This document shows positions 1-64,000 of a stretch of DNA of 64,000 nt, piece by piece. Numbering within the stretch: position 1 is the first letter of the stretch; each line of letters starts with the position of its first letter. The stretch is from Candidatus Nanosyncoccus sp. (lineage in GTDB: Bacteria > Patescibacteriota > Saccharimonadia > Saccharimonadales > Saccharimonadaceae), in contig JAZRPR010000003.1 in NCBI GenBank assembly GCA_045649305.1, positions 830 through 64,829 on the forward strand, read 5' to 3'. The notes beneath the pieces were generated by a model. It saw nothing but the letters and a program-made list of their open reading frames with translations. It searched no databases and was not told the DNA's origin. The position numbers and the translations under genes were made by a program.

Positions 1-1
1 C

Positions 2-742
2 TCAATTTCTCCAGATCTTCAGTATCTCCGCCAACAAATCGTACCGTCGCTGCTCGTTAAGGCCTACGATAACCTCAAAGCCAAACACCAGAGCTTCGCG
101 CTTTACGAAATGAACCAAGTATTCCTACGTTCGGATGGTGTTGATGAAGATGGTGTGCCAATCGCAAATAACAACCTCGCGATGGTCGTAGTCGATAACA
201 CAGAAGAAACGAAGTATTATCTTGCGAAAAAATATCTTGAAGAACTCGCCAAAAAACTTGGCATCAAGATTTCGCTCAAGAAGTTCGTACCGGCCGCCGA
301 AAAATTCGAAGCTTTCTACGAACCAAAGCGCAGTGCTAGCATCTATATTGGCGACAAAATTGTCGGCTGCATTGGCGAGATGAAATATGGTGTTTTGAAT
401 AAGTTCAAACTTCCACGTGGTGTGGCCGCCTTCGAGATTAGCCTCGAAGCGCTCACTGAGTTTGCTACCCTCAAAAAATCCGCTCCAGAAATCAGCGACT
501 ACCCAACTGTCTCACGCGACATTACTATTACCACTGATAAACCATACGAAGAAATCTTCGAAAAACTTCAGGCCAAACTCGCTGCTCGTGATCTCGTCTT
601 CAAGATTGTTCCAACTTCGATTTACCAGGCAGACGGCAAGGCGCCAAGCCTCAGCTTCCACCTTGATTTCGCCGACAAAAACAAGACTCTAGAATCGGCC
701 GAAATTCTCGATATTATGAGCGAGCTCGAAAAAATCGCTTAA
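2..742 (+). CDS. pheT: Phenylalanine--tRNA ligase beta subunit, C-terminal part (5'-truncated by window edge)
   Basis: Frame is open from base 2 (SISPDLQYLRQQIVPSLL, the PheT B5 LR.SL.PSLL motif). Ends in an FDX-ACB-like domain (YPTVSRDIT...SLSFHLDF). Confidence 0.9.
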   Translation, partial: SISPDLQYLRQQIVPSLLVKAYDNLKAKHQSFALYEMNQVFLRSDGVDEDGVPIANNNLAMVVVDNTEETKYYLAKKYLEELAKKLGIKISLKKFVPAAEKFEAFYEPKRSASIYIGDKIVGCIGEMKYGVLNKFKLPRGVAAFEISLEALTEFATLKKSAPEISDYPTVSRDITITTDKPYEEIFEKLQAKLAARDLVFKIVPTSIYQADGKAPSLSFHLDFADKNKTLESAEILDIMSELEKIA

Positions 743-790
743 AACGACACGGAATTTTTGAAATCATAATACTTATGTTATAATAGGCTT

Positions 791-1717
791 ATGATTTTGT
801 TTGATCGCGTCACGAAACTTTATCCTGGCGACGAACGCCCAGCGCTCGACGATGTTTCTTTACATATCGAGCCGAATGAGTTTGTCTTCTTGGTTGGCGT
901 CTCTGGCGCCGGCAAGTCTACCCTTATGAAAATGATCACCAAGGAGGAAACTCCGGATTCCGGTAAGATTATCATTGGCGGCATCGATCTTGATTTTGTG
1001 AAGAAGCGCCATATTCCAGAATATCGCCGCAGGCTCGGCGTAGTTTTCCAAGATTTCAAACTTTTGCCACGCCGCACCGTTTACGAAAACGTTGCTTTCG
1101 CGCTCGAAATTGCCGGCATGAGCAGCCGCGATATCGCCAAAACCGTGCCAAAGGTGCTTGAACTAGTTGGTCTGTCGGATCAAGCTAAGAAATTCCCGGA
1201 CCAGATTTCCGGTGGCCAGCGCCAGCGCGTTTCGATTGCCCGTTCAGTAGCCCGCCAACCAAAGATCTTGATTGCCGACGAGCCAACTGGCCAGCTCGAT
1301 AAACTCACCACCGAGGAAATTATCGACCTTCTTAAGAAGATTAATGATTTTGGCACCACAATTCTTGTTACTACCCACAACGAGGAGATTGTCAATAATT
1401 TGCAAAAACGTGTGATCACTTTGAAAGATGGCCGCATCGTCAATGACCAAAAGAACCATGGTATTTATAAGCTCGACGAAACGCCGGCACCAAAGCAGCC
1501 GACCAGAATCGTGCGCACTCCGGGCCACGCTTTGAGGACGAATCCAGCCGCTAAGCCAGCCCCAAGTCTCGTGCTTACCCCGACCCCAACCGTCCCGCCA
1601 GCTCCAGCCGCTAAGCCAGTTGCCAAACCGGCCGCTAAGCCTGCCGCCAATTCGGATCCTGTAGCAGCTAAACCAACCAAAGCCCCACGTGCTTCAAAAA
1701 CAAAGAAGGTAATCTAA
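791..1717 (+). CDS. ftsE: Cell division ATP-binding protein FtsE with Pro/Ala/Lys-rich C-terminal tail
   Basis: Walker A GVSGAGKS, VVFQDFKLL, signature ISGGQRQR, Walker B ILIADEPTG. Directly upstream of ftsX. Confidence 0.93.
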   Translation: MILFDRVTKLYPGDERPALDDVSLHIEPNEFVFLVGVSGAGKSTLMKMITKEETPDSGKIIIGGIDLDFVKKRHIPEYRRRLGVVFQDFKLLPRRTVYENVAFALEIAGMSSRDIAKTVPKVLELVGLSDQAKKFPDQISGGQRQRVSIARSVARQPKILIADEPTGQLDKLTTEEIIDLLKKINDFGTTILVTTHNEEIVNNLQKRVITLKDGRIVNDQKNHGIYKLDETPAPKQPTRIVRTPGHALRTNPAAKPAPSLVLTPTPTVPPAPAAKPVAKPAAKPAANSDPVAAKPTKAPRASKTKKVI

Positions 1718-2755
1718 ATGGTCAAAGAAGGAACTGTTAAAACCAAAAAATCTCTTAAGGGCGTTGCTAAAGAAAAACTCAAAACCATGAAGCGCAGCAG
1801 CGCCAAGCATCCGATGCGTGAAAAATCTCGCATTGTCAAATATGGTGCAATTGGTTTTACGCGCAACATTTGGCTTTCGACTGCCGCTACCGCCGTCATG
1901 ACTTTTACGCTATTCATTTTGTTTGTTACCGTGGTTGCAAGCGTGATTTTGTCTAATACCGCCGACGCTATGCGCGAGAAGATCGATATTACTGTCTATC
2001 TCAAGCCAGGCACTGCTATCGAAGTGCTCGATGAGCTCAAGGAAACCATGGCCGCCGATTCCAACGTAAAATCGGTGGAAGTGGCTACTTCGGAGGAAGA
2101 GTACGAGAAGTTTATCGGCGAGCATCAAGACAATGATGAGCTACTCAACGTAGTTAAAGACGAAGACATGAAAAAAGTCATGATTTCGCAAATGCAATCA
2201 ACCATGCGCATCAAGGCCCACGACGTAGATGACCTTACTAGCATTAAAAACATCGTCGAAAACGATGAAGATTTCCAGAAAAATCTCGACACCAAAAAAG
2301 CCCCAACCTACAATGTCAACCAGATTGAAATCGCGACCATCACTACCTGGGCACGCATCGCCAGAACCGGTGGTATCGTGCTTGGTATCGTATTCTTGGT
2401 CATCTCGGTGCTTATCATCTTTAGTACGATTCGCCTTTCGATCTTTAGCCGCCGCGAAGAAATCTACATGATGAAACTGGTCGGCGCTAGCAAGGGCTTT
2501 ACCCGTGGGCCATTCATTGTTGAGGCCGAAATCTGTGGCATTATTGCCGCGGTGTTTGCCGCCACGATTAGCTACTTCTTCTTTACGCTGCTTTCACCAA
2601 AGCTCGCCAGCTACGGTATCAACGTTGAGTCATTTGCTAAGATTCTTGAATCCAATAAATTGATCCTAGTCTATCTGGTATTTATCGCGGTCGGCGTGAT
2701 GATCGGCAGCGTTTCGGCTCGTCTGGCCGTCAAGAAATATCTCAACAAAGCGTAA
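1718..2755 (+). CDS. ftsX: Cell division permease FtsX
   Basis: Four TM helices with a large extracellular loop; RREEIYMMKLVGA..GF.RGPF motif; abuts ftsE. Confidence 0.92.
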   Translation: MVKEGTVKTKKSLKGVAKEKLKTMKRSSAKHPMREKSRIVKYGAIGFTRNIWLSTAATAVMTFTLFILFVTVVASVILSNTADAMREKIDITVYLKPGTAIEVLDELKETMAADSNVKSVEVATSEEEYEKFIGEHQDNDELLNVVKDEDMKKVMISQMQSTMRIKAHDVDDLTSIKNIVENDEDFQKNLDTKKAPTYNVNQIEIATITTWARIARTGGIVLGIVFLVISVLIIFSTIRLSIFSRREEIYMMKLVGASKGFTRGPFIVEAEICGIIAAVFAATISYFFFTLLSPKLASYGINVESFAKILESNKLILVYLVFIAVGVMIGSVSARLAVKKYLNKA

Positions 2756-2792
2756 GCTTTACAAAAGAGATCAAATATGCTATATATTAATT

Positions 2793-3959
2793 ATGGTAAT
2801 GCTTAAAGGCTCCAAACGATTACTGATGATTGCAGGCCTGGTGGTAGCGGCCACTTTGGCTGGTACTTTGGTTTTCTACAGTAATAGCCAGGGTTTGTCG
2901 AGAGCCTGCCGCAATAGCGCTGCCTGTATGGAGGCTGTCGCCCGTGAGGAGGCTGCCAATGCTAATGCTGCAAACGCTATTAATTCTGCAAACTTATACC
3001 AGATTAAAGTTAATGAACTTAGCGCTTCGATCGCTAGGAAAGAAGCCGAAATCGCCGAGACCGAAGCTAATATTGCTGAGCTTAAACAAAAAATTGCCGA
3101 CGCCGAAGCCGAGCTCGAAAAAAAGCGCGATGCCTTGGCTGAGCTTTTGATCGATATGCATTTTGAGGGCGACGCCGAGCCAATCACGATTTTGGCTGGT
3201 AGTAGCTCAATATCTGATCTCGCTGAGAAGCAGGCCCGCGAAGAAGTGGTTAAGCAAGAAGTTGCCGCCGCTGCTGAAGTCATCAAGCAAACCAAACTCC
3301 AGCTCGAAGAAGACAAAGCTAGAGTTGAGGAATTGCTCGCCGGTCAACAGGCCGCGAGGGAAGAACTCATTGCTACTAAGGCCGAGCAACAAGCTATTGT
3401 TTCGAAATACCAAAACGACGCCAACGCTTACGCTGCGGCCGCCGAGCAGGCCAAGGAAGAACGCCGTGCTGCCGAGAAAGCCGAGCAGGAAGCTCACCCA
3501 GAACTCTACCGTGGTAGCGCCTACACTGGCGACAACACCTACCCATGGCAGGGCGACTGTCCAGGCCGTCAGGATGATTATTCTACCTACATTAATGGCC
3601 GCGCCATCGGTGGCTTAGTCTGCGAATGCGTTAGCTACACTGGTTGGAAAGCCTACGAATATTACGGCGTTTACGCTTCCTGGGGCAATGCTTACTCATG
3701 GGATGACGTCGCTAGAAACCTCGGCTATCGTGTCGACCATACTCCAGCCGAAGGCACAATTGGTCAAACCGACAGCGGCTATTGGGGCCACGTCTTCTGG
3801 GTTGAGAGTGTTAATATGGACGGTTCCATCAACGTTACTGAATACAACAACTACTACGCTACCTACCTTTATTCTGGTCATTCGCACTACGGCGACTTCG
3901 GCGCCCGCCAGATCCCAGCCAGCGAAGTTTGGCGCTACAACTACATCCACTTCGAATAA
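2793..3959 (+). CDS. PcsB/CwlO-like coiled-coil + CHAP peptidoglycan hydrolase
   Basis: Signal peptide, long coiled coil, CHAP catalytic motifs (CECVSY, WGHVFWVE, EYN); follows ftsEX. Confidence 0.88.
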   Translation: MVMLKGSKRLLMIAGLVVAATLAGTLVFYSNSQGLSRACRNSAACMEAVAREEAANANAANAINSANLYQIKVNELSASIARKEAEIAETEANIAELKQKIADAEAELEKKRDALAELLIDMHFEGDAEPITILAGSSSISDLAEKQAREEVVKQEVAAAAEVIKQTKLQLEEDKARVEELLAGQQAAREELIATKAEQQAIVSKYQNDANAYAAAAEQAKEERRAAEKAEQEAHPELYRGSAYTGDNTYPWQGDCPGRQDDYSTYINGRAIGGLVCECVSYTGWKAYEYYGVYASWGNAYSWDDVARNLGYRVDHTPAEGTIGQTDSGYWGHVFWVESVNMDGSINVTEYNNYYATYLYSGHSHYGDFGARQIPASEVWRYNYIHFE

Positions 3960-4034
3960 ATTAAGTCACAATTTAGGGCGAAAACAAGCGTAAACTTTTT
4001 GTCGCCCAGCCTCAAATTATGCTAGAATTAGGTA

Positions 4035-5219
4035 ATGGACAATAAAGGAAAATGGGAAGAAAAACAAGTTAGCCTGAGCGCGGCGGTTGTCGTGGCGGCG
4101 GGCCTAACGATTATTGGTTTTATTTTGGGGCTTAAAGCACCGGATTGGTTGCCGTTTTTGGGCGGACGTGGTTCCGATATCAACTGGACGTCCGAGTTAA
4201 AACCAATCTATGACGACCTAACCAAATATTACGATGGCGAAATCTCTAGAAAAGACGTGATTGAAGGCGCCAAGAAAGGCCTCACGGCTGCCCTCGGCGA
4301 TCCATACACTGTCTACATGGACGCTGAAGAATCTAAGGAATTCCAAAACGACCTTCACGGCACCATCGAGCAAGCCGGTGTCGGCATCGAAATGGGGCTT
4401 CGTGATGGCTACGTACGCGTGCTGCGCACTTTGCCAGACAACCCAGCCCGCGCTGCTGGCGTCCTAGCAGGCGACATCATTTATAAAGTCGACGGCGAGG
4501 AAGTTTATGCGCTGTCGGTTGATGAAATTGCCAAAAAGGTCCGCGGCGACGTTGGCTCCGAAGTCACCATCACGGTTGTTCGCAACGGCAAAGAACTTTC
4601 CTTTACGATGAAGCGTGAAGCGATCAATAATGTCTCAACCTACACCGAATACGATGGCCAGACCGCTATCATTACCGTTACCCGCTTCGACAACGATACT
4701 GGCAAACTCGTCCAACAAGAAGTCCAACAGCACTTTAGCGAGCACAATGTCAATAAAGTGATTCTAGATTTGCGTGGCAACGGCGGTGGCTATGTTAGTG
4801 CAGCGCAAAGCCTACTCAGTCTCTGGATTGATGGCGAGACGGTCTTGATTCAGAAATCTAAGGGCATCAGCGATACGCCAAGCAAAGCCTCTCGTGGCCT
4901 GGCTGTTCTCAAAGATATGAAAACCATCGTGCTCGTAAATGGCTCTACTGCTTCGGCTTCCGAAATCGTGGCTGGCGCCTTGCAAGACTACGGTAAAGCC
5001 ACCATTCTTGGTGAAAAGACCTACGGCAAGGGTGTAGTGCAAAACCTCTTTAATCAAAGCGGTGGTGCAACCCTCAAGATTACAATTGCTAGCTGGTACA
5101 CGCCGCTCGGCCGCTCAATCAACAAAGAAGGCATCGAGCCAGATGTTAAAGTCGAACGTAGCTACGACGACATCAACAGCATGATCGATCCGCAGATGGA
5201 TGCTGCAAAAAATCTGTAA
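4035..5219 (+). CDS. S41 family C-terminal processing protease (CtpA/Prc-like, PDZ)
   Basis: N-terminal TM, DPYT motif, PDZ GVGIE, DLRGNGGG, TASASEI (catalytic Ser), KTYGKG (catalytic Lys). Confidence 0.92.
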   Translation: MDNKGKWEEKQVSLSAAVVVAAGLTIIGFILGLKAPDWLPFLGGRGSDINWTSELKPIYDDLTKYYDGEISRKDVIEGAKKGLTAALGDPYTVYMDAEESKEFQNDLHGTIEQAGVGIEMGLRDGYVRVLRTLPDNPARAAGVLAGDIIYKVDGEEVYALSVDEIAKKVRGDVGSEVTITVVRNGKELSFTMKREAINNVSTYTEYDGQTAIITVTRFDNDTGKLVQQEVQQHFSEHNVNKVILDLRGNGGGYVSAAQSLLSLWIDGETVLIQKSKGISDTPSKASRGLAVLKDMKTIVLVNGSTASASEIVAGALQDYGKATILGEKTYGKGVVQNLFNQSGGATLKITIASWYTPLGRSINKEGIEPDVKVERSYDDINSMIDPQMDAAKNL

Positions 5220-5222
5220 TAT

Positions 5223-5338
5223 AAGACTAGTCATCATTTTTTTGAGACGCCTACAAAACTCCAAAAGTAAAGGCCTAAAGGCCATTGACTTTTGGAGTTT
5301 TTCCGGGATATTGTCTCAAAAAAACAGTGACTAGTCTT
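5223..5338. repeat. 116-bp nested palindrome between convergent genes
   Basis: AAGACTAGTCA 5223-5233 / TGACTAGTCTT 5328-5338; T7GAGAC / GTCTCA7; AAAACTCCAAAAGT 5255-5268 / ACTTTTGGAGTTTT 5288-5301; apical GGCC-TAAA-GGCC. Confidence 0.85.
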
Positions 5339-6595
5339 TTATTCAATGCTTTTCTCGAGTACTTCTTGATAGATTTCTTCAAAGCGTTCGAGTGTACGGT
5401 TGATGTCGTGAGTTTTGGCGATCTCGAGGCTCTTTTTAGCGTAGGCTTCGCGGATTTCCGGCTTGCGAAGGATTTTAAGAATTCCTTTTGCGATGCCGTC
5501 TACATCTTTTGGCACACAAAGCTCGCCGTTTTTGCCATCCTGGCAGACTTCGCGCACGGCGCCTTTGTCGACGGCCACGAGTGGCAGGCCGGTAGCGGCC
5601 GCTTCGATTAATACGATGCCTTGGGTTTCGATTTCGGAAGCCGTCACAAATAGACCACCAACTTTGTAGAGCTCATATAAATCTGGCGGCATGACGCGGC
5701 CGAGGAAATAAACTGAATCGGCTATACCGGTCTTTTCGGCTTGCTTTTCGAGGTTAGCGCGGTCTACGCCATCGCCTACTACTACGAGAATCGCTTCCGG
5801 AAGTTTAACCAAAACTTTTTTAAACGCCTTCAGCACCACCCCAATCTGTTTCTCTGGGTCAACACGGCCAACATAAAGCGCCGTTGGGCAACCCTTCGGA
5901 ATGTGGTATTTTTCGTAAATCGCGGCTGGGGCTTTGCCCGGCTTAAAAGAAGACAAATCTACACCGTTCGATACGGCTTCAACCGGCACCTTAAAACTCT
6001 TTTTGCGCTTAAAAATCAAGTCTTCGATTGCGAGCTGGGTTGGCATGGTAACATAGTCGCTCTTTTTCTGACGGCCTACAAAATAGGCAGCGAGTACGGC
6101 ATCCACCGGTTTCTTTACGACTTTGGGAAGTTTCAAAGGATCCGTAATCACGTCTGGCAAATTATGTTCTGTGGTAACGAGCGGAATGTTGTGGCGATGC
6201 GCAAAGCGCACGGCGGCCAGGCCAACCGGGTCCGAAGCCTGGCAGTGAATCACGTCTGGGCGAAAGCGTGAAAGCGCGCGCTTAATCTCGTTGCCTGGCG
6301 TAGCAGAAACGTGAATACCATTTTTGTAATACATACGCGGCAATTCTTTGCCAAAAAGTTTTTTCTTTGGTGGAACTGGATTAATCTGGTCTGGATAAAC
6401 TGGAAGCTCAATTGATTTCAAGAAAACCGTACGAACGCCATCGACGACTTCGGTGTGGTTTTTGCCGTTTTGGCTCGGGCAGAGCACCATCACGTCGTGT
6501 CCACGGCGAGCTAGACCTACGGCTAGATTGTGTGAAAAAGTGGCGACGCCGTTAGTCATTGGATAATATACTGCAGTTGCAATGGCGATTTTCAT
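5339..6595 (-). CDS. Glycosyltransferase family 4 (GT-B), possibly diacylglycerol glycosyltransferase-like
   Basis: MKIAIAT..YYP..NGVA N-terminus, YVGRVDPEK, ETQGIVLIEA (EX7E) motif. Confidence 0.88.
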   Translation of the reverse strand: MKIAIATAVYYPMTNGVATFSHNLAVGLARRGHDVMVLCPSQNGKNHTEVVDGVRTVFLKSIELPVYPDQINPVPPKKKLFGKELPRMYYKNGIHVSATPGNEIKRALSRFRPDVIHCQASDPVGLAAVRFAHRHNIPLVTTEHNLPDVITDPLKLPKVVKKPVDAVLAAYFVGRQKKSDYVTMPTQLAIEDLIFKRKKSFKVPVEAVSNGVDLSSFKPGKAPAAIYEKYHIPKGCPTALYVGRVDPEKQIGVVLKAFKKVLVKLPEAILVVVGDGVDRANLEKQAEKTGIADSVYFLGRVMPPDLYELYKVGGLFVTASEIETQGIVLIEAAATGLPLVAVDKGAVREVCQDGKNGELCVPKDVDGIAKGILKILRKPEIREAYAKKSLEIAKTHDINRTLERFEEIYQEVLEKSIE

Positions 6596-7098
6596 AAGCT
6601 CATTATAGCATACATCGCGATGCCGGCTGCAACCGAGACGTTGAACGATTCTTTTTGTCCGCGCATTGGAATTTCCAGGAAAGTATCAATCAAATCATAT
6701 AGTTCTGGCTTAATTCCGTGTACTTCTTCGCCAAGAATTAATACTACTCGCTCGGACAAACATGCTTTTAAGTCTGGAGAGTTTACTTTTTTGAGCCTTT
6801 TATCGGAGATATTGTTTTCGAGCCCCACGATTTGCCAGCCGGCAGCTTTTAGATCGGTTAAAGTTGCGACAATATCATCTGAAGAAACAATATCTAGCAT
6901 ATCCTCGGCGCCGAGGGCGGTTTTGTGGATTTCTTTATCGAGTTTGGCGCGAAGATGCGGCAAAAGCGCTTGGTCGTGCACGCGTGGCGTGTAGCCAGAA
7001 AAAATCACGCGTGAAACGCCAAAACCTTCCGCCGTGCGCAAGATGGCGCCGACATTGTAGGCCGAGCGAATATTATCTAGAACCACGGTGATTTCCAT
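6592..7098 (-). CDS. SpoU/TrmH-family RNA 2'-O-methyltransferase
   Basis: LDNIRSAYNVGAILRTA, ILGEEVHG, IPMRGQKESFNVSVA (SPOUT knot). Start moved to ATG 7098, 6 nt after a TGGTATAAT box. Confidence 0.88.
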   Translation of the reverse strand: MEITVVLDNIRSAYNVGAILRTAEGFGVSRVIFSGYTPRVHDQALLPHLRAKLDKEIHKTALGAEDMLDIVSSDDIVATLTDLKAAGWQIVGLENNISDKRLKKVNSPDLKACLSERVVLILGEEVHGIKPELYDLIDTFLEIPMRGQKESFNVSVAAGIAMYAIMSL

Positions 7099-7104
7099 GC
7101 TGAA

Positions 7105-7127
7105 ATTATACCAGATTATGGTATAAT
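7105..7127. promoter_or_regulatory. Back-to-back extended -10 promoters for the TrmH-family gene and leuS
   Basis: Perfect inverted repeat ATTATACCA-gatta-TGGTATAAT; each TATAAT is 6 nt from an ATG (7098 minus, 7134 plus). Confidence 0.75.
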
Positions 7128-7133
7128 ATGGCC

Positions 7134-9518
7134 ATGGAAAGATATGACCCAATTAAAATCGAAGAAAAATGGCAAAAACGCTGGGAGGAAGAAAAGCCTT
7201 TCACCGCGGTAGAAAAAGAGGGAGTTCCAAAGATGTATCTTGCGGAAATGTTCCCGTATCCGTCTGGTGCCGGCCTTCACGTGGGTCACGTCCGAAACTT
7301 CACGATTGTGGACGTTTTAACTCGTTTTTATGCGCAGCAAAAAGTTAATGTGATGCGTCCGTTTGGCTACGATACCTTTGGTCTGCCAGCCGAAAACTAC
7401 GCCATCAAAACTGGTACCGCACCACAAGAAATTACTAAGATCAATATCGATAATTTCCGCAAACAAGCCAAGCGTCTCGGTTATGCCATTGACTGGGACC
7501 GCGAGGTTAACACTTCTGACCCAGAGTACTATAAATGGACTCAGTGGTGCTTCTTGCAACTATTCAAGAAAGGTCTTGCCTACCAAAAAGAGTCATATCA
7601 ATGGTGGTGTCCGGTTGATCAGACCGTGCTCGCAAACGAGCAAGTAGAGAACGGCTGCTGCTGGCGCTGTGGTCACGAAGTCGAAAAACGTAAGATGAAA
7701 CAGTGGTTCTTTAAAATCACTGCCTATGCTGATGAATTGCTCGACGAAATCGACGCTCTGGATTGGCCAGAAAAAATCAAGACCATGCAAAAGAACTGGA
7801 TTGGCCGTTCTGAAGGCGCTTTGGTAGACTTTGACGTGGAGGATTCCGAAGCCAAAATCAAAGTCTTTACTACTCGTGTTGATACGATTTTTGGCGTGAG
7901 CTTCCTTGCGCTGGCTCCAGAGCATCCGTTAGTTTCTAAAATTGTTACCGACGGCGCTAAAGAAAAAGTTGAAGAGTATTGCAAAAATGCTATCAAGAAA
8001 TCCGAAATCGAACGCCAAGAAAATCACGAAAAAACCGGCGTCTTTACTGGTGCGTATGCCATTAATCCACTCAACGGCGAGAAAGTGCCAATTTGGGTGG
8101 CTGACTACGTGCTTTCTGGCTACGGCGAAGGTGCCGTGATGGGCGTGCCGGCTCACGATGAGCGCGATTTTGAGTTTGCCGAAAAGTTTGATTTGCCAAT
8201 TCGCAAAGTAATTGAAAAACCAGAAGAATCTACCGACGACGACAAATGCTACCACGGCGAAGGTGTCTTGGTGAACTCCGGACAATTTAACGATACCAGA
8301 AGCGAAGATGCGCGTGAGCAGATTGCTGCTTGGCTCGAGGAGCGGGGAATTGGTAAACCGCAAGTGACCTACAAAATGCGCGACTGGCTCATTTCTCGTC
8401 AGCGCTATTGGGGCTGCCCAATTCCAATCGCCTACGATAAAGATGGCAACCCGCACGCTATCCCAGAAGATCAACTGCCGGTCATCATTCCGGAAGTTGA
8501 AGATTACAAACCAGACAACTCTGGCCGTTCTGCTTTGGCAAAATGCAAGGATTGGCTCAAAGTCACTATTGATGGCGAAGAGATGACGCGCGAGACTGAT
8601 ACGCTCGATGGCTACGCCTGCTCGAGCTGGTATCTCTGGCGCTATGTCTCGACTCACGACTCTGAGCACGCCTGGAATCCAGAAGCCATTAAGTACTGGG
8701 CTCCAACCGATGTCTATGTTGGCGCAGATCACGCCGTGGCACACCTCCTTTATGTGCGTTTCTGGTGCAAATTCTTTGCCGATGAAGGTTACTTGCCGTT
8801 CCGCGAACCAATTAAGAAGTTGATTTATCATGGCTACATCAATGCCCCAGATGGTAAGAAGATGAGCAAGAGTAAGGGCAACGTGATTGATCCGCTCGAT
8901 GTGATTAACGATGGCTATGGCGCCGACACGCTCCGTACTTACGAAATGTTCATCGGTCCAGTCGAGCTTGATGCCGCTTGGGATCCACGTTCAGTGGGTG
9001 GCGTCTATCGCTTCCTCGGTCGCTCGTGGAGCTTAGCTTTTGGCGAGCCAGCCAAAGCCGAGAAAGATGCCAACATTGTGCTACGCAACAAGACCATTAA
9101 ACGCGTTACCGATGATATCCATCGCTGCAGCTTTAACACTGCGGTGGCCGCGTTGATGGAATATGTGAACGAGCTTTACAAAGTTGGTGTCGAACCGGCC
9201 GATATCGAAACCTTGGCTAAACTTTTGAAACCATTTGCTCCGCACCTCGCCTGTGAAATGCTCGAGAAGATTGGTGTAGCGGATGATGAGTGGCCAGTTT
9301 GGGACAATAATTATTTGGTGGATGACGTGGTTGAAGTGGTCGTACAAGTTAACGGCAAACTCCGCGCTAAACTCAGCGTTGCTTTGGAAGAATTAGAGAA
9401 CGAAGACAAGATTAAGGAACTCGCGCTTGCCGATGAAAAAGTGAAGAAATTTGTTCCTGGCGAGCCAAAGAAAGTTATCTTTGTTAAAAAAGCCAAACTT
9501 GTAAATATTGTTGCCTAA
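7134..9518 (+). CDS. leuS: Leucine--tRNA ligase
   Basis: MFPYPSGAGLHVGH (HIGH), KMSKSKGN (KMSKS), DWLISRQRYWG. ATG 7134 preferred over 7128 (leaderless geometry). Confidence 0.97.
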   Translation: MERYDPIKIEEKWQKRWEEEKPFTAVEKEGVPKMYLAEMFPYPSGAGLHVGHVRNFTIVDVLTRFYAQQKVNVMRPFGYDTFGLPAENYAIKTGTAPQEITKINIDNFRKQAKRLGYAIDWDREVNTSDPEYYKWTQWCFLQLFKKGLAYQKESYQWWCPVDQTVLANEQVENGCCWRCGHEVEKRKMKQWFFKITAYADELLDEIDALDWPEKIKTMQKNWIGRSEGALVDFDVEDSEAKIKVFTTRVDTIFGVSFLALAPEHPLVSKIVTDGAKEKVEEYCKNAIKKSEIERQENHEKTGVFTGAYAINPLNGEKVPIWVADYVLSGYGEGAVMGVPAHDERDFEFAEKFDLPIRKVIEKPEESTDDDKCYHGEGVLVNSGQFNDTRSEDAREQIAAWLEERGIGKPQVTYKMRDWLISRQRYWGCPIPIAYDKDGNPHAIPEDQLPVIIPEVEDYKPDNSGRSALAKCKDWLKVTIDGEEMTRETDTLDGYACSSWYLWRYVSTHDSEHAWNPEAIKYWAPTDVYVGADHAVAHLLYVRFWCKFFADEGYLPFREPIKKLIYHGYINAPDGKKMSKSKGNVIDPLDVINDGYGADTLRTYEMFIGPVELDAAWDPRSVGGVYRFLGRSWSLAFGEPAKAEKDANIVLRNKTIKRVTDDIHRCSFNTAVAALMEYVNELYKVGVEPADIETLAKLLKPFAPHLACEMLEKIGVADDEWPVWDNNYLVDDVVEVVVQVNGKLRAKLSVALEELENEDKIKELALADEKVKKFVPGEPKKVIFVKKAKLVNIVA

Positions 9519-9765
9519 ATTATAAAGTACAAATAGATTATTTTTTAGAGACATCTTCTAAAATGTCAACCAAGACATTATAGTGCAATGGTTCTACATA
9601 CTGGTTCTTTTAGTCTCTAAAAAATAACTATTTGTACTTTTTTGTTAGGGGGAAATTGCCGGGATTAGGGGTTTTAGCGTTGTATTTTTTACAACATTTT
9701 TTGTTACACATACCATCGCGTTCATGCTAAAATTAACGTAAGTGTAATTGTAGAGTGAGGTATAA

Positions 9766-12432
9766 ATGAGACAAAAAACTAAGTATTTTCTGTTGGCACT
9801 AGCTTTTGCTGGTGTGTCAATAATTATTAGCAAAGCCACTCTGGCTGCGGGGAGCTTTGGGCTAGAAAGCGCCACTGTTTTAGATAAAGCTACGGATGTA
9901 GTGGCCGAAAACCCAATCGTTTCTGGCAACACTGCGACTTCGACAATTGTTTTTCACCTGCTAGATGACTTTGTCACATATAATCTTAGCCTCAAAAACT
10001 CAACCACCACCTCATTCAAGATTCTCGACATCACTGACAACAATACAAACGAGTTTGTAGAATACACTTACGACAATCATGCAGATGAAGTTGTTGATGC
10101 GGGCCAAGCACTTGACCTGGAAGTTACAATTACTTACATACAAGAACATTTAGACGATGATGATCGTACCCAAAACAACGATGTTACGTTTGTTATTTCG
10201 TATCAAGATCTTCATACCGGAGTAGTAGAAGAGGAAGAAGTCAAAATTATTCTAGTTCCTAATACTGGTGAGGCCGCCTCAGACTCAGTATCAGCAAACA
10301 TTGCATCAAATGTCTTGCTAATCGTCGCCATTATTACTGGCGCCGTTTTGGTGATTGTTATTTTGCGTAAGAAGAAGGGCGCTGCAACTATCCTAGCGTT
10401 AGTTATCACTGTTGTTGCCGCGAGCGTATTGGGCATTAGTGCGATCGCCGAAGAAAATGACGCATCGGATATGAACGTGAATATGAACAGCGAAATTAGG
10501 CTTCGCGACCAAATGTGTGGTGAAGTATATTGGAAAGACCCAGACACTGGCGCGGATGTTTATATGTCTCCAGATGATTTTGGTTGTGACGATTACGATC
10601 CGGACAATTTGGTCTACTTTGGAGATATTTTCAACCCTAGCTGGATTCCTGCACCTGATGGATTAATGGTTACTGGCTTTAGATTTACTGGCACGAATAC
10701 TGATGTGGACCTTGATGCTCTAATTTTGGATGACTACAGTGTGACACTTCTTTATGGTGAAAGAACCTATAGTATTACTTATGATTATAATGGTGGGACT
10801 GTGGCAACTGCCAATCCAACCACAGTTAAGAAAACTGACCAAGCATTTACGTTAAATAAGCCAACAAAAGATACAGCATACTTTAATTGTTGGCAAGGTT
10901 CTAATATTAGTTATGGCGAATGCTTAGAGGACGTAACTATCGATCCTTCTACCGTTAATGATGATTTGGAATACAAGGCCTTATTTCATCATGAAGTAAT
11001 CGTGAACGACCAGTACGGAAATGAACTCGTACATGACTTTATCCCAGAAGGTCACGATGGAATTACTTATTCAAAAACAATCTATCCAGAAGGCTATACC
11101 GTAAATAGTGGTTCTTGTACCAATGGGCAAAGGTTGAGAATCGTGACAAACCTTTACGAGGTGGACGGTTTGACAAACAATACTGTCTGTACAGTTAATA
11201 TTACACCTAAAACATATGATGTTGAACTAGTTGTAAATAATGGTTCTGGGTCCGCTACTAAGAGAATTAATCACGGTCAAGACGCGACATTCACAGGCAT
11301 AGCACCAAACACTGACTATACTTTAATTGAAAAAGTAAGTTGTACTAATGGGCAAACCGCAATCTATTCTAATGGGACTGTCACTGTAGAGAATGTGACT
11401 GGCAGTACTACTTGTACGATGAATGCTTTGCCTCCGACAATTCATACTATCACATACATGCAGGAAATGACTCCAGAGATTTGTGCTGCAACTACCACTC
11501 CAAGTAGCAGTCTCGAAACTGGCTCGCATATCGACTGGAATGGCTCACATTATGGCGACTCAAACTATACTCCGAGAACTGCACTCATCGATAATCGCGA
11601 TAACCAAAAATATCTCATAGAGAAACTCGCCGATGGTGAATGCTGGATGATGCAAAATTTGAGTCTTGCACTGTCTACAGAAAAAACATTTACAAGTGAA
11701 GATACCGATCTAAACACGATAAGTTCCTATACTCCTATTCGTAATACGGAAAACATAATAGTAAATGTCCAAAACCCTTACGGCGAAGACAAACAGGCAC
11801 TATATACGGCGCAACTTTCTTGGTACCCTGAATTCCCATATTTTGTGGGTACGGACGAATTCCCTTATAATGGCGTTACTCCATCAGATAGCCCTACGGA
11901 TGACTCGGATGAATATCTCTGGCAAAAGACGGGCAATCTCTATTCCGCTTCAGCGGTTACTGCGGGTACATACACGTTTGCTGCTGGCGCGGACTTCTAT
12001 ACTCAAGATACCATTTGTCCAAAAGGATGGACTTTGCCTGATAATGCCCTTATCGATCCTAATGGCACTAATCCTCCTAATGACAAATCGCTCTACAAGC
12101 TTATGTACACCTATTCACCTAATAATCAATCCACGGATTATTTGCATTTCGCCGAATCCGGTATCTTCTCGCAAACATTTGGTGGTTATTATCAAAGTCG
12201 CCAAGGTGCCGGTATGTCTGGCTTTTCAACTATGAACGGTGTCAAATATTATACTGAAGTAGCTTATTTGGGCGAATATTTTCGAGATGCCTATGGTACT
12301 GGTAGGAGTAATCCATTTATGCTCGCGTATGCAAGATTCTTGTTCCCAAATTATCCGTATGTGCAAATTCAGACTAGTAACTCAAACGTTCTAACATTTC
12401 ATGGTGCGTACGCACGTTGTATAGCTAGATAA
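9766..12432 (+). CDS. Surface protein: signal peptide, N-module, internal VPNTG-TM-RKKK, second signal-like segment, InlB B-type repeat, C-terminal FISUMP-like domain
   Basis: YSITYDYNGG...NKPTK repeat; IDNRDNQKY..KLADGECWMMQNL, GNLYS, ICPKGWTLP and terminal ARC match the Fibrobacter succinogenes major paralogous domain pattern. Confidence 0.75.
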   Translation: MRQKTKYFLLALAFAGVSIIISKATLAAGSFGLESATVLDKATDVVAENPIVSGNTATSTIVFHLLDDFVTYNLSLKNSTTTSFKILDITDNNTNEFVEYTYDNHADEVVDAGQALDLEVTITYIQEHLDDDDRTQNNDVTFVISYQDLHTGVVEEEEVKIILVPNTGEAASDSVSANIASNVLLIVAIITGAVLVIVILRKKKGAATILALVITVVAASVLGISAIAEENDASDMNVNMNSEIRLRDQMCGEVYWKDPDTGADVYMSPDDFGCDDYDPDNLVYFGDIFNPSWIPAPDGLMVTGFRFTGTNTDVDLDALILDDYSVTLLYGERTYSITYDYNGGTVATANPTTVKKTDQAFTLNKPTKDTAYFNCWQGSNISYGECLEDVTIDPSTVNDDLEYKALFHHEVIVNDQYGNELVHDFIPEGHDGITYSKTIYPEGYTVNSGSCTNGQRLRIVTNLYEVDGLTNNTVCTVNITPKTYDVELVVNNGSGSATKRINHGQDATFTGIAPNTDYTLIEKVSCTNGQTAIYSNGTVTVENVTGSTTCTMNALPPTIHTITYMQEMTPEICAATTTPSSSLETGSHIDWNGSHYGDSNYTPRTALIDNRDNQKYLIEKLADGECWMMQNLSLALSTEKTFTSEDTDLNTISSYTPIRNTENIIVNVQNPYGEDKQALYTAQLSWYPEFPYFVGTDEFPYNGVTPSDSPTDDSDEYLWQKTGNLYSASAVTAGTYTFAAGADFYTQDTICPKGWTLPDNALIDPNGTNPPNDKSLYKLMYTYSPNNQSTDYLHFAESGIFSQTFGGYYQSRQGAGMSGFSTMNGVKYYTEVAYLGEYFRDAYGTGRSNPFMLAYARFLFPNYPYVQIQTSNSNVLTFHGAYARCIAR

Positions 12433-12505
12433 ATAAATCTCACAAAAATCACAAAAATCAAGTGTTTATTTTAGCCACAACCGTGATAAAATAAACATAA
12501 GTAAA

Positions 12506-15500
12506 GTGGAGCAAAAATTGAAAAAGCGGGGTAGCATGATGTTGGGTACTGGTGCGCACGTAAGGAGGCGTAATTATTTCCCACTTATTATTACTGCGAT
12601 TTTCGTATTTGGTTTTGTTGCTTCACTTATTTCCACTCTTACTACTTCTGCAGCGGCAAATATTTTTAAGATTCAAAATGTCGAGCAGACGGGTATTTCT
12701 GCCTCTGCCGAGGGAACTATTACTGGTTTTGATGAGCAAACAATTTCGAGCGGCGTAGTATTCCACCACCTTAACGACTATGTTGAATATACTATTACTT
12801 TAAAGAATACTGATACGAGCGCGCATATCATTGAGGCTATTACGGATAATAATAACAACCCATATATAATATATGATTATTTAAACCACCAAAACGAACA
12901 AATAGGTGCCGGAAGTGATCTTGTCTTTGTAGTTACTGCTAGATATGTAAACCAAGCTGATATGAACGACCGTGTCAGTGTAAACAACGTCAAGTTTAAT
13001 ATTAAGTTTTTAGACATCGAAGAAGATGATGAAGTAATTGTCGTGCCAGACACTGGTGCGAGCACGAGCACTTCTGGTGGAGCTTCATTTAGCGCTATTT
13101 CACTCATTATTTCTGCGCTTGGCCTTATTCTAATTTGTGTTCTTGTCATGAAGAAACAAAAGAAAGTAAGCAGAGTGATTGTTGCTCTCATGATTTGTAT
13201 TTCTGCTATCACCTTCGCCACTACCGTAAAGGCTGAGGGAGCTTCTGTTAATGGGTTTACTTTCACTACGGGATTTGCCTTTAGGGATCGCTTGATTGTA
13301 ACTTATAAAGACGGAAACAATAACGAGCACCAAGAAATAATTAACTATGGTAGTTTATTAAACCTTGAAAACCCTGTAAAAAATGGATATCGCTTTGCCG
13401 GTTGGAAATATGCCGACGGATCTACATTTATTGCTTCTGACCCAATTACGGATGATATTTCGATTGAACCTGTGTTTACGATTGATACTTATATTATTTC
13501 TTATGACCTTGCTGGTGGTACTACTTCTGAACCAAACACTACTAACTACACCGTGAATGATATTGTGATTTTGCACGAACCAACCAAAGAACATTACGTG
13601 TTTGCTGGTTGGACTGGCACGGGTTTAGATGAACCAACAAAGAATGTTGTAATACCTGCGGGTAGTACTGGAGTCAGAAGCTACACGGCAACATATTCAC
13701 CAATTGATTATGATATTACGTATTCTAATATTACCTTAGAGGAGCTTGCACTTTTGAACGCCCCATTAACTTATAATATCGAGACAGCTCCATTTACTAT
13801 TGGTAAACCCGCAACTCGGCTTGACGATGACGAGGATCCAATTTATACATTTGTTGGCTGGAAAGAGGGAAGCACGATTTCTGAGACTATTACTCTTCCT
13901 GATGCAAATTCGATGGGGCCAAAAATCTATGAAGCACAGTGGGCTCCAGTTGATGCTACAACGTATACTATTTCTTATGAGTTAAATGGTGGCACGACTG
14001 CTACACCTAACAGAACTACTTTTACTAAGAATGATGAGACCTTCTCGATTATTAATCCTACAAAGACCGGCTATACATTTAAGGGCTGGTCTGGGACCGA
14101 TCTAACTGGTGATACCAACACAGATGTACAAGTCGTTTCTGGTACTAGAAAAAATCTTTCGTTTGAAGCTCACTACACTGCCAATACATACAAAGTCGTT
14201 TTTAATGCTAATGGTGGTACTGGCAATATGGCGGATCAAACTCTTACCTATGATACGGCCGCAAATCTAAATGCTAATACTTATACCAAAACTGGTTATA
14301 GTTTTGGTGGTTGGAACACTGCAGCTGGTGGTACGGGAACTGCTTATACCAATGGGGCCGAAGTAGAAAATTTAAAGACCGAGGGCGAAATAACACTCTA
14401 CGCTCAGTGGACGGCAAACAGCTACTTGGTCGCCTTTGATTGCAATCATGTTGGTTGCGAAGGTACTATGGAAAACCTCCCAATGGTTTATGACGTAGAA
14501 AAAGCCTTACCACTCAATGTGTTTAGTGTTCCTGGTTATGCCTTTACTGGCTGGGGCACTGAGGCGGCAGGTGACGGCGATAGCTATGGCAATGGCGCCG
14601 AGGTAAACAACCTCGCCGCTACTGGTGCAATTACGCTCTATGCTCAGTGGACCACCGTAGATTACGACATATCCTACGAACTAAATGGCGGCACTGCCGA
14701 AAACCCAGCTACCTACACTACAGAGCAGACCATTACGCTAAACAACCCAACCAAAACCGGCTACAACTTCACCGGTTGGAGCGGTACAGATCTTGATGGC
14801 GAGGACGATATGGAAGTCACTATCCCAGCTGGCAGTACTGGTAACCGCAACTACACCGCCAACTGGTCTGACCCAATTAACTACAGTATTGAATACACCG
14901 GTCTAGATGCTCTCACCGAAGAAGAACTTGCCGCATTCACCAACCCTACCACCTACACCATAGAAAGTAGCTTTACGCTTTCGAATCCAGCTCACCTTGG
15001 TTACCAATTCGTCGGCTGGACCGGTAGCAATGGCGACACGCTACAGACGACTGTAAATGTTGCGGCTGGCACCACAGGAAGTCTTAGCTATCACGCTAAC
15101 TTCGCCGCCAACACCTACACCGTGGTCTTTGAGAAAAACCCAGGCACACATAATATTGGTGGCGACATGGACGCACAAGCCTTTATCTATGACACCGAAC
15201 AAGCTCTTACTGACAATGCCTTTACTATCGACGAACCAGGCTTCAAATATGGTGGTTGGAACACCGAAGCTGATGGCTCTGGCACGCACTACGACGATAA
15301 ACAGACGGTAGAGAATCTCACCGCTGAAAACGAAGGCACCGTAACGCTCTATGCTGAATGGGGCAGGACACCATATACGATCGCTTTCGACAAAAACAAC
15401 GAAAACGCAACTGGCGAAATGCTTCCTATCGAGAATATTACCTACGGTGAACATATTACCTTGCCACAAGTAGGTTTCGTTTATAACGACCACAAAATCG

Positions 15501-18379
15501 CAAGCTGGAATACTGAGCCAGATGGTTCTGGTCGTAGCTATGGAGATCAAGCTGACGTCGTAAACGTCGCTATCGATGGCACAGTTACGCTTTATGCGCA
15601 GTGGCGCGATACAGAAGCCGTATTCTTGGGTGGCACCAGACCAAAAATGAAATGGATTGCACTAGCTGGTGGCAACCAAGCGAACATTACGGCGATTAGG
15701 CAATATGCTGGTACGCCGGACGTAACGACCTTTACGGATGACAACATCGTTTCAGAAGAAACTTCTCCAGACCCAATTTATACATGGTATGATAACGGAA
15801 CAATCTACTACTGGAGCGAGGATAATCATCCTGCACTTAGTGCATTCTCAAGAGAGATGTTTGATGGACTTACGAAGGCAGAAGTAATTGAGGTCAAAAA
15901 CCTAGACACGTCAAATGTGACCAATATGATTTACATGTTTAGGAACTGTTCAAGCTTAAAGAGCCTAGATCTGAGTAATTTCGACACAAGTAAAGTAACG
16001 ACTATGCATCAGATGTTTAATGGTTGCAGTAGCTTAGCCGAGTTAGATGTATCTACGTTTGATACTAAAAACGTAACAGATATGCACGGGATGTTCGCTA
16101 ATTGTAGCGGATTGACAGAGTTAGATGTAAGTAATTTCGATACAAGTAATGTGACTACCATGACGGGTATGTTCCAGAACGACAGTGGCTTAACTGAGAT
16201 AGATATTACTGGATTTAATACGGAGAATGCAAAAAGCATTAGCGGCATGTTCATGGGCTGTACTCGTTTGACCGAAATCGATTTAAGTCACATGAACACC
16301 CAAAAAATTACGGATATGTCAAATCTATTCAGAGGATGTACAAATCTTGAAAATGTGATATTTGGCGAGGACTTTAAAGCAGAAGAAGTAACTACGATGC
16401 GAAATATGTTTATGGGTTGTACGAGTCTAAAAGTACTAGATTTGAGTACTTTCGAAGCAACAAAGGTAACAAATGTTTACCAAATGTTCCTATATGACAA
16501 CCAGCTCGAAACGATATATGTCACAAATCCAGAAGCATTCTCAAACATAACCGATTCTCAGGATATGTTCCATAGTTGTGGCTCGCTAGTGGGCGGAATG
16601 GGCACGGTGCAAAGTCAAATTTATAGATCCGGTGAGCGTGCGTTTATAGACTTGGGTCCTGATAGGCCAGGTTACTTCACGGACAAAACCAAACTCAATG
16701 TATTTTACTATCCAAATGATAACGAAGCCACCGGCACAATGGAAGACCAGCTCGGGGTTGTAGTCGGTGAAGGCGTGCGACTGAATGCAAACCAGTATAA
16801 AAAGACCGGATTTAAATTTGGTGGCTGGAATACAGAACCAGATGGCTCTGGCGACCACTATGATGACGAACAAATAGTCACAAAGAATGGTTTCCTGAAA
16901 CTCTATGCTCAATGGGGTGAGAGCCCATACACGGTGATCTTTGATAAAAACGCTGACGATGCACAGGGTAACATGGAGAGCATCAGTAAAATTTATGGCG
17001 AACACTTTGATCTTCCGGCCAGTACATTCACAAGACAAAGTTATATATTCCAAGGATGGAACACTGAAGCAGACGGCTCTGGTAAACACTATGACGACCA
17101 AGAAAACGTCATCAACCTAGATACAGATGGCGAAGTTACGCTCTACGCTGAATGGCTTGAATCAACCGCAATCATTGCAGACCATGGTCCAAACACGGGT
17201 TTTAGCCTAAACATTAAATCGCTCGTTGGTAACAACGGTAGCACTCCGTCTCATGCCAACTATACCGTTAAGAAGATTGTCCGTTCAGACACTGAACCAA
17301 CTGATGAGCAAAAAGCACATCCAAGAAGCAACGTTGCGGCTACGAATTCAAATTTTCCAGTATATATATGGTTCGATGAGCCAACTGGCACCATTTATTG
17401 GTGGAGCGAAGCTGAAACAGTCTTTATGGCGAAGCGTGCTGATTATATGTTTGCAAACTTTAAGGCTCTCGAAAGCGTTGATGTCGAGGATTTTGACACT
17501 TCGCTAACAACCAGCATGGCCGGTTTGTTCAACGGTGATGAGGCGCTTGCGTCAATCGATCTTTCGAATTTCGATACTGATGGCGTAACGGACATGCATC
17601 AAATGTTTAGCGGATGTTCTGCGCTTAACTCGCTAGACGTATCTGGGTTTGACACTGATGACGTAACTAATATGTCATCTATGTTCTCAGGTCTAGCTAA
17701 TGTCTCTAGTCTCAATGTGACGAGCTTTAATACCGAAAATGTCGAGAATTTCAGCGGTATGTTTAGAGGCATGAAAAATCTCACTAGTCTTGACGTTTCT
17801 GGGTTTAATACTGGTAAAGCCACTCTCATGAACGAAATGTTTAGGGATTGTGAAAAGCTTGAAATCATCAATGTAAGCAGATTTAATACAGCAAAGGTTA
17901 CTTCATTTGAGGGTATGTTTAGGGGTTGTAAAGCCGTAGAAGAACTTGACGTCTCTGGATTTGTCACGAGTAGCGCCCAGAACATTTCCGCCATGTTCTA
18001 TGGTTGTAGTAGCATTACGGAGCTCGACCTTCATAACTTTAACACGAGCAATGTTATTTCAATGAATCATACCTTCCTTGGACTAACCAATGTAGAAGTA
18101 CTTGACCTTAGCACTTTTGACACCAAAAATGTTACAGGAATGCAGTATACTTTCTCAAGCGACGTAAACCTAAAAACAATTTATGTAACAGATAAATTCG
18201 TAACCAGCGCGATTCCTGAAAACTCGGCTAGCTCCCAACTCATGTTCTATCAATGTGGCAAACTCGTTGGTGGGCTTGGAACGAAATTCAGTGGCCAATT
18301 CATCAACCACGTCCGTGCTCATATCGATGGCGGTCCAGACAATCCGGGTTACTTCACCGATATTGCAGATAAACCGTAG
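12506..18379 (+). CDS. 1957-aa surface protein: N-module, internal VPDTG-TM-KKQKK, second signal-like segment, many InlB B-type repeats, two BspA/DUF285-type LRR arrays
   Basis: Repeats Y.V.F..NGG.G.M..Q...Y......L..N.Y.K.GY.F.GWNT...G.G..Y; ~25-aa repeats LD(L/V)S.F(D/N)T.(N/K)VT.M..MF. Start GTG 12506 or a nearby ATG. Confidence 0.8.
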   Translation: MEQKLKKRGSMMLGTGAHVRRRNYFPLIITAIFVFGFVASLISTLTTSAAANIFKIQNVEQTGISASAEGTITGFDEQTISSGVVFHHLNDYVEYTITLKNTDTSAHIIEAITDNNNNPYIIYDYLNHQNEQIGAGSDLVFVVTARYVNQADMNDRVSVNNVKFNIKFLDIEEDDEVIVVPDTGASTSTSGGASFSAISLIISALGLILICVLVMKKQKKVSRVIVALMICISAITFATTVKAEGASVNGFTFTTGFAFRDRLIVTYKDGNNNEHQEIINYGSLLNLENPVKNGYRFAGWKYADGSTFIASDPITDDISIEPVFTIDTYIISYDLAGGTTSEPNTTNYTVNDIVILHEPTKEHYVFAGWTGTGLDEPTKNVVIPAGSTGVRSYTATYSPIDYDITYSNITLEELALLNAPLTYNIETAPFTIGKPATRLDDDEDPIYTFVGWKEGSTISETITLPDANSMGPKIYEAQWAPVDATTYTISYELNGGTTATPNRTTFTKNDETFSIINPTKTGYTFKGWSGTDLTGDTNTDVQVVSGTRKNLSFEAHYTANTYKVVFNANGGTGNMADQTLTYDTAANLNANTYTKTGYSFGGWNTAAGGTGTAYTNGAEVENLKTEGEITLYAQWTANSYLVAFDCNHVGCEGTMENLPMVYDVEKALPLNVFSVPGYAFTGWGTEAAGDGDSYGNGAEVNNLAATGAITLYAQWTTVDYDISYELNGGTAENPATYTTEQTITLNNPTKTGYNFTGWSGTDLDGEDDMEVTIPAGSTGNRNYTANWSDPINYSIEYTGLDALTEEELAAFTNPTTYTIESSFTLSNPAHLGYQFVGWTGSNGDTLQTTVNVAAGTTGSLSYHANFAANTYTVVFEKNPGTHNIGGDMDAQAFIYDTEQALTDNAFTIDEPGFKYGGWNTEADGSGTHYDDKQTVENLTAENEGTVTLYAEWGRTPYTIAFDKNNENATGEMLPIENITYGEHITLPQVGFVYNDHKIASWNTEPDGSGRSYGDQADVVNVAIDGTVTLYAQWRDTEAVFLGGTRPKMKWIALAGGNQANITAIRQYAGTPDVTTFTDDNIVSEETSPDPIYTWYDNGTIYYWSEDNHPALSAFSREMFDGLTKAEVIEVKNLDTSNVTNMIYMFRNCSSLKSLDLSNFDTSKVTTMHQMFNGCSSLAELDVSTFDTKNVTDMHGMFANCSGLTELDVSNFDTSNVTTMTGMFQNDSGLTEIDITGFNTENAKSISGMFMGCTRLTEIDLSHMNTQKITDMSNLFRGCTNLENVIFGEDFKAEEVTTMRNMFMGCTSLKVLDLSTFEATKVTNVYQMFLYDNQLETIYVTNPEAFSNITDSQDMFHSCGSLVGGMGTVQSQIYRSGERAFIDLGPDRPGYFTDKTKLNVFYYPNDNEATGTMEDQLGVVVGEGVRLNANQYKKTGFKFGGWNTEPDGSGDHYDDEQIVTKNGFLKLYAQWGESPYTVIFDKNADDAQGNMESISKIYGEHFDLPASTFTRQSYIFQGWNTEADGSGKHYDDQENVINLDTDGEVTLYAEWLESTAIIADHGPNTGFSLNIKSLVGNNGSTPSHANYTVKKIVRSDTEPTDEQKAHPRSNVAATNSNFPVYIWFDEPTGTIYWWSEAETVFMAKRADYMFANFKALESVDVEDFDTSLTTSMAGLFNGDEALASIDLSNFDTDGVTDMHQMFSGCSALNSLDVSGFDTDDVTNMSSMFSGLANVSSLNVTSFNTENVENFSGMFRGMKNLTSLDVSGFNTGKATLMNEMFRDCEKLEIINVSRFNTAKVTSFEGMFRGCKAVEELDVSGFVTSSAQNISAMFYGCSSITELDLHNFNTSNVISMNHTFLGLTNVEVLDLSTFDTKNVTGMQYTFSSDVNLKTIYVTDKFVTSAIPENSASSQLMFYQCGKLVGGLGTKFSGQFINHVRAHIDGGPDNPGYFTDIADKP

Positions 18380-18404
18380 GCTCGTTTTGAAAAATAGTTT
18401 TCAC

Positions 18405-18433
18405 TTGCATCATACGAAAAATAGTGGTAAAAT
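18405..18433 (+). promoter_or_regulatory. Sigma-70-type promoter of rpmF-nusB-NUDIX-rnc operon
   Basis: TTGCAT-17 bp-TGgTAAAAT. Confidence 0.65.
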
Positions 18434-18474
18434 AACTTAAATTATCTATTTATAACAACACTAAGGAGCATTAA

Positions 18475-18678
18475 ATGCCTGAACCTAAAAAGCAAAGCAG
18501 CCCAAGAAAAACTGGTCTTCGCCGCTCGCACCTTCGCCTCAAATTGGCTCGTGCGGTCAACGCAAAATCCCCAGTTAAGGCTTTTGAAACTGCTAAAAAG
18601 ACCCCAAACCTTAAGGTCAAAACCGTTAAAGCTGCTAAAAAAGCAGAAACTAAAAAAACCACTAAAAAATCTAAGTAA
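18475..18678 (+). CDS. rpmF: 50S ribosomal protein L32 (cysteine-free form)
   Basis: [20 protein letters not shown]-terminus; SD AAGGAG; upstream of nusB. Confidence 0.85.
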
Positions 18679-18692
18679 TTTATAGGAATATT

Positions 18693-19202
18693 ATGGCTAG
18701 TAATCGACATTTAGGTAGAGTAATCGTTTTACAAGGTTTGTATGAATATGAACTAAGAACTCTGGCGGGCGACCAAGAAGTCGATTTGGATACTGTCATC
18801 GCCAAAAATATTGAGCCTTACGAAAAGGCACTTGGCGACACCGAATTTGTTTATAGATTAGCGCACGGTGTTATCGAGCACGTGACCGAGCTCGATGAGG
18901 CTTTGCAACCAATGGCCCCAGAATGGCCAATTTCGTCTATTTCTGCGATCGACCGCAACGTCCTTCGCATGGGTCTTTATGAACTTTCGGAATGCCGCGA
19001 CTCTATCCCACCAAAAGTTGCTATCAATGAAGCCGTAGAGCTTGCCAAAGCTTTCGGCTCAGACAATTCCTCGAAATTCATCAATGGCGTGCTCGGCACG
19101 GCCTACAAAGAACTTCACATTGATGAAGAGGAAGCGTCGAAAGGAAAACATGAATCAGTCAATAAAACCGTCGACGGAACCGACAGCGAGGAGAACGCTT
19201 AA
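18693..19202 (+). CDS. nusB: Transcription antitermination factor NusB
   Basis: [45 protein letters not shown]. Confidence 0.95.
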
Positions 19203-19731
19203 AGTCCCAGAGGCCTTGCCGACTGAGACCATCAAAGAATCTCCTCTTGAAAAACTTAAATCAGCCGTTTTTCGTAAGAAGCCGGCCATTCAAGAGATTG
19301 TGCGCGAACCAACCTCCGGTGGTATCATTTTTCGTTTGTCCGAAGATCAAAAGGACATCGAAATTCTTTTGATCCAAGACTCCAAAGAGCGTTGGACTAT
19401 TCCGAAGGGCCACATTGAGCCGGGCGAAACTGCCAAAATGACCGCGCGCCGTGAAATCGAAGAGGAAACTGGTCTCAAAAACGTTTCCATCCTTTCTTGG
19501 CTTGGCAAAATCCATTTTAAATATCGCCGCCTAGATAAATTAGTTTTAATGACTACCCAAGTTTATCTTGTTCAGGCTCTCGATAAGAACGAAATGCCAA
19601 TGAAAGAAAAATGGATGAAGGGCATTCAATGGTTTAAGTTCCCAGATGCTATCGATGCGATCGAATATGAAGATATCGAAAAGTTAATGTTGATCGCCAA
19701 GAAAAAGATTCGTTCCGGCGATTTTAAATAA
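19150..19731 (+). CDS. NUDIX hydrolase
   Basis: Nudix box [22 protein letters not shown]. Start ATG 19150 after AAGGAAAAC; overlaps the nusB 3' end by 53 bp. Confidence 0.85.
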
Positions 19732-19743
19732 ATAGGAGGCAAA

Positions 19744-20463
19744 ATGGATAAAACCCCATATCAGGAGTTCGCGAAAGCCAAATTAGGCTTCGAGTTTAAG
19801 GATATTGATCTACTCGTCACCGCGCTGACCCACCGCAGCTACGTCAACGAGCACAAAGCCAGCGTGCACGATCATAATGAGCGCCTAGAGTTTCTCGGCG
19901 ACGCCATTCTAGAGATGGTTTCTTCGGATTTTTTGTATCGCAATTACAATGAGCCCGAAGGTATCATGACCTCTTGGCGTGCCGCTTTGGTGCGCACCGA
20001 ATCCATCGGCGCCGCCGGCAAAGAGCTCGGCTACGAGCCACTCGTGCGCCTCTCCAAAGGGGAAAAGCACGGCTCCGAGCGCGCTCACGACGTGATTCTC
20101 GCAGACTGTTTTGAAGCCGTGATTGGCGCAATTTACCTAGACCAAGGTTACGAAACCGCCAAAGACTTCATCTACAAGCATATTTTAAATAAGATCGACG
20201 AAATTCTCGAGGACGAATCCTGGCGCGATCCAAAATCATACTTCCAAGAGCTCGCCCAAAAGAACGCCGGCGTCACCCCTGTTTATCGCACGCTCAAAGA
20301 AGAGGGCCCAGACCACGACAAAAGCTTTACTGTGGGCGTTTACGTTGGCGAAGAATTGAAGGGTGTAGGTGTAGGCCATTCTAAACAAGAGGCACAAACC
20401 GCCGCTGCTAAAGAGGGTGTCAAGAATTACAAAGCTGCTGAAAAAGTCGCCAAAAACGCTTAA
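19744..20463 (+). CDS. rnc: Ribonuclease III
   Basis: ALTHRSY, NERLEFLGDAIL signature, DPKSYFQE dsRBD. Confidence 0.97.
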   Translation: MDKTPYQEFAKAKLGFEFKDIDLLVTALTHRSYVNEHKASVHDHNERLEFLGDAILEMVSSDFLYRNYNEPEGIMTSWRAALVRTESIGAAGKELGYEPLVRLSKGEKHGSERAHDVILADCFEAVIGAIYLDQGYETAKDFIYKHILNKIDEILEDESWRDPKSYFQELAQKNAGVTPVYRTLKEEGPDHDKSFTVGVYVGEELKGVGVGHSKQEAQTAAAKEGVKNYKAAEKVAKNA

Positions 20464-20470
20464 AAATATC

Positions 20471-20501
20471 AAAATGACCCCAGTTGTCTGTGGGTCATTT
20501 T
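20471..20501 (+). terminator. Intrinsic terminator after rnc
   Basis: AAAATGACCC / GGGTCATTTT stem followed by T-run. Confidence 0.7.
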
Positions 20502-20506
20502 TGTGC

Positions 20507-20535
20507 TTGCCAAAACCCCTAAAAAGTATTATAAT
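20507..20535 (+). promoter_or_regulatory. Sigma-70-type promoter not followed by a plausible CDS
   Basis: TTGCCA (20507-12), 17 bp, TATAAT (20530-35). Confidence 0.7.
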
Positions 20536-20541
20536 GAGCCC

Positions 20542-20857
20542 AGCGTTAGGGAGTGACGTGGTTTTGATTTCGGGCCCTCCCATTTCAAAATTTTCACCTC
20601 ACCCTCTAACGTTACCAGTACCTTACACAACTTAATCAATGCTCTGCTAGCGCGACATCAATGCCAAGTCAACACATAGAATTCTTCAAACCGCCGGACC
20701 TGCTCTTCGGAGCAACCGCTTCTTGGAATCGCTGCACTGATTAAGTTTCGCCCATGGGTTGCTATTCCGGCAGAGAATAACAACCACTACCTTACCCCCC
20801 AGCCCCCTTTATGGGCTGGGGGCTCCTAAGTTTTAAGGGGTAGTGACCCCTCTTTTT
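20542..20857 (+). ncRNA. Candidate ~315-nt structured non-coding RNA, family not recognised
   Basis: Follows a consensus promoter, has five or more stems including C(UUCG)G, and ends in AGGGG-tagtga-CCCCT + T-run. Strand not fully certain. Confidence 0.5.
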
Positions 20858-20858
20858 G

Positions 20859-20887
20859 TTGACTAAACATAAGAAATATGATATAAT
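20859..20887 (+). promoter_or_regulatory. Sigma-70-type promoter of orphan ORF
   Basis: TTGACT-17 bp-TGaTATAAT. Confidence 0.7.
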
Positions 20888-20921
20888 TAAAGAGTATGCT
20901 ATGAGAAGGGAGGTGTTCTAT

Positions 20922-21455
20922 GTGGCATATCGTGAAAACCCATTCGGGTTTGAAGAGCGCGACGATCCGCGCACGTGGGGCCAAGCTGTTGTCCTTAGTG
21001 ATGACGAAGTGATCTGGGATATCCCAGACCTCAGTTCAAAATCCGAGATACAGCAGCTGGCTGGCGAGGAGCTAAAGCAACATTATGCGTGGCTACTCGA
21101 CATGATGTGCAATGCGGCAACTATCTGCTACATTCAGCGGGCACTTGATTACCGCTACTGCAGCTGGGCACAGGAGTCTCTTCAAAGGCGCTACCTTGCC
21201 AAAAGTTCTCGTGAGCGAGTGGACGAAATTACACTCGCGTACAAAGAGATCGAGGGCCGCAGAGAGAAGCTAGCCATTGGCGCAGCTAAATTCACTAACA
21301 AGTACAAACTGTACTTAGGCGAAGGAAGGCTAACCGCCAAATGGCTCATCAACCACAGTAAAGAGGAACATCTCAAGTTTTTCCGCGAAATGCAGAAAAA
21401 AGGAGAATGGTTTCTCTTTAGCGAGTATGATTTGCTCGCCGAATTCTACGAATAG
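20922..21455 (+). CDS. Hypothetical cytoplasmic protein (177 aa)
   Basis: GTG start 8 nt after GGAGG; own promoter and downstream hairpin; no motif recognised. Confidence 0.7.
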   Translation: MAYRENPFGFEERDDPRTWGQAVVLSDDEVIWDIPDLSSKSEIQQLAGEELKQHYAWLLDMMCNAATICYIQRALDYRYCSWAQESLQRRYLAKSSRERVDEITLAYKEIEGRREKLAIGAAKFTNKYKLYLGEGRLTAKWLINHSKEEHLKFFREMQKKGEWFLFSEYDLLAEFYE

Positions 21456-21535
21456 AGCCTCGGGATAATCTCGGGGCCTTATTTTTTCTAAAGAATAGTG
21501 TATAATAGGGCAATACTAAATTTAAAGGAGAAATC

Positions 21536-22000
21536 ATGCTCGCGATTCGCATGCAACGTAATGGCCGTGCACATCTTCCGATGTACAGGATAGTCGTCCA
21601 AGAAGCGCAGCGTCACCCTCTTTCAGGTCGTGTCGTTGCTGAGGTCGGCAATTACAACCCAGCAACCAAAAAAGTAGTCCTCGACTCTGAAAAGGTCGAA
21701 TTCTACCTTAAGAATGGTGCTAAACCATCTTCTCGCGTCGCCTTCGTCTTCAAGAAGAATGGCGTCAAGCTCCCGGATTGGTACAAAGAAGCTCCTGCTA
21801 AGTCTGCCAAGGGCAAACACCACGACAAACTTCGCAAGAACCAACCAAAGGAAGAGCCAGTAGAAGAAGCTCCAGTTGAAGCCGCTGAGGCTCCAGCCGA
21901 GGAAGCTCCTGTTGAAGCCGCCGAAGCCCCTGCAGAAGAGGCTCCAGCTGCTGAAGAAGCTCCAGCCGAAGAAGCACCAGCTGAAACACCTGCTGAGTAA
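21536..22000 (+). CDS. rpsP: 30S ribosomal protein S16 with acidic Ala/Pro repeat tail
   Basis: MLAIRMQRNGR.H.P.YRIVV, EVGNYNP, YLKNGAKPS.RV. Confidence 0.95.
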   Translation: MLAIRMQRNGRAHLPMYRIVVQEAQRHPLSGRVVAEVGNYNPATKKVVLDSEKVEFYLKNGAKPSSRVAFVFKKNGVKLPDWYKEAPAKSAKGKHHDKLRKNQPKEEPVEEAPVEAAEAPAEEAPVEAAEAPAEEAPAAEEAPAEEAPAETPAE

Positions 22001-22006
22001 TTAATC

Positions 22007-22037
22007 AAAATAGCCCCCTTAAAAGGGGCTATTTTTT
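22007..22037. terminator. Bidirectional-type terminator after rpsP
   Basis: AAAATAGCCCC / GGGGCTATTTT. Confidence 0.75.
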
Positions 22038-22086
22038 GTGCTATACTGTGCGTGTTGGCGATCAAAACCAAAAGGGGGTGATTAAA

Positions 22087-22926
22087 ATGAAGAAAACGCC
22101 AAAGCATCATTACAAGGATTCGCACGTGCATACAAAAATCAGCCATGATGGCGAAGCATCGTTTATCGAATATCTCGAGTACGCCAAGGAGCGCAACGTC
22201 GATGAGGTTACCTTTACGGAGCATTACGACATCTACGACGGCGTCGACTCTAAACTCACGACTCTGAATATTCCGCGCTACTGGCAAGCGTATCTCACTG
22301 AGACTATGCGCTCCAACATCCGGACGAATTTTGGTATCGAAATCGGCCTGCGCCCAGAGTGCGCGCAAAAGATTAAACGAATGACTGCCGAATATCGGTT
22401 CGACTTTATCATCGGCTCCTCGCATATTACGAGAGGTAAGGATATGTCAATGGACCCGAGTTTCTTTAGCGGCCTCACCATGAAGGAGGCTTACGACGAG
22501 TATTTTAAAGAGATCCGCGAAAATATCGATATCTTTGACGATTTCGATGTTTACGGTCATCTCGACTACGTCGTTCGCTACGGTGGCTATGGCTGTGAGC
22601 GCATTAACTACGAAGATTTTGCTAAGATTTTGGACGATATCCTGACGGCATTAATCAAGAAAGGCAAAGGTCTTGAAATTAATACCTCTGGCTATCGCTA
22701 TGGACTGAGCTATGCTCATCCAAACGCTGAAATTTTGCAGCGTTACCACGATCTGGGTGGCAAAATCATCACACTCGGTTCCGATGCGCACGAGAGCAAG
22801 TATCTGGCGAGTCATTTCGACGACGCCTATGAACTGCTCGAAAAAATCGGCTTTAAGGAGATTGCTGTATTCCATCGTCGCGATCCTGTATTCTACGAAA
22901 TCGCAACATTAAAAAATCACGCTTGA
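22087..22926 (+). CDS. PHP-family phosphatase (HisJ/HisK histidinol-phosphatase-like)
   Basis: DSHVHT..SHDG, FTEHYD, IIGSSH, YGHLDY, LEINTSG, TLGSDAH. Start ATG 22087 after GGGGGTG. Confidence 0.85.
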   Translation: MKKTPKHHYKDSHVHTKISHDGEASFIEYLEYAKERNVDEVTFTEHYDIYDGVDSKLTTLNIPRYWQAYLTETMRSNIRTNFGIEIGLRPECAQKIKRMTAEYRFDFIIGSSHITRGKDMSMDPSFFSGLTMKEAYDEYFKEIRENIDIFDDFDVYGHLDYVVRYGGYGCERINYEDFAKILDDILTALIKKGKGLEINTSGYRYGLSYAHPNAEILQRYHDLGGKIITLGSDAHESKYLASHFDDAYELLEKIGFKEIAVFHRRDPVFYEIATLKNHA

Positions 22927-22986
22927 TGGCGTGGTTTTTTAATTGTATAATAAAATCATTAACAATTTAACGGAGAAAACCCCGCA

Positions 22987-23418
22987 ATGGCAACCATTGA
23001 CCAACAATTCGTAGAATATATCGTAAAAACCCTCGTAAACAATCCCGACAAAGTTTCCGTTGATCGCATCATTGATGAAAAAGGCGTATTACTATCTCTT
23101 ACCGTCGACCCAGAAGATATCGGTCGCGTAATCGGCAAACGCGGTGCTACCGCCCAGTCACTTCGCACCCTGCTTCGCGCCCTTGGTACCAAGAATGACG
23201 CTCGTTACAACCTCAAGATTGTCAACTCAGACGAAGAAGGTGGTGCTAAGCCAGCCGCTAAAGCCGAAAAACCAGCTGAAGCTGCCGAAGCTCCAGCAGA
23301 AGCTCCAGTCGAAGATGATATCATCGACGACGAACCAGAAGAAGAAGCCGAAGAGTCATCCGCTCTTGCCGAAAAAACTCGTGCCGAGCTTGCTGATCTC
23401 GACGACCTCGACATCTAA
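22987..23418 (+). CDS. khpA: KH-domain RNA-binding protein KhpA with acidic tail
   Basis: FVEYIVKTLVNNPDKV, DIGRVIGKRGATA (GxxG). Confidence 0.88.
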   Translation: MATIDQQFVEYIVKTLVNNPDKVSVDRIIDEKGVLLSLTVDPEDIGRVIGKRGATAQSLRTLLRALGTKNDARYNLKIVNSDEEGGAKPAAKAEKPAEAAEAPAEAPVEDDIIDDEPEEEAEESSALAEKTRAELADLDDLDI

Positions 23419-23471
23419 TTAAAGAAACAGAAAGCAGGGCCAAAAGCCCTGTTTTTTGTTGAAAAAAGTCC

Positions 23472-23602
23472 TTGACTCACCGCATTATATAGGATAAAAT
23501 AAGCATAAGCTAACTAACTGCGAGTTAACTTACACAGATTGCACAATCGTTGAGAGCTTATCTATGTCTAGAAATCCACCTTTTACCCTAAGGTGGTTTT
23601 TT
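23472..23602 (+). ncRNA. Candidate ~95-nt small RNA (promoter 23472-23500, transcript ~23507-23602)
   Basis: TTGACT-17-TAAAAT; internal short stems; terminator AAATCCACCTT/AAGGTGGTTTT + T-run; no ORF. Confidence 0.35.
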
Positions 23603-23638
23603 GGGCCAAAAAATGCTGCAAAAACTCCTTAAAAACCC

Positions 23639-23824
23639 TTGTCAAAAAACCAAAAAAGGAGTAAACTAATTCTAAGAAGTATAGTGTGACATATTTTTGG
23701 TTGTCATCCGAACCGGCAATTCGGTTGATAAAATATGTCAGTAATCTTCGGCGCTGAGATTCTTGTTCATCTAAGTAACAGGGGTCAAAAAAGATTATTA
23801 AACTAAAAACAAGAAGGGTATCTA
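23639..23824 (+). promoter_or_regulatory. rpoB promoter and ~150-nt structured 5' leader
   Basis: TTGTCA-17-TAAACT; 11-bp stem TGACATATTTT 23687-97 / AAAATATGTCA 23730-40 enclosing CCGAA/TTCGG; further AATCT/AGATT hairpin. Confidence 0.55.
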
Positions 23825-26800
23825 GTGAGTACTAAACCGAAAAACGGTGAACGTATGTTTTTCACCGAAGGTGACCAAGCACTCCCAATTCCTGATTTGA
23901 TTGCACATCAAAAGGATTCTTGGGAAGACTTTGTCAAAAACGGACTCCGCGAGATTTTTACCGAGCTTAATCCAATCGACGATTACACCGGCCAAAAACT
24001 CTCTCTCCGTTTCAAAGATTATTATTTTAAAGAGCCGAAGCAAACCGAGCGCGATGCGAAATACAACCTCGCCACCTACGAGGCGCCTCTCCATGTCTTG
24101 GTTGAGCTAGAAAACAAGGTAACCGGCACCAAAAAAGAGCAAGACATCTACTTTGGTGACTATCCTTGGATGACCGACCGTGCCACCTTTATCATCAATG
24201 GCACCGAGCGCGTGATCGTCTCCCAGTTGATTCGTTCTGCTGGCGTGTTCTTTACCGCTGACCACGTTGGTCTTCGCAACTACTACGGCGCTAAGGTGAT
24301 TCCTGGCCGTGGTGCTTGGCTCGAATTCGAGACCGCTGCAAACGGTTCTATCAACGTCAAGATCGACCGCCGTCGCAAAGTCCCAGTCACGACTTTCATG
24401 CGCGCACTTGGCATGACCAAATCCGAAATCAAGAGCAAATTCGAACAAGTCGATACCGGCGAAATCAATTACATTGATTCTACTTTCGAAAAAGACACCA
24501 CCTCTACTCAAGGTGAAGCCTTGCTCGAAGTCTACCGCCGTCTTCGCCCAGGCGATCTCGCTACGGTCGAGAACGCTAAATCAATGATTGAACGCACTTT
24601 CTTCGATCCAAAGCGTTACGACTACAGCAATGTTGGTCGCTTTAAGATCAATAGCCGTCTTGGCTTTGATACGCCAAACGATTCTGCGCATCGCACCCTC
24701 CAAATGGAAGATTTGATCGCAATCGTTGCTGAAATCATTCGCCTCAACAACACCCAAGAGCCAGCCGATGATATCGACTCTCTTGCTAACCGCCGTGTTA
24801 AATTGGTTGGTGAACTTGTCCAACGTCAATTCCGTCTTGGTATGCTTCGCCTCCAGCGCAACATCCTCGACCGTATGTCGATGGCTAACCCAGAAGAAGT
24901 TACCCCATCACAACTCCTTAACTCCCGCCCAGTCGTGGCTGCTGTTAAAGAGTTCTTCGCTAGCTCACAGCTCAGCCAGTTGATGGATGAAACCAACCCA
25001 TTCTCTGAGCTCGCTCACAAGCGTCGTCTAAGCTCGATGGGTCCTGGTGGTCTTACCCGTGAACGTGCCGGCTTCGATGTCCGTGACGCCCACCCAACCC
25101 ACTACGGCCGCATCTGTACCGTTGAAACCCCAGAAGGTGGTAACGTCGGTCTCGTGCTTAACCTTGCTACTTATGCTCGCATCAACGAGTATGGCTTCAT
25201 CGAAGCGCCATACCGCGTCGTTAAAAACGGCAAAGTTACCGATGAGGTTGTCTACGTTGACGCTGCTGCTGAAAACGATATGATTATCGCTGACGCATCT
25301 GTTAAATTGAATAAAGATGGTAAATTCGTTGAGGAATGGGTTTCTGCTCGTGTCCACGGCGCGCCAGCCCAGGTCGAGTCGAAAAACGTTACTCATATCG
25401 ATGCTGCCCACAAGGAAATTCTTGGTGTTTCAGCTAGCTTGATTCCATTCGTCGAGAAAAACCGTGTCGACCGCTCCCTCATGGCCTGCGCCATGCAGAA
25501 ACAGGCAGTCCCACTACTTAAGACCGATAATCCAATCGTTGGTACCGGTATCGAGAGTGAAGTCGCTAAGAACACTTCACAGGTTGTCTTTGCCGAAGGC
25601 GCCGGTGTCGTGAAAAAAGCCGATGGCGAATCTGTTGTCATCACCTACGATAAGGGTGGCGACAAAGAATACAAACTCGTCCACTTCGAGAAAACCAATG
25701 ATGACCGCTGCTACAACCAACACTGCCGCGTCGCTCGTGGCCAAAAGGTTAAAAAAGGCGACATCATTATCGAAGGTGCTTCTATCAACAATGGCGAACT
25801 CGCCCTCGGTCGCGACCTTCTCGTCGCCTTCATGCCATGGCGTGGTTACAACATGGATGATGCTATCGTCATCTCCAACCGTCTCGTCGAAGACGATACT
25901 TTGACCTCTATCAACATCAAAGACTTCGACGTAGAAGTTCGTGAAACTAAACTTGGTCCAGAACAAGTTACCCGTGATATTCCAAACGTTTCCGAACACT
26001 CTCTCCGCCACCTTGGCGAAGATGGTATCGTAACCGTTGGTTCCGAAGTTGCTCCTGGCGACATCCTCGTTGGTAAAATTACGCCAAAGGGTGAGCAAGA
26101 GCTCAGCTCTGAGGAACGCCTCCTTCGCGCTATCTTCGGTGAAAAAGCCAAAGACGTCCGCGATACTTCAGTTCGTATGAACGGCTCTTCAACTGGTAAA
26201 GTTGTCGACGTTCGTGTTTACACTCGTGAACAAGGCCACGAACTCAAGGCCGGTGTGCTTATGCAAATTAAAATCTTCGTCGCTGAAATGCGCAAAATCG
26301 GCGTCGGTGATAAGCTTGCAGGTCGCCACGGTAACAAGGGTGTGGTCTCCCGTGTTCTCCCAGTAGAAGATATGCCATTCATGGCTGACGGTACTCCAAT
26401 CGATGTAGTGCTTTCGCCAATGGGTGTGCCTTCTCGTATGAACCTCGGTCAGCTCTTCGAAACTCACCTTGGTATGGCTGCTCGCGCTCTTGGTTACAAG
26501 GTCGCAACCCCATCCTTCAACGGTGTCCCAGATGAAAAAATCAGTGACGAGCTCGAAAAAGCCGGCTTCGACCGCGATGGTCGTGTCCAACTCTTCGACG
26601 GTCTCACTGGTGAACCATTCGAAGAACGCACCTCGGTTGGTGTGATGCACATGCTCAAACTTCACCACATGGTCGAAGATAAGATTCACGCCCGTTCAAC
26701 TGGTCCTTACACCATGGTTACCCAACAGCCACTCGGTGGTAAAGCCCAGAACGGTGGTCAGCGCTTCGGTGAAATGGAGGTGTGGGCCCTTGAAGCTTAC

Positions 26801-27199
26801 GGTGCTGCTACCACGCTTCAGGAAATGCTCACCATCAAATCTGATGACGTCTACGGTCGTGCTAAGGCCTATGAGTCGATCATCAAACGTGAACCAATCG
26901 AAGGTCCAAAGCTTCCAGAAGGCTTTAACGTGCTCGTGAAAGAGCTTCAAGGTCTCGGCCTCAAAGTCGACCTCCTTGATCACGGCGAAGCTACGGATGC
27001 TGGCGACGTAATCGAAAAGACCTCACGCGAGATTGAACGCACCAAAGATGACCAATCGATTTACGATCAACACAAGAAAGATACCGAACCAGAAATCATC
27101 GACCTTGACGCCGAGGAAGAAGCTGCTCTGGATGATGAAGGTATGGAAATAATAGAAGAAGAGGACGACGGCACAGTCGACCTCGGAGAGGAGTTCTAA
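23825..27199 (+). CDS. rpoB: DNA-directed RNA polymerase beta subunit
   Basis: FIINGTERVIVSQL, GDKLAGRHGNKG, GGQRFGEME.WAL motifs. Confidence 0.99.
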   Translation: MSTKPKNGERMFFTEGDQALPIPDLIAHQKDSWEDFVKNGLREIFTELNPIDDYTGQKLSLRFKDYYFKEPKQTERDAKYNLATYEAPLHVLVELENKVTGTKKEQDIYFGDYPWMTDRATFIINGTERVIVSQLIRSAGVFFTADHVGLRNYYGAKVIPGRGAWLEFETAANGSINVKIDRRRKVPVTTFMRALGMTKSEIKSKFEQVDTGEINYIDSTFEKDTTSTQGEALLEVYRRLRPGDLATVENAKSMIERTFFDPKRYDYSNVGRFKINSRLGFDTPNDSAHRTLQMEDLIAIVAEIIRLNNTQEPADDIDSLANRRVKLVGELVQRQFRLGMLRLQRNILDRMSMANPEEVTPSQLLNSRPVVAAVKEFFASSQLSQLMDETNPFSELAHKRRLSSMGPGGLTRERAGFDVRDAHPTHYGRICTVETPEGGNVGLVLNLATYARINEYGFIEAPYRVVKNGKVTDEVVYVDAAAENDMIIADASVKLNKDGKFVEEWVSARVHGAPAQVESKNVTHIDAAHKEILGVSASLIPFVEKNRVDRSLMACAMQKQAVPLLKTDNPIVGTGIESEVAKNTSQVVFAEGAGVVKKADGESVVITYDKGGDKEYKLVHFEKTNDDRCYNQHCRVARGQKVKKGDIIIEGASINNGELALGRDLLVAFMPWRGYNMDDAIVISNRLVEDDTLTSINIKDFDVEVRETKLGPEQVTRDIPNVSEHSLRHLGEDGIVTVGSEVAPGDILVGKITPKGEQELSSEERLLRAIFGEKAKDVRDTSVRMNGSSTGKVVDVRVYTREQGHELKAGVLMQIKIFVAEMRKIGVGDKLAGRHGNKGVVSRVLPVEDMPFMADGTPIDVVLSPMGVPSRMNLGQLFETHLGMAARALGYKVATPSFNGVPDEKISDELEKAGFDRDGRVQLFDGLTGEPFEERTSVGVMHMLKLHHMVEDKIHARSTGPYTMVTQQPLGGKAQNGGQRFGEMEVWALEAYGAATTLQEMLTIKSDDVYGRAKAYESIIKREPIEGPKLPEGFNVLVKELQGLGLKVDLLDHGEATDAGDVIEKTSREIERTKDDQSIYDQHKKDTEPEIIDLDAEEEAALDDEGMEIIEEEDDGTVDLGEEF

Positions 27200-27200
27200 T

Positions 27201-30200
27201 ATGGCTTGGATGGATAATTTTATCAGCGCCTCTGACTTTGATTCAATCCGTCTAACAGTGGCCAATGCGGACGACATCTTAAACTGGAGCTATGGCGAAG
27301 TTACCAAACCAGAAACCATTAACTACCGCACCCAAAAACCGGAACGTGATGGTCTCTTCTGCGAACGTATCTTCGGTCCAACCAAAGATATCAATCCACA
27401 TGATTCAAAACTAAAAGGCGTACGCTCTCGTGAAGCTGCCGTCGATAAGGAAGGTAACCTCGTTACCAAGTCTATCGCCCGCCGCGAACGTATGGGTCAT
27501 ATCTCTCTCGCTGCACCAGTGGCTCACATCTGGTTCATGCGTGGTACGCCATCTGCAATTAGCTTGCTCCTTGACATTACTGTCAAGAACATCGAAAAAG
27601 TTGTTTACTTTGCAACCTATTTGATTACAGAAGCTAAGGACGATGAGATTGCTAAGACTCTCGAATCTCTCGAGAATCAAACCATTGCCGGTCGCGAAGC
27701 AATTCGCCTCCGCTACGAGAAAGAAGCCAAAGATGGCGACGTGAAGGCTCTTGCCGAAGCTCAGACCAAAGAGCTCGCCGAGCTTGAAAGCGATTATCAA
27801 GCTAAGAAATCGATGCTCGAATCATTCAAGAAAGGTGGCACGATCACCGAAGTTGAATATCGCAACTTGCCAGAAGAATATGAAGATTTGATTACCGTTG
27901 AGATGGGCGCAACCGCCATCAAGAAAATGCTCGACGAAATCGATCTCGACCAATTGATCGAAGAACTTCATAAAGAAGTTGCCGAAGCTAAAGGCCAAAA
28001 AGAGAAGAAGATTCAAAAACGTCTTAAAACTCTCGAAGGCATGCAAGCTGCCGGTATCAAACCAACTGATCTTGTGCTCACTGTTATCCCAGTAATCCCA
28101 CCAGATCTACGCCCAATGATCGCTCTTCCTGGTGGCCGCTTCGCTACTTCAGATTTGAACGATCTTTATCGCCGTGTTATTAACCGTAACAACCGTTTGC
28201 GCAAACTTCTCGACCTCAACGCTCCAGAAGTAATCTGCCGCAACGAGATGCGCATGCTTCAGGAAGCCGTCGATGCTCTTATCGACAACTCTGCTTCCCA
28301 CGCTGCCAGCTCAAGCAACGGTCGCCGCAAACTTAAATCACTTTCCGACCTCCTCAAAGGTAAACAGGGTCGCTTCCGCCAGAACCTTCTCGGTAAGCGT
28401 GTCGACTACTCTGGTCGTTCAGTGATTGTGGTTGGTCCAGAACTTCGTCTCAACGAATGTGGTTTGCCAAAACAAATGGCACTTGAACTCTTCAAACCAT
28501 TCGTCATTTCTTGGCTTATCGCTAACGAACACGCCAACAACATCCGTTCGGCTTCTCGCTTGATCGAAGCTAAAGAAACTGTCGTTTGGGATGCTTTGGA
28601 CGAGGTGATTAAGGGCAAATATGTGCTCCTCAACCGTGCACCATCCCTTCACCGTTTGTCTGTTCAGGCCTTCCAGCCACGCCTTATCGATGGTAAAGCT
28701 ATCAAACTTCATCCACTCGTAGCATCTGGCTTCAACGCCGACTACGATGGTGACCAGATGGCTGTTCACCTACCACTTTCTGACGCTGCTCAGGCTGAGG
28801 CTCGTGAGCTCATGGCTGCCGACAAGAACCTCTTGAAACCAGCTGATGGCGCTCCAGTGCTCGCTATTTATCAGGACGTCGTGCTTGGTGCATATTATCT
28901 TACCTACGATAAGCCAGGTACCGACCAAGGCGATCCAAAGGCCTTCTCTTCGGTCTACGAAGCAGAACTCGCCTACGACCAGGGAATCATTCACCTTCAA
29001 ACTCCAATTCGCGTGTTTGCTAAGCGTGAAATTCGTGATACTACCCTCGGCCGTGTGATCTTCAACGAAATCTTGCCAAAAGATTACCCATACGATAACG
29101 CCGTCCAGACCAAGAAACACCTTTCTAAGGTCATGGCTAATATCTTTGATATGTACGGTGCTGACGTGACGGTTAAAACCGCTGACGCTCTCAAGGATCT
29201 TGCCTTCGAGTATGAAACTATCGCTTCTATCTCGACCGCTAAAGATGATTACCCAACCTACGACGAAATCGATGACTTCCTCGCCGAAGGTGACGCCAAG
29301 ACAGCTCTCATTCAGGAGCAATTCAACGAAGGTCTCGTTACTGAAGAAGAGCGCTATAAGCTTACTATTGCCAACTGGCGTGATATCGATAAGAAGATTT
29401 CTGACTTCCTCCAGAGCAAACTTGCTGAGATGGATACCGACATCGCTGTGATGGTTAACTCCGGCGCCCGTGGTAACATTTCCAACATTAAGCTTGCTTC
29501 TGCTGAGATTGGTATCATGGTGGATATTAACAACAACGAAATCGAGCTCCCAGTTAAATCGAGCTACAAGAAAGGTCTCAACACCCTCGAATCCTTCATC
29601 GCCACTCGTGGTGCACGCCAAGGTCAGGTGTCTACCGCTCTTCGTACCGCTGACTCTGGTTACCTCACCCGTCGTCTCGTTGACGTCTCTCAGGATGTCT
29701 TCACCACCGACGAAGAGGCCGAAGACCCAGGCTACACCGTCAATCGTTCGGATTCCGAGCAATCTGGTGTGCCATTCAAGGCTTGGATCGCTGGTCGCTA
29801 CGCCGCCGAAGCTGTCCCGGGCTATGTCGAAGCTGATGAACTCATCACCAACGACATTGCTGCCCAAATCGACGAAGATGAGAATATCCAATCTGTTAAG
29901 ATTCAATCTGTGCTTTCAACCACTGCTGTTAACGGCATCCCACGCAAGTCTTACGGTGTCGACATGTCTACCCGTGAACTCGTGGCCGCTAACCAGCCAG
30001 TCGGTGTAATCGCCGCTCAATCCCTTGGTGAACCAGGTACCCAGCTTACCCTCGATACCAAACACGGTTCTGGTGTGGCAGGTTCTGGTGCAATCGCCCG
30101 TGGTCTTCCTCGTGTTGAAGAGCTTCTCGAAGCCCGCAGCCCGAAAGGCCAAGCTTACATTGCTACCATCGACGGTACAGTTGAAGCTTGGGAAGATGGC

Positions 30201-31022
30201 AACCACTATGTGGTTCAAATCACCCCACAATCTGGCGAAGTTGCTCGCTTCGAACTCGAAGGTCGCAAGCCAGAGGTCAAGGATGGCCAAAGCGTCAAAG
30301 CTGGTACTACCCTTGTTAAGAAAGACGGCAAGAAGGCTGCCATCAAGGCTAAATTCGACGGCATCGTCGAACTCGTCAAAGACGGCATCGTTCTCGTGGC
30401 TGCTGCTACCGCTCCAGTCCGCGTCGAAATCCCTGGCGATGCTGAACTTCTCGTTAAATCTGGCGATACGGTTGCCGCTGGCGATCGCCTCACCACCGGT
30501 TCTTTGAACCTCCAAGATTTGATGAAGTTTAAGGGCATTGAAGCTGCTGAACGCTACATCATGAACGATGTTCTTAACGTTTACGCCGCTCAGGGCCACG
30601 AAATCTCACCGAAACACCTTGAGATTCTCGTCCGTCAAATGTTCTCACGTGTTCAGATTAACGAACCAGGTGATTCTACCTTCGTCTCTGGCGACATTGT
30701 CTCCAAGGCCGCTGCTATCACCGAGAATAAGAGGCTCGAAGCTGCCGGCAAGACCCCAGCTACCTGGACCAACTTGCTCCTCGGTATCACCAAGGTCTCT
30801 ATCTTCTCTGATTCGTTCTTGTCTGCCGCATCCTTCCAGGATACGACCCGCGTTCTCATTAACGCTGCTATCAACGGCCGCGTCGACCACCTCAATGGTC
30901 TCAAAGAGAACGTCATCATCGGTCGCAAGATCCCTGTAGGTACTGGCGTCAAGCCAATCGAGACCGAAGAGCTCGTCTCTGAAGGCGAACCAACCGAAGA
31001 GGAAATCGCCGACATCGCCTAA
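27201..31022 (+). CDS. rpoC: DNA-directed RNA polymerase beta' subunit (divergent motifs, see findings)
   Basis: KPETINYRT.KPERDGLFCERIFGP, GKRVDYSGRSVI, NADYDGDQMAVH, SAASFQDTTRVL, GLKENVIIG. Confidence 0.99.
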   Translation: MAWMDNFISASDFDSIRLTVANADDILNWSYGEVTKPETINYRTQKPERDGLFCERIFGPTKDINPHDSKLKGVRSREAAVDKEGNLVTKSIARRERMGHISLAAPVAHIWFMRGTPSAISLLLDITVKNIEKVVYFATYLITEAKDDEIAKTLESLENQTIAGREAIRLRYEKEAKDGDVKALAEAQTKELAELESDYQAKKSMLESFKKGGTITEVEYRNLPEEYEDLITVEMGATAIKKMLDEIDLDQLIEELHKEVAEAKGQKEKKIQKRLKTLEGMQAAGIKPTDLVLTVIPVIPPDLRPMIALPGGRFATSDLNDLYRRVINRNNRLRKLLDLNAPEVICRNEMRMLQEAVDALIDNSASHAASSSNGRRKLKSLSDLLKGKQGRFRQNLLGKRVDYSGRSVIVVGPELRLNECGLPKQMALELFKPFVISWLIANEHANNIRSASRLIEAKETVVWDALDEVIKGKYVLLNRAPSLHRLSVQAFQPRLIDGKAIKLHPLVASGFNADYDGDQMAVHLPLSDAAQAEARELMAADKNLLKPADGAPVLAIYQDVVLGAYYLTYDKPGTDQGDPKAFSSVYEAELAYDQGIIHLQTPIRVFAKREIRDTTLGRVIFNEILPKDYPYDNAVQTKKHLSKVMANIFDMYGADVTVKTADALKDLAFEYETIASISTAKDDYPTYDEIDDFLAEGDAKTALIQEQFNEGLVTEEERYKLTIANWRDIDKKISDFLQSKLAEMDTDIAVMVNSGARGNISNIKLASAEIGIMVDINNNEIELPVKSSYKKGLNTLESFIATRGARQGQVSTALRTADSGYLTRRLVDVSQDVFTTDEEAEDPGYTVNRSDSEQSGVPFKAWIAGRYAAEAVPGYVEADELITNDIAAQIDEDENIQSVKIQSVLSTTAVNGIPRKSYGVDMSTRELVAANQPVGVIAAQSLGEPGTQLTLDTKHGSGVAGSGAIARGLPRVEELLEARSPKGQAYIATIDGTVEAWEDGNHYVVQITPQSGEVARFELEGRKPEVKDGQSVKAGTTLVKKDGKKAAIKAKFDGIVELVKDGIVLVAAATAPVRVEIPGDAELLVKSGDTVAAGDRLTTGSLNLQDLMKFKGIEAAERYIMNDVLNVYAAQGHEISPKHLEILVRQMFSRVQINEPGDSTFVSGDIVSKAAAITENKRLEAAGKTPATWTNLLLGITKVSIFSDSFLSAASFQDTTRVLINAAINGRVDHLNGLKENVIIGRKIPVGTGVKPIETEELVSEGEPTEEEIADIA

Positions 31023-31033
31023 GCATAAAGGCA

Positions 31034-31116
31034 CAAAAAATCCACCCCGCACTGGGGTGGATTTTTGTTGGTGGTTGTTGCGGTAGAAAAAACGGCCCCA
31101 TAATGGGGCCGTTTCT
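31034..31116. terminator. Two tandem terminator hairpins between convergent rpoC and pyrF
   Basis: AAAAATCCACCCC/GGGGTGGATTTTT (31034-67) and AAACGGCCCCA/TGGGGCCGTTT (31085-116). Confidence 0.8.
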
Positions 31117-31141
31117 CCTTTCGGATAATAATCTGCACTTC

Positions 31142-31894
31142 TTATTCTTCGAGACTAGCCAAAATCTTGGCATAGTTCTTTTTTACGCGCTCGACAATGG
31201 AACCGTCTTCGGGGCTACCGGTCAGATCGCGACCGATCACCAGACGATCGGAGCCATTTTTCAGGGCGTTAAGCGGTGTTGCGATTCTTGCCTGGTCATT
31301 GGCGTCACTAGTAGGGAGACGCACGCCGGGCGTGTTGATCGACAGTTCGTCATAGGCACCGATAGACCGGATCTTTCTTGCTTCTTGCGGAGAACAAACG
31401 ATATCGGTCAACCCGCACTCGCACATCAGATCTACGTAGTGCAGAACCTGGTCTATAGGCTTAGCGCCAAATTCAAGCTCGCACGTCTCGGCCGTCTTGC
31501 TTGTCAATACGGTAACGGCGCAACTCTTGGTCCCGACCTCGGCGCAAGCGTCGGCGAAACGCTTCAGGGCGTCGATTTTCTTTGGATTTTCATCCTCGAT
31601 CGCCCTTGTGCTGCAAATACCAGCCATGACGTTCAGCATCCAGGGCTTATAATCAAGATAAGTCTTTGTGATGCCAATAACTTTATCCGGGATCTCTACA
31701 ATCTTGGCGTCTGCGAAAACCGGGTATCCGTGCTCCTGGCAGTAGGTGATATCGTCCTTGCCGTATTTCTCGAAATGGAGTCGGTCGAGTTTGATGACTG
31801 TGCCAAGCGGCAGTGCCTTTGCTTCAATTACTTCTCTGAGTTCTCCTGAAGTGACATCCGCACTCCAGATAATCTGTTCTGGTTTAATGTTCAT
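31142..31894 (-). CDS. pyrF: Orotidine-5'-phosphate decarboxylase
   Basis: VIKLD, FADAKIVEIP (DxKxxD variant), TPGVR, DQARIATP, LVIGR; SD AAGGAGG; adjacent to pyrE. Confidence 0.8.
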   Translation of the reverse strand: MNIKPEQIIWSADVTSGELREVIEAKALPLGTVIKLDRLHFEKYGKDDITYCQEHGYPVFADAKIVEIPDKVIGITKTYLDYKPWMLNVMAGICSTRAIEDENPKKIDALKRFADACAEVGTKSCAVTVLTSKTAETCELEFGAKPIDQVLHYVDLMCECGLTDIVCSPQEARKIRSIGAYDELSINTPGVRLPTSDANDQARIATPLNALKNGSDRLVIGRDLTGSPEDGSIVERVKKNYAKILASLEE

Positions 31895-31896
31895 AC

Positions 31897-32577
31897 CTAT
31901 TCCTCCTTGGGTCCATACTGATCATAATACTTGCCGATTGCCACCAAAGTGTCTGTATCGAGCAGATTTTTTGAGACCATATAATCTATGGTCTCGGGCA
32001 TAGTGACGATTGCCGATGCCGGGAAACCATAAAGATCGGTGATTTCCTGAAGCGCAGTCTTCTTGCCACCATTGCCGACTTCGTGTCTGTCCAGAGATAC
32101 CATCGACCCAACTATCTCAATCTTCGCGTTCTGAGCGCGCAGGATCGGGACGGTTTCTTCCATGGATTTTCCAGACGTAGTTACATCTTCGACGATTACG
32201 ATGCGATCGCCATCTTTCAGCTTTGCGCCGATCAGGGCGCCGCCCTCGCCATGGTCTTTAACCTCTTTACGATTTGAGCAATACCGAACATTCATTCCGT
32301 AATTGATTTCAAACACCATAGCGACAGCTACGCTCAGGGGAATGCCTTTATAGGCCGGCCCAAAAACTACGTTGAAATCCGTGCCATACTGGTCACAGAT
32401 TGCTTCTGCGTAGAATTCCGCCAGCTTAAAGAGCTGCTCCCCACTGCTAAATATCCCCAAATTCATAAAAAATGGGGATATTCTGCCAGACTTAAGCTCG
32501 GTCTCTTTGAAAATCAAAGCCTCGCTATCCAGCATAAACTGAATGAATTCTTCTTTCATCTGCTGTTTTTTTCTCAC
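31897..32577 (-). CDS. pyrE: Orotate phosphoribosyltransferase
   Basis: LKSGRISPFF, FGPAYKGIP, RKEVKDHGEGG, IVEDVTTSG (PRPP loop). GTG 32577 chosen from SD spacing. Confidence 0.93.
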   Translation of the reverse strand: MRKKQQMKEEFIQFMLDSEALIFKETELKSGRISPFFMNLGIFSSGEQLFKLAEFYAEAICDQYGTDFNVVFGPAYKGIPLSVAVAMVFEINYGMNVRYCSNRKEVKDHGEGGALIGAKLKDGDRIVIVEDVTTSGKSMEETVPILRAQNAKIEIVGSMVSLDRHEVGNGGKKTALQEITDLYGFPASAIVTMPETIDYMVSKNLLDTDTLVAIGKYYDQYGPKEE

Positions 32578-32708
32578 AAAACTCAACCTCCTTTATACGT
32601 GCAGATTTTTAAGACTCAAAAAAGCATTAAAGATGCTTTTTCGATAATATTTTAACATAAAACTCTATATCGAGCAAGACGAACAGGGGTGGCAAAGGGG
32701 TCCGTATC

Positions 32709-32737
32709 TTGACAAATTAAAGCGCTTATGCTATAAT
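32709..32737 (+). promoter_or_regulatory. Perfect consensus promoter
   Basis: TTGACA-17 bp-TGcTATAAT. Confidence 0.8.
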
Positions 32738-32824
32738 AGAAGAATCTAGTAGAAAAACTCACACATTGCCAAGATGTTTAGGGTGAACCTAATTTTTTGG
32801 GGAGGGCGAGAAGAGGAGGTTCAT

Positions 32825-33266
32825 ATGAAACAGTACAGTAGAAGTGACTATGCGACAATAGTCGCCATCAGTCTGATAGTCGCAATTCTTTTCGGATCAG
32901 TGATCTTGGTGACAAGAGGATTCAGAAAAAGAATTGGTTGAGGCCCCGGCTTCAACCACGGAAGAAACGACAGCAGAGACGACGACAGAGGTAACGGAGA
33001 CAACAGCGGAGACGACAGAGACGACGGAGGTAGTGACGGCAGTTGCCGAAGCGATTGCTCCGGTAGAGAACATGGCTCCCGCCTCAGAGAGGGCGATTGC
33101 CAAACTCGGGAACAAGGTCCTTGTTAGGGCCAAGTTATGGTCGATGCCGACAGTCACTCCGACGCCGGCGCCACCATATCCGTTTCTGGAGCCCAATCCG
33201 GCACCAGCCGAACCGATGCCCGTGCCGCCAACGCCGGAACCCAGTCCGTCGTGGCACCGTGGCTGA
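32825..33266 (+). pseudogene. Frameshifted membrane-anchored Thr/Glu- and Pro-rich protein (two frames)
   Basis: SD GGAGG + ATG 32825 gives MKQYSRSDY-TM-RGFRKRIG* (stop 32939-41). The +1 frame continues ELVEAPASTTEETT...PSPSWHRG* with no start of its own; junction at the A5 run 32926-30. Confidence 0.6.
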
Positions 33267-33361
33267 ACATCGAACCCCGACTTTACCACACCACCAGTGT
33301 GGATAGAGCCGGGGCTCTTTTTGTGCCAAAAAACAAAAAAAACGACCCGAGGTCGTCTTAC

Positions 33362-33438
33362 TGGTGGGGATATCAGGACTTGAACCTGAGACCTCGTCAT
33401 TATCAGTGACGCGCTCTAACCAGCTGAGCTATATCCCC
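33362..33438 (-). tRNA. tRNA-Ile(GAT)
   Basis: GGGGATA/TATCCCC acceptor, CGTCA-CTGATAA-TGACG anticodon arm, encoded CCA. Confidence 0.97.
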
Positions 33439-33443
33439 AGACT

Positions 33444-33520
33444 TGGTGGAGTAACAGGGATTCAAACCCTGGACCTCTGCCTTGCAAAGGCAGCGCTCTA
33501 ATCAGCTGAGCTATTACCCC
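33444..33520 (-). tRNA. tRNA-Ala(TGC), A19/U56 variant
   Basis: G3:U70, CTGCC-TTTGCAA-GGCAG, encoded CCA. Promoter TTGACT-16-TATAAT at 33558-33531. Confidence 0.96.
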
Positions 33521-33625
33521 AGTGCTCTCTATTATACGGCAATTTGCTGAAAAGTCAAACAAAAAAGTTCCCCATAAAACAAAATTCTATGATATGATAG
33601 ATACAGTTAAATTGTAGAGGTATCC

Positions 33626-35059
33626 ATGCATTTCAAGACTATTTTCAAATCTCTCAAGAATAAAGACATGCTTCGCCGTGTTTTCATTATTCTTGGTATC
33701 CTGGTGGCCTATCGTCTGCTTGCCCACATTCCAGTGCCGATGGGAAACGCTTCAACCTTTAAAGAAGCCGTCTCAAACCTGCTCGAGAAATCCGATTTCT
33801 CCAGCTTCCTTAACCTGATTTCTGGTGGTGGATTAGCCTCATTTAGTATTATTTTGGTTGGTCTTTCTCCATACATCACCGGCTCAATTATCATTCAGCT
33901 CTTAACCAAGGCCATCCCATCTCTTGAGGAGCTTTCTCAAGATGGTGAAGTCGGTCGCCGCAAGATTAATCAGTGGACCCGCATGCTTACCATTCCTCTA
34001 GCAATTGTCCAATCTGTTGCCTATATCTTTATCCTTTATCAATCAACCGTCTCGGCTAACGTCGCAGCGGAGTTCCAGCCAACCATGGGTGACTGGATCC
34101 TCTCTGTTACGGCTATGACCGCTGGCTCTGTTATCTTGATGTGGCTCGGCGAGCTCATTACCGAGCAGGGCATTGGCAACGGTATTTCAATGATTATTTT
34201 CGCTTCTATCATTTCCCAACTCCCAACCACTCTTGCCAACCTCGGCTCCGAGCTATTTAACACTACCAATGGTTCACTCGACCTCTTTGGCTGGGTTCAG
34301 CTTCCGGTCAACCCAACCGTCTTCTGGATCATCCTAGGCTTCGGTATTGCTATGTTAATAGTGATATTCTTCCTGGTCAAGCTCAACGAGGCGCAGCGGG
34401 TAATTACGATTAATTACGCCAAGCGCGTCCACGGTAATACCAGCTACGGTGGCATCAAATCTATCTTGCCAATCAAGCTGATTGCCGCCGGCGTTATCCC
34501 AGTGATTTTCGCAACCGCATTCTTGTCGCTTCCAGCCCTAGTTGGCCAAGTGATTACTTCGATGAATCCAGGCAACGAGCTCGGTAGCACACTTACGTCG
34601 CTCTTCACCGCACCGTCCGCTAACAACTTCCAGGCAATGTATCCAAACGGCATCACTGCCCAATGGTTCCTCTATCCAGCACTTTACTTTATCCTAGTGA
34701 TTCTCTTTACCTACTTCTACACCTCGATCATTTTCAACACCAACGAAATTGCCGACAACCTCCAGAAGCAAGGTGGCTTTATCGAAGGTGTTCGCCCAGG
34801 CGTTACTACGGCCAAATACCTTGGTAAAGTTGTCAACCGCCTCAACCTCTTTGGTGCTTTGGCGCTCGGCCTTATCGCAATGCTTCCATTCATTACCGAT
34901 TACATCTTCATCGTCCTAGTTGGCTATCCAATCGGTCTCTCTATCTCTGGTACTGGTCTTCTCATCGTGGTCACCGTCGCTCTCGAAAACCTCCGCTCTC
35001 TCGACTCTCGCGCGCTAATGGTAACATATGACGATTTCAGCAATGAATCTCAAGACTAG
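33626..35059 (+). CDS. secY: Protein translocase subunit SecY
   Basis: GLSPYITGSIIIQLL, LGELITEQGIGNGISMIIF, GGFIEGVRPG..T..YL, GTGLLIVV. Confidence 0.97.
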   Translation: MHFKTIFKSLKNKDMLRRVFIILGILVAYRLLAHIPVPMGNASTFKEAVSNLLEKSDFSSFLNLISGGGLASFSIILVGLSPYITGSIIIQLLTKAIPSLEELSQDGEVGRRKINQWTRMLTIPLAIVQSVAYIFILYQSTVSANVAAEFQPTMGDWILSVTAMTAGSVILMWLGELITEQGIGNGISMIIFASIISQLPTTLANLGSELFNTTNGSLDLFGWVQLPVNPTVFWIILGFGIAMLIVIFFLVKLNEAQRVITINYAKRVHGNTSYGGIKSILPIKLIAAGVIPVIFATAFLSLPALVGQVITSMNPGNELGSTLTSLFTAPSANNFQAMYPNGITAQWFLYPALYFILVILFTYFYTSIIFNTNEIADNLQKQGGFIEGVRPGVTTAKYLGKVVNRLNLFGALALGLIAMLPFITDYIFIVLVGYPIGLSISGTGLLIVVTVALENLRSLDSRALMVTYDDFSNESQD

Positions 35060-35717
35060 ACACTGGGGCAAAATCATCTCTTGTATCCTGGGTGGGATTG
35101 CAGTAATTTTGATTCTAATCTTCTTTATCCGTGTTGCCACCTGGGAACACAACTATTACAACGAAAAAGAGGGTTCCGACCGTGCTGAGCCAGTCGTGAC
35201 CGAATCGGATGCCGTCGATGAAACCCCAATCACCGAGGAGCAAATCCTCGAGTACACGGTCCCGGCAGACTATCCACGCTATCTTACGATTAGTAAACTC
35301 GGCAAGAGGGCCCGCGTTATTGTAGTGGGCACGCTCAAAAACGGCGAAGTTGGCACCCCTACCAATGTTCACGACGTGGGATGGTATAACGGCTCCAGCC
35401 GTCCAGGCTTTGGTGGCAAAATCCTGATTGATGGCCACAATGGTGGCCCAAGCGTAGCTGGCGTCTTCAAGAGGCTTCCGGAGCTCGTCCCAGGCGATAT
35501 CGTCACTATCGAGCGCGGCGACGGCGCTACTTTTGACTACCGCGTCACCGAAAGCTACGCCAGGGAAATCGTCCAGGCCAACAACGAAATGCGCAAAGTC
35601 TTCCAGACCACCGAAACCGAAACTCTCGTCCTAATCACCTGTACCGGGGAATGGGACAATGCAAACGAGACCTACAACTCTCGTCAATTCGTCTACGCCG
35701 AACTAGTCCAAGAATAG
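35043..35717 (+). CDS. Class F sortase
   Basis: N-terminal TM; DVGWY, LIDGH (His), TLVLITCTG (Cys), distal R (NSRQFVYA). ATG 35043 overlaps the secY stop. Confidence 0.85.
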   Translation: MNLKTRHWGKIISCILGGIAVILILIFFIRVATWEHNYYNEKEGSDRAEPVVTESDAVDETPITEEQILEYTVPADYPRYLTISKLGKRARVIVVGTLKNGEVGTPTNVHDVGWYNGSSRPGFGGKILIDGHNGGPSVAGVFKRLPELVPGDIVTIERGDGATFDYRVTESYAREIVQANNEMRKVFQTTETETLVLITCTGEWDNANETYNSRQFVYAELVQE

Positions 35718-35793
35718 CCTAAAAATAGTCCAAAAATCAGTGAAAATACCCTTTACTTTTGCTCCCTTTTGTGCTACAATGAGCGAGTAATTT

Positions 35794-36018
35794 ATGGCTA
35801 GTCAAAAAGAAGTGATTAAACTCACGGGTAAAGTCGTTGAGTCTTTGCCTAATACCCAATTTCGGGTTGAACTCGAGAATGGCCATATTATTGTTGCTCA
35901 TATGAGCGGACGTATGCGTAAGAACTACATCCGTCTCGTGCCGGGCGACAGAGTCGAGGTTGAGTTAACCCCTTACGATCTTACAAAGGGCAGAATCAGC
36001 TTTCGTCTCAAAGATTAA
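35794..36018 (+). CDS. infA: Translation initiation factor IF-1
   Basis: [47 protein letters not shown]. Confidence 0.98.
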
Positions 36019-36026
36019 TATTAACC

Positions 36027-36140
36027 GTTACAGTTTTCATAACACATTTTCGCGAAGTGTTACGAGAATTTTAGCGATTAAAAGTCTAAATGGGTCTTTC
36101 TGTGCCCATGGGATATTTTACGCTAGAACATCACTGTAAC
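36027..36140 (+). promoter_or_regulatory. Structured intergenic leader upstream of rpmJ-rpsM-rpsK-rpsD-rpoA-rplQ
   Basis: P1 GTTACAGT/ACTGTAAC closes a junction with P2 (36035-45/36057-67) and P3 (36069-76/36121-28, extended inward). Confidence 0.55.
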
Positions 36141-36165
36141 ATAAAAAGAAAGGATATTTTAACAC

Positions 36166-36282
36166 ATGAAAGTACGTGCAAGTGTTAAAAAAATCTCCCC
36201 AGATGACATCATCGTTCGCCGCAAAGGTGTTCTTCGTGTCATCAACAAGAAAAAACCTAAAAATAAGCAAAGGCAGGGTTAA
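36166..36282 (+). CDS. rpmJ: 50S ribosomal protein L36 (cysteine-free; below ORF-track cutoff)
   Basis: [38 protein letters not shown], between infA and rpsM. Confidence 0.95.
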
Positions 36283-36287
36283 AATAT

Positions 36288-36674
36288 ATGGCTAGAATTG
36301 CTAGCGTTGTTATTCCTTCCGACAAACAGGTCTGGATTGCATTGACCTATGTTTACGGTATTGGTAGAACAACATCCAAAGCCATCCTTGCGGAGGCTAA
36401 AATCGAGCCTACCACTCGGGTGAAAGATCTCACCGAGGCTGAAGAACAGAAAATCAACGACATTATTTCCGCGAAATATCATGTTGAAGGTGATCTACGT
36501 CGTCTCGTGAGCAACAATATCAAACGCTTAAAGGATATCAACTCTTATAAAGGTATCCGCCACAAGGCCAAATTACCAGTCAACGGCCAACGTACTCGTA
36601 CGAACGCACGTACACGTAAGGGTAAGGCGATCGCGGTCGGTGGTGCACAACCAAAAGCAGCAAGTAAAACTTAG
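36288..36674 (+). CDS. rpsM: 30S ribosomal protein S13
   Basis: [40 protein letters not shown]. Confidence 0.98.
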
Positions 36675-36689
36675 AAAGGAGAATGAAAA

Positions 36690-37139
36690 ATGGCAGAAGA
36701 AGAAATTAAAACTACAACTGTCGCAGCTGAGCCAGAAGTCGAAGCTGAAAAAGCTCCTAAAGCTAAGTCTGCGAAAAAAGCTAAACGCGTTGTTACGGCT
36801 GGACAACTTCATATCCAAGCTACCTTTAACAACACCATCGTAAGCATTACCGATAAAAATGGTGGCATCCTCACCTCTTCATCCGCTGGCGCCAACGGCT
36901 TCCGCGGTTCCAAGAAGGGTACGGCTTATGCCGCTCAAATTGCCGCTGAAAAAGCACTTGAAAAAGCTAAGAAAGACTTTTCGCTCAATTCCGTTGACGT
37001 TTTCGTCAAAGGTATTGGCCTTGGTCGCGACAGCGCCATCCGCGCCGTCTCCAGCTTCGGCATTAAAATCGATAGCATTACTGATGTAACCCCTATCGCG
37101 CACGGTGGTGTGCGTCCTAAGGGAGAAAGGAAGCAATAA
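36690..37139 (+). CDS. rpsK: 30S ribosomal protein S11
   Basis: HIQATFNNTIV, GFRGSKKGT.YAAQ, DVTPIAHGG.RP. Confidence 0.98.
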   Translation: MAEEEIKTTTVAAEPEVEAEKAPKAKSAKKAKRVVTAGQLHIQATFNNTIVSITDKNGGILTSSSAGANGFRGSKKGTAYAAQIAAEKALEKAKKDFSLNSVDVFVKGIGLGRDSAIRAVSSFGIKIDSITDVTPIAHGGVRPKGERKQ

Positions 37140-37756
37140 TGGCTCGTGATCATTCCCCAATCGTAAAACAGAGCCGTCGTGAAGGTTTTGCTCTCGCTCC
37201 AAAAGCACATAAAGTTATGGCTAAGAAATCTGGTATTCCAGGTGAGCATGGCGATATGCGCGTACGTGGCGGTAGCCTCTACCTCACTCAGCTCCGCGAA
37301 AAGCAAAAAGTACGCCGTCTCTACGGTCTACTCGAAAAACAATTTGCAAATTTGATGAAAGAAGCCCAGAAGGCCGACGGCATGACCGGCGAGAAGCTCC
37401 TCGAACTCTTGGAGCGCCGTGCTGATAACGCTGTCTTCCGTGCAGGTTTCGCGACTACTCGTCGCCAAGCTCGCCAATTGGTTTCTCATGGACATTTCCT
37501 CCTGAACGGTCGTCGTATCGACATCCCTTCAATTCGTTTGAATCCAGGTGATGTGCTCGAAGTTCGTTCTCACTCCGCTAAAACTGAATACTTCAAGAAT
37601 ATTAATGACGTAATCAGTGCTTCCGGAGCTACTCCACTTTCATGGTTGAAAGCTGACGGGAAGAAATTGAAAATTGAAATCACCGGTTTACCGAAGCGCG
37701 AAGAAGCTGAGGTGGGCATTAATGAGCAATTAATCGTTGAGTATTACTCACGCTAA
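37139..37756 (+). CDS. rpsD: 30S ribosomal protein S4
   Basis: QLREKQKVRRLYG..EKQF, LERRADN.VFRAG, ARQLVSHGH. Confidence 0.98.
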   Translation: MARDHSPIVKQSRREGFALAPKAHKVMAKKSGIPGEHGDMRVRGGSLYLTQLREKQKVRRLYGLLEKQFANLMKEAQKADGMTGEKLLELLERRADNAVFRAGFATTRRQARQLVSHGHFLLNGRRIDIPSIRLNPGDVLEVRSHSAKTEYFKNINDVISASGATPLSWLKADGKKLKIEITGLPKREEAEVGINEQLIVEYYSR

Positions 37757-37771
37757 GGAGAAAACTAGAAT

Positions 37772-38722
37772 ATGACAACAAAAGTTATTCACGAAGCAAC
37801 ATTAGCTGGTGTCAAAGAGCTCGGAGAAAACAGTGCCGAATTTACCATCAAGCCACTTTACTATGGCTATGGCAATACTCTCGGTAACTCTCTTCGCCGC
37901 GTTCTCCTTTCAAGCGTGAAGGGTGCCGCTATCACGGCTTTCTCAATCGAAGGTTCGACTCATGAATTCGCAGCCATCAAAGGCATCCGCGAAGACATCG
38001 TCGATATCATGCTCAACTTGAAGAACATCCGTTTCAAATGCCACAACGACAATCCAGTCGAATTGACGCTTGAAATCAGGGGTGACAAACAATCAGAAAA
38101 AGATGGCGACAAGCGTGTTGTTGCTGGTGACATCAAACTCCCAGCCGACATTGAAGTCGCCAACCCAAATCAGGTCATCTGCCACATCGACGATCCAAAA
38201 TTCGTGCTCAAGATGCACTTTGTCGTCGAAACCGGCCGCGGCTACCTCACTATCGAGAAATCTGGTGAAGAACGCGTCCACGGCGATATGATCGCTCTTG
38301 ATGCTGTGTTTACTCCGGTTCTTCGTGTTCGCTACAAAGTTGAGAATACTCGTGTCGGCCAAGATACGAATTTGCAACAGCTTACTTTGACCATCGATAC
38401 CGACGGCACCATCACTCCAAAAGAAGCTTTTGAAGAAGCTGCCGCTATCTTGGTTAACCAATATACCGCCCTCGCTGGTAGCACCACTGTCGAATCTGCT
38501 CCAGCTCCAGGCCTTCAGTCTGAAGAAGATGATTCTAACCTCATGCTTCCAATTGAGGATTTGGATCTCTCCGCTAGGACCGCTAATGCACTTCTTAACA
38601 ACGATATCAAAACCGTTCGTGATCTCGTCATGCTCTCTGAGAATGATTTGAAAGATCTCAAAGGTTTTGGTACGAAGGCATTAGACGAAGTTAAAGAAAA
38701 ATTAACGGAGTTAAAATTCTAA
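37772..38722 (+). CDS. rpoA: RNA polymerase alpha subunit
   Basis: GNTLGNSLRRVLLSS, THEF..I.GIRED, alpha-CTD LDLSART.NAL..GFGTKALDEV. Confidence 0.98.
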   Translation: MTTKVIHEATLAGVKELGENSAEFTIKPLYYGYGNTLGNSLRRVLLSSVKGAAITAFSIEGSTHEFAAIKGIREDIVDIMLNLKNIRFKCHNDNPVELTLEIRGDKQSEKDGDKRVVAGDIKLPADIEVANPNQVICHIDDPKFVLKMHFVVETGRGYLTIEKSGEERVHGDMIALDAVFTPVLRVRYKVENTRVGQDTNLQQLTLTIDTDGTITPKEAFEEAAAILVNQYTALAGSTTVESAPAPGLQSEEDDSNLMLPIEDLDLSARTANALLNNDIKTVRDLVMLSENDLKDLKGFGTKALDEVKEKLTELKF

Positions 38723-38723
38723 T

Positions 38724-39107
38724 ATGCATCGCCACGGATACAAAGGCCGCAAGTTCGGCCGTGAAACCGACCAGAGGTTGGCACTCCGCCGCGGGCTGAT
38801 GTGCTCTCTGATTAAATATCAATCTATAACAACTACTCTTGCTAAGGCTAAAGAGATTCGCCGTGACGCCGAGAAGCTTGTTACCATCGCCAAAAAAGGT
38901 GGTCTTGCTAATCGCCGTCTCGTGATTGCTCGCCTTAACGACATCGAGGTCGCTGATCTTTTGGTTGACGTTATCGCCCCACAGATCAAACGCGATTCTG
39001 GCTACCTCAGAATTGAGCGTGCCGGCACCCGCAAGGGCGACAACTCTGAAATGGCTACCATTTCCTTTGTCGACGAGATTAGCCTTGAGAAAAAGGAGGC
39101 TAAATAA
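38724..39107 (+). CDS. rplQ: 50S ribosomal protein L17
   Basis: MHRH...RKFGR, ITTTLAKAKE, GYLRI, R.GDNSEMA.I. Confidence 0.97.
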   Translation: MHRHGYKGRKFGRETDQRLALRRGLMCSLIKYQSITTTLAKAKEIRRDAEKLVTIAKKGGLANRRLVIARLNDIEVADLLVDVIAPQIKRDSGYLRIERAGTRKGDNSEMATISFVDEISLEKKEAK

Positions 39108-39532
39108 TGAAAACCTATTCCCAAAAAGGTTCAGAAGTTAGCCGCGACTGGTGGGTAATTGATGCTTCGACTTTGCCACTAGGCAAACTCGCTGTCGTCA
39201 TTGCCGACAAATTGATGGGTAAATCCAAAGTAACCTACACCCCACATATCGATAACGGTGACTACGTCGTCGTTACCAACGCCAAGCACCTCGTCGTGAC
39301 TGGCAACAAAATGGTCGATAAAAAATATTATCGCCACAGTGGATTCCCAGGTGGTTTGACTGAGCTTAAACTCGAGGAAGTTCTTGAAAAAGATCCTACC
39401 CTCGCTATCAAAGCCGCAGTCAAAGGAATGCTCCCGAAGAACAAACTTGCAGCTGATCGTATGGCTCGTCTTCGCGTCTTCGAAGGCGCCGAGCACGCTC
39501 ACACTGCTCAAAATCCAAAGGAGATTAAATAA
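39107..39532 (+). CDS. rplM: 50S ribosomal protein L13
   Basis: WWVIDA...LGKLA, YTPHIDNGDYVVV.NA, YYRHSGFPGGL, GMLPKN. Confidence 0.98.
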   Translation: MKTYSQKGSEVSRDWWVIDASTLPLGKLAVVIADKLMGKSKVTYTPHIDNGDYVVVTNAKHLVVTGNKMVDKKYYRHSGFPGGLTELKLEEVLEKDPTLAIKAAVKGMLPKNKLAADRMARLRVFEGAEHAHTAQNPKEIK

Positions 39533-39936
39533 TGGCTACTGCTAAATCAACTTATACCTATGGCCTTGGCCGCCGCAAAGCTGCGACCGCTACCGCCCGC
39601 CTTTACAAAGGCAAAGGTAACATTACCATCAACGACAAGCCAGCACTCGAATATCTCTCTGGTAACAAAACTTACCTTGCTGAGATTACCGATCCACTAG
39701 CTCTCGTTAGCAAGCAAAAAGACTACGACATCACTATCCTTGTTAAAGGTGGTGGTCTCGCTGGTCAAGTTGACGCTATTAAACTCGCTATTTCCAAAGC
39801 TCTTACTGTCGAAGCTGCTGATCTTCGCCCAGTCCTTAAGAAAGCTGGATTCATCAAACGTGATCCACGCGAAAAGGAACGCAAGAAATACGGTCTTCGC
39901 TCTGCTCGTAAGAAAGAACAGTTCAGCAAGCGTTAA
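39532..39936 (+). CDS. rpsI: 30S ribosomal protein S9
   Basis: GLGRRK.ATA, VKGGGLAGQ, RDPREKERKKYGL.SARK.EQFSKR. Confidence 0.98.
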   Translation: MATAKSTYTYGLGRRKAATATARLYKGKGNITINDKPALEYLSGNKTYLAEITDPLALVSKQKDYDITILVKGGGLAGQVDAIKLAISKALTVEAADLRPVLKKAGFIKRDPREKERKKYGLRSARKKEQFSKR

Positions 39937-39941
39937 TAAGC

Positions 39942-40056
39942 AATCAAAACAAGTACCAATTCGGGGGATTCCGGAGCGCGGCAGCGCGAGGATTAGCGCC
40001 GGCCACCCATGCCGATGGGCCGGCCGGACGCGACCCCGATTGGTGCTTTTTTGATT
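39942..40056. repeat. 115-bp long-stem element with GC-rich branched core after rpsI
   Basis: AATCAAAA..AAGTACCAAT-CGGGG pairs with CCCCG-ATTGGTGCTT..TTTTGATT; internal TCCGG/CCGGA, CGCG/CGCG, GCCGG/CCGGC, CCCAT/ATGGG. Confidence 0.7.
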
Positions 40057-40089
40057 GTTGTCTTCACTGTATGCTATAATGTTCTCTAT

Positions 40090-40165
40090 GGGGCGTTAGC
40101 TCAGCTGATAGAGCGCGGCATTCGCATTGCCGAGGTCAGGAGTTTGATTCTCCTACGCTCCACCA
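40090..40165 (+). tRNA. tRNA-Ala(CGC), A19/U56 variant
   Basis: GGGGCGT/ACGCTCC with G3:U70, CGGCA-TTCGCAT-TGCCG, encoded CCA; TGcTATAAT box just upstream. Confidence 0.95.
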
Positions 40166-40199
40166 TTTTTTTGCGCCAAAACTCCTGGAACTTCGTAAA

Positions 40200-40228
40200 C
40201 AGGAGTTTGATTCTCCTACGCTCCACCA
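40200..40228 (+). repeat. Exact 29-bp duplication of the tRNA-Ala(CGC) 3' end
   Basis: CAGGAGTTTGATTCTCCTACGCTCCACCA at 40137-40165 and 40200-40228. Confidence 0.95.
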
Positions 40229-40244
40229 TAATAAGAATTCAACA

Positions 40245-40275
40245 CAAAAAATAAGCCCCGTAGGGCTTATTTTTG
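40245..40275. terminator. Bidirectional terminator between tRNA-Ala and glyA
   Basis: AAAAATAAGCCC-cgta-GGGCTTATTTTT. Confidence 0.8.
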
Positions 40276-41676
40276 TTAGATAGCAGGCACAGGGAAGCGG
40301 ACCGCAAGCTCGCGGACTTCTTCGCGGATACCGTTAAGTTCATCCAAGTAATTCGCCAGATTTTCCTCAGTTTCAGCTTTCTTACAGATTTTAGCAACCT
40401 TGTCCATCCAGCCGGCCAAGATTTTCATTTCTTCCACGCCGAGACCACGGGTCGTGATAGCCGGAGTGCCTAAACGAACGCCAGATGGGCGGAAGGCACC
40501 ACCTTTATCGGAGGCCACGGCATTGGCGTTAAGAGTAAGACCAACCATATCGAGCGCACGCTCGTAGATTTTGCCATCAAAGCCAAAGCTCTTCTTGACA
40601 TCGGCCAAAATCAGGTGGTTTTCGGTGCCATCGCCTTGCAGGATGAACCCGTAACCCTTGAGCTCTTCGGCCAAAGTCTTGGCATTTTTAACGATGTTAG
40701 CAGCGTATTCCTTAAACTCTGGCTGTAAATCCTCGCCAAAGGCCACAGCCTTGGCGGCAATTACGTGCTCGAGTGGACCACCCTGGGTGCCAGGGAAGAC
40801 CGCGCGGTCAATCAAGATAGGAATATTGGCCAAAGTCTTTTCTGGTTTCTTGAGCGGGGAAGCAACGTTGCCTTTTGATAGGATGATACCGCCGCGTGGA
40901 CCACGCAAGGTCTTGTGGGTCGTAGTAGTCATCACGTCGAAGCCATGCTCCAAAGGATTTGGGTGCACGCCACCGGCAATCAGGCCTGCTACGTGGGCCA
41001 TATCGGCCATTAAGAGAATCTCATGGCCAAACTTCTCTTCGGCTTTCTTGCGGATTTCAGCTACGCGGTCGAAATCAGGGATTTTCATAAAGGCAGAATA
41101 GCCAACCAGGATGATCTTTGGATCGCGCTCAAGAGCCTTCTGCTCAATATCGGCATAATCAAGATCGCCATTCTCGGCTACGCCATAGCCTACGAAATTA
41201 TAGACGTGGGCAGACAGGGTTACTGGAGCGCCGTGGGTTAAGTGACCACCGGCTGGCAAAGACATGCCGAGTACGGTGTCGCCTGGCTCGAGCCAAGCAA
41301 AGTAAACGGCGGTATTGGCCTGGGCACCAGAATGTGGCTGCACGTTGGCATGATCAGCCTTAAACAAGCGGCAAGCGCGGTCGATTGCGATGCGTTCGAC
41401 GCGGTCGATATTCTCTTGGCCACCATAGTAGCGATAGTTTGGTAAAACTTCGTCAGCGATGCGGCTTTCGCCCCATTCTTCAAAGTTCGGGTCATCAGCG
41501 CGGCCACAACCGACGCCATCAAAATGTGGGTAGCCCTCGGAATATTTATTAGTTAAAACTGAGCCCATTGCTTCGAGTACGGCAGCCGAGACGTAGTTTT
41601 CGCTCGGAATTAGCTCTAGGCCTTCGCTTTGCCTCTTTTTCTCACCCTCAATTAAATCAAATATCGGATCTTTCAT
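40276..41676 (-). CDS. glyA: Serine hydroxymethyltransferase
   Basis: LELIPSENY, NVQPHSGAQAN, GGHLTHG, TTTTHKTLRGPRGG (PLP Lys), PSGVRLGTPA.TTRG. Confidence 0.97.
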   Translation of the reverse strand: MKDPIFDLIEGEKKRQSEGLELIPSENYVSAAVLEAMGSVLTNKYSEGYPHFDGVGCGRADDPNFEEWGESRIADEVLPNYRYYGGQENIDRVERIAIDRACRLFKADHANVQPHSGAQANTAVYFAWLEPGDTVLGMSLPAGGHLTHGAPVTLSAHVYNFVGYGVAENGDLDYADIEQKALERDPKIILVGYSAFMKIPDFDRVAEIRKKAEEKFGHEILLMADMAHVAGLIAGGVHPNPLEHGFDVMTTTTHKTLRGPRGGIILSKGNVASPLKKPEKTLANIPILIDRAVFPGTQGGPLEHVIAAKAVAFGEDLQPEFKEYAANIVKNAKTLAEELKGYGFILQGDGTENHLILADVKKSFGFDGKIYERALDMVGLTLNANAVASDKGGAFRPSGVRLGTPAITTRGLGVEEMKILAGWMDKVAKICKKAETEENLANYLDELNGIREEVRELAVRFPVPAI

Positions 41677-41685
41677 AGTAACTCC

Positions 41686-42165
41686 TTAATTAATTTTGGT
41701 ATATTTGGCAAAAGCGTAGGTTAAATCATCGCTTGTCCCTCTCTTTGTTATAGTTTTATTATATAGGGTTTTATCAAATTCTGGGAAAAATACGTCCGCG
41801 TCAGCGGCGGCATCGATCTCGGTAAGATAAAGAGTGGTTGCATATGGCAATAATTGTGCATATACGCTAGCGCCACCAATTACAAACACCTCTTCATTAG
41901 TATCGAGGTTGTCCTTGATAAACTTCTCGAGATCGGTGACTGGCGTAACATCTTCTGGCAAGCTTTCTGGGTTACGAGTTAATACGTAATTTTTGCGGCC
42001 TGGCAGGGCGCGACCAATACTTTCAAAAGTCGTTAGCCCCATCAAAACCGGATGACCCATCGTGGTCTCCTTGAAGAATTTCATATCCTCTTTGATATTA
42101 AAAACCAGACCGCCTTTTTTGCCGAGCTCATTGTTTTTGCCAACTGCTGCGATAATCGAAAACAT
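41686..42165 (-). CDS. folA: Dihydrofolate reductase
   Basis: IAAVGKNNELG, DMKFFKETTMGHPVLMG..TFESIGRALPGRKN.VL, FVIGGA.VY, DVFFPE. Confidence 0.96.
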   Translation of the reverse strand: MFSIIAAVGKNNELGKKGGLVFNIKEDMKFFKETTMGHPVLMGLTTFESIGRALPGRKNYVLTRNPESLPEDVTPVTDLEKFIKDNLDTNEEVFVIGGASVYAQLLPYATTLYLTEIDAAADADVFFPEFDKTLYNKTITKRGTSDDLTYAFAKYTKIN

Positions 42166-42166
42166 A

Positions 42167-43105
42167 TTACTCCGTTACCGGCATCGAGATTTTGCCTTGA
42201 TGCTCATAATTTTCTAGTTTAATATCTTTGAGCTCTTTGGAGTTATCAAACTTAAAGAAGTCCTTAATTTCTGGGTTGATCCAGAGTTTTGGCGCATCAA
42301 ACAATTTGCCGTCCTTCTTTAGCTTTTCATCGCGGCGGGCGAGCTGTTCTTTGATGCCGTCGATTTGGTTTTCGTAAATATGGGCATTATTAATCACATA
42401 GGTAAACTGACCAGGTTTGAGGCCGGTAGCTTGGGCGATCAAATGGCAGAGCACAGCGTATTGGGCGACGTTAAATGGCATGCCTAGTGGCACGTCATTG
42501 GAGCGTACGGTTACCATCATATTGAGGCGGTCGCCGGTGACGTTCCATTGTGAGTTCCAAACGCAGGATGGCAAAGCGGCGGTTGGTAACCATTCGTTTT
42601 GCCAGAGCGACATAATCATACGGCGGTTAGCCGGGTCGGTTTTGAGAGTTTCAATAAGCGATGGTGTGAGCTGATATTTATTAACAATCCAACCGTAGGC
42701 AGTGCCGATGGTGTGGGCAAATTCTTTGCCGAAATGCTTGCCCATGTAGTCGCCATTTTCATCAATCTCCCATTCGTCCCAAATTTTAATGCCACGGTCG
42801 TGTAGCCAGCGGACATCGTTGCTCATAGCTTGATAAATCCAGAGCATCTCGAGCACGGCGGTCTTAAACGCGACGAACTTAGTGGTCAGAATCGGGAATT
42901 CTTCCTGCAGGTCAAATTGTAAAACCTGATGAGGTAGCGAATAAGTGGTTGTCGGTTTAGCGGTCTGGGCAACGTGAGTTGGCATATTGGTGCCAGTCGA
43001 AGCGGCCGTTTTCTTGCTTAAGACTTTTGGGTCAGTGGTAACTTTCTCGCCATATTTTAAGATTCTCTCGCAGAGATCCAGATACGACTCATCAAATTTG
43101 CTCAT
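42167..43105 (-). CDS. thyA: Thymidylate synthase
   Basis: FPILTTK, IWDEW, ALPSC (catalytic Cys), RSND.PLG.PFN.AQY, HIYENQ. Confidence 0.96.
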   Translation of the reverse strand: MSKFDESYLDLCERILKYGEKVTTDPKVLSKKTAASTGTNMPTHVAQTAKPTTTYSLPHQVLQFDLQEEFPILTTKFVAFKTAVLEMLWIYQAMSNDVRWLHDRGIKIWDEWEIDENGDYMGKHFGKEFAHTIGTAYGWIVNKYQLTPSLIETLKTDPANRRMIMSLWQNEWLPTAALPSCVWNSQWNVTGDRLNMMVTVRSNDVPLGMPFNVAQYAVLCHLIAQATGLKPGQFTYVINNAHIYENQIDGIKEQLARRDEKLKKDGKLFDAPKLWINPEIKDFFKFDNSKELKDIKLENYEHQGKISMPVTE

Positions 43106-43177
43106 AAAACCTCCTTTAATAATATTATTTTAGCATAAAAAAGGCCTAGACAATCATGGTTTGTCTAGGCCAAAAGG

Positions 43178-44179
43178 TTACGTGTGGGTGTTCTTCTTGG
43201 CATTTCTCCGCCGAGAAGAACTTTCCTGTTTGTTCTTCTGCTCTTTTTCCAGATCATTGATGAATCCCGGCAGCCAGCCCATCACGACTGCACCAGTATC
43301 CTTATCGAGGACCTGGCCCTCGGCATCTCTTACGAAATTACCATTCTGATCTCTCTGTCCGCGAACTTCTTCCGCGAAAGACAACGTAATTTCCAAGAAG
43401 ATACGAGTGTGCTCGCCGAGCACCAGCTTGGGATTGTTGATAAATGCGTTGCAGAGCCAAATGTCGGCATTGCGCCAGTCGCCAGTAATCCTGAACGCGG
43501 CCTGATCCTGATCGGTGACTTTCGTCTTGATGTTTGCCCAACCGGTCCGGCCGGAAGCTTCGAGCTCGAGATTGTAATAAACGGCGTCGAACTTGTCGAC
43601 CGAGAAACCGAGTATGCCAACTGCAGAAGATTTATCCTGCATTTCTTTGAACATCCTCGTGACGACTTCTTTCCAATGTGCTGAGCAATTGCTCTTCGTC
43701 AGGATGTCATCGACCTCAGCAAGTTCTTCTTTGTCCTTAGCCTTCTCGTCCCTAGTGCCATCCGAGGGAATGTCGCCAGAATTGCCCTCGCCAACTTCGT
43801 GCCAAGTTACCAATGTACTCAGAAGCAGATACATATTATCTTCGCCGTTGTAGCGTTTCTTCTCCTGGGGCGTAAAGAAATGATCGAAAACCTCCGGATA
43901 ATGCATCATCAGGAGATTTACAACATTTTTACAGCCGTCACAGTGCTCCTGGTCGGACTGACCACGGTTCTTGAAGAATCTGCCTTCTAAGTTAGCGTCG
44001 TATTCAGCCTGCTCGGCTTTGCCGTAGCAACCGGAAATATAGAATCCGGCCCGCTTTACATTGCATAAATTATTCAACTTTCTATACGAATATACAAAAC
44101 CCCTACCTCTTCTTGTTGCACGGATATCCAAAAATATCACCACCTTCTTAAAGTTCTCCCACACAACCTTTTGGGCCAT
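43178..44179 (-). CDS. HD-domain phosphohydrolase (YfbR/HDDC2-like pattern); start uncertain
   Basis: QSDQEH...WHEVGEGNSGDIP...KEELAE...DKFDA spacing resembles H..HD..E..GD..D. The track ATG overlaps a TATAAT box, so the true start is probably downstream. Confidence 0.55.
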   Translation of the reverse strand: MAQKVVWENFKKVVIFLDIRATRRGRGFVYSYRKLNNLCNVKRAGFYISGCYGKAEQAEYDANLEGRFFKNRGQSDQEHCDGCKNVVNLLMMHYPEVFDHFFTPQEKKRYNGEDNMYLLLSTLVTWHEVGEGNSGDIPSDGTRDEKAKDKEELAEVDDILTKSNCSAHWKEVVTRMFKEMQDKSSAVGILGFSVDKFDAVYYNLELEASGRTGWANIKTKVTDQDQAAFRITGDWRNADIWLCNAFINNPKLVLGEHTRIFLEITLSFAEEVRGQRDQNGNFVRDAEGQVLDKDTGAVVMGWLPGFINDLEKEQKNKQESSSRRRNAKKNTHT

Positions 44180-44216
44180 TATAGCATACCGAAAATTTTT
44201 ATGCTAAAATTAAATT

Positions 44217-45494
44217 ATGGATAGGGAAAAGAGTGTTTTTAATATCAAAGAACCCATCATCATTCTTGTGGGGACAATTTTAATCTGCGTTGGGGCCATT
44301 TTGGCGTTTCTGACATTTGGTAATCGCACCGAAACTAACAACAAAGAAATACCAACATTTAATATTTCTTTGAACGGATTTACTATTGAAGAATTCCAGC
44401 AAGGTGGTAAAAAAACCAAGCATCCGGGTAACACCGTTGCGGTAACTAGTGCTGGCGAAACCACCACTTACGAAAACGTCGAAATGCGCGGTCGCGGTAA
44501 CCACACCTGGACTTTGCCAAAACCACCATTCCAGCTAAAATTCTCTGATTCGATCGACTTCTTTGGCCTCGGCGAATCCAAAACCTGGGTCCTACTCGCC
44601 AATTATGAAGACGCATCCAACCTCAGAAACGACATCGCCTTTAAACTAGCGGATATGCTAGACGAAAAATACGCCGTCCAAGGCGAATTCGTGAAGGTGA
44701 TAGCAGATGATGGCTATCTCGGCGTTTATTACCTTACGCACAAGATGGAGACGAAAAAGAACTCAGTTGGCCTTAAAGATAAATATGGTGTTCTGATGGA
44801 AGTCGACAACATCCATCGCGTCAACGAGGACTGTATTGTCACTAGCCACAATACCTGCATGACCATCAAAGACACGGTTGCTGACGAAGATGAGGAAGCG
44901 GAAATCCGTGCTGCTGCCGTCCAGGCCTTTATGGATGATTACAATAGATACGAAACCGCCATCGACGCCAAAGATTACGCGGCCGCAGCTGAAATTGTCG
45001 ATATGGAATCCTTCGCGCAGTACTTCTTGATTAGCGAATTCTCGGTCAACCCGGATGCCTACGCCTCAAGCTTCTACTTCTACAAGGATGGCCTAGACGA
45101 CAAACTTCACGTTGGTCCAATCTGGGACTTCGACTTTGCCTTCGCTAATCCAAACTGGGTTTGGAACACCGGTGACAGCGTCTATTCGCCATACGTCACG
45201 ACGGCCCTCAGAGATGCCCCAGATCCAGACCATAACAGTACTCGCGAAATCTATGCACTCCTAGATACGCCTGAGTTTATGGCTGAAATCAAGCGCGTGT
45301 TCAAGGATAAACTCTCCGGCAAGGGCGAAGAATTGGTGTCATATGTTGAAGATCGTGCTGCCCTAATTAAAGAGGACACTATAGCTAATGCTGACCGCTG
45401 GACATTAAATGATGCGATGGGGAATACCGACGACCTAATCGACTGGGTACGCCGTCGCTTCGATTACTTTGAGTTTACTTACGGACGAGACTAA
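44217..45494 (+). CDS. CotH-family kinase-fold extracellular protein
   Basis: N-terminal TM; RGRGN.TW..PK.PFQLK, WVLLANY.D.S.LRN, YLGVY.LT, N.D, GPIWDFDFAF. Confidence 0.85.
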   Translation: MDREKSVFNIKEPIIILVGTILICVGAILAFLTFGNRTETNNKEIPTFNISLNGFTIEEFQQGGKKTKHPGNTVAVTSAGETTTYENVEMRGRGNHTWTLPKPPFQLKFSDSIDFFGLGESKTWVLLANYEDASNLRNDIAFKLADMLDEKYAVQGEFVKVIADDGYLGVYYLTHKMETKKNSVGLKDKYGVLMEVDNIHRVNEDCIVTSHNTCMTIKDTVADEDEEAEIRAAAVQAFMDDYNRYETAIDAKDYAAAAEIVDMESFAQYFLISEFSVNPDAYASSFYFYKDGLDDKLHVGPIWDFDFAFANPNWVWNTGDSVYSPYVTTALRDAPDPDHNSTREIYALLDTPEFMAEIKRVFKDKLSGKGEELVSYVEDRAALIKEDTIANADRWTLNDAMGNTDDLIDWVRRRFDYFEFTYGRD

Positions 45495-45550
45495 ATTTTT
45501 GGAATAAAAAATGGTCTATCCGCTACGCGGAAGACCACAGGGCGTCACTT

Positions 45551-45581
45551 CAAAAAATCACAAGCAAGCTTGTGATTTTTG
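45551..45581. terminator. Palindromic hairpin between CotH gene and tRNA-Ala(GGC)
   Basis: CAAAAAATCACAAGC-AA-GCTTGTGATTTTTG near-perfect inverted repeat. Confidence 0.65.
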
Positions 45582-45595
45582 TTCAGTTCCTACTG

Positions 45596-45671
45596 TGGTG
45601 GAGCATAGGAGATTCGAACTCCTCACCTCTTCCATGCCATGGAAGCGCTCTACCAAATGAGCTAATGCCCC
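45596..45671 (-). tRNA. tRNA-Ala(GGC)
   Basis: GGGGCAT/ATGCTCC, CTTCC-ATGGCAT-GGAAG, canonical GG D-loop and TTCGA T-loop, encoded CCA. Confidence 0.97.
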
Positions 45672-45731
45672 ATCAGGACCTTTCTATTATAGCACGGAGT
45701 TGTGATATAATCAAATACGAAAGGAGCAAAT

Positions 45732-46742
45732 ATGCAAACAATACTCACCGGTATCCGGTCAAACAGCGTACTAACTTTAGGCAACTACCTTGGCGCCCTT
45801 CTTCCGATGGTCCGCCTTGCCAACGAGTACAGCAAAGACTGGCAAGTGAACATTTTTGTTCCAGATCTTCATTCGATTATTTCTGACGTTGACGGCAGTC
45901 TCAAAGAGAACTCCATCCGCACCCTCAAATATTATCTTGCGGCGGGGCTCGAAATCAACGAGAATGTCCACATTTATCGTCAATCGTATGTACCGGCTCA
46001 TTCTGAGCTTTGCTGGATTTTGAACTGTGTCGCCACCATGGGCGAGACTTCGCGCATGATTCAGTTTAAAGAAAAATCTAAAGGTCAGGAATCCTGCAAC
46101 GTCGGCATTTTCGACTATCCAATTTTGATGGCTGCGGACATCTTGCTTTATGATGCGACTTTCATTCCGCTCGGAGAGGACCAATTCCAGCACATTGAGC
46201 TTACTCGCAACCTTGCGATGCGCTTCAACAACCGTTTTGGTGAAATCTTTACCGTGCCGGCTAAAACCGCTGACCAGGTTAAATTTATGCACATGGATGA
46301 AGGCCTTCGTATTCGCGATCTCTTGAACCCGGAAAAGAAAATGAGCAAATCGACCGCTGCCGAAAACTCCAAGATTATGCTAGACGACGATCCGGAAAGA
46401 GCCGCCAAGAAAATCATGTCCGCCACTACCGACTCGCTCGGCAAGATTAAATACGACATGTTCAACCAACCAGGTATTTCGAATCTCTTGCAGATTGAGG
46501 CACTCGTTACCAATGTGCCTCTCCAGGACGTAATCTCTACCTGGGCTGGCGAAACCCACTACGGTGATCTTAAGCAAAAAGTCGCTTCATCTGTCTCCGC
46601 CATGCTTACCGATTTCCAGGCTAAAATGGCCGAAATCAAAGACGAAGACGTCTTGGCCCTGCTCGAAAAAGGCGAAAAGTATGCCAACGAAGTAGCAAAC
46701 AAGAAGCTCTACGAAGTTCAAAAAGCCTTCAACTTGCGATAA
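45732..46742 (+). CDS. trpS: Tryptophan--tRNA ligase
   Basis: LTGIRS...TLGNYLG (HIGH variant), YPILMAADIL, GEDQ.QHIEL, KMSKS. Confidence 0.96.
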   Translation: MQTILTGIRSNSVLTLGNYLGALLPMVRLANEYSKDWQVNIFVPDLHSIISDVDGSLKENSIRTLKYYLAAGLEINENVHIYRQSYVPAHSELCWILNCVATMGETSRMIQFKEKSKGQESCNVGIFDYPILMAADILLYDATFIPLGEDQFQHIELTRNLAMRFNNRFGEIFTVPAKTADQVKFMHMDEGLRIRDLLNPEKKMSKSTAAENSKIMLDDDPERAAKKIMSATTDSLGKIKYDMFNQPGISNLLQIEALVTNVPLQDVISTWAGETHYGDLKQKVASSVSAMLTDFQAKMAEIKDEDVLALLEKGEKYANEVANKKLYEVQKAFNLR

Positions 46743-46767
46743 ACGCAAAATATGTTATAATATAGTT

Positions 46768-47655
46768 ATGATTATCACTGGCAAAAAATTTAGCAAACCA
46801 GACATGTCGCGCGTCATTAACGGCGACACTATCCTGGCTGAGGAACCAGAGCAAGCGCCAAAGTTCCGCCTGGATTTATTGTTGGTGGAAAAATATCAGA
46901 GTTATAACCGCGCTACGTTACAAAAATTTATTGAGGCTGGCTACGTCAAGGTAGACGGCAAAGTTGTGACTAAATCTAACTCTAAGTTTGAAAAAGACGT
47001 CAAGTTGGAGTTGAATGTTCCGACCGAACTCAAAAATTCCGACCTCGTTCCGGCCAAGATTTATGAAGACAAGAACGTCGTCGTGCTAAATAAGCCAGCT
47101 GGCTTGCTCAGCATGGCTAAAGGCGAATATTGCCCAGAAAAAACTCTCGAAGATTACGGTCTCTTGGTGCACCGCCTAGACCGTGATACTTCGGGCGTGG
47201 TAATTTTAGCTAAAAATGCAGAAGTTCAGAGCTTTTTGCGCAAACAATTCCAGGATCGCAAGACCCACAAGACCTACTATGCCGTAGTTGCAGGACATCC
47301 GAAGCTCGCCGAAGCCAATATTGATTTGCCAATCGCTCGCGACCTCAAGCATAAGACCACCTTCCGTGTCGACGCTAATGGCCGCCCGTCCGAAACCTAT
47401 TACAAAGTCATCGACCAAGGCGACAGAACTAGCCTGGTTGAATTGAAGCCAAAAACCGGTCGTACCCACCAACTGCGCGTACATATGAAATACCTTGGTA
47501 CGCCAATTCTTGGTGACCGTGTTTATAGCGAAGATGGCGAAAAATATCCACGCCTATTCTTGCATGCCCACTCGCTAGAAATTACCTTGCCGGGCGGCAA
47601 ACGCGAAACTTTTACGGCCGAGCTGCCGGAAGAATTTAAAAATGTTCTTCGATAA
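46768..47655 (+). CDS. RluA/RluD-family pseudouridine synthase with S4 domain
   Basis: RLD..L S4 domain, NKPAGL, HRLDRDTSG (catalytic Asp), TGRTHQLRVH, LFLHA. Confidence 0.93.
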   Translation: MIITGKKFSKPDMSRVINGDTILAEEPEQAPKFRLDLLLVEKYQSYNRATLQKFIEAGYVKVDGKVVTKSNSKFEKDVKLELNVPTELKNSDLVPAKIYEDKNVVVLNKPAGLLSMAKGEYCPEKTLEDYGLLVHRLDRDTSGVVILAKNAEVQSFLRKQFQDRKTHKTYYAVVAGHPKLAEANIDLPIARDLKHKTTFRVDANGRPSETYYKVIDQGDRTSLVELKPKTGRTHQLRVHMKYLGTPILGDRVYSEDGEKYPRLFLHAHSLEITLPGGKRETFTAELPEEFKNVLR

Positions 47656-48301
47656 TCTCACCGATATCGAAAAACTCGCCAGCAAGGTGAACTGTGCAAT
47701 TTTTGTCATCCCGAACGGAGCTGAAATTGCCATTAAAAACGCTGAAATTATCGAAAAAGATAAAACTACAATATCGATTGAACAAATCCGCAATTTAATT
47801 GCCAAAACCAGGGCCAAGCAGACTACGCCGCGCTTCGTGGTAATTAAAGAGGCTGAGAAGATGACGGCCGAGGCCTGCAATGCCTTCTTAAAGAGCTTTG
47901 AGGAGCCAAACGAAAACTACCATTTTGTTTTGCAAACCGAGAATCTTTCGAGTATTCTCCCGACCATTCTCAGCCGCGCTGAAGTCTTCATTCTAAGGAT
48001 CAATAACCCGCTAGACCAGGCGCCAGCCGCCTCGGAAGAGGCTAAGAACTTGGCCAAGAAGATGATTGTCGCCAAGGATAAAGACTACATTGCCATCATG
48101 AACGAAATCGCCAAGAAAAAAGACGGTGCCCGCGAGCTGGCGCTTGAGGTTCTGAGCGCCGCTATTGAAATGTCTTATAAGTCTTATTTCAAGACTGGCA
48201 ACAAACTCTTTTTGAAGAAGATTCCAAACCTCATTACTGCGCACGAGAATATTGCCGCGAACGGCAACTTAAAACTGCATCTCGTTGCGGATATGCTATA
48301 A
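47642..48301 (+). CDS. holB: DNA polymerase III delta' (HolB)-like, N-terminally shortened
   Basis: ISIEQIRNL, AEKMT.EACNAFLKSFEEP, ILPTILSR; no Walker A or zinc module. Confidence 0.75.
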   Translation: MFFDNLTDIEKLASKVNCAIFVIPNGAEIAIKNAEIIEKDKTTISIEQIRNLIAKTRAKQTTPRFVVIKEAEKMTAEACNAFLKSFEEPNENYHFVLQTENLSSILPTILSRAEVFILRINNPLDQAPAASEEAKNLAKKMIVAKDKDYIAIMNEIAKKKDGARELALEVLSAAIEMSYKSYFKTGNKLFLKKIPNLITAHENIAANGNLKLHLVADML

Positions 48302-48308
48302 TAAAAGC

Positions 48309-49103
48309 ATGATTGCTGTTTTTGTCATCATAATTTTTACTGTGTTTCTTATCTTTTTCTTCCCAATTCAGATCAAGAGAAAGAAGGAAGAAGAAAAATC
48401 CCCGAAGTATACTGCGCAGATGAAAAAACTCTGGCAAATTGCGCAGACTTCGATGAAAGAGCGAAAGCCCTTACGTGCCGAAAAGGCCCTGCTCACGATC
48501 TTGAAATTCGACGAAAAACACGCCGCGGCCTACAACCGCCTCGGTATTTTGTATGCTAAGTCTAAAAAATACGATGAGGCTGTAGAGTGTTTTGAGATTG
48601 CCCAGTCCCTCGACAATAACCCGTCCTCCATTCACAACGCTGGCTTAATTTATCTTGAAACTGGCGAATATGAGAAAGCCGCTATGGCCTTTGAGCAGGC
48701 AATTGCGCTCGAGGGTGATGTACCGGCTCGTTTTATTGCTCTCGCTAAAGCCGAGGAAAAACTTGGCGATTATAAGAAATCCATTCAGGCGCTAGAGAGT
48801 GCTTACGAACTCGATTTTAAGGTCTCTACTTTGCGACAGATGCTAGCGATTTACGAAATCACCGGTGACGAAGAAATGAAAGCCGAAGTAACCGCCCGTA
48901 TCGAGGCGCAAGTTGCCAAAGACAATGCCGCTAAGGCGCCAAAGAAGCGCTTAATGATGCGCCGCCCAAAGACGCCAAAAGCTCCAAAGCCAACCAAAGC
49001 CCCGAAACCAGTCAAAGCGCCAAAGCCACAGCGCACTACCAAAAAAGTCATCGTCAAGAAACCAATCTCTATTAAACCTCGCATCGGCAAGAAGCGTATT
49101 TAA
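48309..49103 (+). CDS. Membrane-anchored TPR protein with Lys/Pro-rich tail
   Basis: N-terminal TM; TPR units (AAYNRLGILY..YDEAVECFE.A, HNAGLIY..YEKA..AFEQA). ATG 48309 is 6 nt after TGcTATAAT. Confidence 0.8.
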   Translation: MIAVFVIIIFTVFLIFFFPIQIKRKKEEEKSPKYTAQMKKLWQIAQTSMKERKPLRAEKALLTILKFDEKHAAAYNRLGILYAKSKKYDEAVECFEIAQSLDNNPSSIHNAGLIYLETGEYEKAAMAFEQAIALEGDVPARFIALAKAEEKLGDYKKSIQALESAYELDFKVSTLRQMLAIYEITGDEEMKAEVTARIEAQVAKDNAAKAPKKRLMMRRPKTPKAPKPTKAPKPVKAPKPQRTTKKVIVKKPISIKPRIGKKRI

Positions 49104-49118
49104 TGCTATAATATCCTT

Positions 49119-50234
49119 ATGGATATATTGTTAGTAATTTTGGGAGCCGTGATTATTGTTTTGCTCCTAGTTTTGATTCTTAGAAAACCTAAACTTAGTC
49201 TCGGCAAAGAGTTCGACCAGATGAACGAACGCATTATTCGTGTCGAGGGTGAGATTAATAAATTAAACCCAGCTATCGATCGCAACTTCCGCGAAAACCG
49301 TAAGGAAATCGCCGAAAATCTCGAACGCTTACAGAGTGGCAACGAGAAAAAGCTCGAAGAAATGCGTGAAACCGTAGATGAAAAGCTCAAAGCTTCGGTT
49401 GAAAAGCGTTTTAATGAGAGTTTTAAATCGATTTCGACCCAGCTTACCCAGGTTTACCAAGGTCTCGGCGAGATGAAGAATATGGCCAATGAAGTTGGCG
49501 ACCTTAAGAAGGTTATGGAAGGCGTCAAAACTCGCGGTATTTATGGCGAGGTGCAACTCGGCGCCATCATCGAGGACATGCTCAATAAATCACAATACGA
49601 AGAAAATATTATTACCAAGCCAGGCTCAAACGATCGCGTTGAGTTTGCGATTAAGATGCCAGGCAAAGAAGATAATGTCTTTTTGCCGATCGACTCCAAG
49701 TTCCCAGTGGAGAACTATTCCAGGCTGATTGCCGCCTATGACGCTGGCAACAAGGCGGACATTGCTACTTATCAAAAGGCTTTGGCAGGCGACGTTAAGG
49801 AACAAGCCAAAAAGATCTCAACCAAATATCTTGAGCCGCCAATGACCACGGACTTTGGTATCATGTTTGTCCCAACCGAATCACTTTATGCCGAGATTAT
49901 CCGTATTCCTGGTCTCTCGGATGAAATTCGCAAAAAATTTAGCGTAGCAATCGCTTCGCCGTCTACCTTGCCAGTGATGCTAAATGGCCTAGTGATGGGC
50001 TTCCGCACGCTCGCTATTGAAAAACGTTCAGCCGATGTTTGGAATACGCTTGGTGCCGTCAAGACGCAGTTTGGCAAGTTTGGTGATCTGCTTGAGGGAG
50101 TACAAAAGAAACTTCAGGAATCCGCTAACAAGATTGAGTCAGCACGCACTACTTCGCGCCAAATTGAGAGAAAATTGAAAGACGTTGAAGAGCTGCCAGA
50201 GGCAGAATCAGTTAAATTAATTGGTGAAGTTTAG
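49119..50234 (+). CDS. rmuC: DNA recombination protein RmuC
   Basis: N-terminal TM and coiled coil; KTRG.YGE.QL, LPIDSKFP.E.Y, DFGIMFVPTESLY. Confidence 0.93.
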   Translation: MDILLVILGAVIIVLLLVLILRKPKLSLGKEFDQMNERIIRVEGEINKLNPAIDRNFRENRKEIAENLERLQSGNEKKLEEMRETVDEKLKASVEKRFNESFKSISTQLTQVYQGLGEMKNMANEVGDLKKVMEGVKTRGIYGEVQLGAIIEDMLNKSQYEENIITKPGSNDRVEFAIKMPGKEDNVFLPIDSKFPVENYSRLIAAYDAGNKADIATYQKALAGDVKEQAKKISTKYLEPPMTTDFGIMFVPTESLYAEIIRIPGLSDEIRKKFSVAIASPSTLPVMLNGLVMGFRTLAIEKRSADVWNTLGAVKTQFGKFGDLLEGVQKKLQESANKIESARTTSRQIERKLKDVEELPEAESVKLIGEV

Positions 50235-50866
50235 AACCCGCGAATCTTATCGAACGGGAATAATCTAAATAGAACTGGGCCCATAATGCGGCAGTATGGA
50301 ATCGTGCCGAGGCCGCTGCGAGAATCTTTAGACCAGCTGCCTTCGCGGTTGTCGCCAGAGACGAACAATTCGCCTTCCGGAACGATCATATCGATGTTGC
50401 CCGAGGTGTGGGCTTTTGGCCCTACGTTGTCGTCTTCACGCCATTCTTCGTCGTAGACGTAGCCTTCTGGATGCTCTTCGTTGTAAATCGTCATCACGCC
50501 ATCTTTCACCACGACGCGCTCGCCAGGGAAGGCTACGACACGTTTAATGATATATTGGTCGTCTACGTTGTCTGGGGCGTTGCAAGTGAGCTTGCCAGAG
50601 GCGTTGCCGTTGGCAAAGACAATAATTTGGCCACGTTCTGGCACGTATTCTTCACCCTTAAAATGTGCCCAAGAAACCGCCAAACGGTTAACGATTACAC
50701 GGTCGCCGTTTACCATAGTATTTTCCATGCTTGGACCAACCACGTTGTAAGAACGATAAATGTAAGTATTCAAGAAAATGGTACCGAGCACCACGATTGC
50801 TACAAAACTAACCAAGCTAAGAATGTCTTTTAAAAGCGGATGCTTCTGAAAAAAAGTCGGTTCCAT
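50231..50866 (-). CDS. lepB: Signal peptidase I
   Basis: VVGPSM..T (Ser), IIKRVVA.PGE (Lys), GDNR..S.DSR. Confidence 0.93.
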   Translation of the reverse strand: MEPTFFQKHPLLKDILSLVSFVAIVVLGTIFLNTYIYRSYNVVGPSMENTMVNGDRVIVNRLAVSWAHFKGEEYVPERGQIIVFANGNASGKLTCNAPDNVDDQYIIKRVVAFPGERVVVKDGVMTIYNEEHPEGYVYDEEWREDDNVGPKAHTSGNIDMIVPEGELFVSGDNREGSWSKDSRSGLGTIPYCRIMGPVLFRLFPFDKIRGF

Positions 50867-50872
50867 ATTAAT

Positions 50873-50899
50873 ACATTATAGCACACCATGTTATAATGT
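50873..50899. promoter_or_regulatory. Back-to-back extended -10 promoters for lepB and the 50904 gene
   Basis: ACATTATA-gcacaccatgt-TATAATGT; TGnTATAAT on both strands, 8 and 6 nt from the ATGs. Confidence 0.7.
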
Positions 50900-50903
50900 A
50901 CTT

Positions 50904-51698
50904 ATGGCAGATTATATTCTGGTCCGTAAAACCCGCAACGCGGCTAGCTCAGCCGTGCATATTCTTTTGAATGTCTTATTCGGTATTGGCTCAGTGATGA
51001 TTACCGCTCTCACCGGTAGTCCAATCCTGGGTTTGATCTTGGTTGCGCTTTCGAAATGGCGCGTTTTTGCGGTACGCCCACGCTATATCTGGACTAATTT
51101 CAAGGCTAACCTCACCGACTTCATCGTTGGTGTCAGCGTTGTGCTCTTGGTTTACTTCTTCGGTCTTGGCTCGAACGATATCCTAGTTGTTGACATTATC
51201 TTGGCCGCTTTCTACTGTGCTTGGCTGCTTTTCATCAAGCCGCAAACTGGCGAAATTGCCACCTTAGCTCAGGCTATGATTGCTGTATTTCTCGGCTCCT
51301 CTGCCGCCTCGATCGCTTCGGCCAGCGCCGATCCTATCGTGCTCGTAGCCGCTTCGTTTATTGTTGGCTATAGCGCTAGTCGCCACATTCTGGTGCAGCA
51401 GAACGAAGAGGAAACTACCTTCTCTACGCTAGTGATGGGCCTAATCTTTGCCGAAATCGCCTGGCTTTGCCACACTTGGATGATCATTTATTCGTATTCC
51501 TTCCTTGGCGTGCGCATCCCACAGCTCGCAATTATCCTCACGATCTTTACTTTTATCTTTAGCGCCGTACGTCAGGCTATTTTCCGTCGCGAAGAAGAAT
51601 TCAAGTTCTCCGATGTTGCCGCCCCAATCCTCTTTGGTGTGGCTGTGATTGCCGTGATTTTGATTTGGTGCAGCAACCCAATCTTCAATATTAACTAA
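50904..51698 (+). CDS. Polytopic membrane protein of unknown function
   Basis: About 8 hydrophobic segments; conserved-looking SKWRVFAVRPRY..N.KAN..D loop. Confidence 0.75.
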   Translation: MADYILVRKTRNAASSAVHILLNVLFGIGSVMITALTGSPILGLILVALSKWRVFAVRPRYIWTNFKANLTDFIVGVSVVLLVYFFGLGSNDILVVDIILAAFYCAWLLFIKPQTGEIATLAQAMIAVFLGSSAASIASASADPIVLVAASFIVGYSASRHILVQQNEEETTFSTLVMGLIFAEIAWLCHTWMIIYSYSFLGVRIPQLAIILTIFTFIFSAVRQAIFRREEEFKFSDVAAPILFGVAVIAVILIWCSNPIFNIN

Positions 51699-52474
51699 CG
51701 CTTGAAGACCGTGATTAATCCCGCGGTTTTTTGATGCTCAAAACCCTGCGGCTTAGCGGCGTCAATAATTGCCGGCTGCTGAGAGATATCAGATTCTAGA
51801 AGCAGATAACCATGATGGTCTTTGGCGGACAGTTCACCAAGCAACCTTTTGATGAGGCTAAGGCCATTGTCGTCGGCATAGAGAGCAAGGCTAGGCTCTT
51901 TTTTGATTTCTGGGCTTAAGAAATCCCAATCCGGATTTACGTAGGGAAGATTAGCGATAATTAAATCGACGCCGCCAAGATCAATATTGTTTGTGAGATC
52001 AGAAATTACCAGCTCATCTAGGTCGACGCCTAGCCTGGCGGCATTCTGACTGACCACCTCAAGAGCCGCTTCACTGACATCGACGGCGCGCACCTTCGCT
52101 TCTGGCAGCTCAGACTTAACGGTAATTGCAATGCAGCCAGAACCGGTGCCAATGTCGAGCACTTCGCGCGGTTTTAACTCTTTGACGATGTCGATAATTC
52201 CCTCGGTTTCGGGGCGGGGAATTAAAACATTTGAGTTAACGATAAAGTCTCGGCCATAAAATTCTTTGTGGCCAGTAAGATAGGCAAGCGGTACATGCTC
52301 GGCGCGCTGCTTTAATAATTCATCAGCCTCGGCAAGCTGGGCCGGAGTTAACTCGTCATCATCGTGCGCCACCAAAAACACTCGGTCTTGGCCTAGCACA
52401 TGGGCCAAAATTAATTCTGCATCAAGCGAGCCAATCGAAGCTTTACTTTTCTTCAGCCATGAGCGAACGTTCAT
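51695..52474 (-). CDS. prmC: Release factor glutamine methyltransferase
   Basis: [35 protein letters not shown]; downstream of prfA. Confidence 0.94.
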
Positions 52475-53489
52475 GCTTGGTCAGCTCCGTCACTAAATCA
52501 TCAATGTCGCCATCCATCGCCGCTGGCACGTTGGAACGGGAGTAATGGATGCGATGGTCGGTGATGCGGTCTTGCGGGAAGTTGTAAGTACGAATTTTTT
52601 CAGAGCGATCGCCGCTGCCAATCAGAGATTTACGAGCCTCAGAAGCATTCTTCTGCTCCTCGGCTTTTTTGCGCTCTAAGAGTCTCGAACGGAGAATATT
52701 CATTGCCTTCACGCGGTTTTGTTGCTGAGAACGCTCATCCTGCATTGCTACCACGAGGCCAGTCGGAAGGTGGGTGATACGCACAGCAGAGTCGGTCGTA
52801 TTAACGCCCTGACCGCCATGGCCACCAGAACGGTAAATATCAATACGGAGATCTTCCGGCTTAATCTCAAGGTCAGTTTCCGAAGCTTCTGGGAGTACAG
52901 CGACGGTCGCAGTGGAAGTATGAATGCGGCCCTGAGATTCGGTAACTGGCACGCGTTGTACGCGGTGCACGCCACCTTCAAACTTGAGTTGGCCGTAGGC
53001 ACGGTCGCCCGAAACTTTAAAAATCACTTCTTTCATGCCGCCGGCCTCGTTTTCGTTTTGCGAAATCAATTCAACCTTTAATCCATGACCCTCGGCATAT
53101 TTCACATACATACGATAAAGCTCACCAGCAAATAATGAAGCCTCGTCGCCACCGGCACCGGCGCGGATTTCGAGGATAGCCGGTTTGTCATCGGCTGGAT
53201 CGTGCGGTAGTAACATTTCTTCGAGTTTGGCTTCGAGCTCCGGAATCTTAGAAGTCAATTGCTCGACGTCGGCACGGGCCAATTCGCCAAGCTCCGGATC
53301 GCTCGCGAGTGCTTTAGCTTCTTCTAGATTTGCACGAGCATTCGTTAGTTCTTCGTTAGTATCCAAAATTGCACGAATTTCGGCGGCTCTACGACCCCTG
53401 TTGGCGAAGTCTGGGTCCGAAAAAGCATCCGGCCTAGCCAAAAAAGCTTCCAGTTCATCAAGTTCAGTATGTAATTTTGTCAAATCCAT
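52443..53489 (-). CDS. prfA: Peptide chain release factor 1
   Basis: [29 protein letters not shown] (PVT motif), [10 protein letters not shown] (GGQ), RTYNFPQ.R.TDHR. Confidence 0.98.
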
Positions 53490-53504
53490 GAGTATATTAT
53501 ATAG

Positions 53505-53993
53505 CTACTTAAGGTTTTTCACAAACTTCACGCCACTATTGTCGAGATTCTCAAATAATTCTACTGTCTCATAGTTTTTCATCTCATCCTCCGAGACCGA
53601 TTCTAGACGCTTGAACATCGCCTCCATCTCGTCTTCTGGAATTTTACGAGCGCGCGCACGATTGTTCTGGAGGCAGAGCTCTTTTTTGGCGCGTACGATA
53701 ATCAAATGGAAGGTGTAATCCGGGAAGCGTTCGATAAACCAATCGCGATCGGCGCGAGATGGAGAATTAGTGTCGACCAAAATGTCGGCTCCGTCCTCCA
53801 TGGCGGTGCGAATGGCGATTGCAAAAGCCTCCCAAACCCGTTCACGATGTTTGTGAATTAGGTCGGAACCAAAAAATACAGCATAAAAATCTTCAATCGA
53901 AAGATGGCGCAAATTACGCTCCCTTGCAAGCCTTGTCGCGAGCGTCGTCTTGCCGGCCCCACACGGTCCAGTCATCAAAAACAAGTTTGCCAT
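53505..53993 (-). CDS. P-loop kinase (AAA_33 / polynucleotide-kinase-like)
   Basis: GPCGAGKTT, DTNSP.RADR, RN.AR.R.IPED.M lid pattern. Confidence 0.75.
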   Translation of the reverse strand: MANLFLMTGPCGAGKTTLATRLARERNLRHLSIEDFYAVFFGSDLIHKHRERVWEAFAIAIRTAMEDGADILVDTNSPSRADRDWFIERFPDYTFHLIIVRAKKELCLQNNRARARKIPEDEMEAMFKRLESVSEDEMKNYETVELFENLDNSGVKFVKNLK

Positions 53994-54031
53994 ACCTATA
54001 TTATACTAAAAATGTGTTATAATAGTGCCAT

Positions 54032-54108
54032 GGATCTTTAGCTCAGTTGGCTAGAGCGTACGATTCACATTCGTAAGGTCACTGGTTCGAGCCCAGTAAG
54101 ATCCACCA
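54032..54108 (+). tRNA. tRNA-Val(CAC)
   Basis: GGATCTT/AAGATCC acceptor, TACGA-TTCACAT-TCGTA, encoded CCA; terminator AATCGGC/GCCGATT at 54120-39. Confidence 0.96.
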
Positions 54109-54232
54109 AATTATAAATGAATCGGCATTTTGGCCGATTTTTTATGGGAAACTTTCTGTTGAGCATCCAAAAAACTATTTGTGCCGATGCTACAATGGAC
54201 GATGAATAAGAAATATGATATAATCTTACCTA

Positions 54233-55315
54233 ATGGAGAAGAAGCCACAGGTTATCAACGTCGGCGATGTATTAGTCGAGTTTAAAAGACCGGTTTCTGA
54301 ACCCCCTTTTAAAAAGATCACCATTAAATACCCTTCTAGGCTGGATGCCGCTTGTACCGATCCTGGAAAATTATATAGTATAAAACCAAAAGATAATATT
54401 TTTCCAACAGGACAGATTAATTTTTGTGTTAATATATGCAAAAAAATTACCGTAGAGCCAAGAGAAGATGATGCTATTATTGTTACCGGCAATTATGGTC
54501 GAACAGTTTTGGTCAAGCATGCTGCTATGCTAATGCAGAAAGCCCTAAACATAACTACTGGTTTTTCCATTAATATAGACGCGAGCCTGGATCTAAGGCA
54601 TTGCGGCCTAGGTTCGAGCGCGTCAGCTATACAGGGCGTAGGTGCTGCGATTAATGAATTATACAATAACCCGATAAAGCCAATGGACTTGATTAGATAC
54701 CTTGCCGGCAATCATGCCGAAGAAATAGATGGGGATAACGAGCATCTTGTGTTCGTACAATCGGTTGGTGGTTCTGGAGTCTGCGGGCATTATGCTGGTG
54801 GACTAATCATTATGACTGGTAGAGCAGTACCCATAGTAAGGGTAGATTTGCCAAAAGATTTAAAAATCGTTTTCGGCATCCCAAATCAATATTTGCACCC
54901 TGACGCTAACACATTGATCACAGATGAAATTATGACATCAGAAAGTTTTAAGAAAGCCAGTATGGATTACTCAAAAGAAATTGCATATAGACTCTTGAAC
55001 GACGCTATCCCAGAGTTAGTGGATGGAAATTTCAAACCGATGAAGGAATTTATTTTTGACTATCGCTGGGATATGGGTAGTATAAAAAACTGTTCTTATG
55101 CATATCCTGGCATCGTCGATTTAGCGGAAAAGATGAGGCCACTAAGAAACGATAACGATATAGACTTTATTTTTCTCTCTACGGCAGGTCCTGGATTTTG
55201 CATAATCACCAAAGATATAAACAAAGCCGAAAATATTTTCAGGAGACTAGATATGAAAACTTTTGTCACAGATATTCATAACGGTAAATATCAAATTATT
55301 GAAAAAGTTAAATAA
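54233..55315 (+). CDS. GHMP-superfamily protein, beta-RFAP-synthase-like
   Basis: HCGLGSSASA (GHMP motif), N-terminal YPSRLD (cf. PSRLH), C-terminal STAGPG loop. Subfamily call is inference. Confidence 0.7.
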   Translation: MEKKPQVINVGDVLVEFKRPVSEPPFKKITIKYPSRLDAACTDPGKLYSIKPKDNIFPTGQINFCVNICKKITVEPREDDAIIVTGNYGRTVLVKHAAMLMQKALNITTGFSINIDASLDLRHCGLGSSASAIQGVGAAINELYNNPIKPMDLIRYLAGNHAEEIDGDNEHLVFVQSVGGSGVCGHYAGGLIIMTGRAVPIVRVDLPKDLKIVFGIPNQYLHPDANTLITDEIMTSESFKKASMDYSKEIAYRLLNDAIPELVDGNFKPMKEFIFDYRWDMGSIKNCSYAYPGIVDLAEKMRPLRNDNDIDFIFLSTAGPGFCIITKDINKAENIFRRLDMKTFVTDIHNGKYQIIEKVK

Positions 55316-55328
55316 AGAAAGGAGCAAG

Positions 55329-55895
55329 ATGATTTATTTGACGTCAAATCCAGACAAAATGCGAGAAGCTAAGGAGTTCTTCGGGAAAAAATATGGTCTT
55401 GAGGTCGAAATACTAAATCCGGATTTCGAACCGGTGGAAATACAAGCCTCAACGTGCGCCGAAGTGGTCGCTTATACGGTTAAGGATGCCGCAAATCGAT
55501 TAGGAAAAGCGGTTGTAAAATCTGATGCCGGATTTTACGCCGATGCGCTCGGTGGGCTACCTGGCCCATATAGCAAGTTCTTTGATAGGCAGATTGGCGT
55601 AGAAAAATTTCTACATATGCTCAAAGATGAAACTAACCGTAAGGCAAAGATTGAGCATTGTTGGGCCTATTGTGAACCAGGTAAGGAACCAAAAGTATTT
55701 ATTGGCGGCAGCGAAGGCACGATTGCTATGGAAGAGTCTGGCAAAAGTAGTCGCTGGGTAGATAAATTCTTTATTCCCGATGGCGAGTCTAGGACAATTA
55801 GTGCCATTCGTGATGAAAATTATGAAGAGTCCAACAAATACTGGGGCAATGCAAAACAACAATTAGTCGATTATTTATTAAATAAGGAAAAGTAA
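55329..55895 (+). CDS. Ham1/ITPase-fold NTP pyrophosphatase, divergent
   Basis: TSNPDKMRE, VEIQ, SDAGF..DALGGLPGPYSK, F.G..EG.I. Start ATG 55329 after AAGGAG. Confidence 0.85.
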   Translation: MIYLTSNPDKMREAKEFFGKKYGLEVEILNPDFEPVEIQASTCAEVVAYTVKDAANRLGKAVVKSDAGFYADALGGLPGPYSKFFDRQIGVEKFLHMLKDETNRKAKIEHCWAYCEPGKEPKVFIGGSEGTIAMEESGKSSRWVDKFFIPDGESRTISAIRDENYEESNKYWGNAKQQLVDYLLNKEK

Positions 55896-55897
55896 GG

Positions 55898-57112
55898 ATG
55901 AAATATTCAATAAAAGACTATCCAGACAAAGATGGGTTTTATGGCAAATATGGGGGCAGATTTCTTTCTCCAGAAATGGATGAGGAATTTAAAAGAATAA
56001 ATGATTTTTATCAAAAAATAAGAAACGATGCTGAATTTATCAATGAACTAAAATATATAAGAAAACATTATCAGGGCCGCCCAACGCCAATTACGTATGC
56101 TAAGAATCTTAGTGATAAACTCGGCGGAGCTGCCATTTATTTAAAGCGCGAAGACCTTAACCACACTGGCGCCCATAAATTAAACCACGCTATGGCGTAT
56201 GCTTTAGTAGCCAAAAAGATGGGCAAAACAAAAATTATCGCTGACACCGGCGCTGGTCAACATGGTGTCGCAATGGCCGCCGCCGCAGCATACTTTGGCA
56301 TGGAATGTGATATTTATATGGGCAAAGTTGATGCGGAAAAAGAGGCACCAAACGTTGATCGTATGAAAATAATGGGCACGAATGTTATTGTGGTCGAAGA
56401 TGGAGCTGGCAAATTAATAGATGCCGCAGCCGCGTCTTTTGCGGCGTACGAAAAGGACTACAAGCGATGTTTTTATCCAATTGGTTCTGCACTCGGGCCA
56501 GCTCCAATTCCCCAAATGGTTAGAGATTTTCAGTCTATTGTCGGAATAGAAGCCAAAGAACAGTTTAAGGAAATGACTAATAATAGTCTGCCCGACAAAG
56601 TAATAGCTGTAGTCGGCGGCGGTTCTAACGCTATGGGGCTATTCAGCGGTTTTCTTGAAGAGGAAGATGTCGAACTTGTTGCAGCCGAGGCATTAGGCAG
56701 AATGAAGAACGGGGAAGAAGAGCGGGTAGGGGAACATGCGGCAACGGCCACATATGGCGAGTACCGTACGATGAGTGGGTTTAAAAGTTTAGCTTTGGCC
56801 AACGAAGATGGAACTCCGCACCCTGCATACTCTGTTGCATCCGGCCTTGACTACCCGGGCCTTGGGCCAGAATTGGCATACCTTAAAGAATTGGGCAAAG
56901 TCCATTTTGAAACAATAAATGACGAGGAAGCGATTGGTGCATTCTACCAACTGTCAAAAACCGAAGGAATAATCCCTGCTTTAGAGTCTTCTCATGCGCT
57001 AGCGCTAGCTATGAAAATGGCCCCAAGCCATCCAGGAGAAGCATTCCTAGTAAATCTTTCCGGACGTGGCGACAAGGATATAGACTTCGTATTAAACGAA
57101 TACCGTCAATAA
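55898..57112 (+). CDS. trpB: Tryptophan synthase beta-subunit homologue (TrpB1-type), Asp at the Glu109 position
   Basis: LKREDLNHTGAHKLN (PLP Lys94), ADTGAGQHG, GGGSNA, GLDYPG.GPE, IPALESSHA, NLSGRGDKD. Confidence 0.9.
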   Translation: MKYSIKDYPDKDGFYGKYGGRFLSPEMDEEFKRINDFYQKIRNDAEFINELKYIRKHYQGRPTPITYAKNLSDKLGGAAIYLKREDLNHTGAHKLNHAMAYALVAKKMGKTKIIADTGAGQHGVAMAAAAAYFGMECDIYMGKVDAEKEAPNVDRMKIMGTNVIVVEDGAGKLIDAAAASFAAYEKDYKRCFYPIGSALGPAPIPQMVRDFQSIVGIEAKEQFKEMTNNSLPDKVIAVVGGGSNAMGLFSGFLEEEDVELVAAEALGRMKNGEEERVGEHAATATYGEYRTMSGFKSLALANEDGTPHPAYSVASGLDYPGLGPELAYLKELGKVHFETINDEEAIGAFYQLSKTEGIIPALESSHALALAMKMAPSHPGEAFLVNLSGRGDKDIDFVLNEYRQ

Positions 57113-57274
57113 TCAAGAATATAGTTAATTGGTTGCAGCAAACGACAAGTTAATTATTTTGATGACTATGAGCATGTTTGTGAAAACTTGCAAAATATGC
57201 TATAATATAGGACATAGGATTGGCATTCTGGCAATTTAGCAACGAGATTACGTTAAGGGGAGGTGACGCTATCT

Positions 57275-57862
57275 ATGTCCAGAGAACGAAAGAGGGTGCC
57301 CGAGGGGATTGTATTTTTCTCAGGGTATCATGGTGTCGGAAAGACATATACCGCAACTGCCATGCTCGAAAGTTTTAACGCCAGAATTATAGATTGTGGA
57401 CCACTTATACGGACTCTCTTTAATGAAAGTGGCTTTAATTCTTTCGAAGGCTGGGCGCAGAATATGAAACTAAGACTCGGCTGTAAATGGGACGACGAGC
57501 TACTACTTACGGCCATCAAAGACCGTATTTCTTCAGAAGAGTTACTGTTCATAGTGGGCAACAGAGACATCGAAACTATTCTGTTTCTGTCAGAAAGATT
57601 GCCGCACAAGAATCCGTCGTTGATTCTTTATCTAGAGAAGCCAGTTCCAGTAATAAAAGGTGGGTATGAGCTACGTACAAAAGCGACCTTGACGGATAAA
57701 GAATTTGAAAAAATCTTGCATTCTGGACCGGACAAAAAACTTGGCTTAGTTAGGCAATATGTTGTCGAACATCCAGAGCACTGTAGGCTTATCTACGAGG
57801 AAACTTACGGCAACAATTCGATTGCAGAGGCTATAGCCTTTGTAAAGGAAAAATATCAGTGA
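57275..57862 (+). CDS. P-loop nucleoside/nucleotide-kinase-like protein
   Basis: FFSGYHGVGKT, then IIDCGPLIR. Own TGcTATAAT promoter and GGGGAGG SD; ATG 57275 preferred. Confidence 0.65.
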   Translation: MSRERKRVPEGIVFFSGYHGVGKTYTATAMLESFNARIIDCGPLIRTLFNESGFNSFEGWAQNMKLRLGCKWDDELLLTAIKDRISSEELLFIVGNRDIETILFLSERLPHKNPSLILYLEKPVPVIKGGYELRTKATLTDKEFEKILHSGPDKKLGLVRQYVVEHPEHCRLIYEETYGNNSIAEAIAFVKEKYQ

Positions 57863-57873
57863 ATGCCATTCTC

Positions 57874-57902
57874 AACACGGGAGACTTCTCCCGTGTTTTT
57901 TT
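57874..57902 (+). terminator. Intrinsic terminator
   Basis: AACACGGGAG-actt-CTCCCGTGTT + T-run. Confidence 0.8.
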
Positions 57903-57992
57903 ATCTACTAAAAATTGTATTTATTTCTTAAAAAATCTTTGTGCTTATGATATAATCAAAACATAAACAATAATACTCCTGGTGTGGAGTAA

Positions 57993-58574
57993 GTGGAGGA
58001 AAAAATGAATAAAAAGAAACGCGCGCTCGTCGCGGCGCTTGTCGTAAGCGGTATCGCCGTAGTTGGTTTGGCTGCCGTAGTTTACGCAAAATATATCTCG
58101 TCGATCACCAAGACCGGTACGGCTACGGTTGCAAAGTGGGCGTTCACGACAGATAACACGGATGGCGGTGTTGTTACCTGCGACCCTACGCAGACGTACA
58201 CCGCGGCCACTCTCGATAATGGCAAGATCGCACCTGGCACATCTGGTGAATGTCAGATTTCGGTTTCTAATGCGACTTCCGAGGTTGGCATTAGATACGA
58301 AATTACACCGTCCGCTACAGGCAAACCAACACACCTAAAACTATGTGCGGATTCGAGTTGTAATACTGAGGTTGATAGCACTCATCCAGTAACGGGCACT
58401 TTGGCTCCGAAGGCAGCCGCTACGCCCGTTACGATCTACTGGGTCTGGCCTTACGAAGACAATCCGAGCACTGCGGCATACGACGCTATCGATACGACGG
58501 ATGGCACAGCTGGCAGTACTATGACTATCACTTTTGATATAACCGGCATTCAACTTCAGCCAGTTGCTCAGTAG
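57993..58574 (+). CDS. TasA/camelysin-like secreted subunit with SipW-type leader
   Basis: Basic-hydrophobic leader ending VYAKY; TGTATVAKW; KIAPG; WVWPYE...DT.DG. Confidence 0.6.
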   Translation: MEEKMNKKKRALVAALVVSGIAVVGLAAVVYAKYISSITKTGTATVAKWAFTTDNTDGGVVTCDPTQTYTAATLDNGKIAPGTSGECQISVSNATSEVGIRYEITPSATGKPTHLKLCADSSCNTEVDSTHPVTGTLAPKAAATPVTIYWVWPYEDNPSTAAYDAIDTTDGTAGSTMTITFDITGIQLQPVAQ

Positions 58575-58660
58575 TTATTTTGTGGAGACTTTTAGCCTCC
58601 ACATGGGTAATGAATTGTATTGATTTTCCATGTGGGGGCTAAAGAAAGATTAGTGGAGTA

Positions 58661-59392
58661 ATGGAGAGACAAAAGCGAAGGAATAATAATAGAATTCTGC
58701 TCACGGCCGTAATCTTATTATTGATAACGGTCGGCGTTTTGTTGTGGCTCCTCTTAAAACCAAGCAAGATCCCAACGGGTCACGTCGACGTGTTCGACAT
58801 TCGAATTGGCATTATTTGCCGAAATTGGAACGGCTCAAGCTGTTATGATGATGAGGACGACTTCATCCCACATGTTACGCCTGGCAGAAGAAAAGCGGAC
58901 AACAGTGAAGAGAAGAAAATTAACGGCGATACCGACACCGACGTCGAGCGAGAGGGGATCGTTTACGTCGACGATAAAAACGGCCGCTATACCTATCAAA
59001 AGACTCTGAAAATCTTCGAAAATGCCACCTTTGAATACACGAACAAGATTGCGCCTGGCGTATCTAATTCTTATGATTTCAAGGTACACAATGAGACGGA
59101 AAATACGATTCGCTACAACATCGAATTCACAGAAGATTCGGAGTATGCCATCAACATGCGCTACCGCCTCAAGCGTGCCGGTAATTATATCGTCGGTAAC
59201 GATTTCACATGGGTCAGCGCAAGCGAACTCGCTTCGGCATTCAAAGAACTTGCGATGGACGGCGTAGACAGCTACACCCTAGATTGGGAATGGCCATACG
59301 AAAGCGGCCGCGATGCGCTAGACACGGAGATCGGCGAAAAAATGGCGTCCGAATATAGCTTAGAAATTAAAATAAACTTCGAGGAGGTGTAG
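58661..59392 (+). CDS. Membrane-anchored paralogue of the 57993 protein
   Basis: Uncleaved-looking TM; shares KIAPG.S..Y...V.N, RY.I and W.WPYE...DT..G with 57993. Confidence 0.6.
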   Translation: MERQKRRNNNRILLTAVILLLITVGVLLWLLLKPSKIPTGHVDVFDIRIGIICRNWNGSSCYDDEDDFIPHVTPGRRKADNSEEKKINGDTDTDVEREGIVYVDDKNGRYTYQKTLKIFENATFEYTNKIAPGVSNSYDFKVHNETENTIRYNIEFTEDSEYAINMRYRLKRAGNYIVGNDFTWVSASELASAFKELAMDGVDSYTLDWEWPYESGRDALDTEIGEKMASEYSLEIKINFEEV

Positions 59393-59393
59393 G

Positions 59394-59906
59394 ATGAGGA
59401 AGCGCAGAATTCTTAAACCACTACACCGCCGCGCTATCCCAGTTGCTTTCGTATGTTGTTTAATGATTGTCGGGGTGAGTTCGGCCAAGATGTCGACCGA
59501 TACTCCAATTTCTAGAACCGGCGAAGCGCATATCGCCGAATGGGATGTTGCCCTCTCTTCATCCGGCAGTGGCAGTATGACGCTAGACGCCGGCGGCCTT
59601 TCACAGTCTTACTCCCTCACGGTAACGAATAATTCAGAGGTATCAAGTACATATAGCATCAAAGTATCCAATATCCCAGCTGACGTCAAAATCGGCCTAG
59701 ACATCTCGTCCGCTAGCGACATGGTAACACCAGTCAGCGGCGAGGTTATCTTCACAAATACTGGCGCGGCCCTAGATTATAGTTCACCAGGCAATACCAG
59801 GGTACATACATTAACCCTAGCAGCGGAGCCAACGGCAAACGTCACCCAGAGCAGTGTCAGCATGTCGATTGAAGTGGTATTCACGCAGGAGGACCCACGA
59901 CTATGA
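59394..59906 (+). CDS. Secreted TasA-like minor subunit
   Basis: Basic-hydrophobic leader ending SSAKM; TGEAHIAEW parallels TGTATVAKW; VTNNSEV...Y.I. Confidence 0.55.
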   Translation: MRKRRILKPLHRRAIPVAFVCCLMIVGVSSAKMSTDTPISRTGEAHIAEWDVALSSSGSGSMTLDAGGLSQSYSLTVTNNSEVSSTYSIKVSNIPADVKIGLDISSASDMVTPVSGEVIFTNTGAALDYSSPGNTRVHTLTLAAEPTANVTQSSVSMSIEVVFTQEDPRL

Positions 59907-61885
59907 TCAGAAGGCGCCGCCTCATATCTGGAACTCTAGCAGCAGTACTAGGCTTTTTGTGTGTTGGCGCCGTTCAAGCTAAATATATCGAGAGTAAAAC
60001 CTTGACGGTATCACTAGATATCGAAAAACACTACCAAGTCGCCTTTGATGCAAACGGCGGCACTGGCTCAATGGCAAACCAACAATTTACATCTGGCGTC
60101 TCCCAAGCACTAACAACAAACACATATACCTATATGGGGTATTACTTTAATGGCTGGAATACTAGTGCAGACGGTAACGGCACATCTTATGCGGACGAAG
60201 AATTGATTTCTACAGATCTCACAAATGTTGGTGGTAGCGTTGTTATGCTCTACGCTCAATGGACAGAAGATGCCATGCAAAATGTATTCAGGATTGACGG
60301 CACCTGTGTATTCCATGGCTACGACATTCAGCAGGGTACTGGCGATGGCTATATTACCGGCACCAATTGTGTAGCGGGCGGTACTGACTGGGCAGATGGC
60401 ACGCACAAATATATCGATACCGGCTACAAACTCTACGACTCCACGAATTATGAAAAGGATTTTGAAGTTGGGTTCACCATTACAGCCTACGACTCAGACC
60501 ACCAATATAAAGGAACGGATACTTCCTCTCAAGCAACCTTCTTTAATTCTAAATTAGAAAATGAAAGCAGACACTGGCCTGGCATAGTAGTTCGTAAGAG
60601 CGGAAATAAAATCGAAATCACAGAAACCATCACCGCAAATGGTACTAGCGACAAGAAAGCTGCCAGCTTCGCGAACACGACGCCAGTAAAGGTCGTAGTC
60701 ACGAGAGTAGACGGCATAATCTACTATTCGGTCAATGGCGGAGCGTTTACCTTGTTGCAGGACATCAATGGCACTTCAGACTATTTCGACGTAAACGCTT
60801 GGTTTGGCGCCGCTGCCAAAGACGACGGGACACCAATGCGTTATATTGACGCCACTATGACGGATATCTACATTAAAGTCGGTGACACTGGCGCAAATAA
60901 ACATACCGTCAGCTTTGACGCTAGAGGCGTCGTTTCGGATCCATCAGATGTTACGGTCATTAGCTCCAGCAAGCTTGGCGATAAACTGCCAAGTATGCCG
61001 AACCATGTAGATACGCAAGACGGTCGCTTGTACTTCATTGGCTGGTATAGCGGTGTCGATGGTACGGGCGAGAAATATGATGAAAACATCATAATTAACC
61101 GCGATATCACACTTTATGCCTATTGGAATGACGAGTTGATTCTATGTAGTATTAATAATGGCAATACACACGGCGACCTGCAGGATTGTATCGATGAAGC
61201 TAACACGGGAGACACAATCACTCTACTTGATAATACTAAGGGACATGACATATTAGTAGATAGCAACAAAGACATCACGCTTGATTTGAACGGCTTCACG
61301 CTTAGCAACGATGTCACAACCAGCAGACCAGTCATCGTGAACCGCGGCAAATTAACAGTGATAAACGGTACAGTTTCATCTGCCGCCAGCGCCGGTGTAT
61401 TTAACAACGAAGACGTCGGCGAGCTCACAATCGGAAATGGCGCACGCATCATAGCGACGGGCACAAGGCAAGGTATTTACAATGACGGCGCCAAACTAGT
61501 GATTAGTGATGGTGCATACATCAGCGCAACGGCCAGCGCTCGTGCTACGGTGCAAAACCACGGTAACGGCCAATTGATAATCACGGGCGGCACTATTATC
61601 TCAACCCGTCAAGAAGCAGTCAAAGTTGAGGGTGGTACGGCGGTAATCGGCGTCGAAGACGGTGTAGCGGATAGAACTACCCCAATCCTCCAAGGTGCGA
61701 CCTACGGCCTCAATACCAGTGTCAACGTCTCGATGTTTGATGGTACGTTAAGAGGCGGCACGGCCGCAGTCAACAACGCCAGCCACATCACCGCAACCGA
61801 ATCTGGCGCCACATCGGTCGGTATCGACTCGGTAGTCACCGAAGTAATCGACGGCGTAACCTACGAGATAATTTATTATCAATAA
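59903..61885 (+). CDS. Secreted adhesin-like protein with InlB B-type repeats and beta-rich C-terminus
   Basis: Leader ending VQAKY; YQVAFDANGGTGSM...GYYFNGWNT..DG.G repeat; second repeat at HTVSFDA; overlaps the previous stop. Confidence 0.65.
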   Translation: MIRRRRLISGTLAAVLGFLCVGAVQAKYIESKTLTVSLDIEKHYQVAFDANGGTGSMANQQFTSGVSQALTTNTYTYMGYYFNGWNTSADGNGTSYADEELISTDLTNVGGSVVMLYAQWTEDAMQNVFRIDGTCVFHGYDIQQGTGDGYITGTNCVAGGTDWADGTHKYIDTGYKLYDSTNYEKDFEVGFTITAYDSDHQYKGTDTSSQATFFNSKLENESRHWPGIVVRKSGNKIEITETITANGTSDKKAASFANTTPVKVVVTRVDGIIYYSVNGGAFTLLQDINGTSDYFDVNAWFGAAAKDDGTPMRYIDATMTDIYIKVGDTGANKHTVSFDARGVVSDPSDVTVISSSKLGDKLPSMPNHVDTQDGRLYFIGWYSGVDGTGEKYDENIIINRDITLYAYWNDELILCSINNGNTHGDLQDCIDEANTGDTITLLDNTKGHDILVDSNKDITLDLNGFTLSNDVTTSRPVIVNRGKLTVINGTVSSAASAGVFNNEDVGELTIGNGARIIATGTRQGIYNDGAKLVISDGAYISATASARATVQNHGNGQLIITGGTIISTRQEAVKVEGGTAVIGVEDGVADRTTPILQGATYGLNTSVNVSMFDGTLRGGTAAVNNASHITATESGATSVGIDSVVTEVIDGVTYEIIYYQ

Positions 61886-62536
61886 TTATTGACCAAGTAT
61901 TTTTTGGTCGCCTCCATCTATGACGACAGCTGCTCTTTGGTTTAGCAGCAAAGCCTTAAGGCCGGCCTTTTCGATACGTTCTTGATAGAGCTTGGTCGCT
62001 TCGGCATGGTCCGGGATATCAGCGTGAGCGATAATATATTGGTCGATTAGTCCAAGCCCACTATATATAGGGTCTACCCCATAGATTTCCGGTACCGCTT
62101 CTGGCATAAGATGATCGTGGCCATAATATTTCAAAGTGTCGGCTGCCAACATGGCTCCGGCGCTGTTGCCTCCGTAGACATATTTGTCCTGTTTTAAATC
62201 ATTTCGAACAATCTCATCAAAACCACTCAAATGGCAAGCCGCCGCCAAAAGAAACACATTCCCACCAATCGCAAAAATCAAATCCGGCTGGTAAGAATCG
62301 ACAAATGCGGCTAGTTCATCTTGCTTGCCAAAATATGCCCTAAGATCCAGCTCTTTTGCCTCGATACCCGCTTGCATCATCACTGCTAATTTGCTAGACA
62401 CATCGGACGCTCTTTTTTCGTCCGGATAATAATCGCGAGCATTTGTGATAATTAGCGCTTTACGCCCTGAGCCCATTAAGCTAAGTAATTCATTTTGATA
62501 GTCGCCAAAGTCGTGGCTAGTTAGAAATAGTCTCAT
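61886..62536 (-). CDS. Peptidase S51 (dipeptidase E-like)
   Basis: MRLFLTS, IGGNVFLL, YGGNSAGA (nucleophile), GLGL, HAD. ATG 62536 is 6 nt after TGtTACAAT. Confidence 0.85.
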   Translation of the reverse strand: MRLFLTSHDFGDYQNELLSLMGSGRKALIITNARDYYPDEKRASDVSSKLAVMMQAGIEAKELDLRAYFGKQDELAAFVDSYQPDLIFAIGGNVFLLAAACHLSGFDEIVRNDLKQDKYVYGGNSAGAMLAADTLKYYGHDHLMPEAVPEIYGVDPIYSGLGLIDQYIIAHADIPDHAEATKLYQERIEKAGLKALLLNQRAAVVIDGGDQKILGQ

Positions 62537-62668
62537 ACGACGATTGTAACACACAGAAAAAAGCCCCTGCAAACTGCAGGAGCTTTTAGGTTTAGAGTAA
62601 GTAACTTCATTATATTGAAGTTTTTTCCGCTCCTATGTTAAAATAAAGCCATAAGGAGTATTTTTTAA

Positions 62669-63436
62669 ATGAACGAAACCTCAGAAAACAAATCCGAAAC
62701 GCTCGAAGACAAAATTCAAGCCGTCAGCGCTCCGGTAACTGCGAGCGAAACCAAAGTTAAGTGTGGCACCGGATGGAAAATCGCTACCATTGTCCTCGCT
62801 ATTTTTGCCATCATTGGCTGTGGCGGCCTCTGCTACCTATTCTTTGTAGATGGCTCGACCAGCCTACTTGGCCGCACGATCACTTCCGGCAAAACCACCA
62901 AAGAAGAACCAAAGGATGAGCCAAAAAAGGACGAGCCAAAGAAAGATGAGCCAAAATATGATGGCAAAATCTCTTTCTCGCAAGATCCTAACAATGATAC
63001 TTGGTATTTCCTCTTCGAAGAACTGTTTATCCGTCTCGATGGCTGGGGCGGTAGAGTCACAGACTACGAATATACAGAAGGCTACGGCGGCCTCCGCAGG
63101 CTCCGTCTCTGGTATCATACTTGTCTAGAAGGCGATGACTGCGACGATACTCCAAGCTTCGCCACCAAAGAAGGCAACGAATACGGTCTTGCCGAAATTG
63201 AAATCTTCGATGGCCTCGAAAATGTCCCAGAAGATGCTACAAATCGCAAATATGTTGGCACTGTAAACGGGGACAAAGAAATTTATGTTCAAGTCTTCGA
63301 CAAAGAATGGCATGAGCGACACGATATTACGGTTCCTGGCGATGACGCATACGAGCAAAGATGGCTCAATGACGACGCCAAACAACTAGGAGAGATCTTG
63401 GGCAATATCCAAAACTACACCGGCACCGACTACTAA
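62669..63436 (+). CDS. Single-pass membrane protein with (K)DEPK repeats, unknown function
   Basis: TM WKIATIVLAIFAIIGCGGLCYLFF; tandem EPK(K)D; acidic ectodomain. Confidence 0.7.
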   Translation: MNETSENKSETLEDKIQAVSAPVTASETKVKCGTGWKIATIVLAIFAIIGCGGLCYLFFVDGSTSLLGRTITSGKTTKEEPKDEPKKDEPKKDEPKYDGKISFSQDPNNDTWYFLFEELFIRLDGWGGRVTDYEYTEGYGGLRRLRLWYHTCLEGDDCDDTPSFATKEGNEYGLAEIEIFDGLENVPEDATNRKYVGTVNGDKEIYVQVFDKEWHERHDITVPGDDAYEQRWLNDDAKQLGEILGNIQNYTGTDY

Positions 63437-63442
63437 AGTCTT

Positions 63443-63474
63443 AAAAACCGGCCCTTTTAAGGGGCCGGTTTTTT
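63443..63474 (+). terminator. Intrinsic terminator
   Basis: AAAAACCGGCCC / GGGCCGGTTTTT + T-run. Confidence 0.8.
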
Positions 63475-63523
63475 GTTAAAATCATACTTCCGTGCAAAAA
63501 AAGTTATGCTAAAATAAAAATAT

Positions 63524-64000
63524 ATGAAGGGAAGTGCGTCGGGAATTCTTTATTTCTACATCCATTTCGTCACCGAAGTGCTTTGCTTCTATTTTCTTTA
63601 TTCCTACATCGGCGACAGTATTCTGGCCTGGACGATCCCGTTTGTCTATGACGCGTTTGCATTTGTACCGCAATCCCTAATTGGCCACCTTAGCGACAAG
63701 TTCGATAAAATTCCGTTCGGGATAATCGGCATGCTGACAATGATGGTTGGCCTAGCTATTTTTGCGCTTTTGCCGCAGCTCTCAATATTCCTACCGCTCA
63801 TACTCATCTGCTTTGGTAATGCTTGTATGCACGTAGCAGGCGCCGAAGTCACCTTGCGCTCATCGAACGGCAAAATTGCCCCTAGCGCTATCTTTGTGGC
63901 TGGCGGTTCGTTCGGCGTCATTACTGGTAGATTGCTTGGTAACTTCGCCCCATTCTGGGTCATTCTAACTCTCGCAGCTACCGCCATTCCATTCATCCAT
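63524..64000 (+). CDS. Polytopic membrane protein, MFS-like (3'-truncated by window edge; absent from ORF track)
   Basis: MKGSASGILYFYIHFVTEVLCFY...YDAFAFVPQSLIGHLSDKF (G.L.D loop)...GNACMHVAG...SAIFVAGGSFG; frame open to the window end. Confidence 0.7.
   Translation, partial: MKGSASGILYFYIHFVTEVLCFYFLYSYIGDSILAWTIPFVYDAFAFVPQSLIGHLSDKFDKIPFGIIGMLTMMVGLAIFALLPQLSIFLPLILICFGNACMHVAGAEVTLRSSNGKIAPSAIFVAGGSFGVITGRLLGNFAPFWVILTLAATAIPFIH

Follow-up and report, generated by a model that had tools for sequence, protein, structure and literature searches.

A putative N-terminal sortase anchor in a new family of large adhesin-like proteins from Saccharibacteria and Bacillota

To our knowledge, sortase chemistry attaches proteins to the cell wall through the C-terminus only, which is why the N-terminal anchor of the pneumococcal IgA1 protease has been regarded as a peculiarity confined to a single family of proteases. 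Two large open reading frames of Candidatus Nanosyncoccus sp. (assembly GCA_045649305.1, contig JAZRPR010000003.1), found in a stretch of 64,000 nucleotides (the window), raise the question of what a sortase-type signal might do when it stands near the beginning of a protein, with a second signal-peptide-like helix and the bulk of the chain coming after it in the same reading frame. A sequence-only reading of the window had proposed that each of these genes encodes two surface proteins in one, and that the architecture was not to be recognised among characterised proteins. In the present work, we examine the layout of these proteins, its conservation across a wider family and its relation to known sortase substrates.

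ORF A (9766-12432, forward strand, as are all parts of ORFs A and B below) encodes a large surface protein of 888 aa. Its first 28 residues (9766..9849) have the n-h-c grammar of a signal peptide in translation, with a putative cut at TLAA/GS, where '/' marks the cleavage position. An N-terminal Ig-like anchor module follows (residues 29-163; 9850..10254), which is homologous to that of ORF B, and it runs into the sortase motif VPNTG (residues 164-168; 10255..10269), located both in the translation and by a motif scan of the genome. The rest of the sorting signal (10300..10377) consists of a transmembrane segment, TM1, at about residues 179-200, for which a hydrophobicity scan gives a 17-mer mean of 3.38, and the basic stop RKKK (201-204). 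The second helix, residues 205-228 (10378..10449), ends AIA/EE with a predicted cut after 10449. The remaining cargo (10450..12432) comprises a B-repeat-like first domain, a Flg_new repeat (residues 335-377; 24.3 bits, just under the Pfam cut-off of 27) and a C-terminal FISUMP-like domain (residues 715-761 match TIGR02145 of NCBIfam at 32.3 bits, under the cut-off), and it has no C-terminal anchor.

The same order of parts is found in ORF B (12506-18379), which is 1957 aa long when read from the GTG at 12506, though the true start may be the TTG at 12518 or the ATG at 12536. The N-terminus and signal peptide 1 (12506..12652) have a predicted cut at TSA/AAN after residue 49; the Ig-like module spans residues 50-179 (12653..13042), and the motif VPDTG (residues 180-184; 13043..13057) is identical to five C-terminal sorting motifs of the genome. 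TM1 (about residues 195-215 from the motif scan; predicted as a helix by AlphaFold2, residues 182-205 in the numbering of a 350-aa model) and the basic loop KKQKKVSR (216-223) occupy 13088..13174, and the second helix, residues 224-243 (13175..13234), ends VKA/EG with a predicted cut after 13234. The cargo (13235..18379) again begins with a conserved B-repeat-like domain, continues with about ten Flg_new repeats and two DUF285/PARCEL leucine-rich repeat blocks, and lacks a C-terminal anchor; it matches Pfam (DUF285 2.8e-87, Flg_new 3e-76; PF09479 251.9 bits, PF03382 288.9 bits) and NCBIfam (TIGR02167 3.2e-122, 397 bits) strongly. The N-terminal regions of ORFs A and B align with 33% identity (E 8e-30). 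A third paralogue of 1730 aa, on contig C4, reads YPDTG, TM, RNHRK, TM and AKA/AT, such that the two-in-one layout first described for ORFs A and B is borne out in both and extends to another gene of the same genome. The topology envisaged for them, with the module outside, a sorting signal, a cytoplasmic basic loop and a re-exported cargo, is consistent with this sequence grammar.

The internal motif is that of the host's own sortase substrates. When the genome's 2725 ORFs were all scanned for the pattern xPx[TSA]x followed by a hydrophobic stretch and a basic cluster, sortase-type signals of the form [VTYLA]PxT[GS] appeared in only 12, three of them internal (A, B and the C4 paralogue) and nine C-terminal. 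The C-terminal signals include VPDTG (five times), TPDTG, VPNTS and TPKTG, alongside VPNTG, VPDTG and YPDTG as the internal ones. Such agreement also holds in five other genomes. In Saccharibacteria genomes, internal VPNTG/VPDTG/YPDTG, SPNTGD and VPNTGD occur alongside C-terminal VPDTG/TPNTD/TPNTGD, and in Bacillota genomes internal NPKTGD/NPTTGD alongside C-terminal NPKTGD/NPQTGD/NPNTGD. The internal motif thus tracks the sorting signals of its host, being [VT]PxTG in Saccharibacteria and NPxTGD in Bacillota. The cassette shares the tripartite grammar of the canonical C-terminal sorting signal (TIGR01167/PF00746), with the pentapeptide of the C-terminal substrates of its host genome, but departs from it in being internal, at residues ~165-220 of proteins of 600-2900 aa, in front of a second signal peptide and most of the protein in the same frame, and in scoring under the TIGR01167 cut-off: the TM1 region of ORF A reaches 10.8 bits against a cut-off of 15.9, where the canonical signals of this genome reach 16.7 at best, and there is otherwise no Pfam or NCBIfam match. 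Candidate processing enzymes are encoded in the window. A class-F-like sortase gene (35028..35717, forward strand) overlaps the end of secY and matches PF04203 at 5.5e-20 and NF033748 at 94.8 bits, under the subfamily cut-off; a second sortase lies on contig C31. The only signal peptidase I gene found in the genome is at 50231..50866 on the reverse strand (TIGR02227, 106 bits, above cut-off). Sortases are present in all seven family-bearing genomes checked, that is, in this genome and six others, and in 13 family loci no neighbouring gene, for instance a dedicated sortase, is conserved upstream.

A profile search with the N-terminal cassette recovered 818 protein clusters at E<=1e-3, of which 134 reach E<=1e-30, from rumen and gut Saccharibacteria and from Bacillota MAGs. 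These proteins are 600-2900 aa long and nearly all carry the cassette within residues ~1-250; the layout is kept in 137 of 138 full-length representatives. Taken with the three paralogues, this recurrence puts the layout far beyond chance. Among the outcomes that would have counted against the sequence-only reading were poor conservation of xPxTG and homologues consistently split into two genes; neither was observed. On the first, an alignment of 140 diverse members shows the motif Thr in 100% and the Pro in 99%, and these two columns, together with the equally invariant -1 Ala at the second site (100%), are the three best conserved of the region. The second site further has V, A or I at -3 in 87% of the sequences and Pro at -6 in 50%, while the equivalent -1 Ala of signal peptide 1 is 92% conserved. 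The second site lies a median of 53 aa beyond the motif Thr (range 44-75). Motif position 5 is G in only 62%, and about 12% carry Y, H, D, F, K, L or W, residues that many sortases disfavour. Among 129 members of at least 500 aa, just one has a hydrophobic C-terminus and just one has a TM-like 19-mer past residue 330, whilst the first domain after the hairpin is far better conserved than the later repeats (median 81 versus 13 bits). The family is new and unannotated; it has no Pfam or NCBIfam model, so annotation pipelines miss the cassette.

The module itself has no family match in Pfam, in NCBIfam or in a PDB sequence search. Modelled alone with AlphaFold2, that of ORF B is a beta-sandwich (pLDDT 87, pTM 0.82), and within a 350-aa model it exceeds a pLDDT of 90, the hairpin being two predicted helices and the linker around the sortase motif poorly predicted and variable in the alignment. 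Foldseek searches with the 350-aa and module-only models relate the module only to generic Ig-like sandwiches, at a TM of about 0.5 or lower, and group the domain after the hairpin with the InlB B-repeat. The 350-aa model reaches a pTM of 0.62, above our own estimate for two independently placed beta domains, which could hint at an arrangement of the two; an MI-APC coevolution analysis of the module against the first cargo domain is dominated by clade signal, with no contact ladder. Isopeptide, ester-bond and pilin-lysine ideas were also considered and set aside, as the candidate residues are not invariant and an HxDxxDxxQ-type signature is absent in B and C.

The claim that characterised proteins lack this architecture proved wrong, since the streptococcal M26 zinc metalloproteases share the layout. 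In the Zmp proteins of streptococci and Gemella (IgA1 protease/ZmpA, ZmpB, ZmpC and ZmpD), as here, a signal peptide is followed by an early sortase pentapeptide and two hydrophobic segments, the second with a signal-peptidase-like site at its end, and a very large cargo has an exposed C-terminus with no anchor of its own. Bender & Weiser (2006) is reportedly the primary paper on this N-terminal anchor. A short segment is all that is known to precede the motif in the Zmp proteins, whereas the present family has a conserved, folded Ig-like module of ~125 aa ahead of it, and the motif is [VN]PxT[G/S/N] rather than LPXTG. The cargo differs also, being B-repeat, PARCEL-LRR or FISUMP adhesin-like in place of an M26 protease with a G5 domain. 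The family is an analogue of Zmp and not a member, because its cargo has no Pfam match to a peptidase (M26, HEXXH) or to G5; nor did we detect any sequence relationship between the two. For the Zmp-type M26 proteins (IgA1 protease, ZmpB/C/D), the published model is processing by sortase and a second processing by signal peptidase (PMC3518915, PMC9637739, PMC7939560). The figure of 56 given between motif and second site in the IgA1 protease (PMC9637739) may be set beside the family median above.

We consider it reasonably probable, on these grounds, that the cassette is a front-end anchor that is cut by sortase and signal peptidase I, leaving a cargo that is either held non-covalently by its first domain or released; the logic would be that of Zmp in an unrelated sequence. 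The order of parts is signal peptide 1, the Ig-like module, PxT[G/S/N] with a TM and basic loop, a second signal peptide ending [AV]xA and the conserved first B-repeat-like domain. The module would be exported through Sec until the sorting signal acts as a stop-transfer sequence, its basic loop staying in the cytoplasm, and the second helix would then resume export with the cargo. Signal peptidase I would cut after the invariant Ala and sortase after the invariant Thr, joining the module to the cell wall, and a hairpin peptide of ~55-60 aa would remain in the membrane. The conserved first domain of the cargo could then bind the wall-linked module non-covalently, with the variable C-terminal repeats facing outward, or the cargo could alternatively be released; having no other anchor, it would therefore either be held by this front end or be lost from it. 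We infer both cleavages from the sequence, and the association of module with cargo likewise. If this is so, the proposal that one gene gives rise to two stoichiometric surface proteins is plausible.

Another reading, which we judge unlikely, leaves the second helix uncleaved as a signal-anchor, such that sortase still cuts and links the module to the wall, with the TM hairpin, or TM2, keeping the adhesin in the membrane. The modelling of the hairpin as two helices agrees with this, as does the h-region of the second helix, which, with 15-19 residues, is among the longer ones for signal peptides. The completely conserved -1 Ala, the small or aliphatic -3 residue and the frequent Pro at -6, however, repeat the c-region grammar of signal peptide 1 and would be needless in a plain anchor, and the model for the Zmp precedent includes cleavage.

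The cassette might instead be a 'membrane splicing' device, in which signal peptidase and sortase excise the hairpin and the wall-linked module stays joined to the cargo through strand-complementation-like docking of the conserved first domain or covalent transfer by sortase. We hold this to be decidedly doubtful, although, if true, it would offer a general means of hanging giant adhesins on the wall by their N-termini, ultra-small epibionts included, and the excised hairpin of ~55 aa could act as a signalling peptide. Its covalent form, in which sortase moves the module Thr to the N-terminal amine or a lysine of the cargo and gives a hairpin-less product or polymers, is very improbable. An N-terminal Gly or Ala, or a Lys, can serve sortases as the nucleophile, so the chemistry is possible in principle, and the commonest +1 residue after the second site is Ala. 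But that position varies (A 48%, E 13%, V 10%) and is Glu in ORFs A and B, and an invariant lysine sought in the 140 sequences was found neither in the module nor in the first cargo domain, the best columns being K100 (78%) and K262 (69%, with R in 14%). These two observations, on the new N-terminal residue and on the lysines, weaken the option of a sortase-linked pair of products, which had been raised from the sequence. Sortase-polymerised pilins differ from the family in having an invariant nucleophile lysine, and no pilin motif was found; moreover, the rejoined product would be left with no anchor at all.

It is just as hard to credit that the motif is a relic, unprocessed by sortase, and the cassette simply a membrane anchor of two TM helices, with module and cargo alike exposed outside the cell. 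The relaxed position 5, with a residue other than G, S, N or A in ~12%, and a location atypical for sortase substrates are in keeping with a relic, but the near-invariance of P and T amid a variable linker, the match to host-specific C-terminal motifs in two phyla and the sortases of every family-bearing genome checked argue for function. That the layout is artefactual, with neighbouring genes fused through a missed stop codon or a mistake in sequencing or assembly, is effectively refuted. A few short database entries (142-244 aa) might suggest separate genes, but these turn out to be frameshifts or pieces cut off at contig ends. Among 5.8 billion clusters searched for stand-alone modules of 116-368 aa, the sole match was P0171, the remainder of whose ORF is present on that contig in a different frame. 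No homologues split into two genes were found, and the fused form stands in three paralogues and hundreds of independent assemblies.

The cargo domains match strongly those of surface proteins with InlB B-repeats (Flg_new) and PARCEL/DUF285 repeats in Listeria, Bacteroides and Mycoplasma, which rely for anchoring on lipoprotein signals, GW modules or a C-terminal LPXTG, whereas the present family carries an N-terminal sorting cassette. What is new in comparison with Zmp is a folded anchor module and an adhesin-like cargo, placed upon a rare logic of N-terminal anchoring that was already known. The same logic would have evolved in, or spread to, an unrelated set of adhesin-like proteins that is much larger and occurs in two phyla, including the Saccharibacteria, whose surface proteins probably serve in attachment to their host bacteria. 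Furthermore, as its cassette combines two invariant residues with a small folded module, the family would provide a clean test system for N-terminal anchoring.

Translation of the two giant surface-protein genes of the window, ORF A (9766-12432, + strand, 888 aa) and ORF B (12506-18379, + strand, 1957 aa), bears out the layout and coordinates first described for them. In each, a signal peptide is followed by a module of ~125-135 aa and a sortase motif, VPNTG in ORF A (10255-10269, +) and VPDTG in ORF B (13043-13057, +), then by a hydrophobic helix of ~21 residues (TM1), a basic cluster (RKKK and KKQKKVSR, respectively) and a second hydrophobic stretch (SP2) ending in AIA/EE in ORF A (predicted cut after 10449, +) and in VKA/EG in ORF B (predicted cut after 13234, +), where '/' marks the predicted cut. 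The cargo beyond this second site amounts to 660 residues in ORF A and 1714 in ORF B. The N-terminal regions of the two proteins are homologous (33% identity, E 8e-30) and contig C4 of the same genome (0.72 Mb in 42 contigs) encodes a third paralogue of 1730 aa, which reads YPDTG, TM, RNHRK, TM, AKA/AT. Where ORF B begins is uncertain: no obvious Shine-Dalgarno sequence accompanies GTG 12506, and the alternatives are TTG 12518, preceded by GGAG (12508-12511), and ATG ATG at 12536.

The module has no relative in Pfam, NCBIfam or a PDB sequence search. A profile built from the three N-terminal cassettes was searched against 1.84 billion representative proteins and matched 818 clusters at E<=1e-3, of which 479 reach E<=1e-10 and 134 reach E<=1e-30; nearly all align over its whole length, within residues ~1-250 of proteins that are 600-2900 aa long. 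The order of PxT, TM, basic loop and second helix is kept in 137 of 138 representatives of at least 300 aa. In an unbiased MAFFT alignment of 140 N-termini the motif Thr and the -1 Ala of the second site are both 100% conserved and the motif Pro 99%; position -3 of the second site is V/A/I in 87% and -6 is Pro in 50%, whilst the Thr lies a median of 53 residues from the second site. Motif position 5 is G in 62%, S in 14% and N in 9%, and position 6 is D in 70%, such that of the xPxTG proposed in the sequence-only reading the Pro and Thr are well conserved in these homologues and the Gly only partly. The proposed scissile positions are the most conserved columns of the N-terminal region, above every residue of the folded module, and this is our strongest argument that both are likely to be real processing sites.

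No homologues split into two ordinary genes were found. Ten short entries in the top 150 matches are contig-end fragments or frameshifts, and a search aimed at modules that stand alone (116-368 aa) returned one protein (P0171), which we regard as a truncated gene call because a frameshift inside TM1 splits the family member on its metagenome contig (L062, 2076-3390), the rest of the ORF lying in another frame. Position 5 is Y, H, D, F, K, L or W in about 12% of representatives; either these residues are tolerated by the cognate sortases or sortase processing has been lost in those lineages. In L013 (743-1900) and L014, from Nanosyncoccaceae and related MAGs, TPETLD replaces xPxTG, with P and T kept and Leu at position 5. 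The strongest MI signals in the family alignment (at 180, 215 and 238 of ORF B) couple the first motif residue (N versus V) to the Pro found at -6 of SP2; they probably reflect the clade difference between Bacillota and Saccharibacteria, and would also fit co-adaptation to the host sortase and signal peptidase.

The internal motif follows that of the host. When each of the genome's 2725 ORFs was scanned for xPx[TSA]x, then a hydrophobic stretch and basic residues, the result was three internal sortase-type [VTYLA]PxT[G/S] signals, those of the paralogues, and nine ordinary C-terminal ones, five of which are VPDTG and the rest TPDTG, TPKTG, VPNTS, APETG and one LPKTG-type. The internal motif is of the same type and is thus the organism's own sortase motif. 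Of six carrier genomes in which C-terminal signals were recovered, the Bacillota use NPKTGD, NPQTGD, NPGTGD and NPNTGD with internal NPKTGD or NPTTGD, and the Saccharibacteria VPDTG, TPNTD and TPNTGD with internal VPNTG/VPDTG/YPDTG, SPNTGD and VPNTGD. Sortases are present in all seven family-carrying genomes examined. The present genome has two, one class-F-like (35028-35717, +), overlapping the 3' end of secY (33626-35059) by 32 nt, and one class C/E-like (374 aa, its N-terminal extension being long) on contig C31, together with a single signal peptidase I (50231-50866, -). The class-F-like gene lies within a conserved ribosomal-protein/secY block. The two motif types of the genome, [VT]PxTG and LPKTG, might each correspond to one of the two sortases.

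We prefer double processing, in which signal peptidase I would cut after the invariant Ala of the second site and sortase after the invariant motif Thr, yielding a wall-linked module and a discarded membrane hairpin (TM1 and the second helix), with the cargo held via its conserved N-terminal domain or else released. The sequences themselves establish the grammar and its conservation, the host-matched motifs, the enzymes present and the absence of other anchors; both cleavages, the wall linkage and the association of module with cargo are what we infer. Covalent rejoining of the products, or their polymerisation, is less likely, since the 140 N-termini lack an invariant lysine and differ in the +1 residue (A 48%, E 13%, V 10%).

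An AlphaFold2 model of ORF B residues 11-360 shows the module as a confident beta-sandwich (pLDDT >90), the hairpin as two helices of lower confidence and a further confident beta domain after it; modelled alone, the module gives pLDDT 87 and pTM 0.82. Foldseek matched the module to generic Ig-like sandwiches only and the post-hairpin part to the InlB B-repeat. The pTM of the 350-aa model, 0.62 against the about 0.4 we estimate for two independently placed domains, hints at an interface between module and first cargo domain, though this is only suggestive. Near-invariant polar and aromatic residues of the module in the family alignment (FH 86-87, D91, N101, D114 and N116 of an 'ITDDN' motif, Y123, Y125, Y147 and R156; ORF B 86-156, window about 12761-12973) suggest a putative binding site for a metal, a glycan or the first domain of the cargo.

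The cargo of ORF B comprises about 10 repeats of the Flg_new (InlB B-repeat) type and two blocks of DUF285/PARCEL LRRs, and that of ORF A a Flg_new unit and, at its C-terminus, a FISUMP-like domain. A hydrophobic C-terminus occurs in one of 129 family members of at least 500 aa, as does a TM-like 19-mer past residue 330, leaving the cassette as the sole anchoring element. There is one module per protein. The first post-hairpin domain is akin to the later B-repeats and far better conserved (median 81 versus 13 bits with the same HMM), so the conserved unit consists of signal peptide, module, sorting signal, SP2 and first domain, and what follows is interchangeable.

Named carriers are seven Saccharibacteria MAGs, five Erysipelotrichaceae/Tenericutes/Bacilli MAGs and one labelled 'bacterium', most of those with a given source being from ruminant gut. 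Distribution is very patchy: one of 301 genomes in a phylum-wide sample and two of 301 in an order-wide sample, the second match there being weak and partial (E 7.6e-6). This patchiness, the Bacillota members and a G+C of 0.39-0.41 at 10001-14000 of the window (about 0.47 elsewhere) suggest horizontal spread. The low G+C, and the fact that two congeneric genomes lack the family, would fit a recent acquisition in which co-resident Bacillota were perhaps the donors.

The earlier interpretation was largely reasonable; in not recognising the architecture among characterised proteins it overstated the novelty, there being a precedent in the streptococcal M26 zinc metalloproteases (Zmp). In the secretion model proposed for these enzymes the second segment serves as a second signal peptide (PMC3518915); the IgA1 protease is assigned a cleavage point 56 residues past its motif (PMC9637739), and ZmpB has been described as a tethered protein whose carboxyl end is exposed (PMC7939560). 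The two groups share the logic of N-terminal anchoring and even its spacing (median 53 here versus 56). Unlike Zmp, the present family has no protease or G5 domain, adds a folded Ig-like module ahead of the motif and shares no detectable sequence with those enzymes. It is an analogue of Zmp rather than a member: a large, unannotated new family whose anchoring design is rare but already known.

Follow-up and report, generated by a model that had tools for sequence, protein, structure and literature searches.

The window analysed here, a 64,000-nucleotide stretch of a Candidatus Nanosyncoccus (Saccharibacteria) genome from the rumen (assembly 94% complete), raises the question of what is encoded in the gap 3' of rnc. 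The Saccharibacteria, ultrasmall epibionts whose genomes measure about 0.7 Mb, have to our knowledge almost no known regulators; no published description of a small regulatory RNA from this group was found in the literature searched. An earlier note on the same DNA had proposed that a novel structured RNA, about 315 nt long and flanked by a promoter and a terminator of its own, is encoded in the gap. The results reported below support that proposal: no confident Rfam match was obtained, and covariation was present among relatives. Very probably, the gap contains a genuine sense-strand structured RNA gene. The RNA is previously undescribed and matches no Rfam family. We favour, with modest confidence, a reading of 20541-20857 on the + strand as a stand-alone gene for a lineage-specific structured sRNA of a Candidatus Nanosyncoccus sub-clade that would act in trans by pairing with mRNA.

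The features of the locus are collected in Table 1. The consensus promoter and the terminator described in the earlier note were found at the expected sites, as were its 70-nt rod (now P1, whose arms lie within one base of where it had placed them), its 14-bp inverted repeat (P2, 93% complementary) with an enclosed UUCG-capped hairpin, a third hairpin (P3), and a 10-bp GC hairpin (P4) in which pairing is perfect. As had also been noted, the promoter is followed by no credible SD-led ORF, and neither an SD-led nor a conserved ORF lies inside the RNA region, so that a conserved small ORF was rejected. The RNA region is also devoid of tandem repeats.

Table 1. Coordinates in the window of the candidate RNA gene, its structural elements and the adjacent signals
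Feature	Position	Strand	Details
Intrinsic terminator of rnc	20475..20503	+	hairpin and T-run, preceded by an A-run; inverted repeat 20471-20501, 100% complementary
Promoter of the RNA	20507..20535	+	sigma-70-type, TTGCCA-17-TATAAT; 11/12 consensus matches
Candidate RNA gene	20541..20857	+	about 315 nt in type A; start inferred 6-8 nt past the -10 box
P1, long imperfect hairpin	20542..20613	+	arms 20542-20556 / 20599-20613; pairing probability 0.82-1.0
P2, 5' arm	20629..20642	+	AACUUAAUCAAUGC; long-range helix closing the central domain
Pentamer CUGCU	20644..20648	+	just 3' of the P2 5' arm; candidate pseudoknot, 5' half; CUGCC in the seven other types
UUCG-capped hairpin	20701..20714	+	inside the P2 inverted repeat
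P2, 3' arm	20734..20747	+	GCACUGAUUAAGUU
P3, hairpin	20757..20785	+	GGUUG-C-UAUUCC / GAGAAUA-A-CAACC
GGCAG in the P3 loop	20769..20773	+	same in 8/8 types; candidate pseudoknot, 3' half
Single-stranded linker between P3 and P4	20787..20795	+	CUACCUUAC; UACC(U/A)UUA in all types
P4, C-rich/G-rich 10-bp hairpin	20796..20822	+	arms 20796-20805 / 20813-20822; CU-rich loop
Intrinsic terminator of the RNA	20836..20857	+	AGGGGU-AGUG-ACCCCU, then U-run
3' end of the RNA	within 20836..20857	+	in the T-run of the terminator
Promoter of the orphan ORF	20859..20887	+	TTGACT-17-TATAAT (with TG)
Orphan ORF	20922..21455	+	start GTG 20922 or ATG 20901

Homologues from independent assemblies fell into eight diverged sequence types, A to H, the window being type A. 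In all eight the RNA lies directly after rnc and on the same strand, and rnc is its only constant neighbour. Of the 369 species genomes of the genus, 4 carry the RNA; the 254 other genera of the order that were sampled lack it. Its length in the other types is 234-295 nt, measured to the end of the P4 tail. A near-consensus TTGCAA/TTGCCA-17-TATAAT promoter occupies the equivalent position directly after rnc in every type, and an equivalent terminator of different sequence follows the RNA in types C, D, E, G, and H; types B and F have no obvious terminator there. Two further elements of the earlier note, a direct repeat (ACCAGTACCTTAC / ACCACTACCTTAC, at 20614-20626 and 20783-20795) and an alternative pairing of the terminator 5' arm with CACTACCTT, do exist in type A but are missing from the seven other types. 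Both were rejected as conserved features, the second in the form of a terminator/antiterminator switch (GGUAGUG with CACUACC).

Neither BLAST of the RNA against 60 relatives nor blastn against 50,697 phage records produced a match, and an nhmmer search with the RNA returned locus L005 as its only match. Metagenome contigs were searched with the pattern TACCN{0,1}TTAYCYCCN{0,2}GCCCCC, which is too loose; none of the at least 80 loci listed, and likewise none of 19 viral matches, scored with covariance model R2. Matches of genomes G178 and G378 to model R2, and of G299 to model R1, were discarded as chance, being coding region plus terminator or short fragments.

The RNase III proteins of the clade bearing the eight RNA types are at least 94% identical. 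Between types, the synonymous (four-fold) sites of rnc share only 39-76% identity, so that neutral sequence is close to saturated; the helices and sequence blocks of the RNA have nevertheless been kept. Types B and F are 77% identical in the RNA and only 38.5% identical at the four-fold sites of rnc, and this conflict between the RNA types and the phylogeny of rnc points to recombinational exchange.

Four helices, P1 to P4, make up the predicted fold of the RNA. They were misaligned by plain MAFFT and RNAalifold, and the cmsearch alignment ran to 454 columns; for these reasons a core alignment was built by hand, block by block. In this alignment, which leans towards the structure because it was hand-fitted, padded with N, and prepared without the variable P1 apex and P2 interior, 94.6% of cells pair compared to 80.2 ± 1.1 in shuffled controls, and both sides have changed in 27 of 51 pairs (13.6 ± 2.2 when shuffled; none of 500 shuffles reached 27). 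Sliding the partners out of register left 28-48% of cells paired. The covariation that the earlier note had suggested looking for among relatives was thus strong in the eight diverged homologues. Folded alone, every type forms P1 to P4 with pairing probabilities of 0.78-1.0, with the exception of P3 in type H.

The long-range helix P2 (helix 2), whose arms are 45-100 nt apart, is 96.6% paired, with both sides changed in 12 of 15 pairs. The corresponding counts are 8 of 12 for P3 (helix 4) and 6 of 9 for P1 (helix 1); P4 (helix 5) is 98.9% paired, and C-G is replaced by A-U at one pair. Duplexes between cognate arms were more stable than those between swapped arms (-12.5 versus -6.1 kcal/mol for P1, -14.3 versus -4.2 for P2, and -15.0 versus -7.7 for P3). 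The base of P1 has the form CG(A/U)UUG / CAAUCG-like, and its apex, GGG-CCCU-CCC, carries an anti-SD-like CCCUCCC motif. Seven types have a long P1 stem; in type C a 9-bp hairpin is left, the helix, CCCUCCC apex included, being largely deleted. The loop of P4 reads CCUUUAU in the window and CCUCCUU, CCCUCUUU, and the like in other types. A further helix that would close the molecule by joining its 5' end to the tail past P4 was inconsistent across types and was rejected.

The CUGCC that borders the P2 interior on its 5' side and the GGCAG of the P3 loop could form a pseudoknot (helix 3). These segments are 100% paired in the alignment, have unpaired probabilities of 0.57-0.95 in the fold, and give duplexes of -6.8 to -8.7 kcal/mol. 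CUGCC/GGCAG displayed no covariation across the eight types; both partners never vary, and covariation therefore lends this candidate pairing no support.

The linker between P3 and P4 (unpaired probability 0.43-0.98), which in type F reads AUUUACCAUUACC, resembles the 3' tail of the 16S rRNA of the same genome (GGGUUACCUCCUUUCU). In the mechanism we propose, the fold would display single-stranded, CU-rich, anti-SD-like sequences, mainly this linker with the P4 loop and the P1 apex in addition, and the RNA would act in trans on target mRNAs by pairing with their ribosome-binding regions. The candidate seed is the linker CUACCUUAC, and a conserved 76-aa gene (G000:C14:23187-23414), whose SD region is complementary to this linker, is the first candidate for a target. 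Such pairing would block the SD of the 76-aa gene, most likely lowering its translation. The leader of the 76-aa gene is predicted to be complementary to AUUUACCAUUACC in type F and to contain GUAAGGUAAGU in types D and G.

The sequence GTAAGGTAG has two occurrences in the genome of the window, one inside the RNA gene and the other at the SD of the 76-aa gene. Complementarity between the linker and this SD was kept in all four RNA-bearing genomes, which form a single clade, and matched changes were seen on the two partners in three lineages: for example, in type A one nucleotide has been lost from both, and in type B a C-G pair has become A-U with an extension to 12 bp. Cognate linker-leader duplexes ranged from -13.7 to -23.0 kcal/mol, whereas the duplexes that the 76-aa-gene sites of the RNA-bearing clade form with the 16S tail are weak (-5.9 to -10.5 kcal/mol). 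In about 20 genomes lacking the RNA, the ortholog of the 76-aa gene is instead preceded by a GGAGG-type SD or by a leader that is very short. Since the four genomes linking RNA and target are one clade, their co-occurrence counts as a single evolutionary event, to which two or three compensatory changes are added. Non-cognate duplex energies were also sizeable, for example with the type B site, owing to the pairing of C-rich with G-rich sequence. In the other genomes the 9-mer is not unique, as G165 and G182 each carry two to three further sites, and in the window's own genome five other loci have at least 9 nt of complementarity, mostly inside genes; ranking the whole genome by exact complementarity does not single out the 76-aa gene.

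From these comparisons, action by base pairing in trans is a plausible mode for the RNA, to which we assign somewhat less than an even chance, and the 76-aa gene is put forward rather more tentatively as its true target. Still more tentative, and on the doubtful side, is the full proposal. In it, a pseudoknotted RNA some 300 nt long, encoded behind rnc, would have a seed imitating the organism's own 16S tail. That seed would have co-evolved with the ribosome-binding site of the 76-aa gene, whose ordinary GGAGG would have been given up in this clade for a site fitting the RNA more closely than it fits the ribosome. Such an sRNA-mRNA regulatory pair would be the first to be recognised in Saccharibacteria, or in the candidate phyla radiation at large.

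The best-surviving alternative, which we regard as possible though unlikely, is that the RNA is a folded scaffold binding a protein or small ligand, as in OLE or raiA, with the linker and CUGCC/GGCAG serving as tertiary or protein contacts. The fold (about 250-300 nt, four helices, and a pseudoknot) is more elaborate than a base-pairing sRNA needs, which favours a protein-binding role. Conservation of this architecture, with its candidate pseudoknot, falls mostly on structure and short internal motifs over a size of 234-315 nt, and a linker imitating the 16S 3' tail could recruit a factor with affinity for that tail. The neighbours of the locus, rnc, rpsP, and the gene of a KH protein, are rRNA-processing and 30S-assembly genes, again compatible with a scaffold. 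Against this reading, no partner protein is linked to the RNA, since the downstream gene varies and only rnc is constant; a distribution over 4 of 369 species is unusually narrow for a core ribonucleoprotein; and the matched changes between the linker and the leader of the 76-aa gene would be left unexplained.

The position of the RNA allows a second alternative, that it is a cis-acting 3' UTR of rnc in which RNase III cleaves P1 in its own message and sets the stability of the rnc mRNA, the downstream RNA being a by-product. Escherichia coli RNase III autoregulates in a related manner, by cutting a hairpin in its own leader. Only the window's type A has a terminator for rnc ahead of the RNA. 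In the seven other types no terminator intervenes, and the promoter follows within about 10-20 nt of the rnc stop codon; in most lineages the RNA would therefore double as the rnc 3' UTR, and P1 is a long imperfect duplex in seven of the eight types. Nevertheless, a strong dedicated promoter is kept in 8/8 types and would be needless for a pure 3' UTR element, the rnc terminator preceding the RNA in the window is complete, P1 is only 9 bp in type C, and P2 to P4 with the pseudoknot would have no purpose. We consider this alternative improbable.

The slot between rnc and rpsP is highly variable, spanning 29 nt to 2.6 kb in the genus with differing ORFs and other promoter-terminator units. It could be argued on this basis, and from the signs of recombination in types B and F, that the locus has no RNA function and is the hairpin-rich remnant of a cassette in a recombination-prone slot, its palindromes being kept at the DNA level or by chance and motifs such as TACCTTAC being protein-binding DNA sites. 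In the genome of the window, TACCTTAC-N11-GTAAGGTA forms an inverted repeat spanning the -10 box of the 76-aa gene, which could be an operator. Several observations speak against this reading, which we rate as quite improbable. The long-range helix P2 covaries, and the promoter and terminator were retained across near-saturated neutral divergence. Helix cells contain 24 G.U against 8 A.C, and P4 alone 11 against 0, counting one row per type (its U.G/G.U cells number 12 across nine rows); this threefold, strand-specific tolerance of G.U over A.C indicates action at the RNA level. The + strand of the window folds with z = -3.9 (0 of 100 shuffles as good; z = -4.5 in a second run), and sense z-scores were consistently low.

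Two readings are highly improbable. The first, that the RNA is a very divergent universal RNA (SRP RNA, 6S RNA, or tmRNA) missed by standard models, draws on the window's own genome, which at 94% assembly completeness is without a match to RF00169 (SRP), RF00013 (6S), or tmRNA by ARAGORN (run genome-wide, RNA region included). A full Rfam scan of the region with E up to 10, however, gave no match to tmRNA (RF00023), RNase P (RF00010/RF00011), SRP (RF00169 / RF01854), or 6S models, in agreement with the earlier note, which had seen no signature of these classes. The RNase P RNA of this genome lies elsewhere (C6:25314-25642, 227.6 bits). The RNA also has no tRNA-like domain and no SRP helix-8 motif, and its four separate helices are not a 6S rod. 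Decisive is the distribution (4/369 species, 0/254 other genera), as a universal RNA is needed by all. The second, a functional transcript from the minus strand, gains from eight A.C helix cells that would there become G.U and from a slightly better z-score for the window's own fold in the first run (-4.3 versus -3.9), but is opposed by the 24 G.U cells that would become A.C mismatches (11 in P4), by sense z-scores (-3.2 to -6.5) more negative than antisense in 8/8 types in a uniform run (-3.75 versus -0.35 in type C), and by conserved promoters and terminators facing the + direction, which together settle in favour of the + strand the question of strand left by the earlier note.

Tests against known classes likewise left the RNA without a family. 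No Rfam family reached its gathering score in the window or the seven homologous loci, and the hammerhead model (RF00008) gave no match in any of these. Membership of the LhrC family (RF00616) was rejected at 19.2 bits against a gathering score of 110 (E = 3.7), the match covering P4 plus the terminator only; resemblances to STnc240, LhrC, anti-hemB, and the PyrD leader were terminator-like hairpins far below the Rfam threshold.

The surroundings of the RNA exclude several further classes. The gene downstream varies by type, being the orphan ORF, rpsP, or a gene for a large surface protein. The orphan ORF, a member of a fast-evolving family found in the rnc-rpsP slot, is not part of the RNA; it is missing in types B, E, and H. 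Its separate promoter in the window means that the RNA is not its leader, and in type E a TATAAT-type promoter lies between the RNA terminator and rpsP. A cis-regulatory leader (riboswitch, T-box, or r-protein leader) was rejected on the grounds of the varying downstream gene and the intervening terminator and separate promoter. A ToxI-like type III toxin-antitoxin RNA was rejected, as tandem repeats are lacking and the downstream ORF, which three types do not have, gave no PADLOC or Pfam match. A retron msr-msd RNA was also rejected, the neighbours in the window and the homologous loci being rnc, the orphan ORF, rpsP, and surface proteins, with no RT domain.

An RNA gene supported by covariation and having a specific candidate mRNA partner would offer a first way into the post-transcriptional control of Saccharibacteria. 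It would also show how fast such RNAs arise and diversify, since the eight types belong to one clade in which RNase III is at least 94% identical. The narrow distribution limits its general importance.

Among known systems, the RNA resembles the type I 3'-UTR-derived sRNAs of enterobacteria, such as DapZ and MicL, in lying immediately after rnc on the same strand and in that, in the seven types without an rnc terminator, the RNA terminator would serve both transcripts. It differs from these in having its promoter past the stop codon and not within the gene, in the separate rnc terminator of the window's type, and in the lack of an Hfq-type context. With the raiA motif RNA and OLE it shares lineage restriction and a multi-helix fold, supported by covariation, that runs from promoter to terminator. 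It is smaller than OLE, ROOL, and GOLLD, is confined to one sub-clade of one genus, and, unlike such orphan RNAs, has a concrete candidate mRNA partner; a word look-up showed no sequence similarity to them. The SD-targeting sRNAs of Gram-positive bacteria, Listeria LhrC, Staphylococcus RsaE and RNAIII, and Bacillus RoxS, are likewise stand-alone genes with their own promoter and terminator, and like them the RNA has several C/U-rich motifs in hairpin loops and single strands with predicted pairing to AG-rich ribosome-binding sites. Compared to these sRNAs, it is two to three times longer, contains a long-range helix and a candidate pseudoknot, and has a seed that imitates the unusual 16S tail (UUACCU) of the organism itself.

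The 720-kb genome carrying the window (42 contigs) has as its relatives Candidatus Nanosyncoccus, of the Saccharibacteria G3 group from the ruminant gut, and its genes at this locus run nusB, NUDIX, rnc, the candidate region, an orphan ORF, rpsP, a PHP-domain gene, and a KH protein gene. An earlier note had read the region after rnc as a novel structured RNA with its own promoter and terminator, and every element it listed was found in the sequence. The region folded better than shuffled sequence (z = -3.9) and held no tandem repeat.

Features at the rnc locus (window coordinates)
Feature	Position	Remark
rnc	19744-20463	
rnc terminator hairpin	20471-20501	
Promoter of the RNA	20507-20535	TTGCCA-17-TATAAT, 11/12 matches
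Candidate RNA	20541-20857	+ strand
P1 rod	20542-20613	
14-nt inverted repeat (P2 arms)	20629-20642 / 20734-20747	
UUCG hairpin		within RNA region
Hairpin (P3)	20757-20785	
GC hairpin (P4)	20796-20822	perfect, 10 bp
Terminator of the RNA	20836-20857	
Second promoter, for orphan ORF	20859-20887	
Orphan ORF	20922-21455	or start at ATG 20901
PHP-domain gene	22036-22926	between rpsP and KH-protein gene

A DNA search of 60 genomes returned no relative of the RNA. When 80 rnc loci of species genomes were compared, a recognizable counterpart appeared only in the closest (L005, rnc 95% identical), which has its own promoter and forms the same helices from different sequence. A covariance model built from the single sequence then located the RNA in 3 of 369 genomes of the genus. 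Further homologs were obtained by collecting rnc protein variants at 93-98% identity and examining their contigs; the 93% variant (L090) was without the RNA, and the remaining variants yielded eight distinct sequence types, A (the window's own) to H. All eight lie directly after rnc on the same strand behind a TTGCAA/TTGCCA-17-TATAAT promoter, measure 234-295 nt to the tail after P4, and share no conserved small ORF; an intrinsic terminator follows P4 in six.

The downstream gene varies among types. Types A, C, D, and F are followed by the orphan ORF, G by an unrelated short ORF, and B and H by a large surface protein (LRR/DUF285), whereas E and some C have rpsP as the next gene. The RNA is therefore not the leader of any one particular gene. 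The orphan ORF family is fast-evolving (22-33% identity across types A, C, D, and F) and has no match in Pfam or PADLOC. Its members conserve the N-terminal motif F-x-(I/F)-EE-x-DDPRT and the C-terminal block LT-x-WL...H..KR; most Nanosyncoccus genomes carry an ORF of ~130-220 aa in the rnc-rpsP slot. The PHP-domain gene occupies the same position in the loci of types A and D. The comparison covered 80 loci of species genomes, and in none of them was the gene at that position; in those where rpsP was found, it usually adjoins the KH gene. On one type D contig, a short way upstream of the rnc locus, nusB and a giant DUF285/Flg_new surface protein flank a 126-aa ORF (L089:153-533) that matches the CdiA_C toxin domain.

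Between types, rnc is 39-76% identical at four-fold degenerate sites, indicating that neutral positions are close to saturation, and the RNA itself is 52-77% identical. Each type folded alone nonetheless forms P1-P4 with pairing probabilities of 0.78-1.0, except for P3 of type H, with which an alternative hairpin competes. When helix arms were swapped between types, complementarity was lost (P2 mean, -14.3 kcal/mol cognate versus -4.2 non-cognate). Automatic aligners failed, and the core alignment was built by hand, block-wise and N-padded, and was unchanged by MAFFT. In it, standard pairs occupied 94.6% of cells, compared to 80.2 +/- 1.1% with partners shuffled, and 27 of 51 pairs were changed on both sides, compared to 13.6 +/- 2.2, a count reached in none of 500 shuffles; these figures lean toward the structure because the alignment was fitted to it, whereas the independent folds and the arm swap are free of that alignment. 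Sliding partners by 1-3 columns reduced pairing to 28-48%. Covarying pairs numbered 12 of 15 in P2, 8 of 12 in P3, and 6 of 9 in P1. The covariation among relatives bears out the claim of a structured RNA.

Two short motifs, CUGCC (in the window, CUGCU) directly following the P2 5' arm and GGCAG in the P3 loop, are otherwise invariant in the eight types amid variable surroundings. They are mutually complementary, mostly unpaired in the nested ensemble, and would form a duplex of -6.8 to -8.7 kcal/mol, from which we infer a candidate pseudoknot that covariation cannot prove, since neither partner varies.

The strand, left in question by the earlier note, is indicated to be plus by 24 G.U cells versus 8 A.C in the helices read on the plus strand (11 versus 0 in P4 alone), by sense z-scores (-3.2 to -6.5) more negative than antisense in all eight types, and by the plus orientation of the promoters and terminators.

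Rfam 15 at gathering thresholds found only tRNAs in the window and nothing in seven homologous loci; at E up to 10, the RNA region gave only terminator-like resemblances far below threshold (e.g., LhrC, 19 bits versus 110). The literature examined contained no paper describing such an RNA in Saccharibacteria. By Rfam the candidate is no known RNA, and the RNase P RNA of this genome is located elsewhere (C6:25314-25642, 227.6 bits). SRP RNA (RF00169), 6S RNA (RF00013), and tmRNA (ARAGORN) were not detected anywhere in the 94%-complete assembly, which could reflect assembly gaps or divergent housekeeping RNAs. The candidate is excluded as a stand-in for any of the three by its narrow distribution in the genus and order.

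That distribution was obtained with a covariance model from the eight types. Within the genus it found the RNA in 4 of 369 species genomes (G000, the window's own, and G156, G165, and G182), and the other 80 rnc loci gave no match. Of 401 genomes sampled across 255 genera in the order, the window's own alone matched, and none of the phage and viral contigs searched carried the RNA. Given this restriction, the RNA is young or fast-diverging and belongs to one sub-clade. RNA and rnc trees differ: types B (L005) and F (L106) have RNAs 77% identical and rnc four-fold sites 38.5% identical. This disagreement suggests exchange of the RNA by recombination at the rnc 3' boundary, in a slot variable across the genus. 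Types A and F, for their part, differ in RNA type but are close in rnc, with 76% identity at four-fold sites. Small transcription units seem to accumulate in the slot. In L090 (2752-2955) it holds a different non-coding promoter-to-terminator unit of ~190 nt (z = -8.6) that includes a stretch resembling the P3 5' arm (GGCGGCUAUCAUUGAUGAUG), and in L004 (2538-3149), two different such units of ~200 and ~300 nt.

P3 and P4 are joined by a conserved single-stranded linker (CUACCUUAC in the window, ACUUACCUUAU in most types) that is similar to the 3' tail of the genome's 16S rRNA, GGGUUACCUCCUUUCU. This tail (C20, minus strand) replaces the usual GGAUCACCUCCUU, making the extended anti-SD UUACCUCC. 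The P4 loop is CU-rich in all types (CCUCCUU in two), and five types have CCCUCCC at the P1 apex. Reverse-complemented, the linker reads GTAAGGTAG, which has two copies in the genome: one in the RNA gene and the other 6 nt before the start codon of a 76-aa gene (C14:23187-23414; leader ~20 nt). This gene (MGYLEDMLVRNGVIYRAPDG...) has no family in Pfam or NCBIfam, and 184 of the 369 genomes in the genus carry it. In the other three RNA-bearing genomes, the orthologous site is complementary to each genome's own linker.

Predicted pairing of linkers with leaders of the 76-aa gene
Type (genome)	Linker	mRNA site	Pairing
C (G165), E (G182)	ACUUACCUUAU	GUAAGGUAAGU	11 bp, one of them G.U
A (own genome)	CUACCUUAC	GUAAGGUAG	9 bp; both partners one nucleotide shorter
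B (G156)	AAUUACCAUUACC	GGUAAAGGUAAUU	12 bp and one A.A; A-U where type C has C-G

The cognate duplexes are predicted at -13.7 to -23.0 kcal/mol, and the same mRNA sites pair weakly with the 16S tail (-5.9 to -10.5). In ~20 genomes without the RNA, the ortholog is preceded by a normal GGAGG-type SD or by a very short leader. In the four RNA-bearing genomes the GGAGG site has given way to GUAAGGUA(A)G, a poor partner for the 16S tail; in the window's genome, TACCTTAC-N11-GTAAGGTA forms an inverted repeat across the -10 box of the gene. The linker pairing is suggestive evidence for a target and not proof, because the four genomes are one clade, the linker 9-mer has 2-3 further sites in both G165 and G182, and five other loci of the window's genome, mostly inside genes, show at least 9 nt of complementarity.

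The leading reading is that the RNA would act by pairing in trans through its anti-SD-like seed; the first candidate for a target is the 76-aa gene. The main rival is a protein-binding scaffold, a reading favored by the helices kept under sequence divergence but giving no account of the genome-by-genome match of linker and leader. A lesser rival has the RNA acting in cis as the rnc 3' UTR: rnc transcripts probably do run on into it in seven of eight types, since these have no terminator between the two, and all eight keep a promoter of the RNA's own.

The reading of a novel structured RNA with its own promoter and terminator is thus supported by the conserved promoter, the terminator in six types, the covariation, and the lack of an Rfam family. 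As a predicted gene, the RNA forms a new family of a known kind, that of stand-alone structured bacterial sRNAs. In the layout of its linker, P4 loop, and P1 apex, it matches the CU-rich sRNAs that target SD sequences.

Follow-up and report, generated by a model that had tools for sequence, protein, structure and literature searches.

Related systems and organization of the locus

Among the closest described systems to the locus analysed here are the GHMP-fold, PRPP-dependent C-glycoside synthases ForT, PyfQ and beta-RFAP (RHP) synthase, which belong to formycin, pyrazofurin and methanopterin biosynthesis, respectively. The known ForT/RFAP-type enzymes require a ring carboxylate on their substrates. 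TrpB is an indole enzyme, and base modification at the NMP level is classically bracketed by an NTP pyrophosphatase and an NMP kinase, as with the dCTPase, hydroxymethylase and dNMP kinase of phage T4. Saccharibacteria have genomes of about 0.7 Mb and almost no biosynthesis.

The window, i.e. the whole stretch of 64,000 nucleotides of Candidatus Nanosyncoccus sp. that was analysed, harbours a horizontally acquired four-gene module. It represents a cassette that is widespread and uncharacterised, in the variant with TrpB as entry enzyme. The GHMP genes of the cassette, like those of the ForT, PyfQ and RFAP-synthase systems, are linked to genes for putative enzymes that make aromatic substrates. 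In contrast, none of the described C-nucleoside clusters has partners like the Ham1, NMP kinase and TrpB, PrnB or U32 proteins of the cassette. The features of the locus are as follows.

54032..54108, + strand: tRNA-Val (anticodon CAC), predicted by ARAGORN; left border of the island
54120..54146, + strand: terminator-like hairpin and T-run 3' of tRNA-Val, by direct reading of the sequence
54196..54224, + strand: promoter-like site, TGGACG-17 nt-TG-extended TATAAT; consensus match only
54233..55315, + strand: GHMP-fold enzyme, 360 aa (Pfam, NCBIfam, AF2, Foldseek)
55329..55895, + strand: Ham1-type NTP pyrophosphatase, 188 aa, starting with MIYLTSNPDK (Pfam, NCBIfam, PDB relatives)
55898..57112, + strand: TrpB1-type PLP enzyme, 404 aa (TIGR00263, motifs)
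57178..57206, + strand: internal promoter-like site 5' of the kinase gene, TTGTGA-17 nt-TG-extended TATAAT; consensus match only
57263..57862, + strand: PLK, a P-loop kinase of the NMP-kinase fold, listed with 199 aa (synteny, AF2, Foldseek)
57874..57907, + strand: intrinsic-terminator-like hairpin (10-bp stem with 6 GC pairs; hairpin itself 57874-57897), then T-run

The preliminary description had presented a three-enzyme operon. The tight linkage of the GHMP, Ham1 and TrpB genes after tRNA-Val is supported by the ORF coordinates (gaps of 13 and 2 bp) and by ARAGORN, and the genes do form a linked unit. However, this unit comprises four genes rather than three and is one variant of a larger cassette: the kinase gene, which is linked likewise in nearly all relatives, belongs to it. 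The probable start of the kinase is the ATG at 57275, upstream of which there is a GGAGG at 57258. The four genes span 3.7 kb, and the unit appears to close at the hairpin 57874-57897, which has the features of a strong terminator. On the other side, the terminator-like hairpin at 54120..54146 (AATCGGC-ATTTTG-GCCGATT, then TTTTTAT), the same stem of which was flagged on the minus strand by a scan, divides tRNA-Val from the cassette. The first promoter-like site ends 8 nt before the GHMP start, and thus the transcript may be leaderless or nearly so; the number of promoter-like sites in the region is no higher than the shuffled expectation.

Acquisition and mobility

The composition of the island differs from that of its surroundings. 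The codons were said to be visibly richer in AT than those of core genes, and the counts agree: ATA accounts for 0.34 of Ile codons in the island versus 0.055 in 37 further long ORFs from the window, and AGA for 0.33 of Arg codons versus 0.11. Similarly, GC3 is 0.38 compared with 0.52 +/- 0.05 in the other long ORFs, and the GC content at 54-56 kb is 0.39 versus about 0.47 in the flanks. The cassette is present in two of the 37 genomes of the genus and in four of the 61 of the order. In related loci, it is found between tRNAs on both sides (L013) or next to a tRNA and an integrase gene (L008). Despite their minimal biosynthesis, some Saccharibacteria carry and exchange a dedicated four-gene small-molecule module, suggesting that its product matters for their episymbiotic life.

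Variants of the cassette

We surveyed 185,579 species genomes, in which 57 loci were found, and metagenome assemblies, which brought the set to 61 non-redundant loci. They span Patescibacteria and gut Firmicutes. Whether the genes occur together elsewhere had been set beforehand as a test able to refute the proposal of a common pathway. The GHMP gene is linked with a Ham1 gene in 51/61 loci, across phyla, and with a kinase gene in 45/61, and the proposal is thus not refuted by this test. Genes of the cassette are even fused in some loci, giving Ham1~GHMP (588 aa; L064), PrnB~GHMP (739 aa; L036) and, in Firmicutes, GHMP~methyltransferase (about 572 aa) chimaeras. No paper on the cassette was found in the literature searched, in line with the earlier view that the pathway is undescribed.

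The conserved core consists of the GHMP-fold enzyme, the P-loop kinase with NMP-kinase fold and Ham1. It is accompanied by one of three types of partners, namely a PrnB-type haem enzyme, TrpB, or a U32-like protein together with either an aminotransferase or a racemase. These partners replace one another. TrpB is found alongside PrnB or U32 in none of 10 loci, PrnB or U32 proteins are encoded in 39 of the 43 TrpB-free loci (Fisher 5e-8), and PrnB and U32 never occur in the same locus. TrpB is an exchangeable entry enzyme, alternative to the PrnB or U32 modules. The PrnB-type variant is represented by 22 loci, in which there is no PLP enzyme; its PF08933 module (109 bits) holds the place of TrpB and in some cases forms one protein with the GHMP enzyme. 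While these 22 related loci code for a member of the family of PrnB (monodechloroaminopyrrolnitrin synthase) and of the IDO/TDO haem enzymes, the window has none, and neither halogenase nor other pyrrolnitrin genes are present in any cassette locus. The Firmicutes variant includes a HisC/CobD-like enzyme (TIGR01141, 149 bits; CobD, 127 bits), and the racemase of the U32 variant resembles cysteate racemase. Among the variants other than that of the window, genes for a methyltransferase, a U32-like protein and a small P-loop kinase are found together with a GreA-like gene, and many of these variants have the latter. There is no U32, methyltransferase or Gre gene in the variant of the window.

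In the GHMP tree, the loci with an Asp-type TrpB (see below) form one clade, sister to the U32+racemase loci and located inside the PrnB-type Saccharibacteria clade, whereas a locus with a Glu-type TrpB (L065) adjoins the Firmicutes clade. These separate positions indicate that TrpB was recruited at least twice. Together with the linkage across phyla and the fusions, this argues that the genes represent a functional unit.

The Ham1-type pyrophosphatase and the P-loop kinase

The Ham1 protein matches Ham1p_like (PF01725) with 96 bits, and its closest PDB relatives are Mj0226 (1b78) and PH1917. It has retained the catalytic set (T5, N7, K10, E37, Q39, D66, GxPGP and R104), such that the triphosphate- and metal-binding residues of the Ham1/RdgB/ITPA family are conserved. 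In contrast, both motifs by which that family recognizes hypoxanthine and xanthine, F/Y-D-P (FGYDP-like) and S-H-R, are missing from the protein, with RWVDK and KYWGNA in their stead. Across 49 cassette Ham1 copies K10, E37 and D66 are invariant, and the base-recognition half is variable. The protein also falls below the NCBIfam equivalog cutoffs (124 vs 203 bits and 100 vs 145 bits), and, unlike Ham1/RdgB/ITPA proteins, its relatives include the Ham1 moiety fused to the GHMP enzyme mentioned above.

The kinase model (AF2, pLDDT 93) has AK5, AK1 and UMP-CMP kinase as its top Foldseek matches (TM 0.62-0.69). Its Walker A motif, GYHGVGKT, follows the family consensus GxHGxGKT, with G21, G26 and K27 invariant. 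No NCBIfam model was matched by the window kinase, and AAA_17 gave 20.7 bits, below the cutoff of 27; the NCBIfam adk model was matched, weakly, by 22 of 40 family members.

The GHMP-fold enzyme

The GHMP protein scores 39 bits with the Pfam model GHMP_kinases_N (cutoff 22.3), and its AF2 model has a pLDDT of 93. The top three Foldseek matches are all ForT (E 3e-16, TM 0.68/0.75), with homoserine kinase behind (0.59/0.70), so that the margin is modest. The family is small, with 355 representatives among 1.84 billion, and RFAP-synthase models score best in nine of 10 of its closest outgroups. By contrast, the protein reaches 16.8 bits with the RFAP-synthase model NF040726, for which the curated cutoff is 328 bits; that of TIGR00144 is 113.5 bits. 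Across 43 family members, the best E-values were 1.8e-12 (NF040726) and 9.3e-9 (TIGR00144). One cassette member with an E-value of 1.5e-6 has only 27.5 bits, and hence these E-values are far under the cutoffs. The label 'RFAP-synthase-like' given to the protein in the preliminary description therefore holds as an affinity but not as membership: the sequence comparisons and the model place it in a distinct small family, nearest to the RFAP-synthase/ForT branch by its fold and closest relatives.

In ForT, the pyrophosphate of PRPP is bound by H99, the His residue before the Gly-rich loop (H99-S104), and by R19 on the first strand (PMC8183095). The GHMP protein shares a fold and ~17% identity with ForT, PyfQ and beta-RFAP synthase. 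Its P-loop, RHCGLGSS (H123), has His-x-Gly-x-Gly-Ser in common with QHSGFGSK of ForT, and its His residue matches H99. The invariant R36 of motif I (PSRL) may be the counterpart of R19, an equivalence by sequence position only; P-x-R is common to the RFAP-like outgroups. Invariant residues also include N160, H161, E163 and E164. For the 5'-phosphate clamp of ForT (G134-R135, S139 and S142), extension of a partial alignment places G134-R135 on G159-N160, with no Arg there.

TrpB

The PLP enzyme scores 472 bits with TIGR00263 (cutoff 392) and is 58-60% identical to ordinary bacterial TrpB proteins. It has kept the PLP lysine (HTGAHK), the GGGSNA phosphate loop, the TGAGQHG serine-carboxylate loop and the ESSHA and SGRGDKD motifs. 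The sequence IADTGAGQHG contains an Asp residue 22 residues past the PLP lysine, at the position of Glu109, which is catalytic and activates indole (PMC9512447). Asp is present at this position in 44 of the 120 best TrpB clusters and Glu in all others, which are more distant. As judged from the alignments, the replacement is a clade-specific trait of the main cassette TrpB clade, in which GPHP(F/Y)P has also become GPAPIP and LHG has become MSG. Altered residues had been reported for two of the three enzymes first recognized, and both cases, this Asp and the lost Ham1 motifs, stand. Such a natural clade with Asp in place of Glu109 should interest enzyme engineers, as this is the residue that they mutate to change the nucleophile scope.

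The window's own genome has no detectable TrpA (PF00290), which is present in 14/14 control genomes. In contrast with other TrpB1 proteins, including stand-alone TrpB enzymes of indole salvage, that of the cassette is embedded among nucleotide enzymes. An Asp-type TrpB, 66% identical, stands alone on an Oscillospiraceae contig.

Possible function of the cassette

The four genes very probably act on one nucleotide-like small molecule, and the cassette is probably involved in producing or processing an unusual nucleotide of indole type. To our knowledge, PrnB-family enzymes act only on tryptophans, which, with the action of TrpB on indole, suggests an indole link for the entry modules; the TrpB variant brings independent support for an indole or tryptophan-like aromatic input. 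Our best explanation as a whole, with a probability of roughly 0.4, is that of an acquired TrpB-entry cassette in which all three entry modules would handle an aromatic, indole-type amino acid and Ham1 would be an NTP pyrophosphatase with non-purine specificity.

Linkage, fusions, fold assignments, retained and lost motifs and mobility are direct observations, from which we infer the following working. The Asp109 TrpB would condense serine with a nucleophile resembling indole, obtained by scavenging in the gut or rumen, yielding the aromatic building block that the PrnB or U32 modules would supply in other lineages. The GHMP enzyme would join this block with a ribose-phosphate unit, or activate it, to form a non-canonical nucleoside monophosphate. 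The kinase would convert the latter to the diphosphate, and Ham1 would return any triphosphate to the monophosphate, thereby guarding polymerases or setting the level. This specific order of steps and an aryl-ribonucleotide as their product are tentative; our best guess for the product is an indole-derived non-canonical ribonucleotide. The preliminary description had suggested a ribosylated aromatic or a beta-substituted alanine, which we can likewise only infer. The product of TrpB would be devoid of a ring carboxylate, which counts against a ForT/RFAP-type reading of the cassette.

PRPP chemistry is not secured in the hosts either. PRPP synthetase (PF13793) was not found in the window's own genome (94% complete) and is missing in 16 of 20 cassette-bearing genomes, while it is present in 14/14 controls. 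The own genome codes for a PyrE-type phosphoribosyltransferase (147 bits, cutoff 107), whereas there is no convincing candidate for a phosphoribosyltransferase in the three closest TrpB-type genomes. The lack of PRPP synthetase favours a different scheme, unlikely on balance, in which canonical nucleotides would be modified at the NMP level on the pattern of phage T4, with no need for PRPP. Ham1 would convert an NTP to NMP and PPi, the base would be altered, and the NMP kinase would produce the modified diphosphate, a pairing that matches the T4-type bracket. Depending on the variant, the base would gain a hydroxyl group through PrnB or U32 proteins, a methyl group through methyltransferases or, as in the window, an alanyl side chain that TrpB would transfer from serine to a purine-like ring. 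Several of the TrpB changes described above are to smaller residues, which would fit a bulkier nucleophile if they line the nucleophile site. The GHMP protein would be an ATP-dependent kinase acting on a hydroxyl group. In a profile alignment, its invariant E163 pairs with the GE of 1fwk (E130 of M. jannaschii homoserine kinase, Mg-ATP), which, with G159/N160 at the position of R135 of ForT, means that it may be such a kinase. However, E163 is also conserved in the RFAP-like outgroups and thus does not discriminate between the kinase and RFAP-synthase families, and both the nearest relatives and the best structural match of the protein are PRPP-using C-glycoside synthases rather than kinases. 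The tryptophan substrates of PrnB-family enzymes also argue against modification of canonical nucleotides, as do the lack of any polymerase or incorporation function linked to the cassette and the absence of the module from phage collections.

A more speculative proposal, which we consider quite unlikely, is that the Asp109 TrpB would not make Trp but alkylate a large ring of indole or purine type, to which the ForT-like enzyme might already have attached ribose phosphate. This would generate a new natural nucleotide with an amino-acid side chain, the phosphorylation state of which would be set by the NMP kinase and Ham1. The pathway would pass horizontally between ultrasmall episymbionts and gut Firmicutes, which would use it as a signal or antimetabolite directed at hosts, competitors or phages.

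The genes might also have no common pathway and form an island of salvage functions, with a stand-alone TrpB that would make tryptophan from indole of the habitat, an ITPase for house-cleaning, and two kinases, one for a sugar and one of the adenylate type. TrpB does score above the curated trpB cutoff, and stand-alone TrpB genes without TrpA are found outside any cassette in Saccharibacteria and Oscillospiraceae. Furthermore, in a 93%-identical relative (L006/L007) the TrpB gene has an in-frame TAA and the other genes are intact. Nevertheless, the synteny conserved across phyla, the gene fusions, the two independent recruitments of TrpB and its strict exclusion of PrnB and U32 modules make such a collection very unlikely, as do the replacement of the catalytic Glu109 and the loss of the Ham1 purine motifs. 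In addition, within the genus TrpB is found only where the cassette is present.

At the level of sequence, 43/43 members of the GHMP family match homoserine kinase best, as does the profile against the PDB. This raises the prospect, in our view highly improbable, of a phospho-amino-acid route, in which a hydroxy-amino-acid kinase of the serine/homoserine type would feed a phosphoester to a PLP partner in the manner of ThrB-ThrC or PduX-CobD. The partner would be TrpB acting on O-phosphoserine, as TrpB2 enzymes do, or the HisC/CobD-like enzyme or the cysteate racemase-like protein of other variants. However, the window TrpB is of the TrpB1 type, and the 22 PrnB-type loci are devoid of PLP enzymes. 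The GHMP protein scores below the homoserine kinase equivalog cutoffs (35.8 vs 194 bits and 26.1 vs 168 bits). The consensus of kinase motif I is P-x-x-x-x-N-L-G-P-G-F-D, whereas the corresponding segment of the protein reads YPSRLDAACTDP and is RFAP-like (PxR). Such a route would also leave the conserved Ham1, the NMP kinase and the Ham1~GHMP fusion without a role.

Least probable of all is an anti-phage or conflict system using a non-canonical nucleotide as signal or poison, as in Kongming or viperin systems: KomB (8zsg), the Ham1-like protein of Kongming, is among the PDB matches of Ham1, the cassette is mobile, uncommon and carried on an island, and many other variants have the GreA-like gene, but no core protein has a PADLOC match, the window's module contains no effector or sensor gene, and no cassette match was found in phage and IMG/VR collections.

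For one carrier of the cassette, Nanosyncoccus alces, there is the genome of a named strain, TM7_G3_2_Rum_HOT_351B. With this named carrier and so small a set of genes, the question of what the cassette makes may be directly testable.

Organization of the module

The GHMP, Ham1 and TrpB genes are found in one direction behind tRNA-Val(cac), separated by gaps of 13 and 2 bp, as in the preliminary description. The 'three-enzyme operon' proposed there holds for the linkage of these three genes but not for the extent of the unit, which includes a fourth gene coding for a P-loop kinase of the NMP-kinase fold. The features are as follows, with family scores taken from Pfam and NCBIfam models.

54032-54108, tRNA-Val(cac), upstream of the GHMP gene
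3' of tRNA-Val, hairpin, left boundary of the module
54196-54224 and 57178-57206, promoter-like sites
54233-55315 (+), GHMP-domain protein, 360 aa; Pfam GHMP_kinases_N 39 bits (cutoff 22.3)
55329-55895 (+), Ham1-family protein, 188 aa; Ham1p_like 96 bits (cutoff 22.5)
55898-57112 (+), TrpB, 404 aa; TIGR00263 472 bits (cutoff 392)
57263-57862 (+), P-loop kinase, fourth gene of the unit; probable start ATG 57275, preceded by GGAGG
57874-57897, terminator with a 10-bp stem, right end of the module

The outlying codon usage was also borne out: ATA makes up 0.34 of the Ile codons and AGA 0.33 of the Arg codons, vs 0.055 and 0.11 in the other long ORFs of the window (n=37). GC3 is 0.38 in the island vs 0.52 ± 0.05 in those 37 ORFs, and GC is 0.39 in the cassette region vs ~0.47 in its flanks. 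Just upstream of tRNA-Val, a gene at 53505-53993 (-) codes for a 162-aa AAA_33 P-loop kinase with weak likeness to PSTK, Zeta-toxin and PhnN, which lies outside the conserved cassette in relatives.

The genome carrying the window belongs to a genus that includes Candidatus Nanosyncoccus alces. Its assembly comprises 720 kb in 42 contigs, and no TrpA was found in it at 94% completeness.

Conservation of the cassette across genomes

A search for GHMP homologues yielded 72 clusters, with identities down to 38%. Loci were collected from assembly contexts and by scanning 185,579 species genomes, which gave 57 of them, and were annotated with length-filtered profiles. Counts were made on 61 non-redundant loci, mostly drawn from metagenome bins, of which some carry wrong labels.

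Genes found beside the GHMP gene (61 non-redundant loci)
Ham1: 51/61
P-loop kinase (~195 aa): 45/61
SAM methyltransferase: main type 36/61, second type in 11
PrnB-family protein: 22/61
U32-like protein: 19/61
TrpB: 10/61

The co-occurrence check suggested in the preliminary description thus places GHMP and Ham1 together in 51 loci, including one where they form a single Ham1~GHMP protein (588 aa, locus L064). Other fusions are GHMP~methyltransferase proteins of ~572 aa in Firmicutes and a PrnB~GHMP protein of 739 aa (locus L036). These fusions link GHMP with Ham1, PrnB and the methyltransferase. The U32-like protein is partnered by a HisC/CobD-like aminotransferase (14 loci) or an Asp/Glu-type racemase (5 loci). 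PrnB, U32 and TrpB are mutually exclusive among the 61 loci: PrnB or U32 accompanies TrpB in none of 10 loci, vs 39 of the 43 TrpB-less loci (Fisher 5e-8, kinship ignored). Taken as a whole, the analysis firmly shows a mobile, conserved cassette made up of a nucleotide-handling core and an exchangeable aromatic-amino-acid entry enzyme. Our literature search found no paper describing it.

GreA/GreB-like paralogues (~155-195 aa) are encoded in 27 loci (e.g. L054:11397-11876 and L005:10528-10995). They go with the PrnB and U32 variants of Patescibacteria and Firmicutes, never with the TrpB variant. The module in the window has no Gre gene, and the single Gre-like gene of its genome is elsewhere, on contig C16.

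A known actinomycete gene cluster was considered and rejected. Homologues from Nocardia and Streptomyces (32-36% identity) occur in other contexts, and they are uninformative since they come without Ham1 and the kinase. These distant GHMP homologues, in Nocardia wallacei (L059:6860-10101) and Streptomyces (L060:6696-12759), neighbour genes for a PP-binding carrier protein, an NTP_transf_5 nucleotidyltransferase and an APH-type phosphotransferase; in the Streptomyces locus, a 770-aa open reading frame has the GHMP domain at its C-terminal end.

Recruitment and features of TrpB

In a maximum-likelihood tree of the GHMP proteins, the loci with an Asp-type TrpB (i.e. with Asp at the position of the catalytic Glu109) form a single clade, sister to the U32+racemase loci and nested in a PrnB-type clade of Saccharibacteria. 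Two gene orders occur in this main TrpB clade, GHMP-Ham1-TrpB-kinase and GHMP-kinase-Ham1-TrpB. The sister of the Firmicutes U32 clade is locus L065, where the genes run Ham1-GHMP-TrpB and TrpB is of the Glu type. Judging from these placements, TrpB has been recruited to the core at least twice, which argues for a functional bond with the core and for TrpB standing in for the PrnB or U32 entry modules. Alongside PrnB and independently of it, TrpB thereby argues for an indole- or tryptophan-like aromatic input.

The TrpB of the window keeps the PLP lysine, the GGGSNA loop, the TGAGQHG carboxylate loop, ESSHA and SGRGDKD. The altered catalytic residue noticed earlier proved to be a Glu109 to Asp replacement (IADTGAGQHG, 22 residues past the PLP lysine), which is found in all cassette TrpBs except that of L065. 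Glu109 forms a hydrogen bond with indole N1, and the activation of indole requires it (PMC9512447). Among the best 120 TrpB clusters in a large protein collection, 44 have Asp, all at ≥66% identity, and the more distant ones all have Glu. In the Asp-type clusters, GPAPIP replaces GPHP(F/Y)P, with the variants GPRPIP in the most distant (66%-identical) cluster and GPSPIP in one other. A 94%-identical metagenomic TrpB (P0080) has IGETGAGQHG in place of IADTGAGQHG, an apparent reversion to Glu109 within the Asp clade.

Several cases are relevant to how tightly TrpB is bound to the cassette. A lone, 66%-identical Asp-type TrpB is encoded on an Oscillospiraceae contig (L070:5137-8230), directly behind a gene for an OppA-like substrate-binding protein, and another Saccharibacterium has a stand-alone Glu-type TrpB. 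In loci L006 and L012, the cassette likewise comes after an OppA-like gene; such neighbours may be a clue to where TrpB came from or to a substrate that is imported. In a rumen Saccharibacterium (93% identity to the window in GHMP protein, 87% in TrpB DNA), codon 38 of the cassette TrpB gene, CAA in the window, is an in-frame TAA. This stop codon recurs in two assemblies (L006:9667-10881 and L007:6747-7961), in which the GHMP, Ham1 and kinase genes are intact. This organism may be able to do without TrpB or be losing it.

Affinities of the core proteins

The GHMP protein forms a small, separate family that counts 355 representatives out of 1.84 billion at E ≤ 1e-3, or 114 at E ≤ 1e-30. By sequence models, the GHMP protein is equally remote from homoserine kinase and RFAP synthase, far below both cutoffs. 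Its AF2 model (pLDDT 93) has ForT as best structural match (TM 0.68/0.75; homoserine kinase 0.59/0.70), and RFAP-synthase models score best for nine of the ten nearest outgroup proteins. The earlier designation 'RFAP-synthase-like' is thus backed by fold and nearest outgroups but not by the scores. The two proteins share a His just ahead of the Gly-rich loop, in the P-loop region to which the alignment with ForT is confined, and, by sequence position, a first-strand Arg; in ForT, these residues bind the pyrophosphate and 5'-phosphate of PRPP (PMC8183095). When this partial alignment is extended, ForT R135 seems to have no counterpart. The Mg-ATP Glu of homoserine kinase is matched in alignment by an invariant Glu of the GHMP protein, which is non-discriminating, since RFAP-like outgroups have it too. 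Fold, nearest outgroups and the shared residues are evidence for an affinity of the GHMP protein to the RFAP-synthase/ForT branch; the enzyme may use either PRPP or ATP.

In 49 cassette Ham1 proteins, T5, N7, K10, E37, Q39, D66, GxPGP and R104 show little or no variation. RdgB and ITPA carry purine-recognition motifs in their C-terminal half, whereas the same half of the cassette Ham1s is variable and devoid of them, in keeping with the altered specificity residues reported for the window copy. Ham1 is most likely an active pyrophosphatase with another base preference. The kinase model (pLDDT 93) resembles adenylate and UMP/CMP kinases, and 22 of 40 kinase relatives match adk weakly.

Proposed function and PRPP supply

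The most economical reading is that the cassette makes and controls a non-canonical ribonucleotide with an indole-type moiety, whose aromatic part would come from TrpB, acting on serine and a scavenged indole. PRPP synthetase is absent from the genome of the window and from 16 of 20 cassette-bearing genomes, and the three closest genomes have no convincing phosphoribosyltransferase. The absence of the synthetase is counter-evidence to PRPP use, short of refutation; it is not decisive because the genome of the window has a PyrE-type orotate phosphoribosyltransferase (31897-32586 (-); TIGR00336 147 bits, cutoff 107). Either PRPP comes from another route, or PyrE runs in reverse.

Three other readings are live, namely that a canonical nucleotide is modified at the NMP level, that the cassette serves a phospho-amino-acid route, or that it is a set of unrelated salvage genes. 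Against the last of these speak the gene fusions, the repeated recruitment of TrpB and the fact that the entry modules exclude one another.

Rarity and mobility

The cassette is present in 2/37 genomes of the genus and 4/61 of the order; TrpB occurs in 3/61 genomes of the order and, within the genus, solely alongside the cassette. In N. alces, the module is flanked by tRNA genes, and in locus L008, it follows a tRNA gene and an integrase gene. Rare and located beside such genes, the cassette is therefore an acquired accessory island.

PADLOC matched none of the core proteins, and a known defence system was discarded. Rfam at gathering threshold detected only tRNAs and one pemK element in 18 loci, with no riboswitch or T-box that could point to a ligand. 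As a general reading, a phage module was also rejected. The GHMP protein had no match in 50,697 phage records (tblastn), where Ham1 had just four weak matches (26-31% identity) without the cassette, and IMG/VR yielded no relative. This holds despite L008:6231-16978, where a TrpB-type cassette lies between the tRNA and phage-type integrase genes on one side and genes for an N6/N4 DNA methylase, a SAM-synthetase fragment, a terminase and a portal protein on the other; that cassette is possibly carried by, or adjoins, a prophage. In the window, two very long ORFs at 9766-18376 (+) have a GC3 of 0.36-0.41, as low as that of the cassette, and are probably another acquired region.
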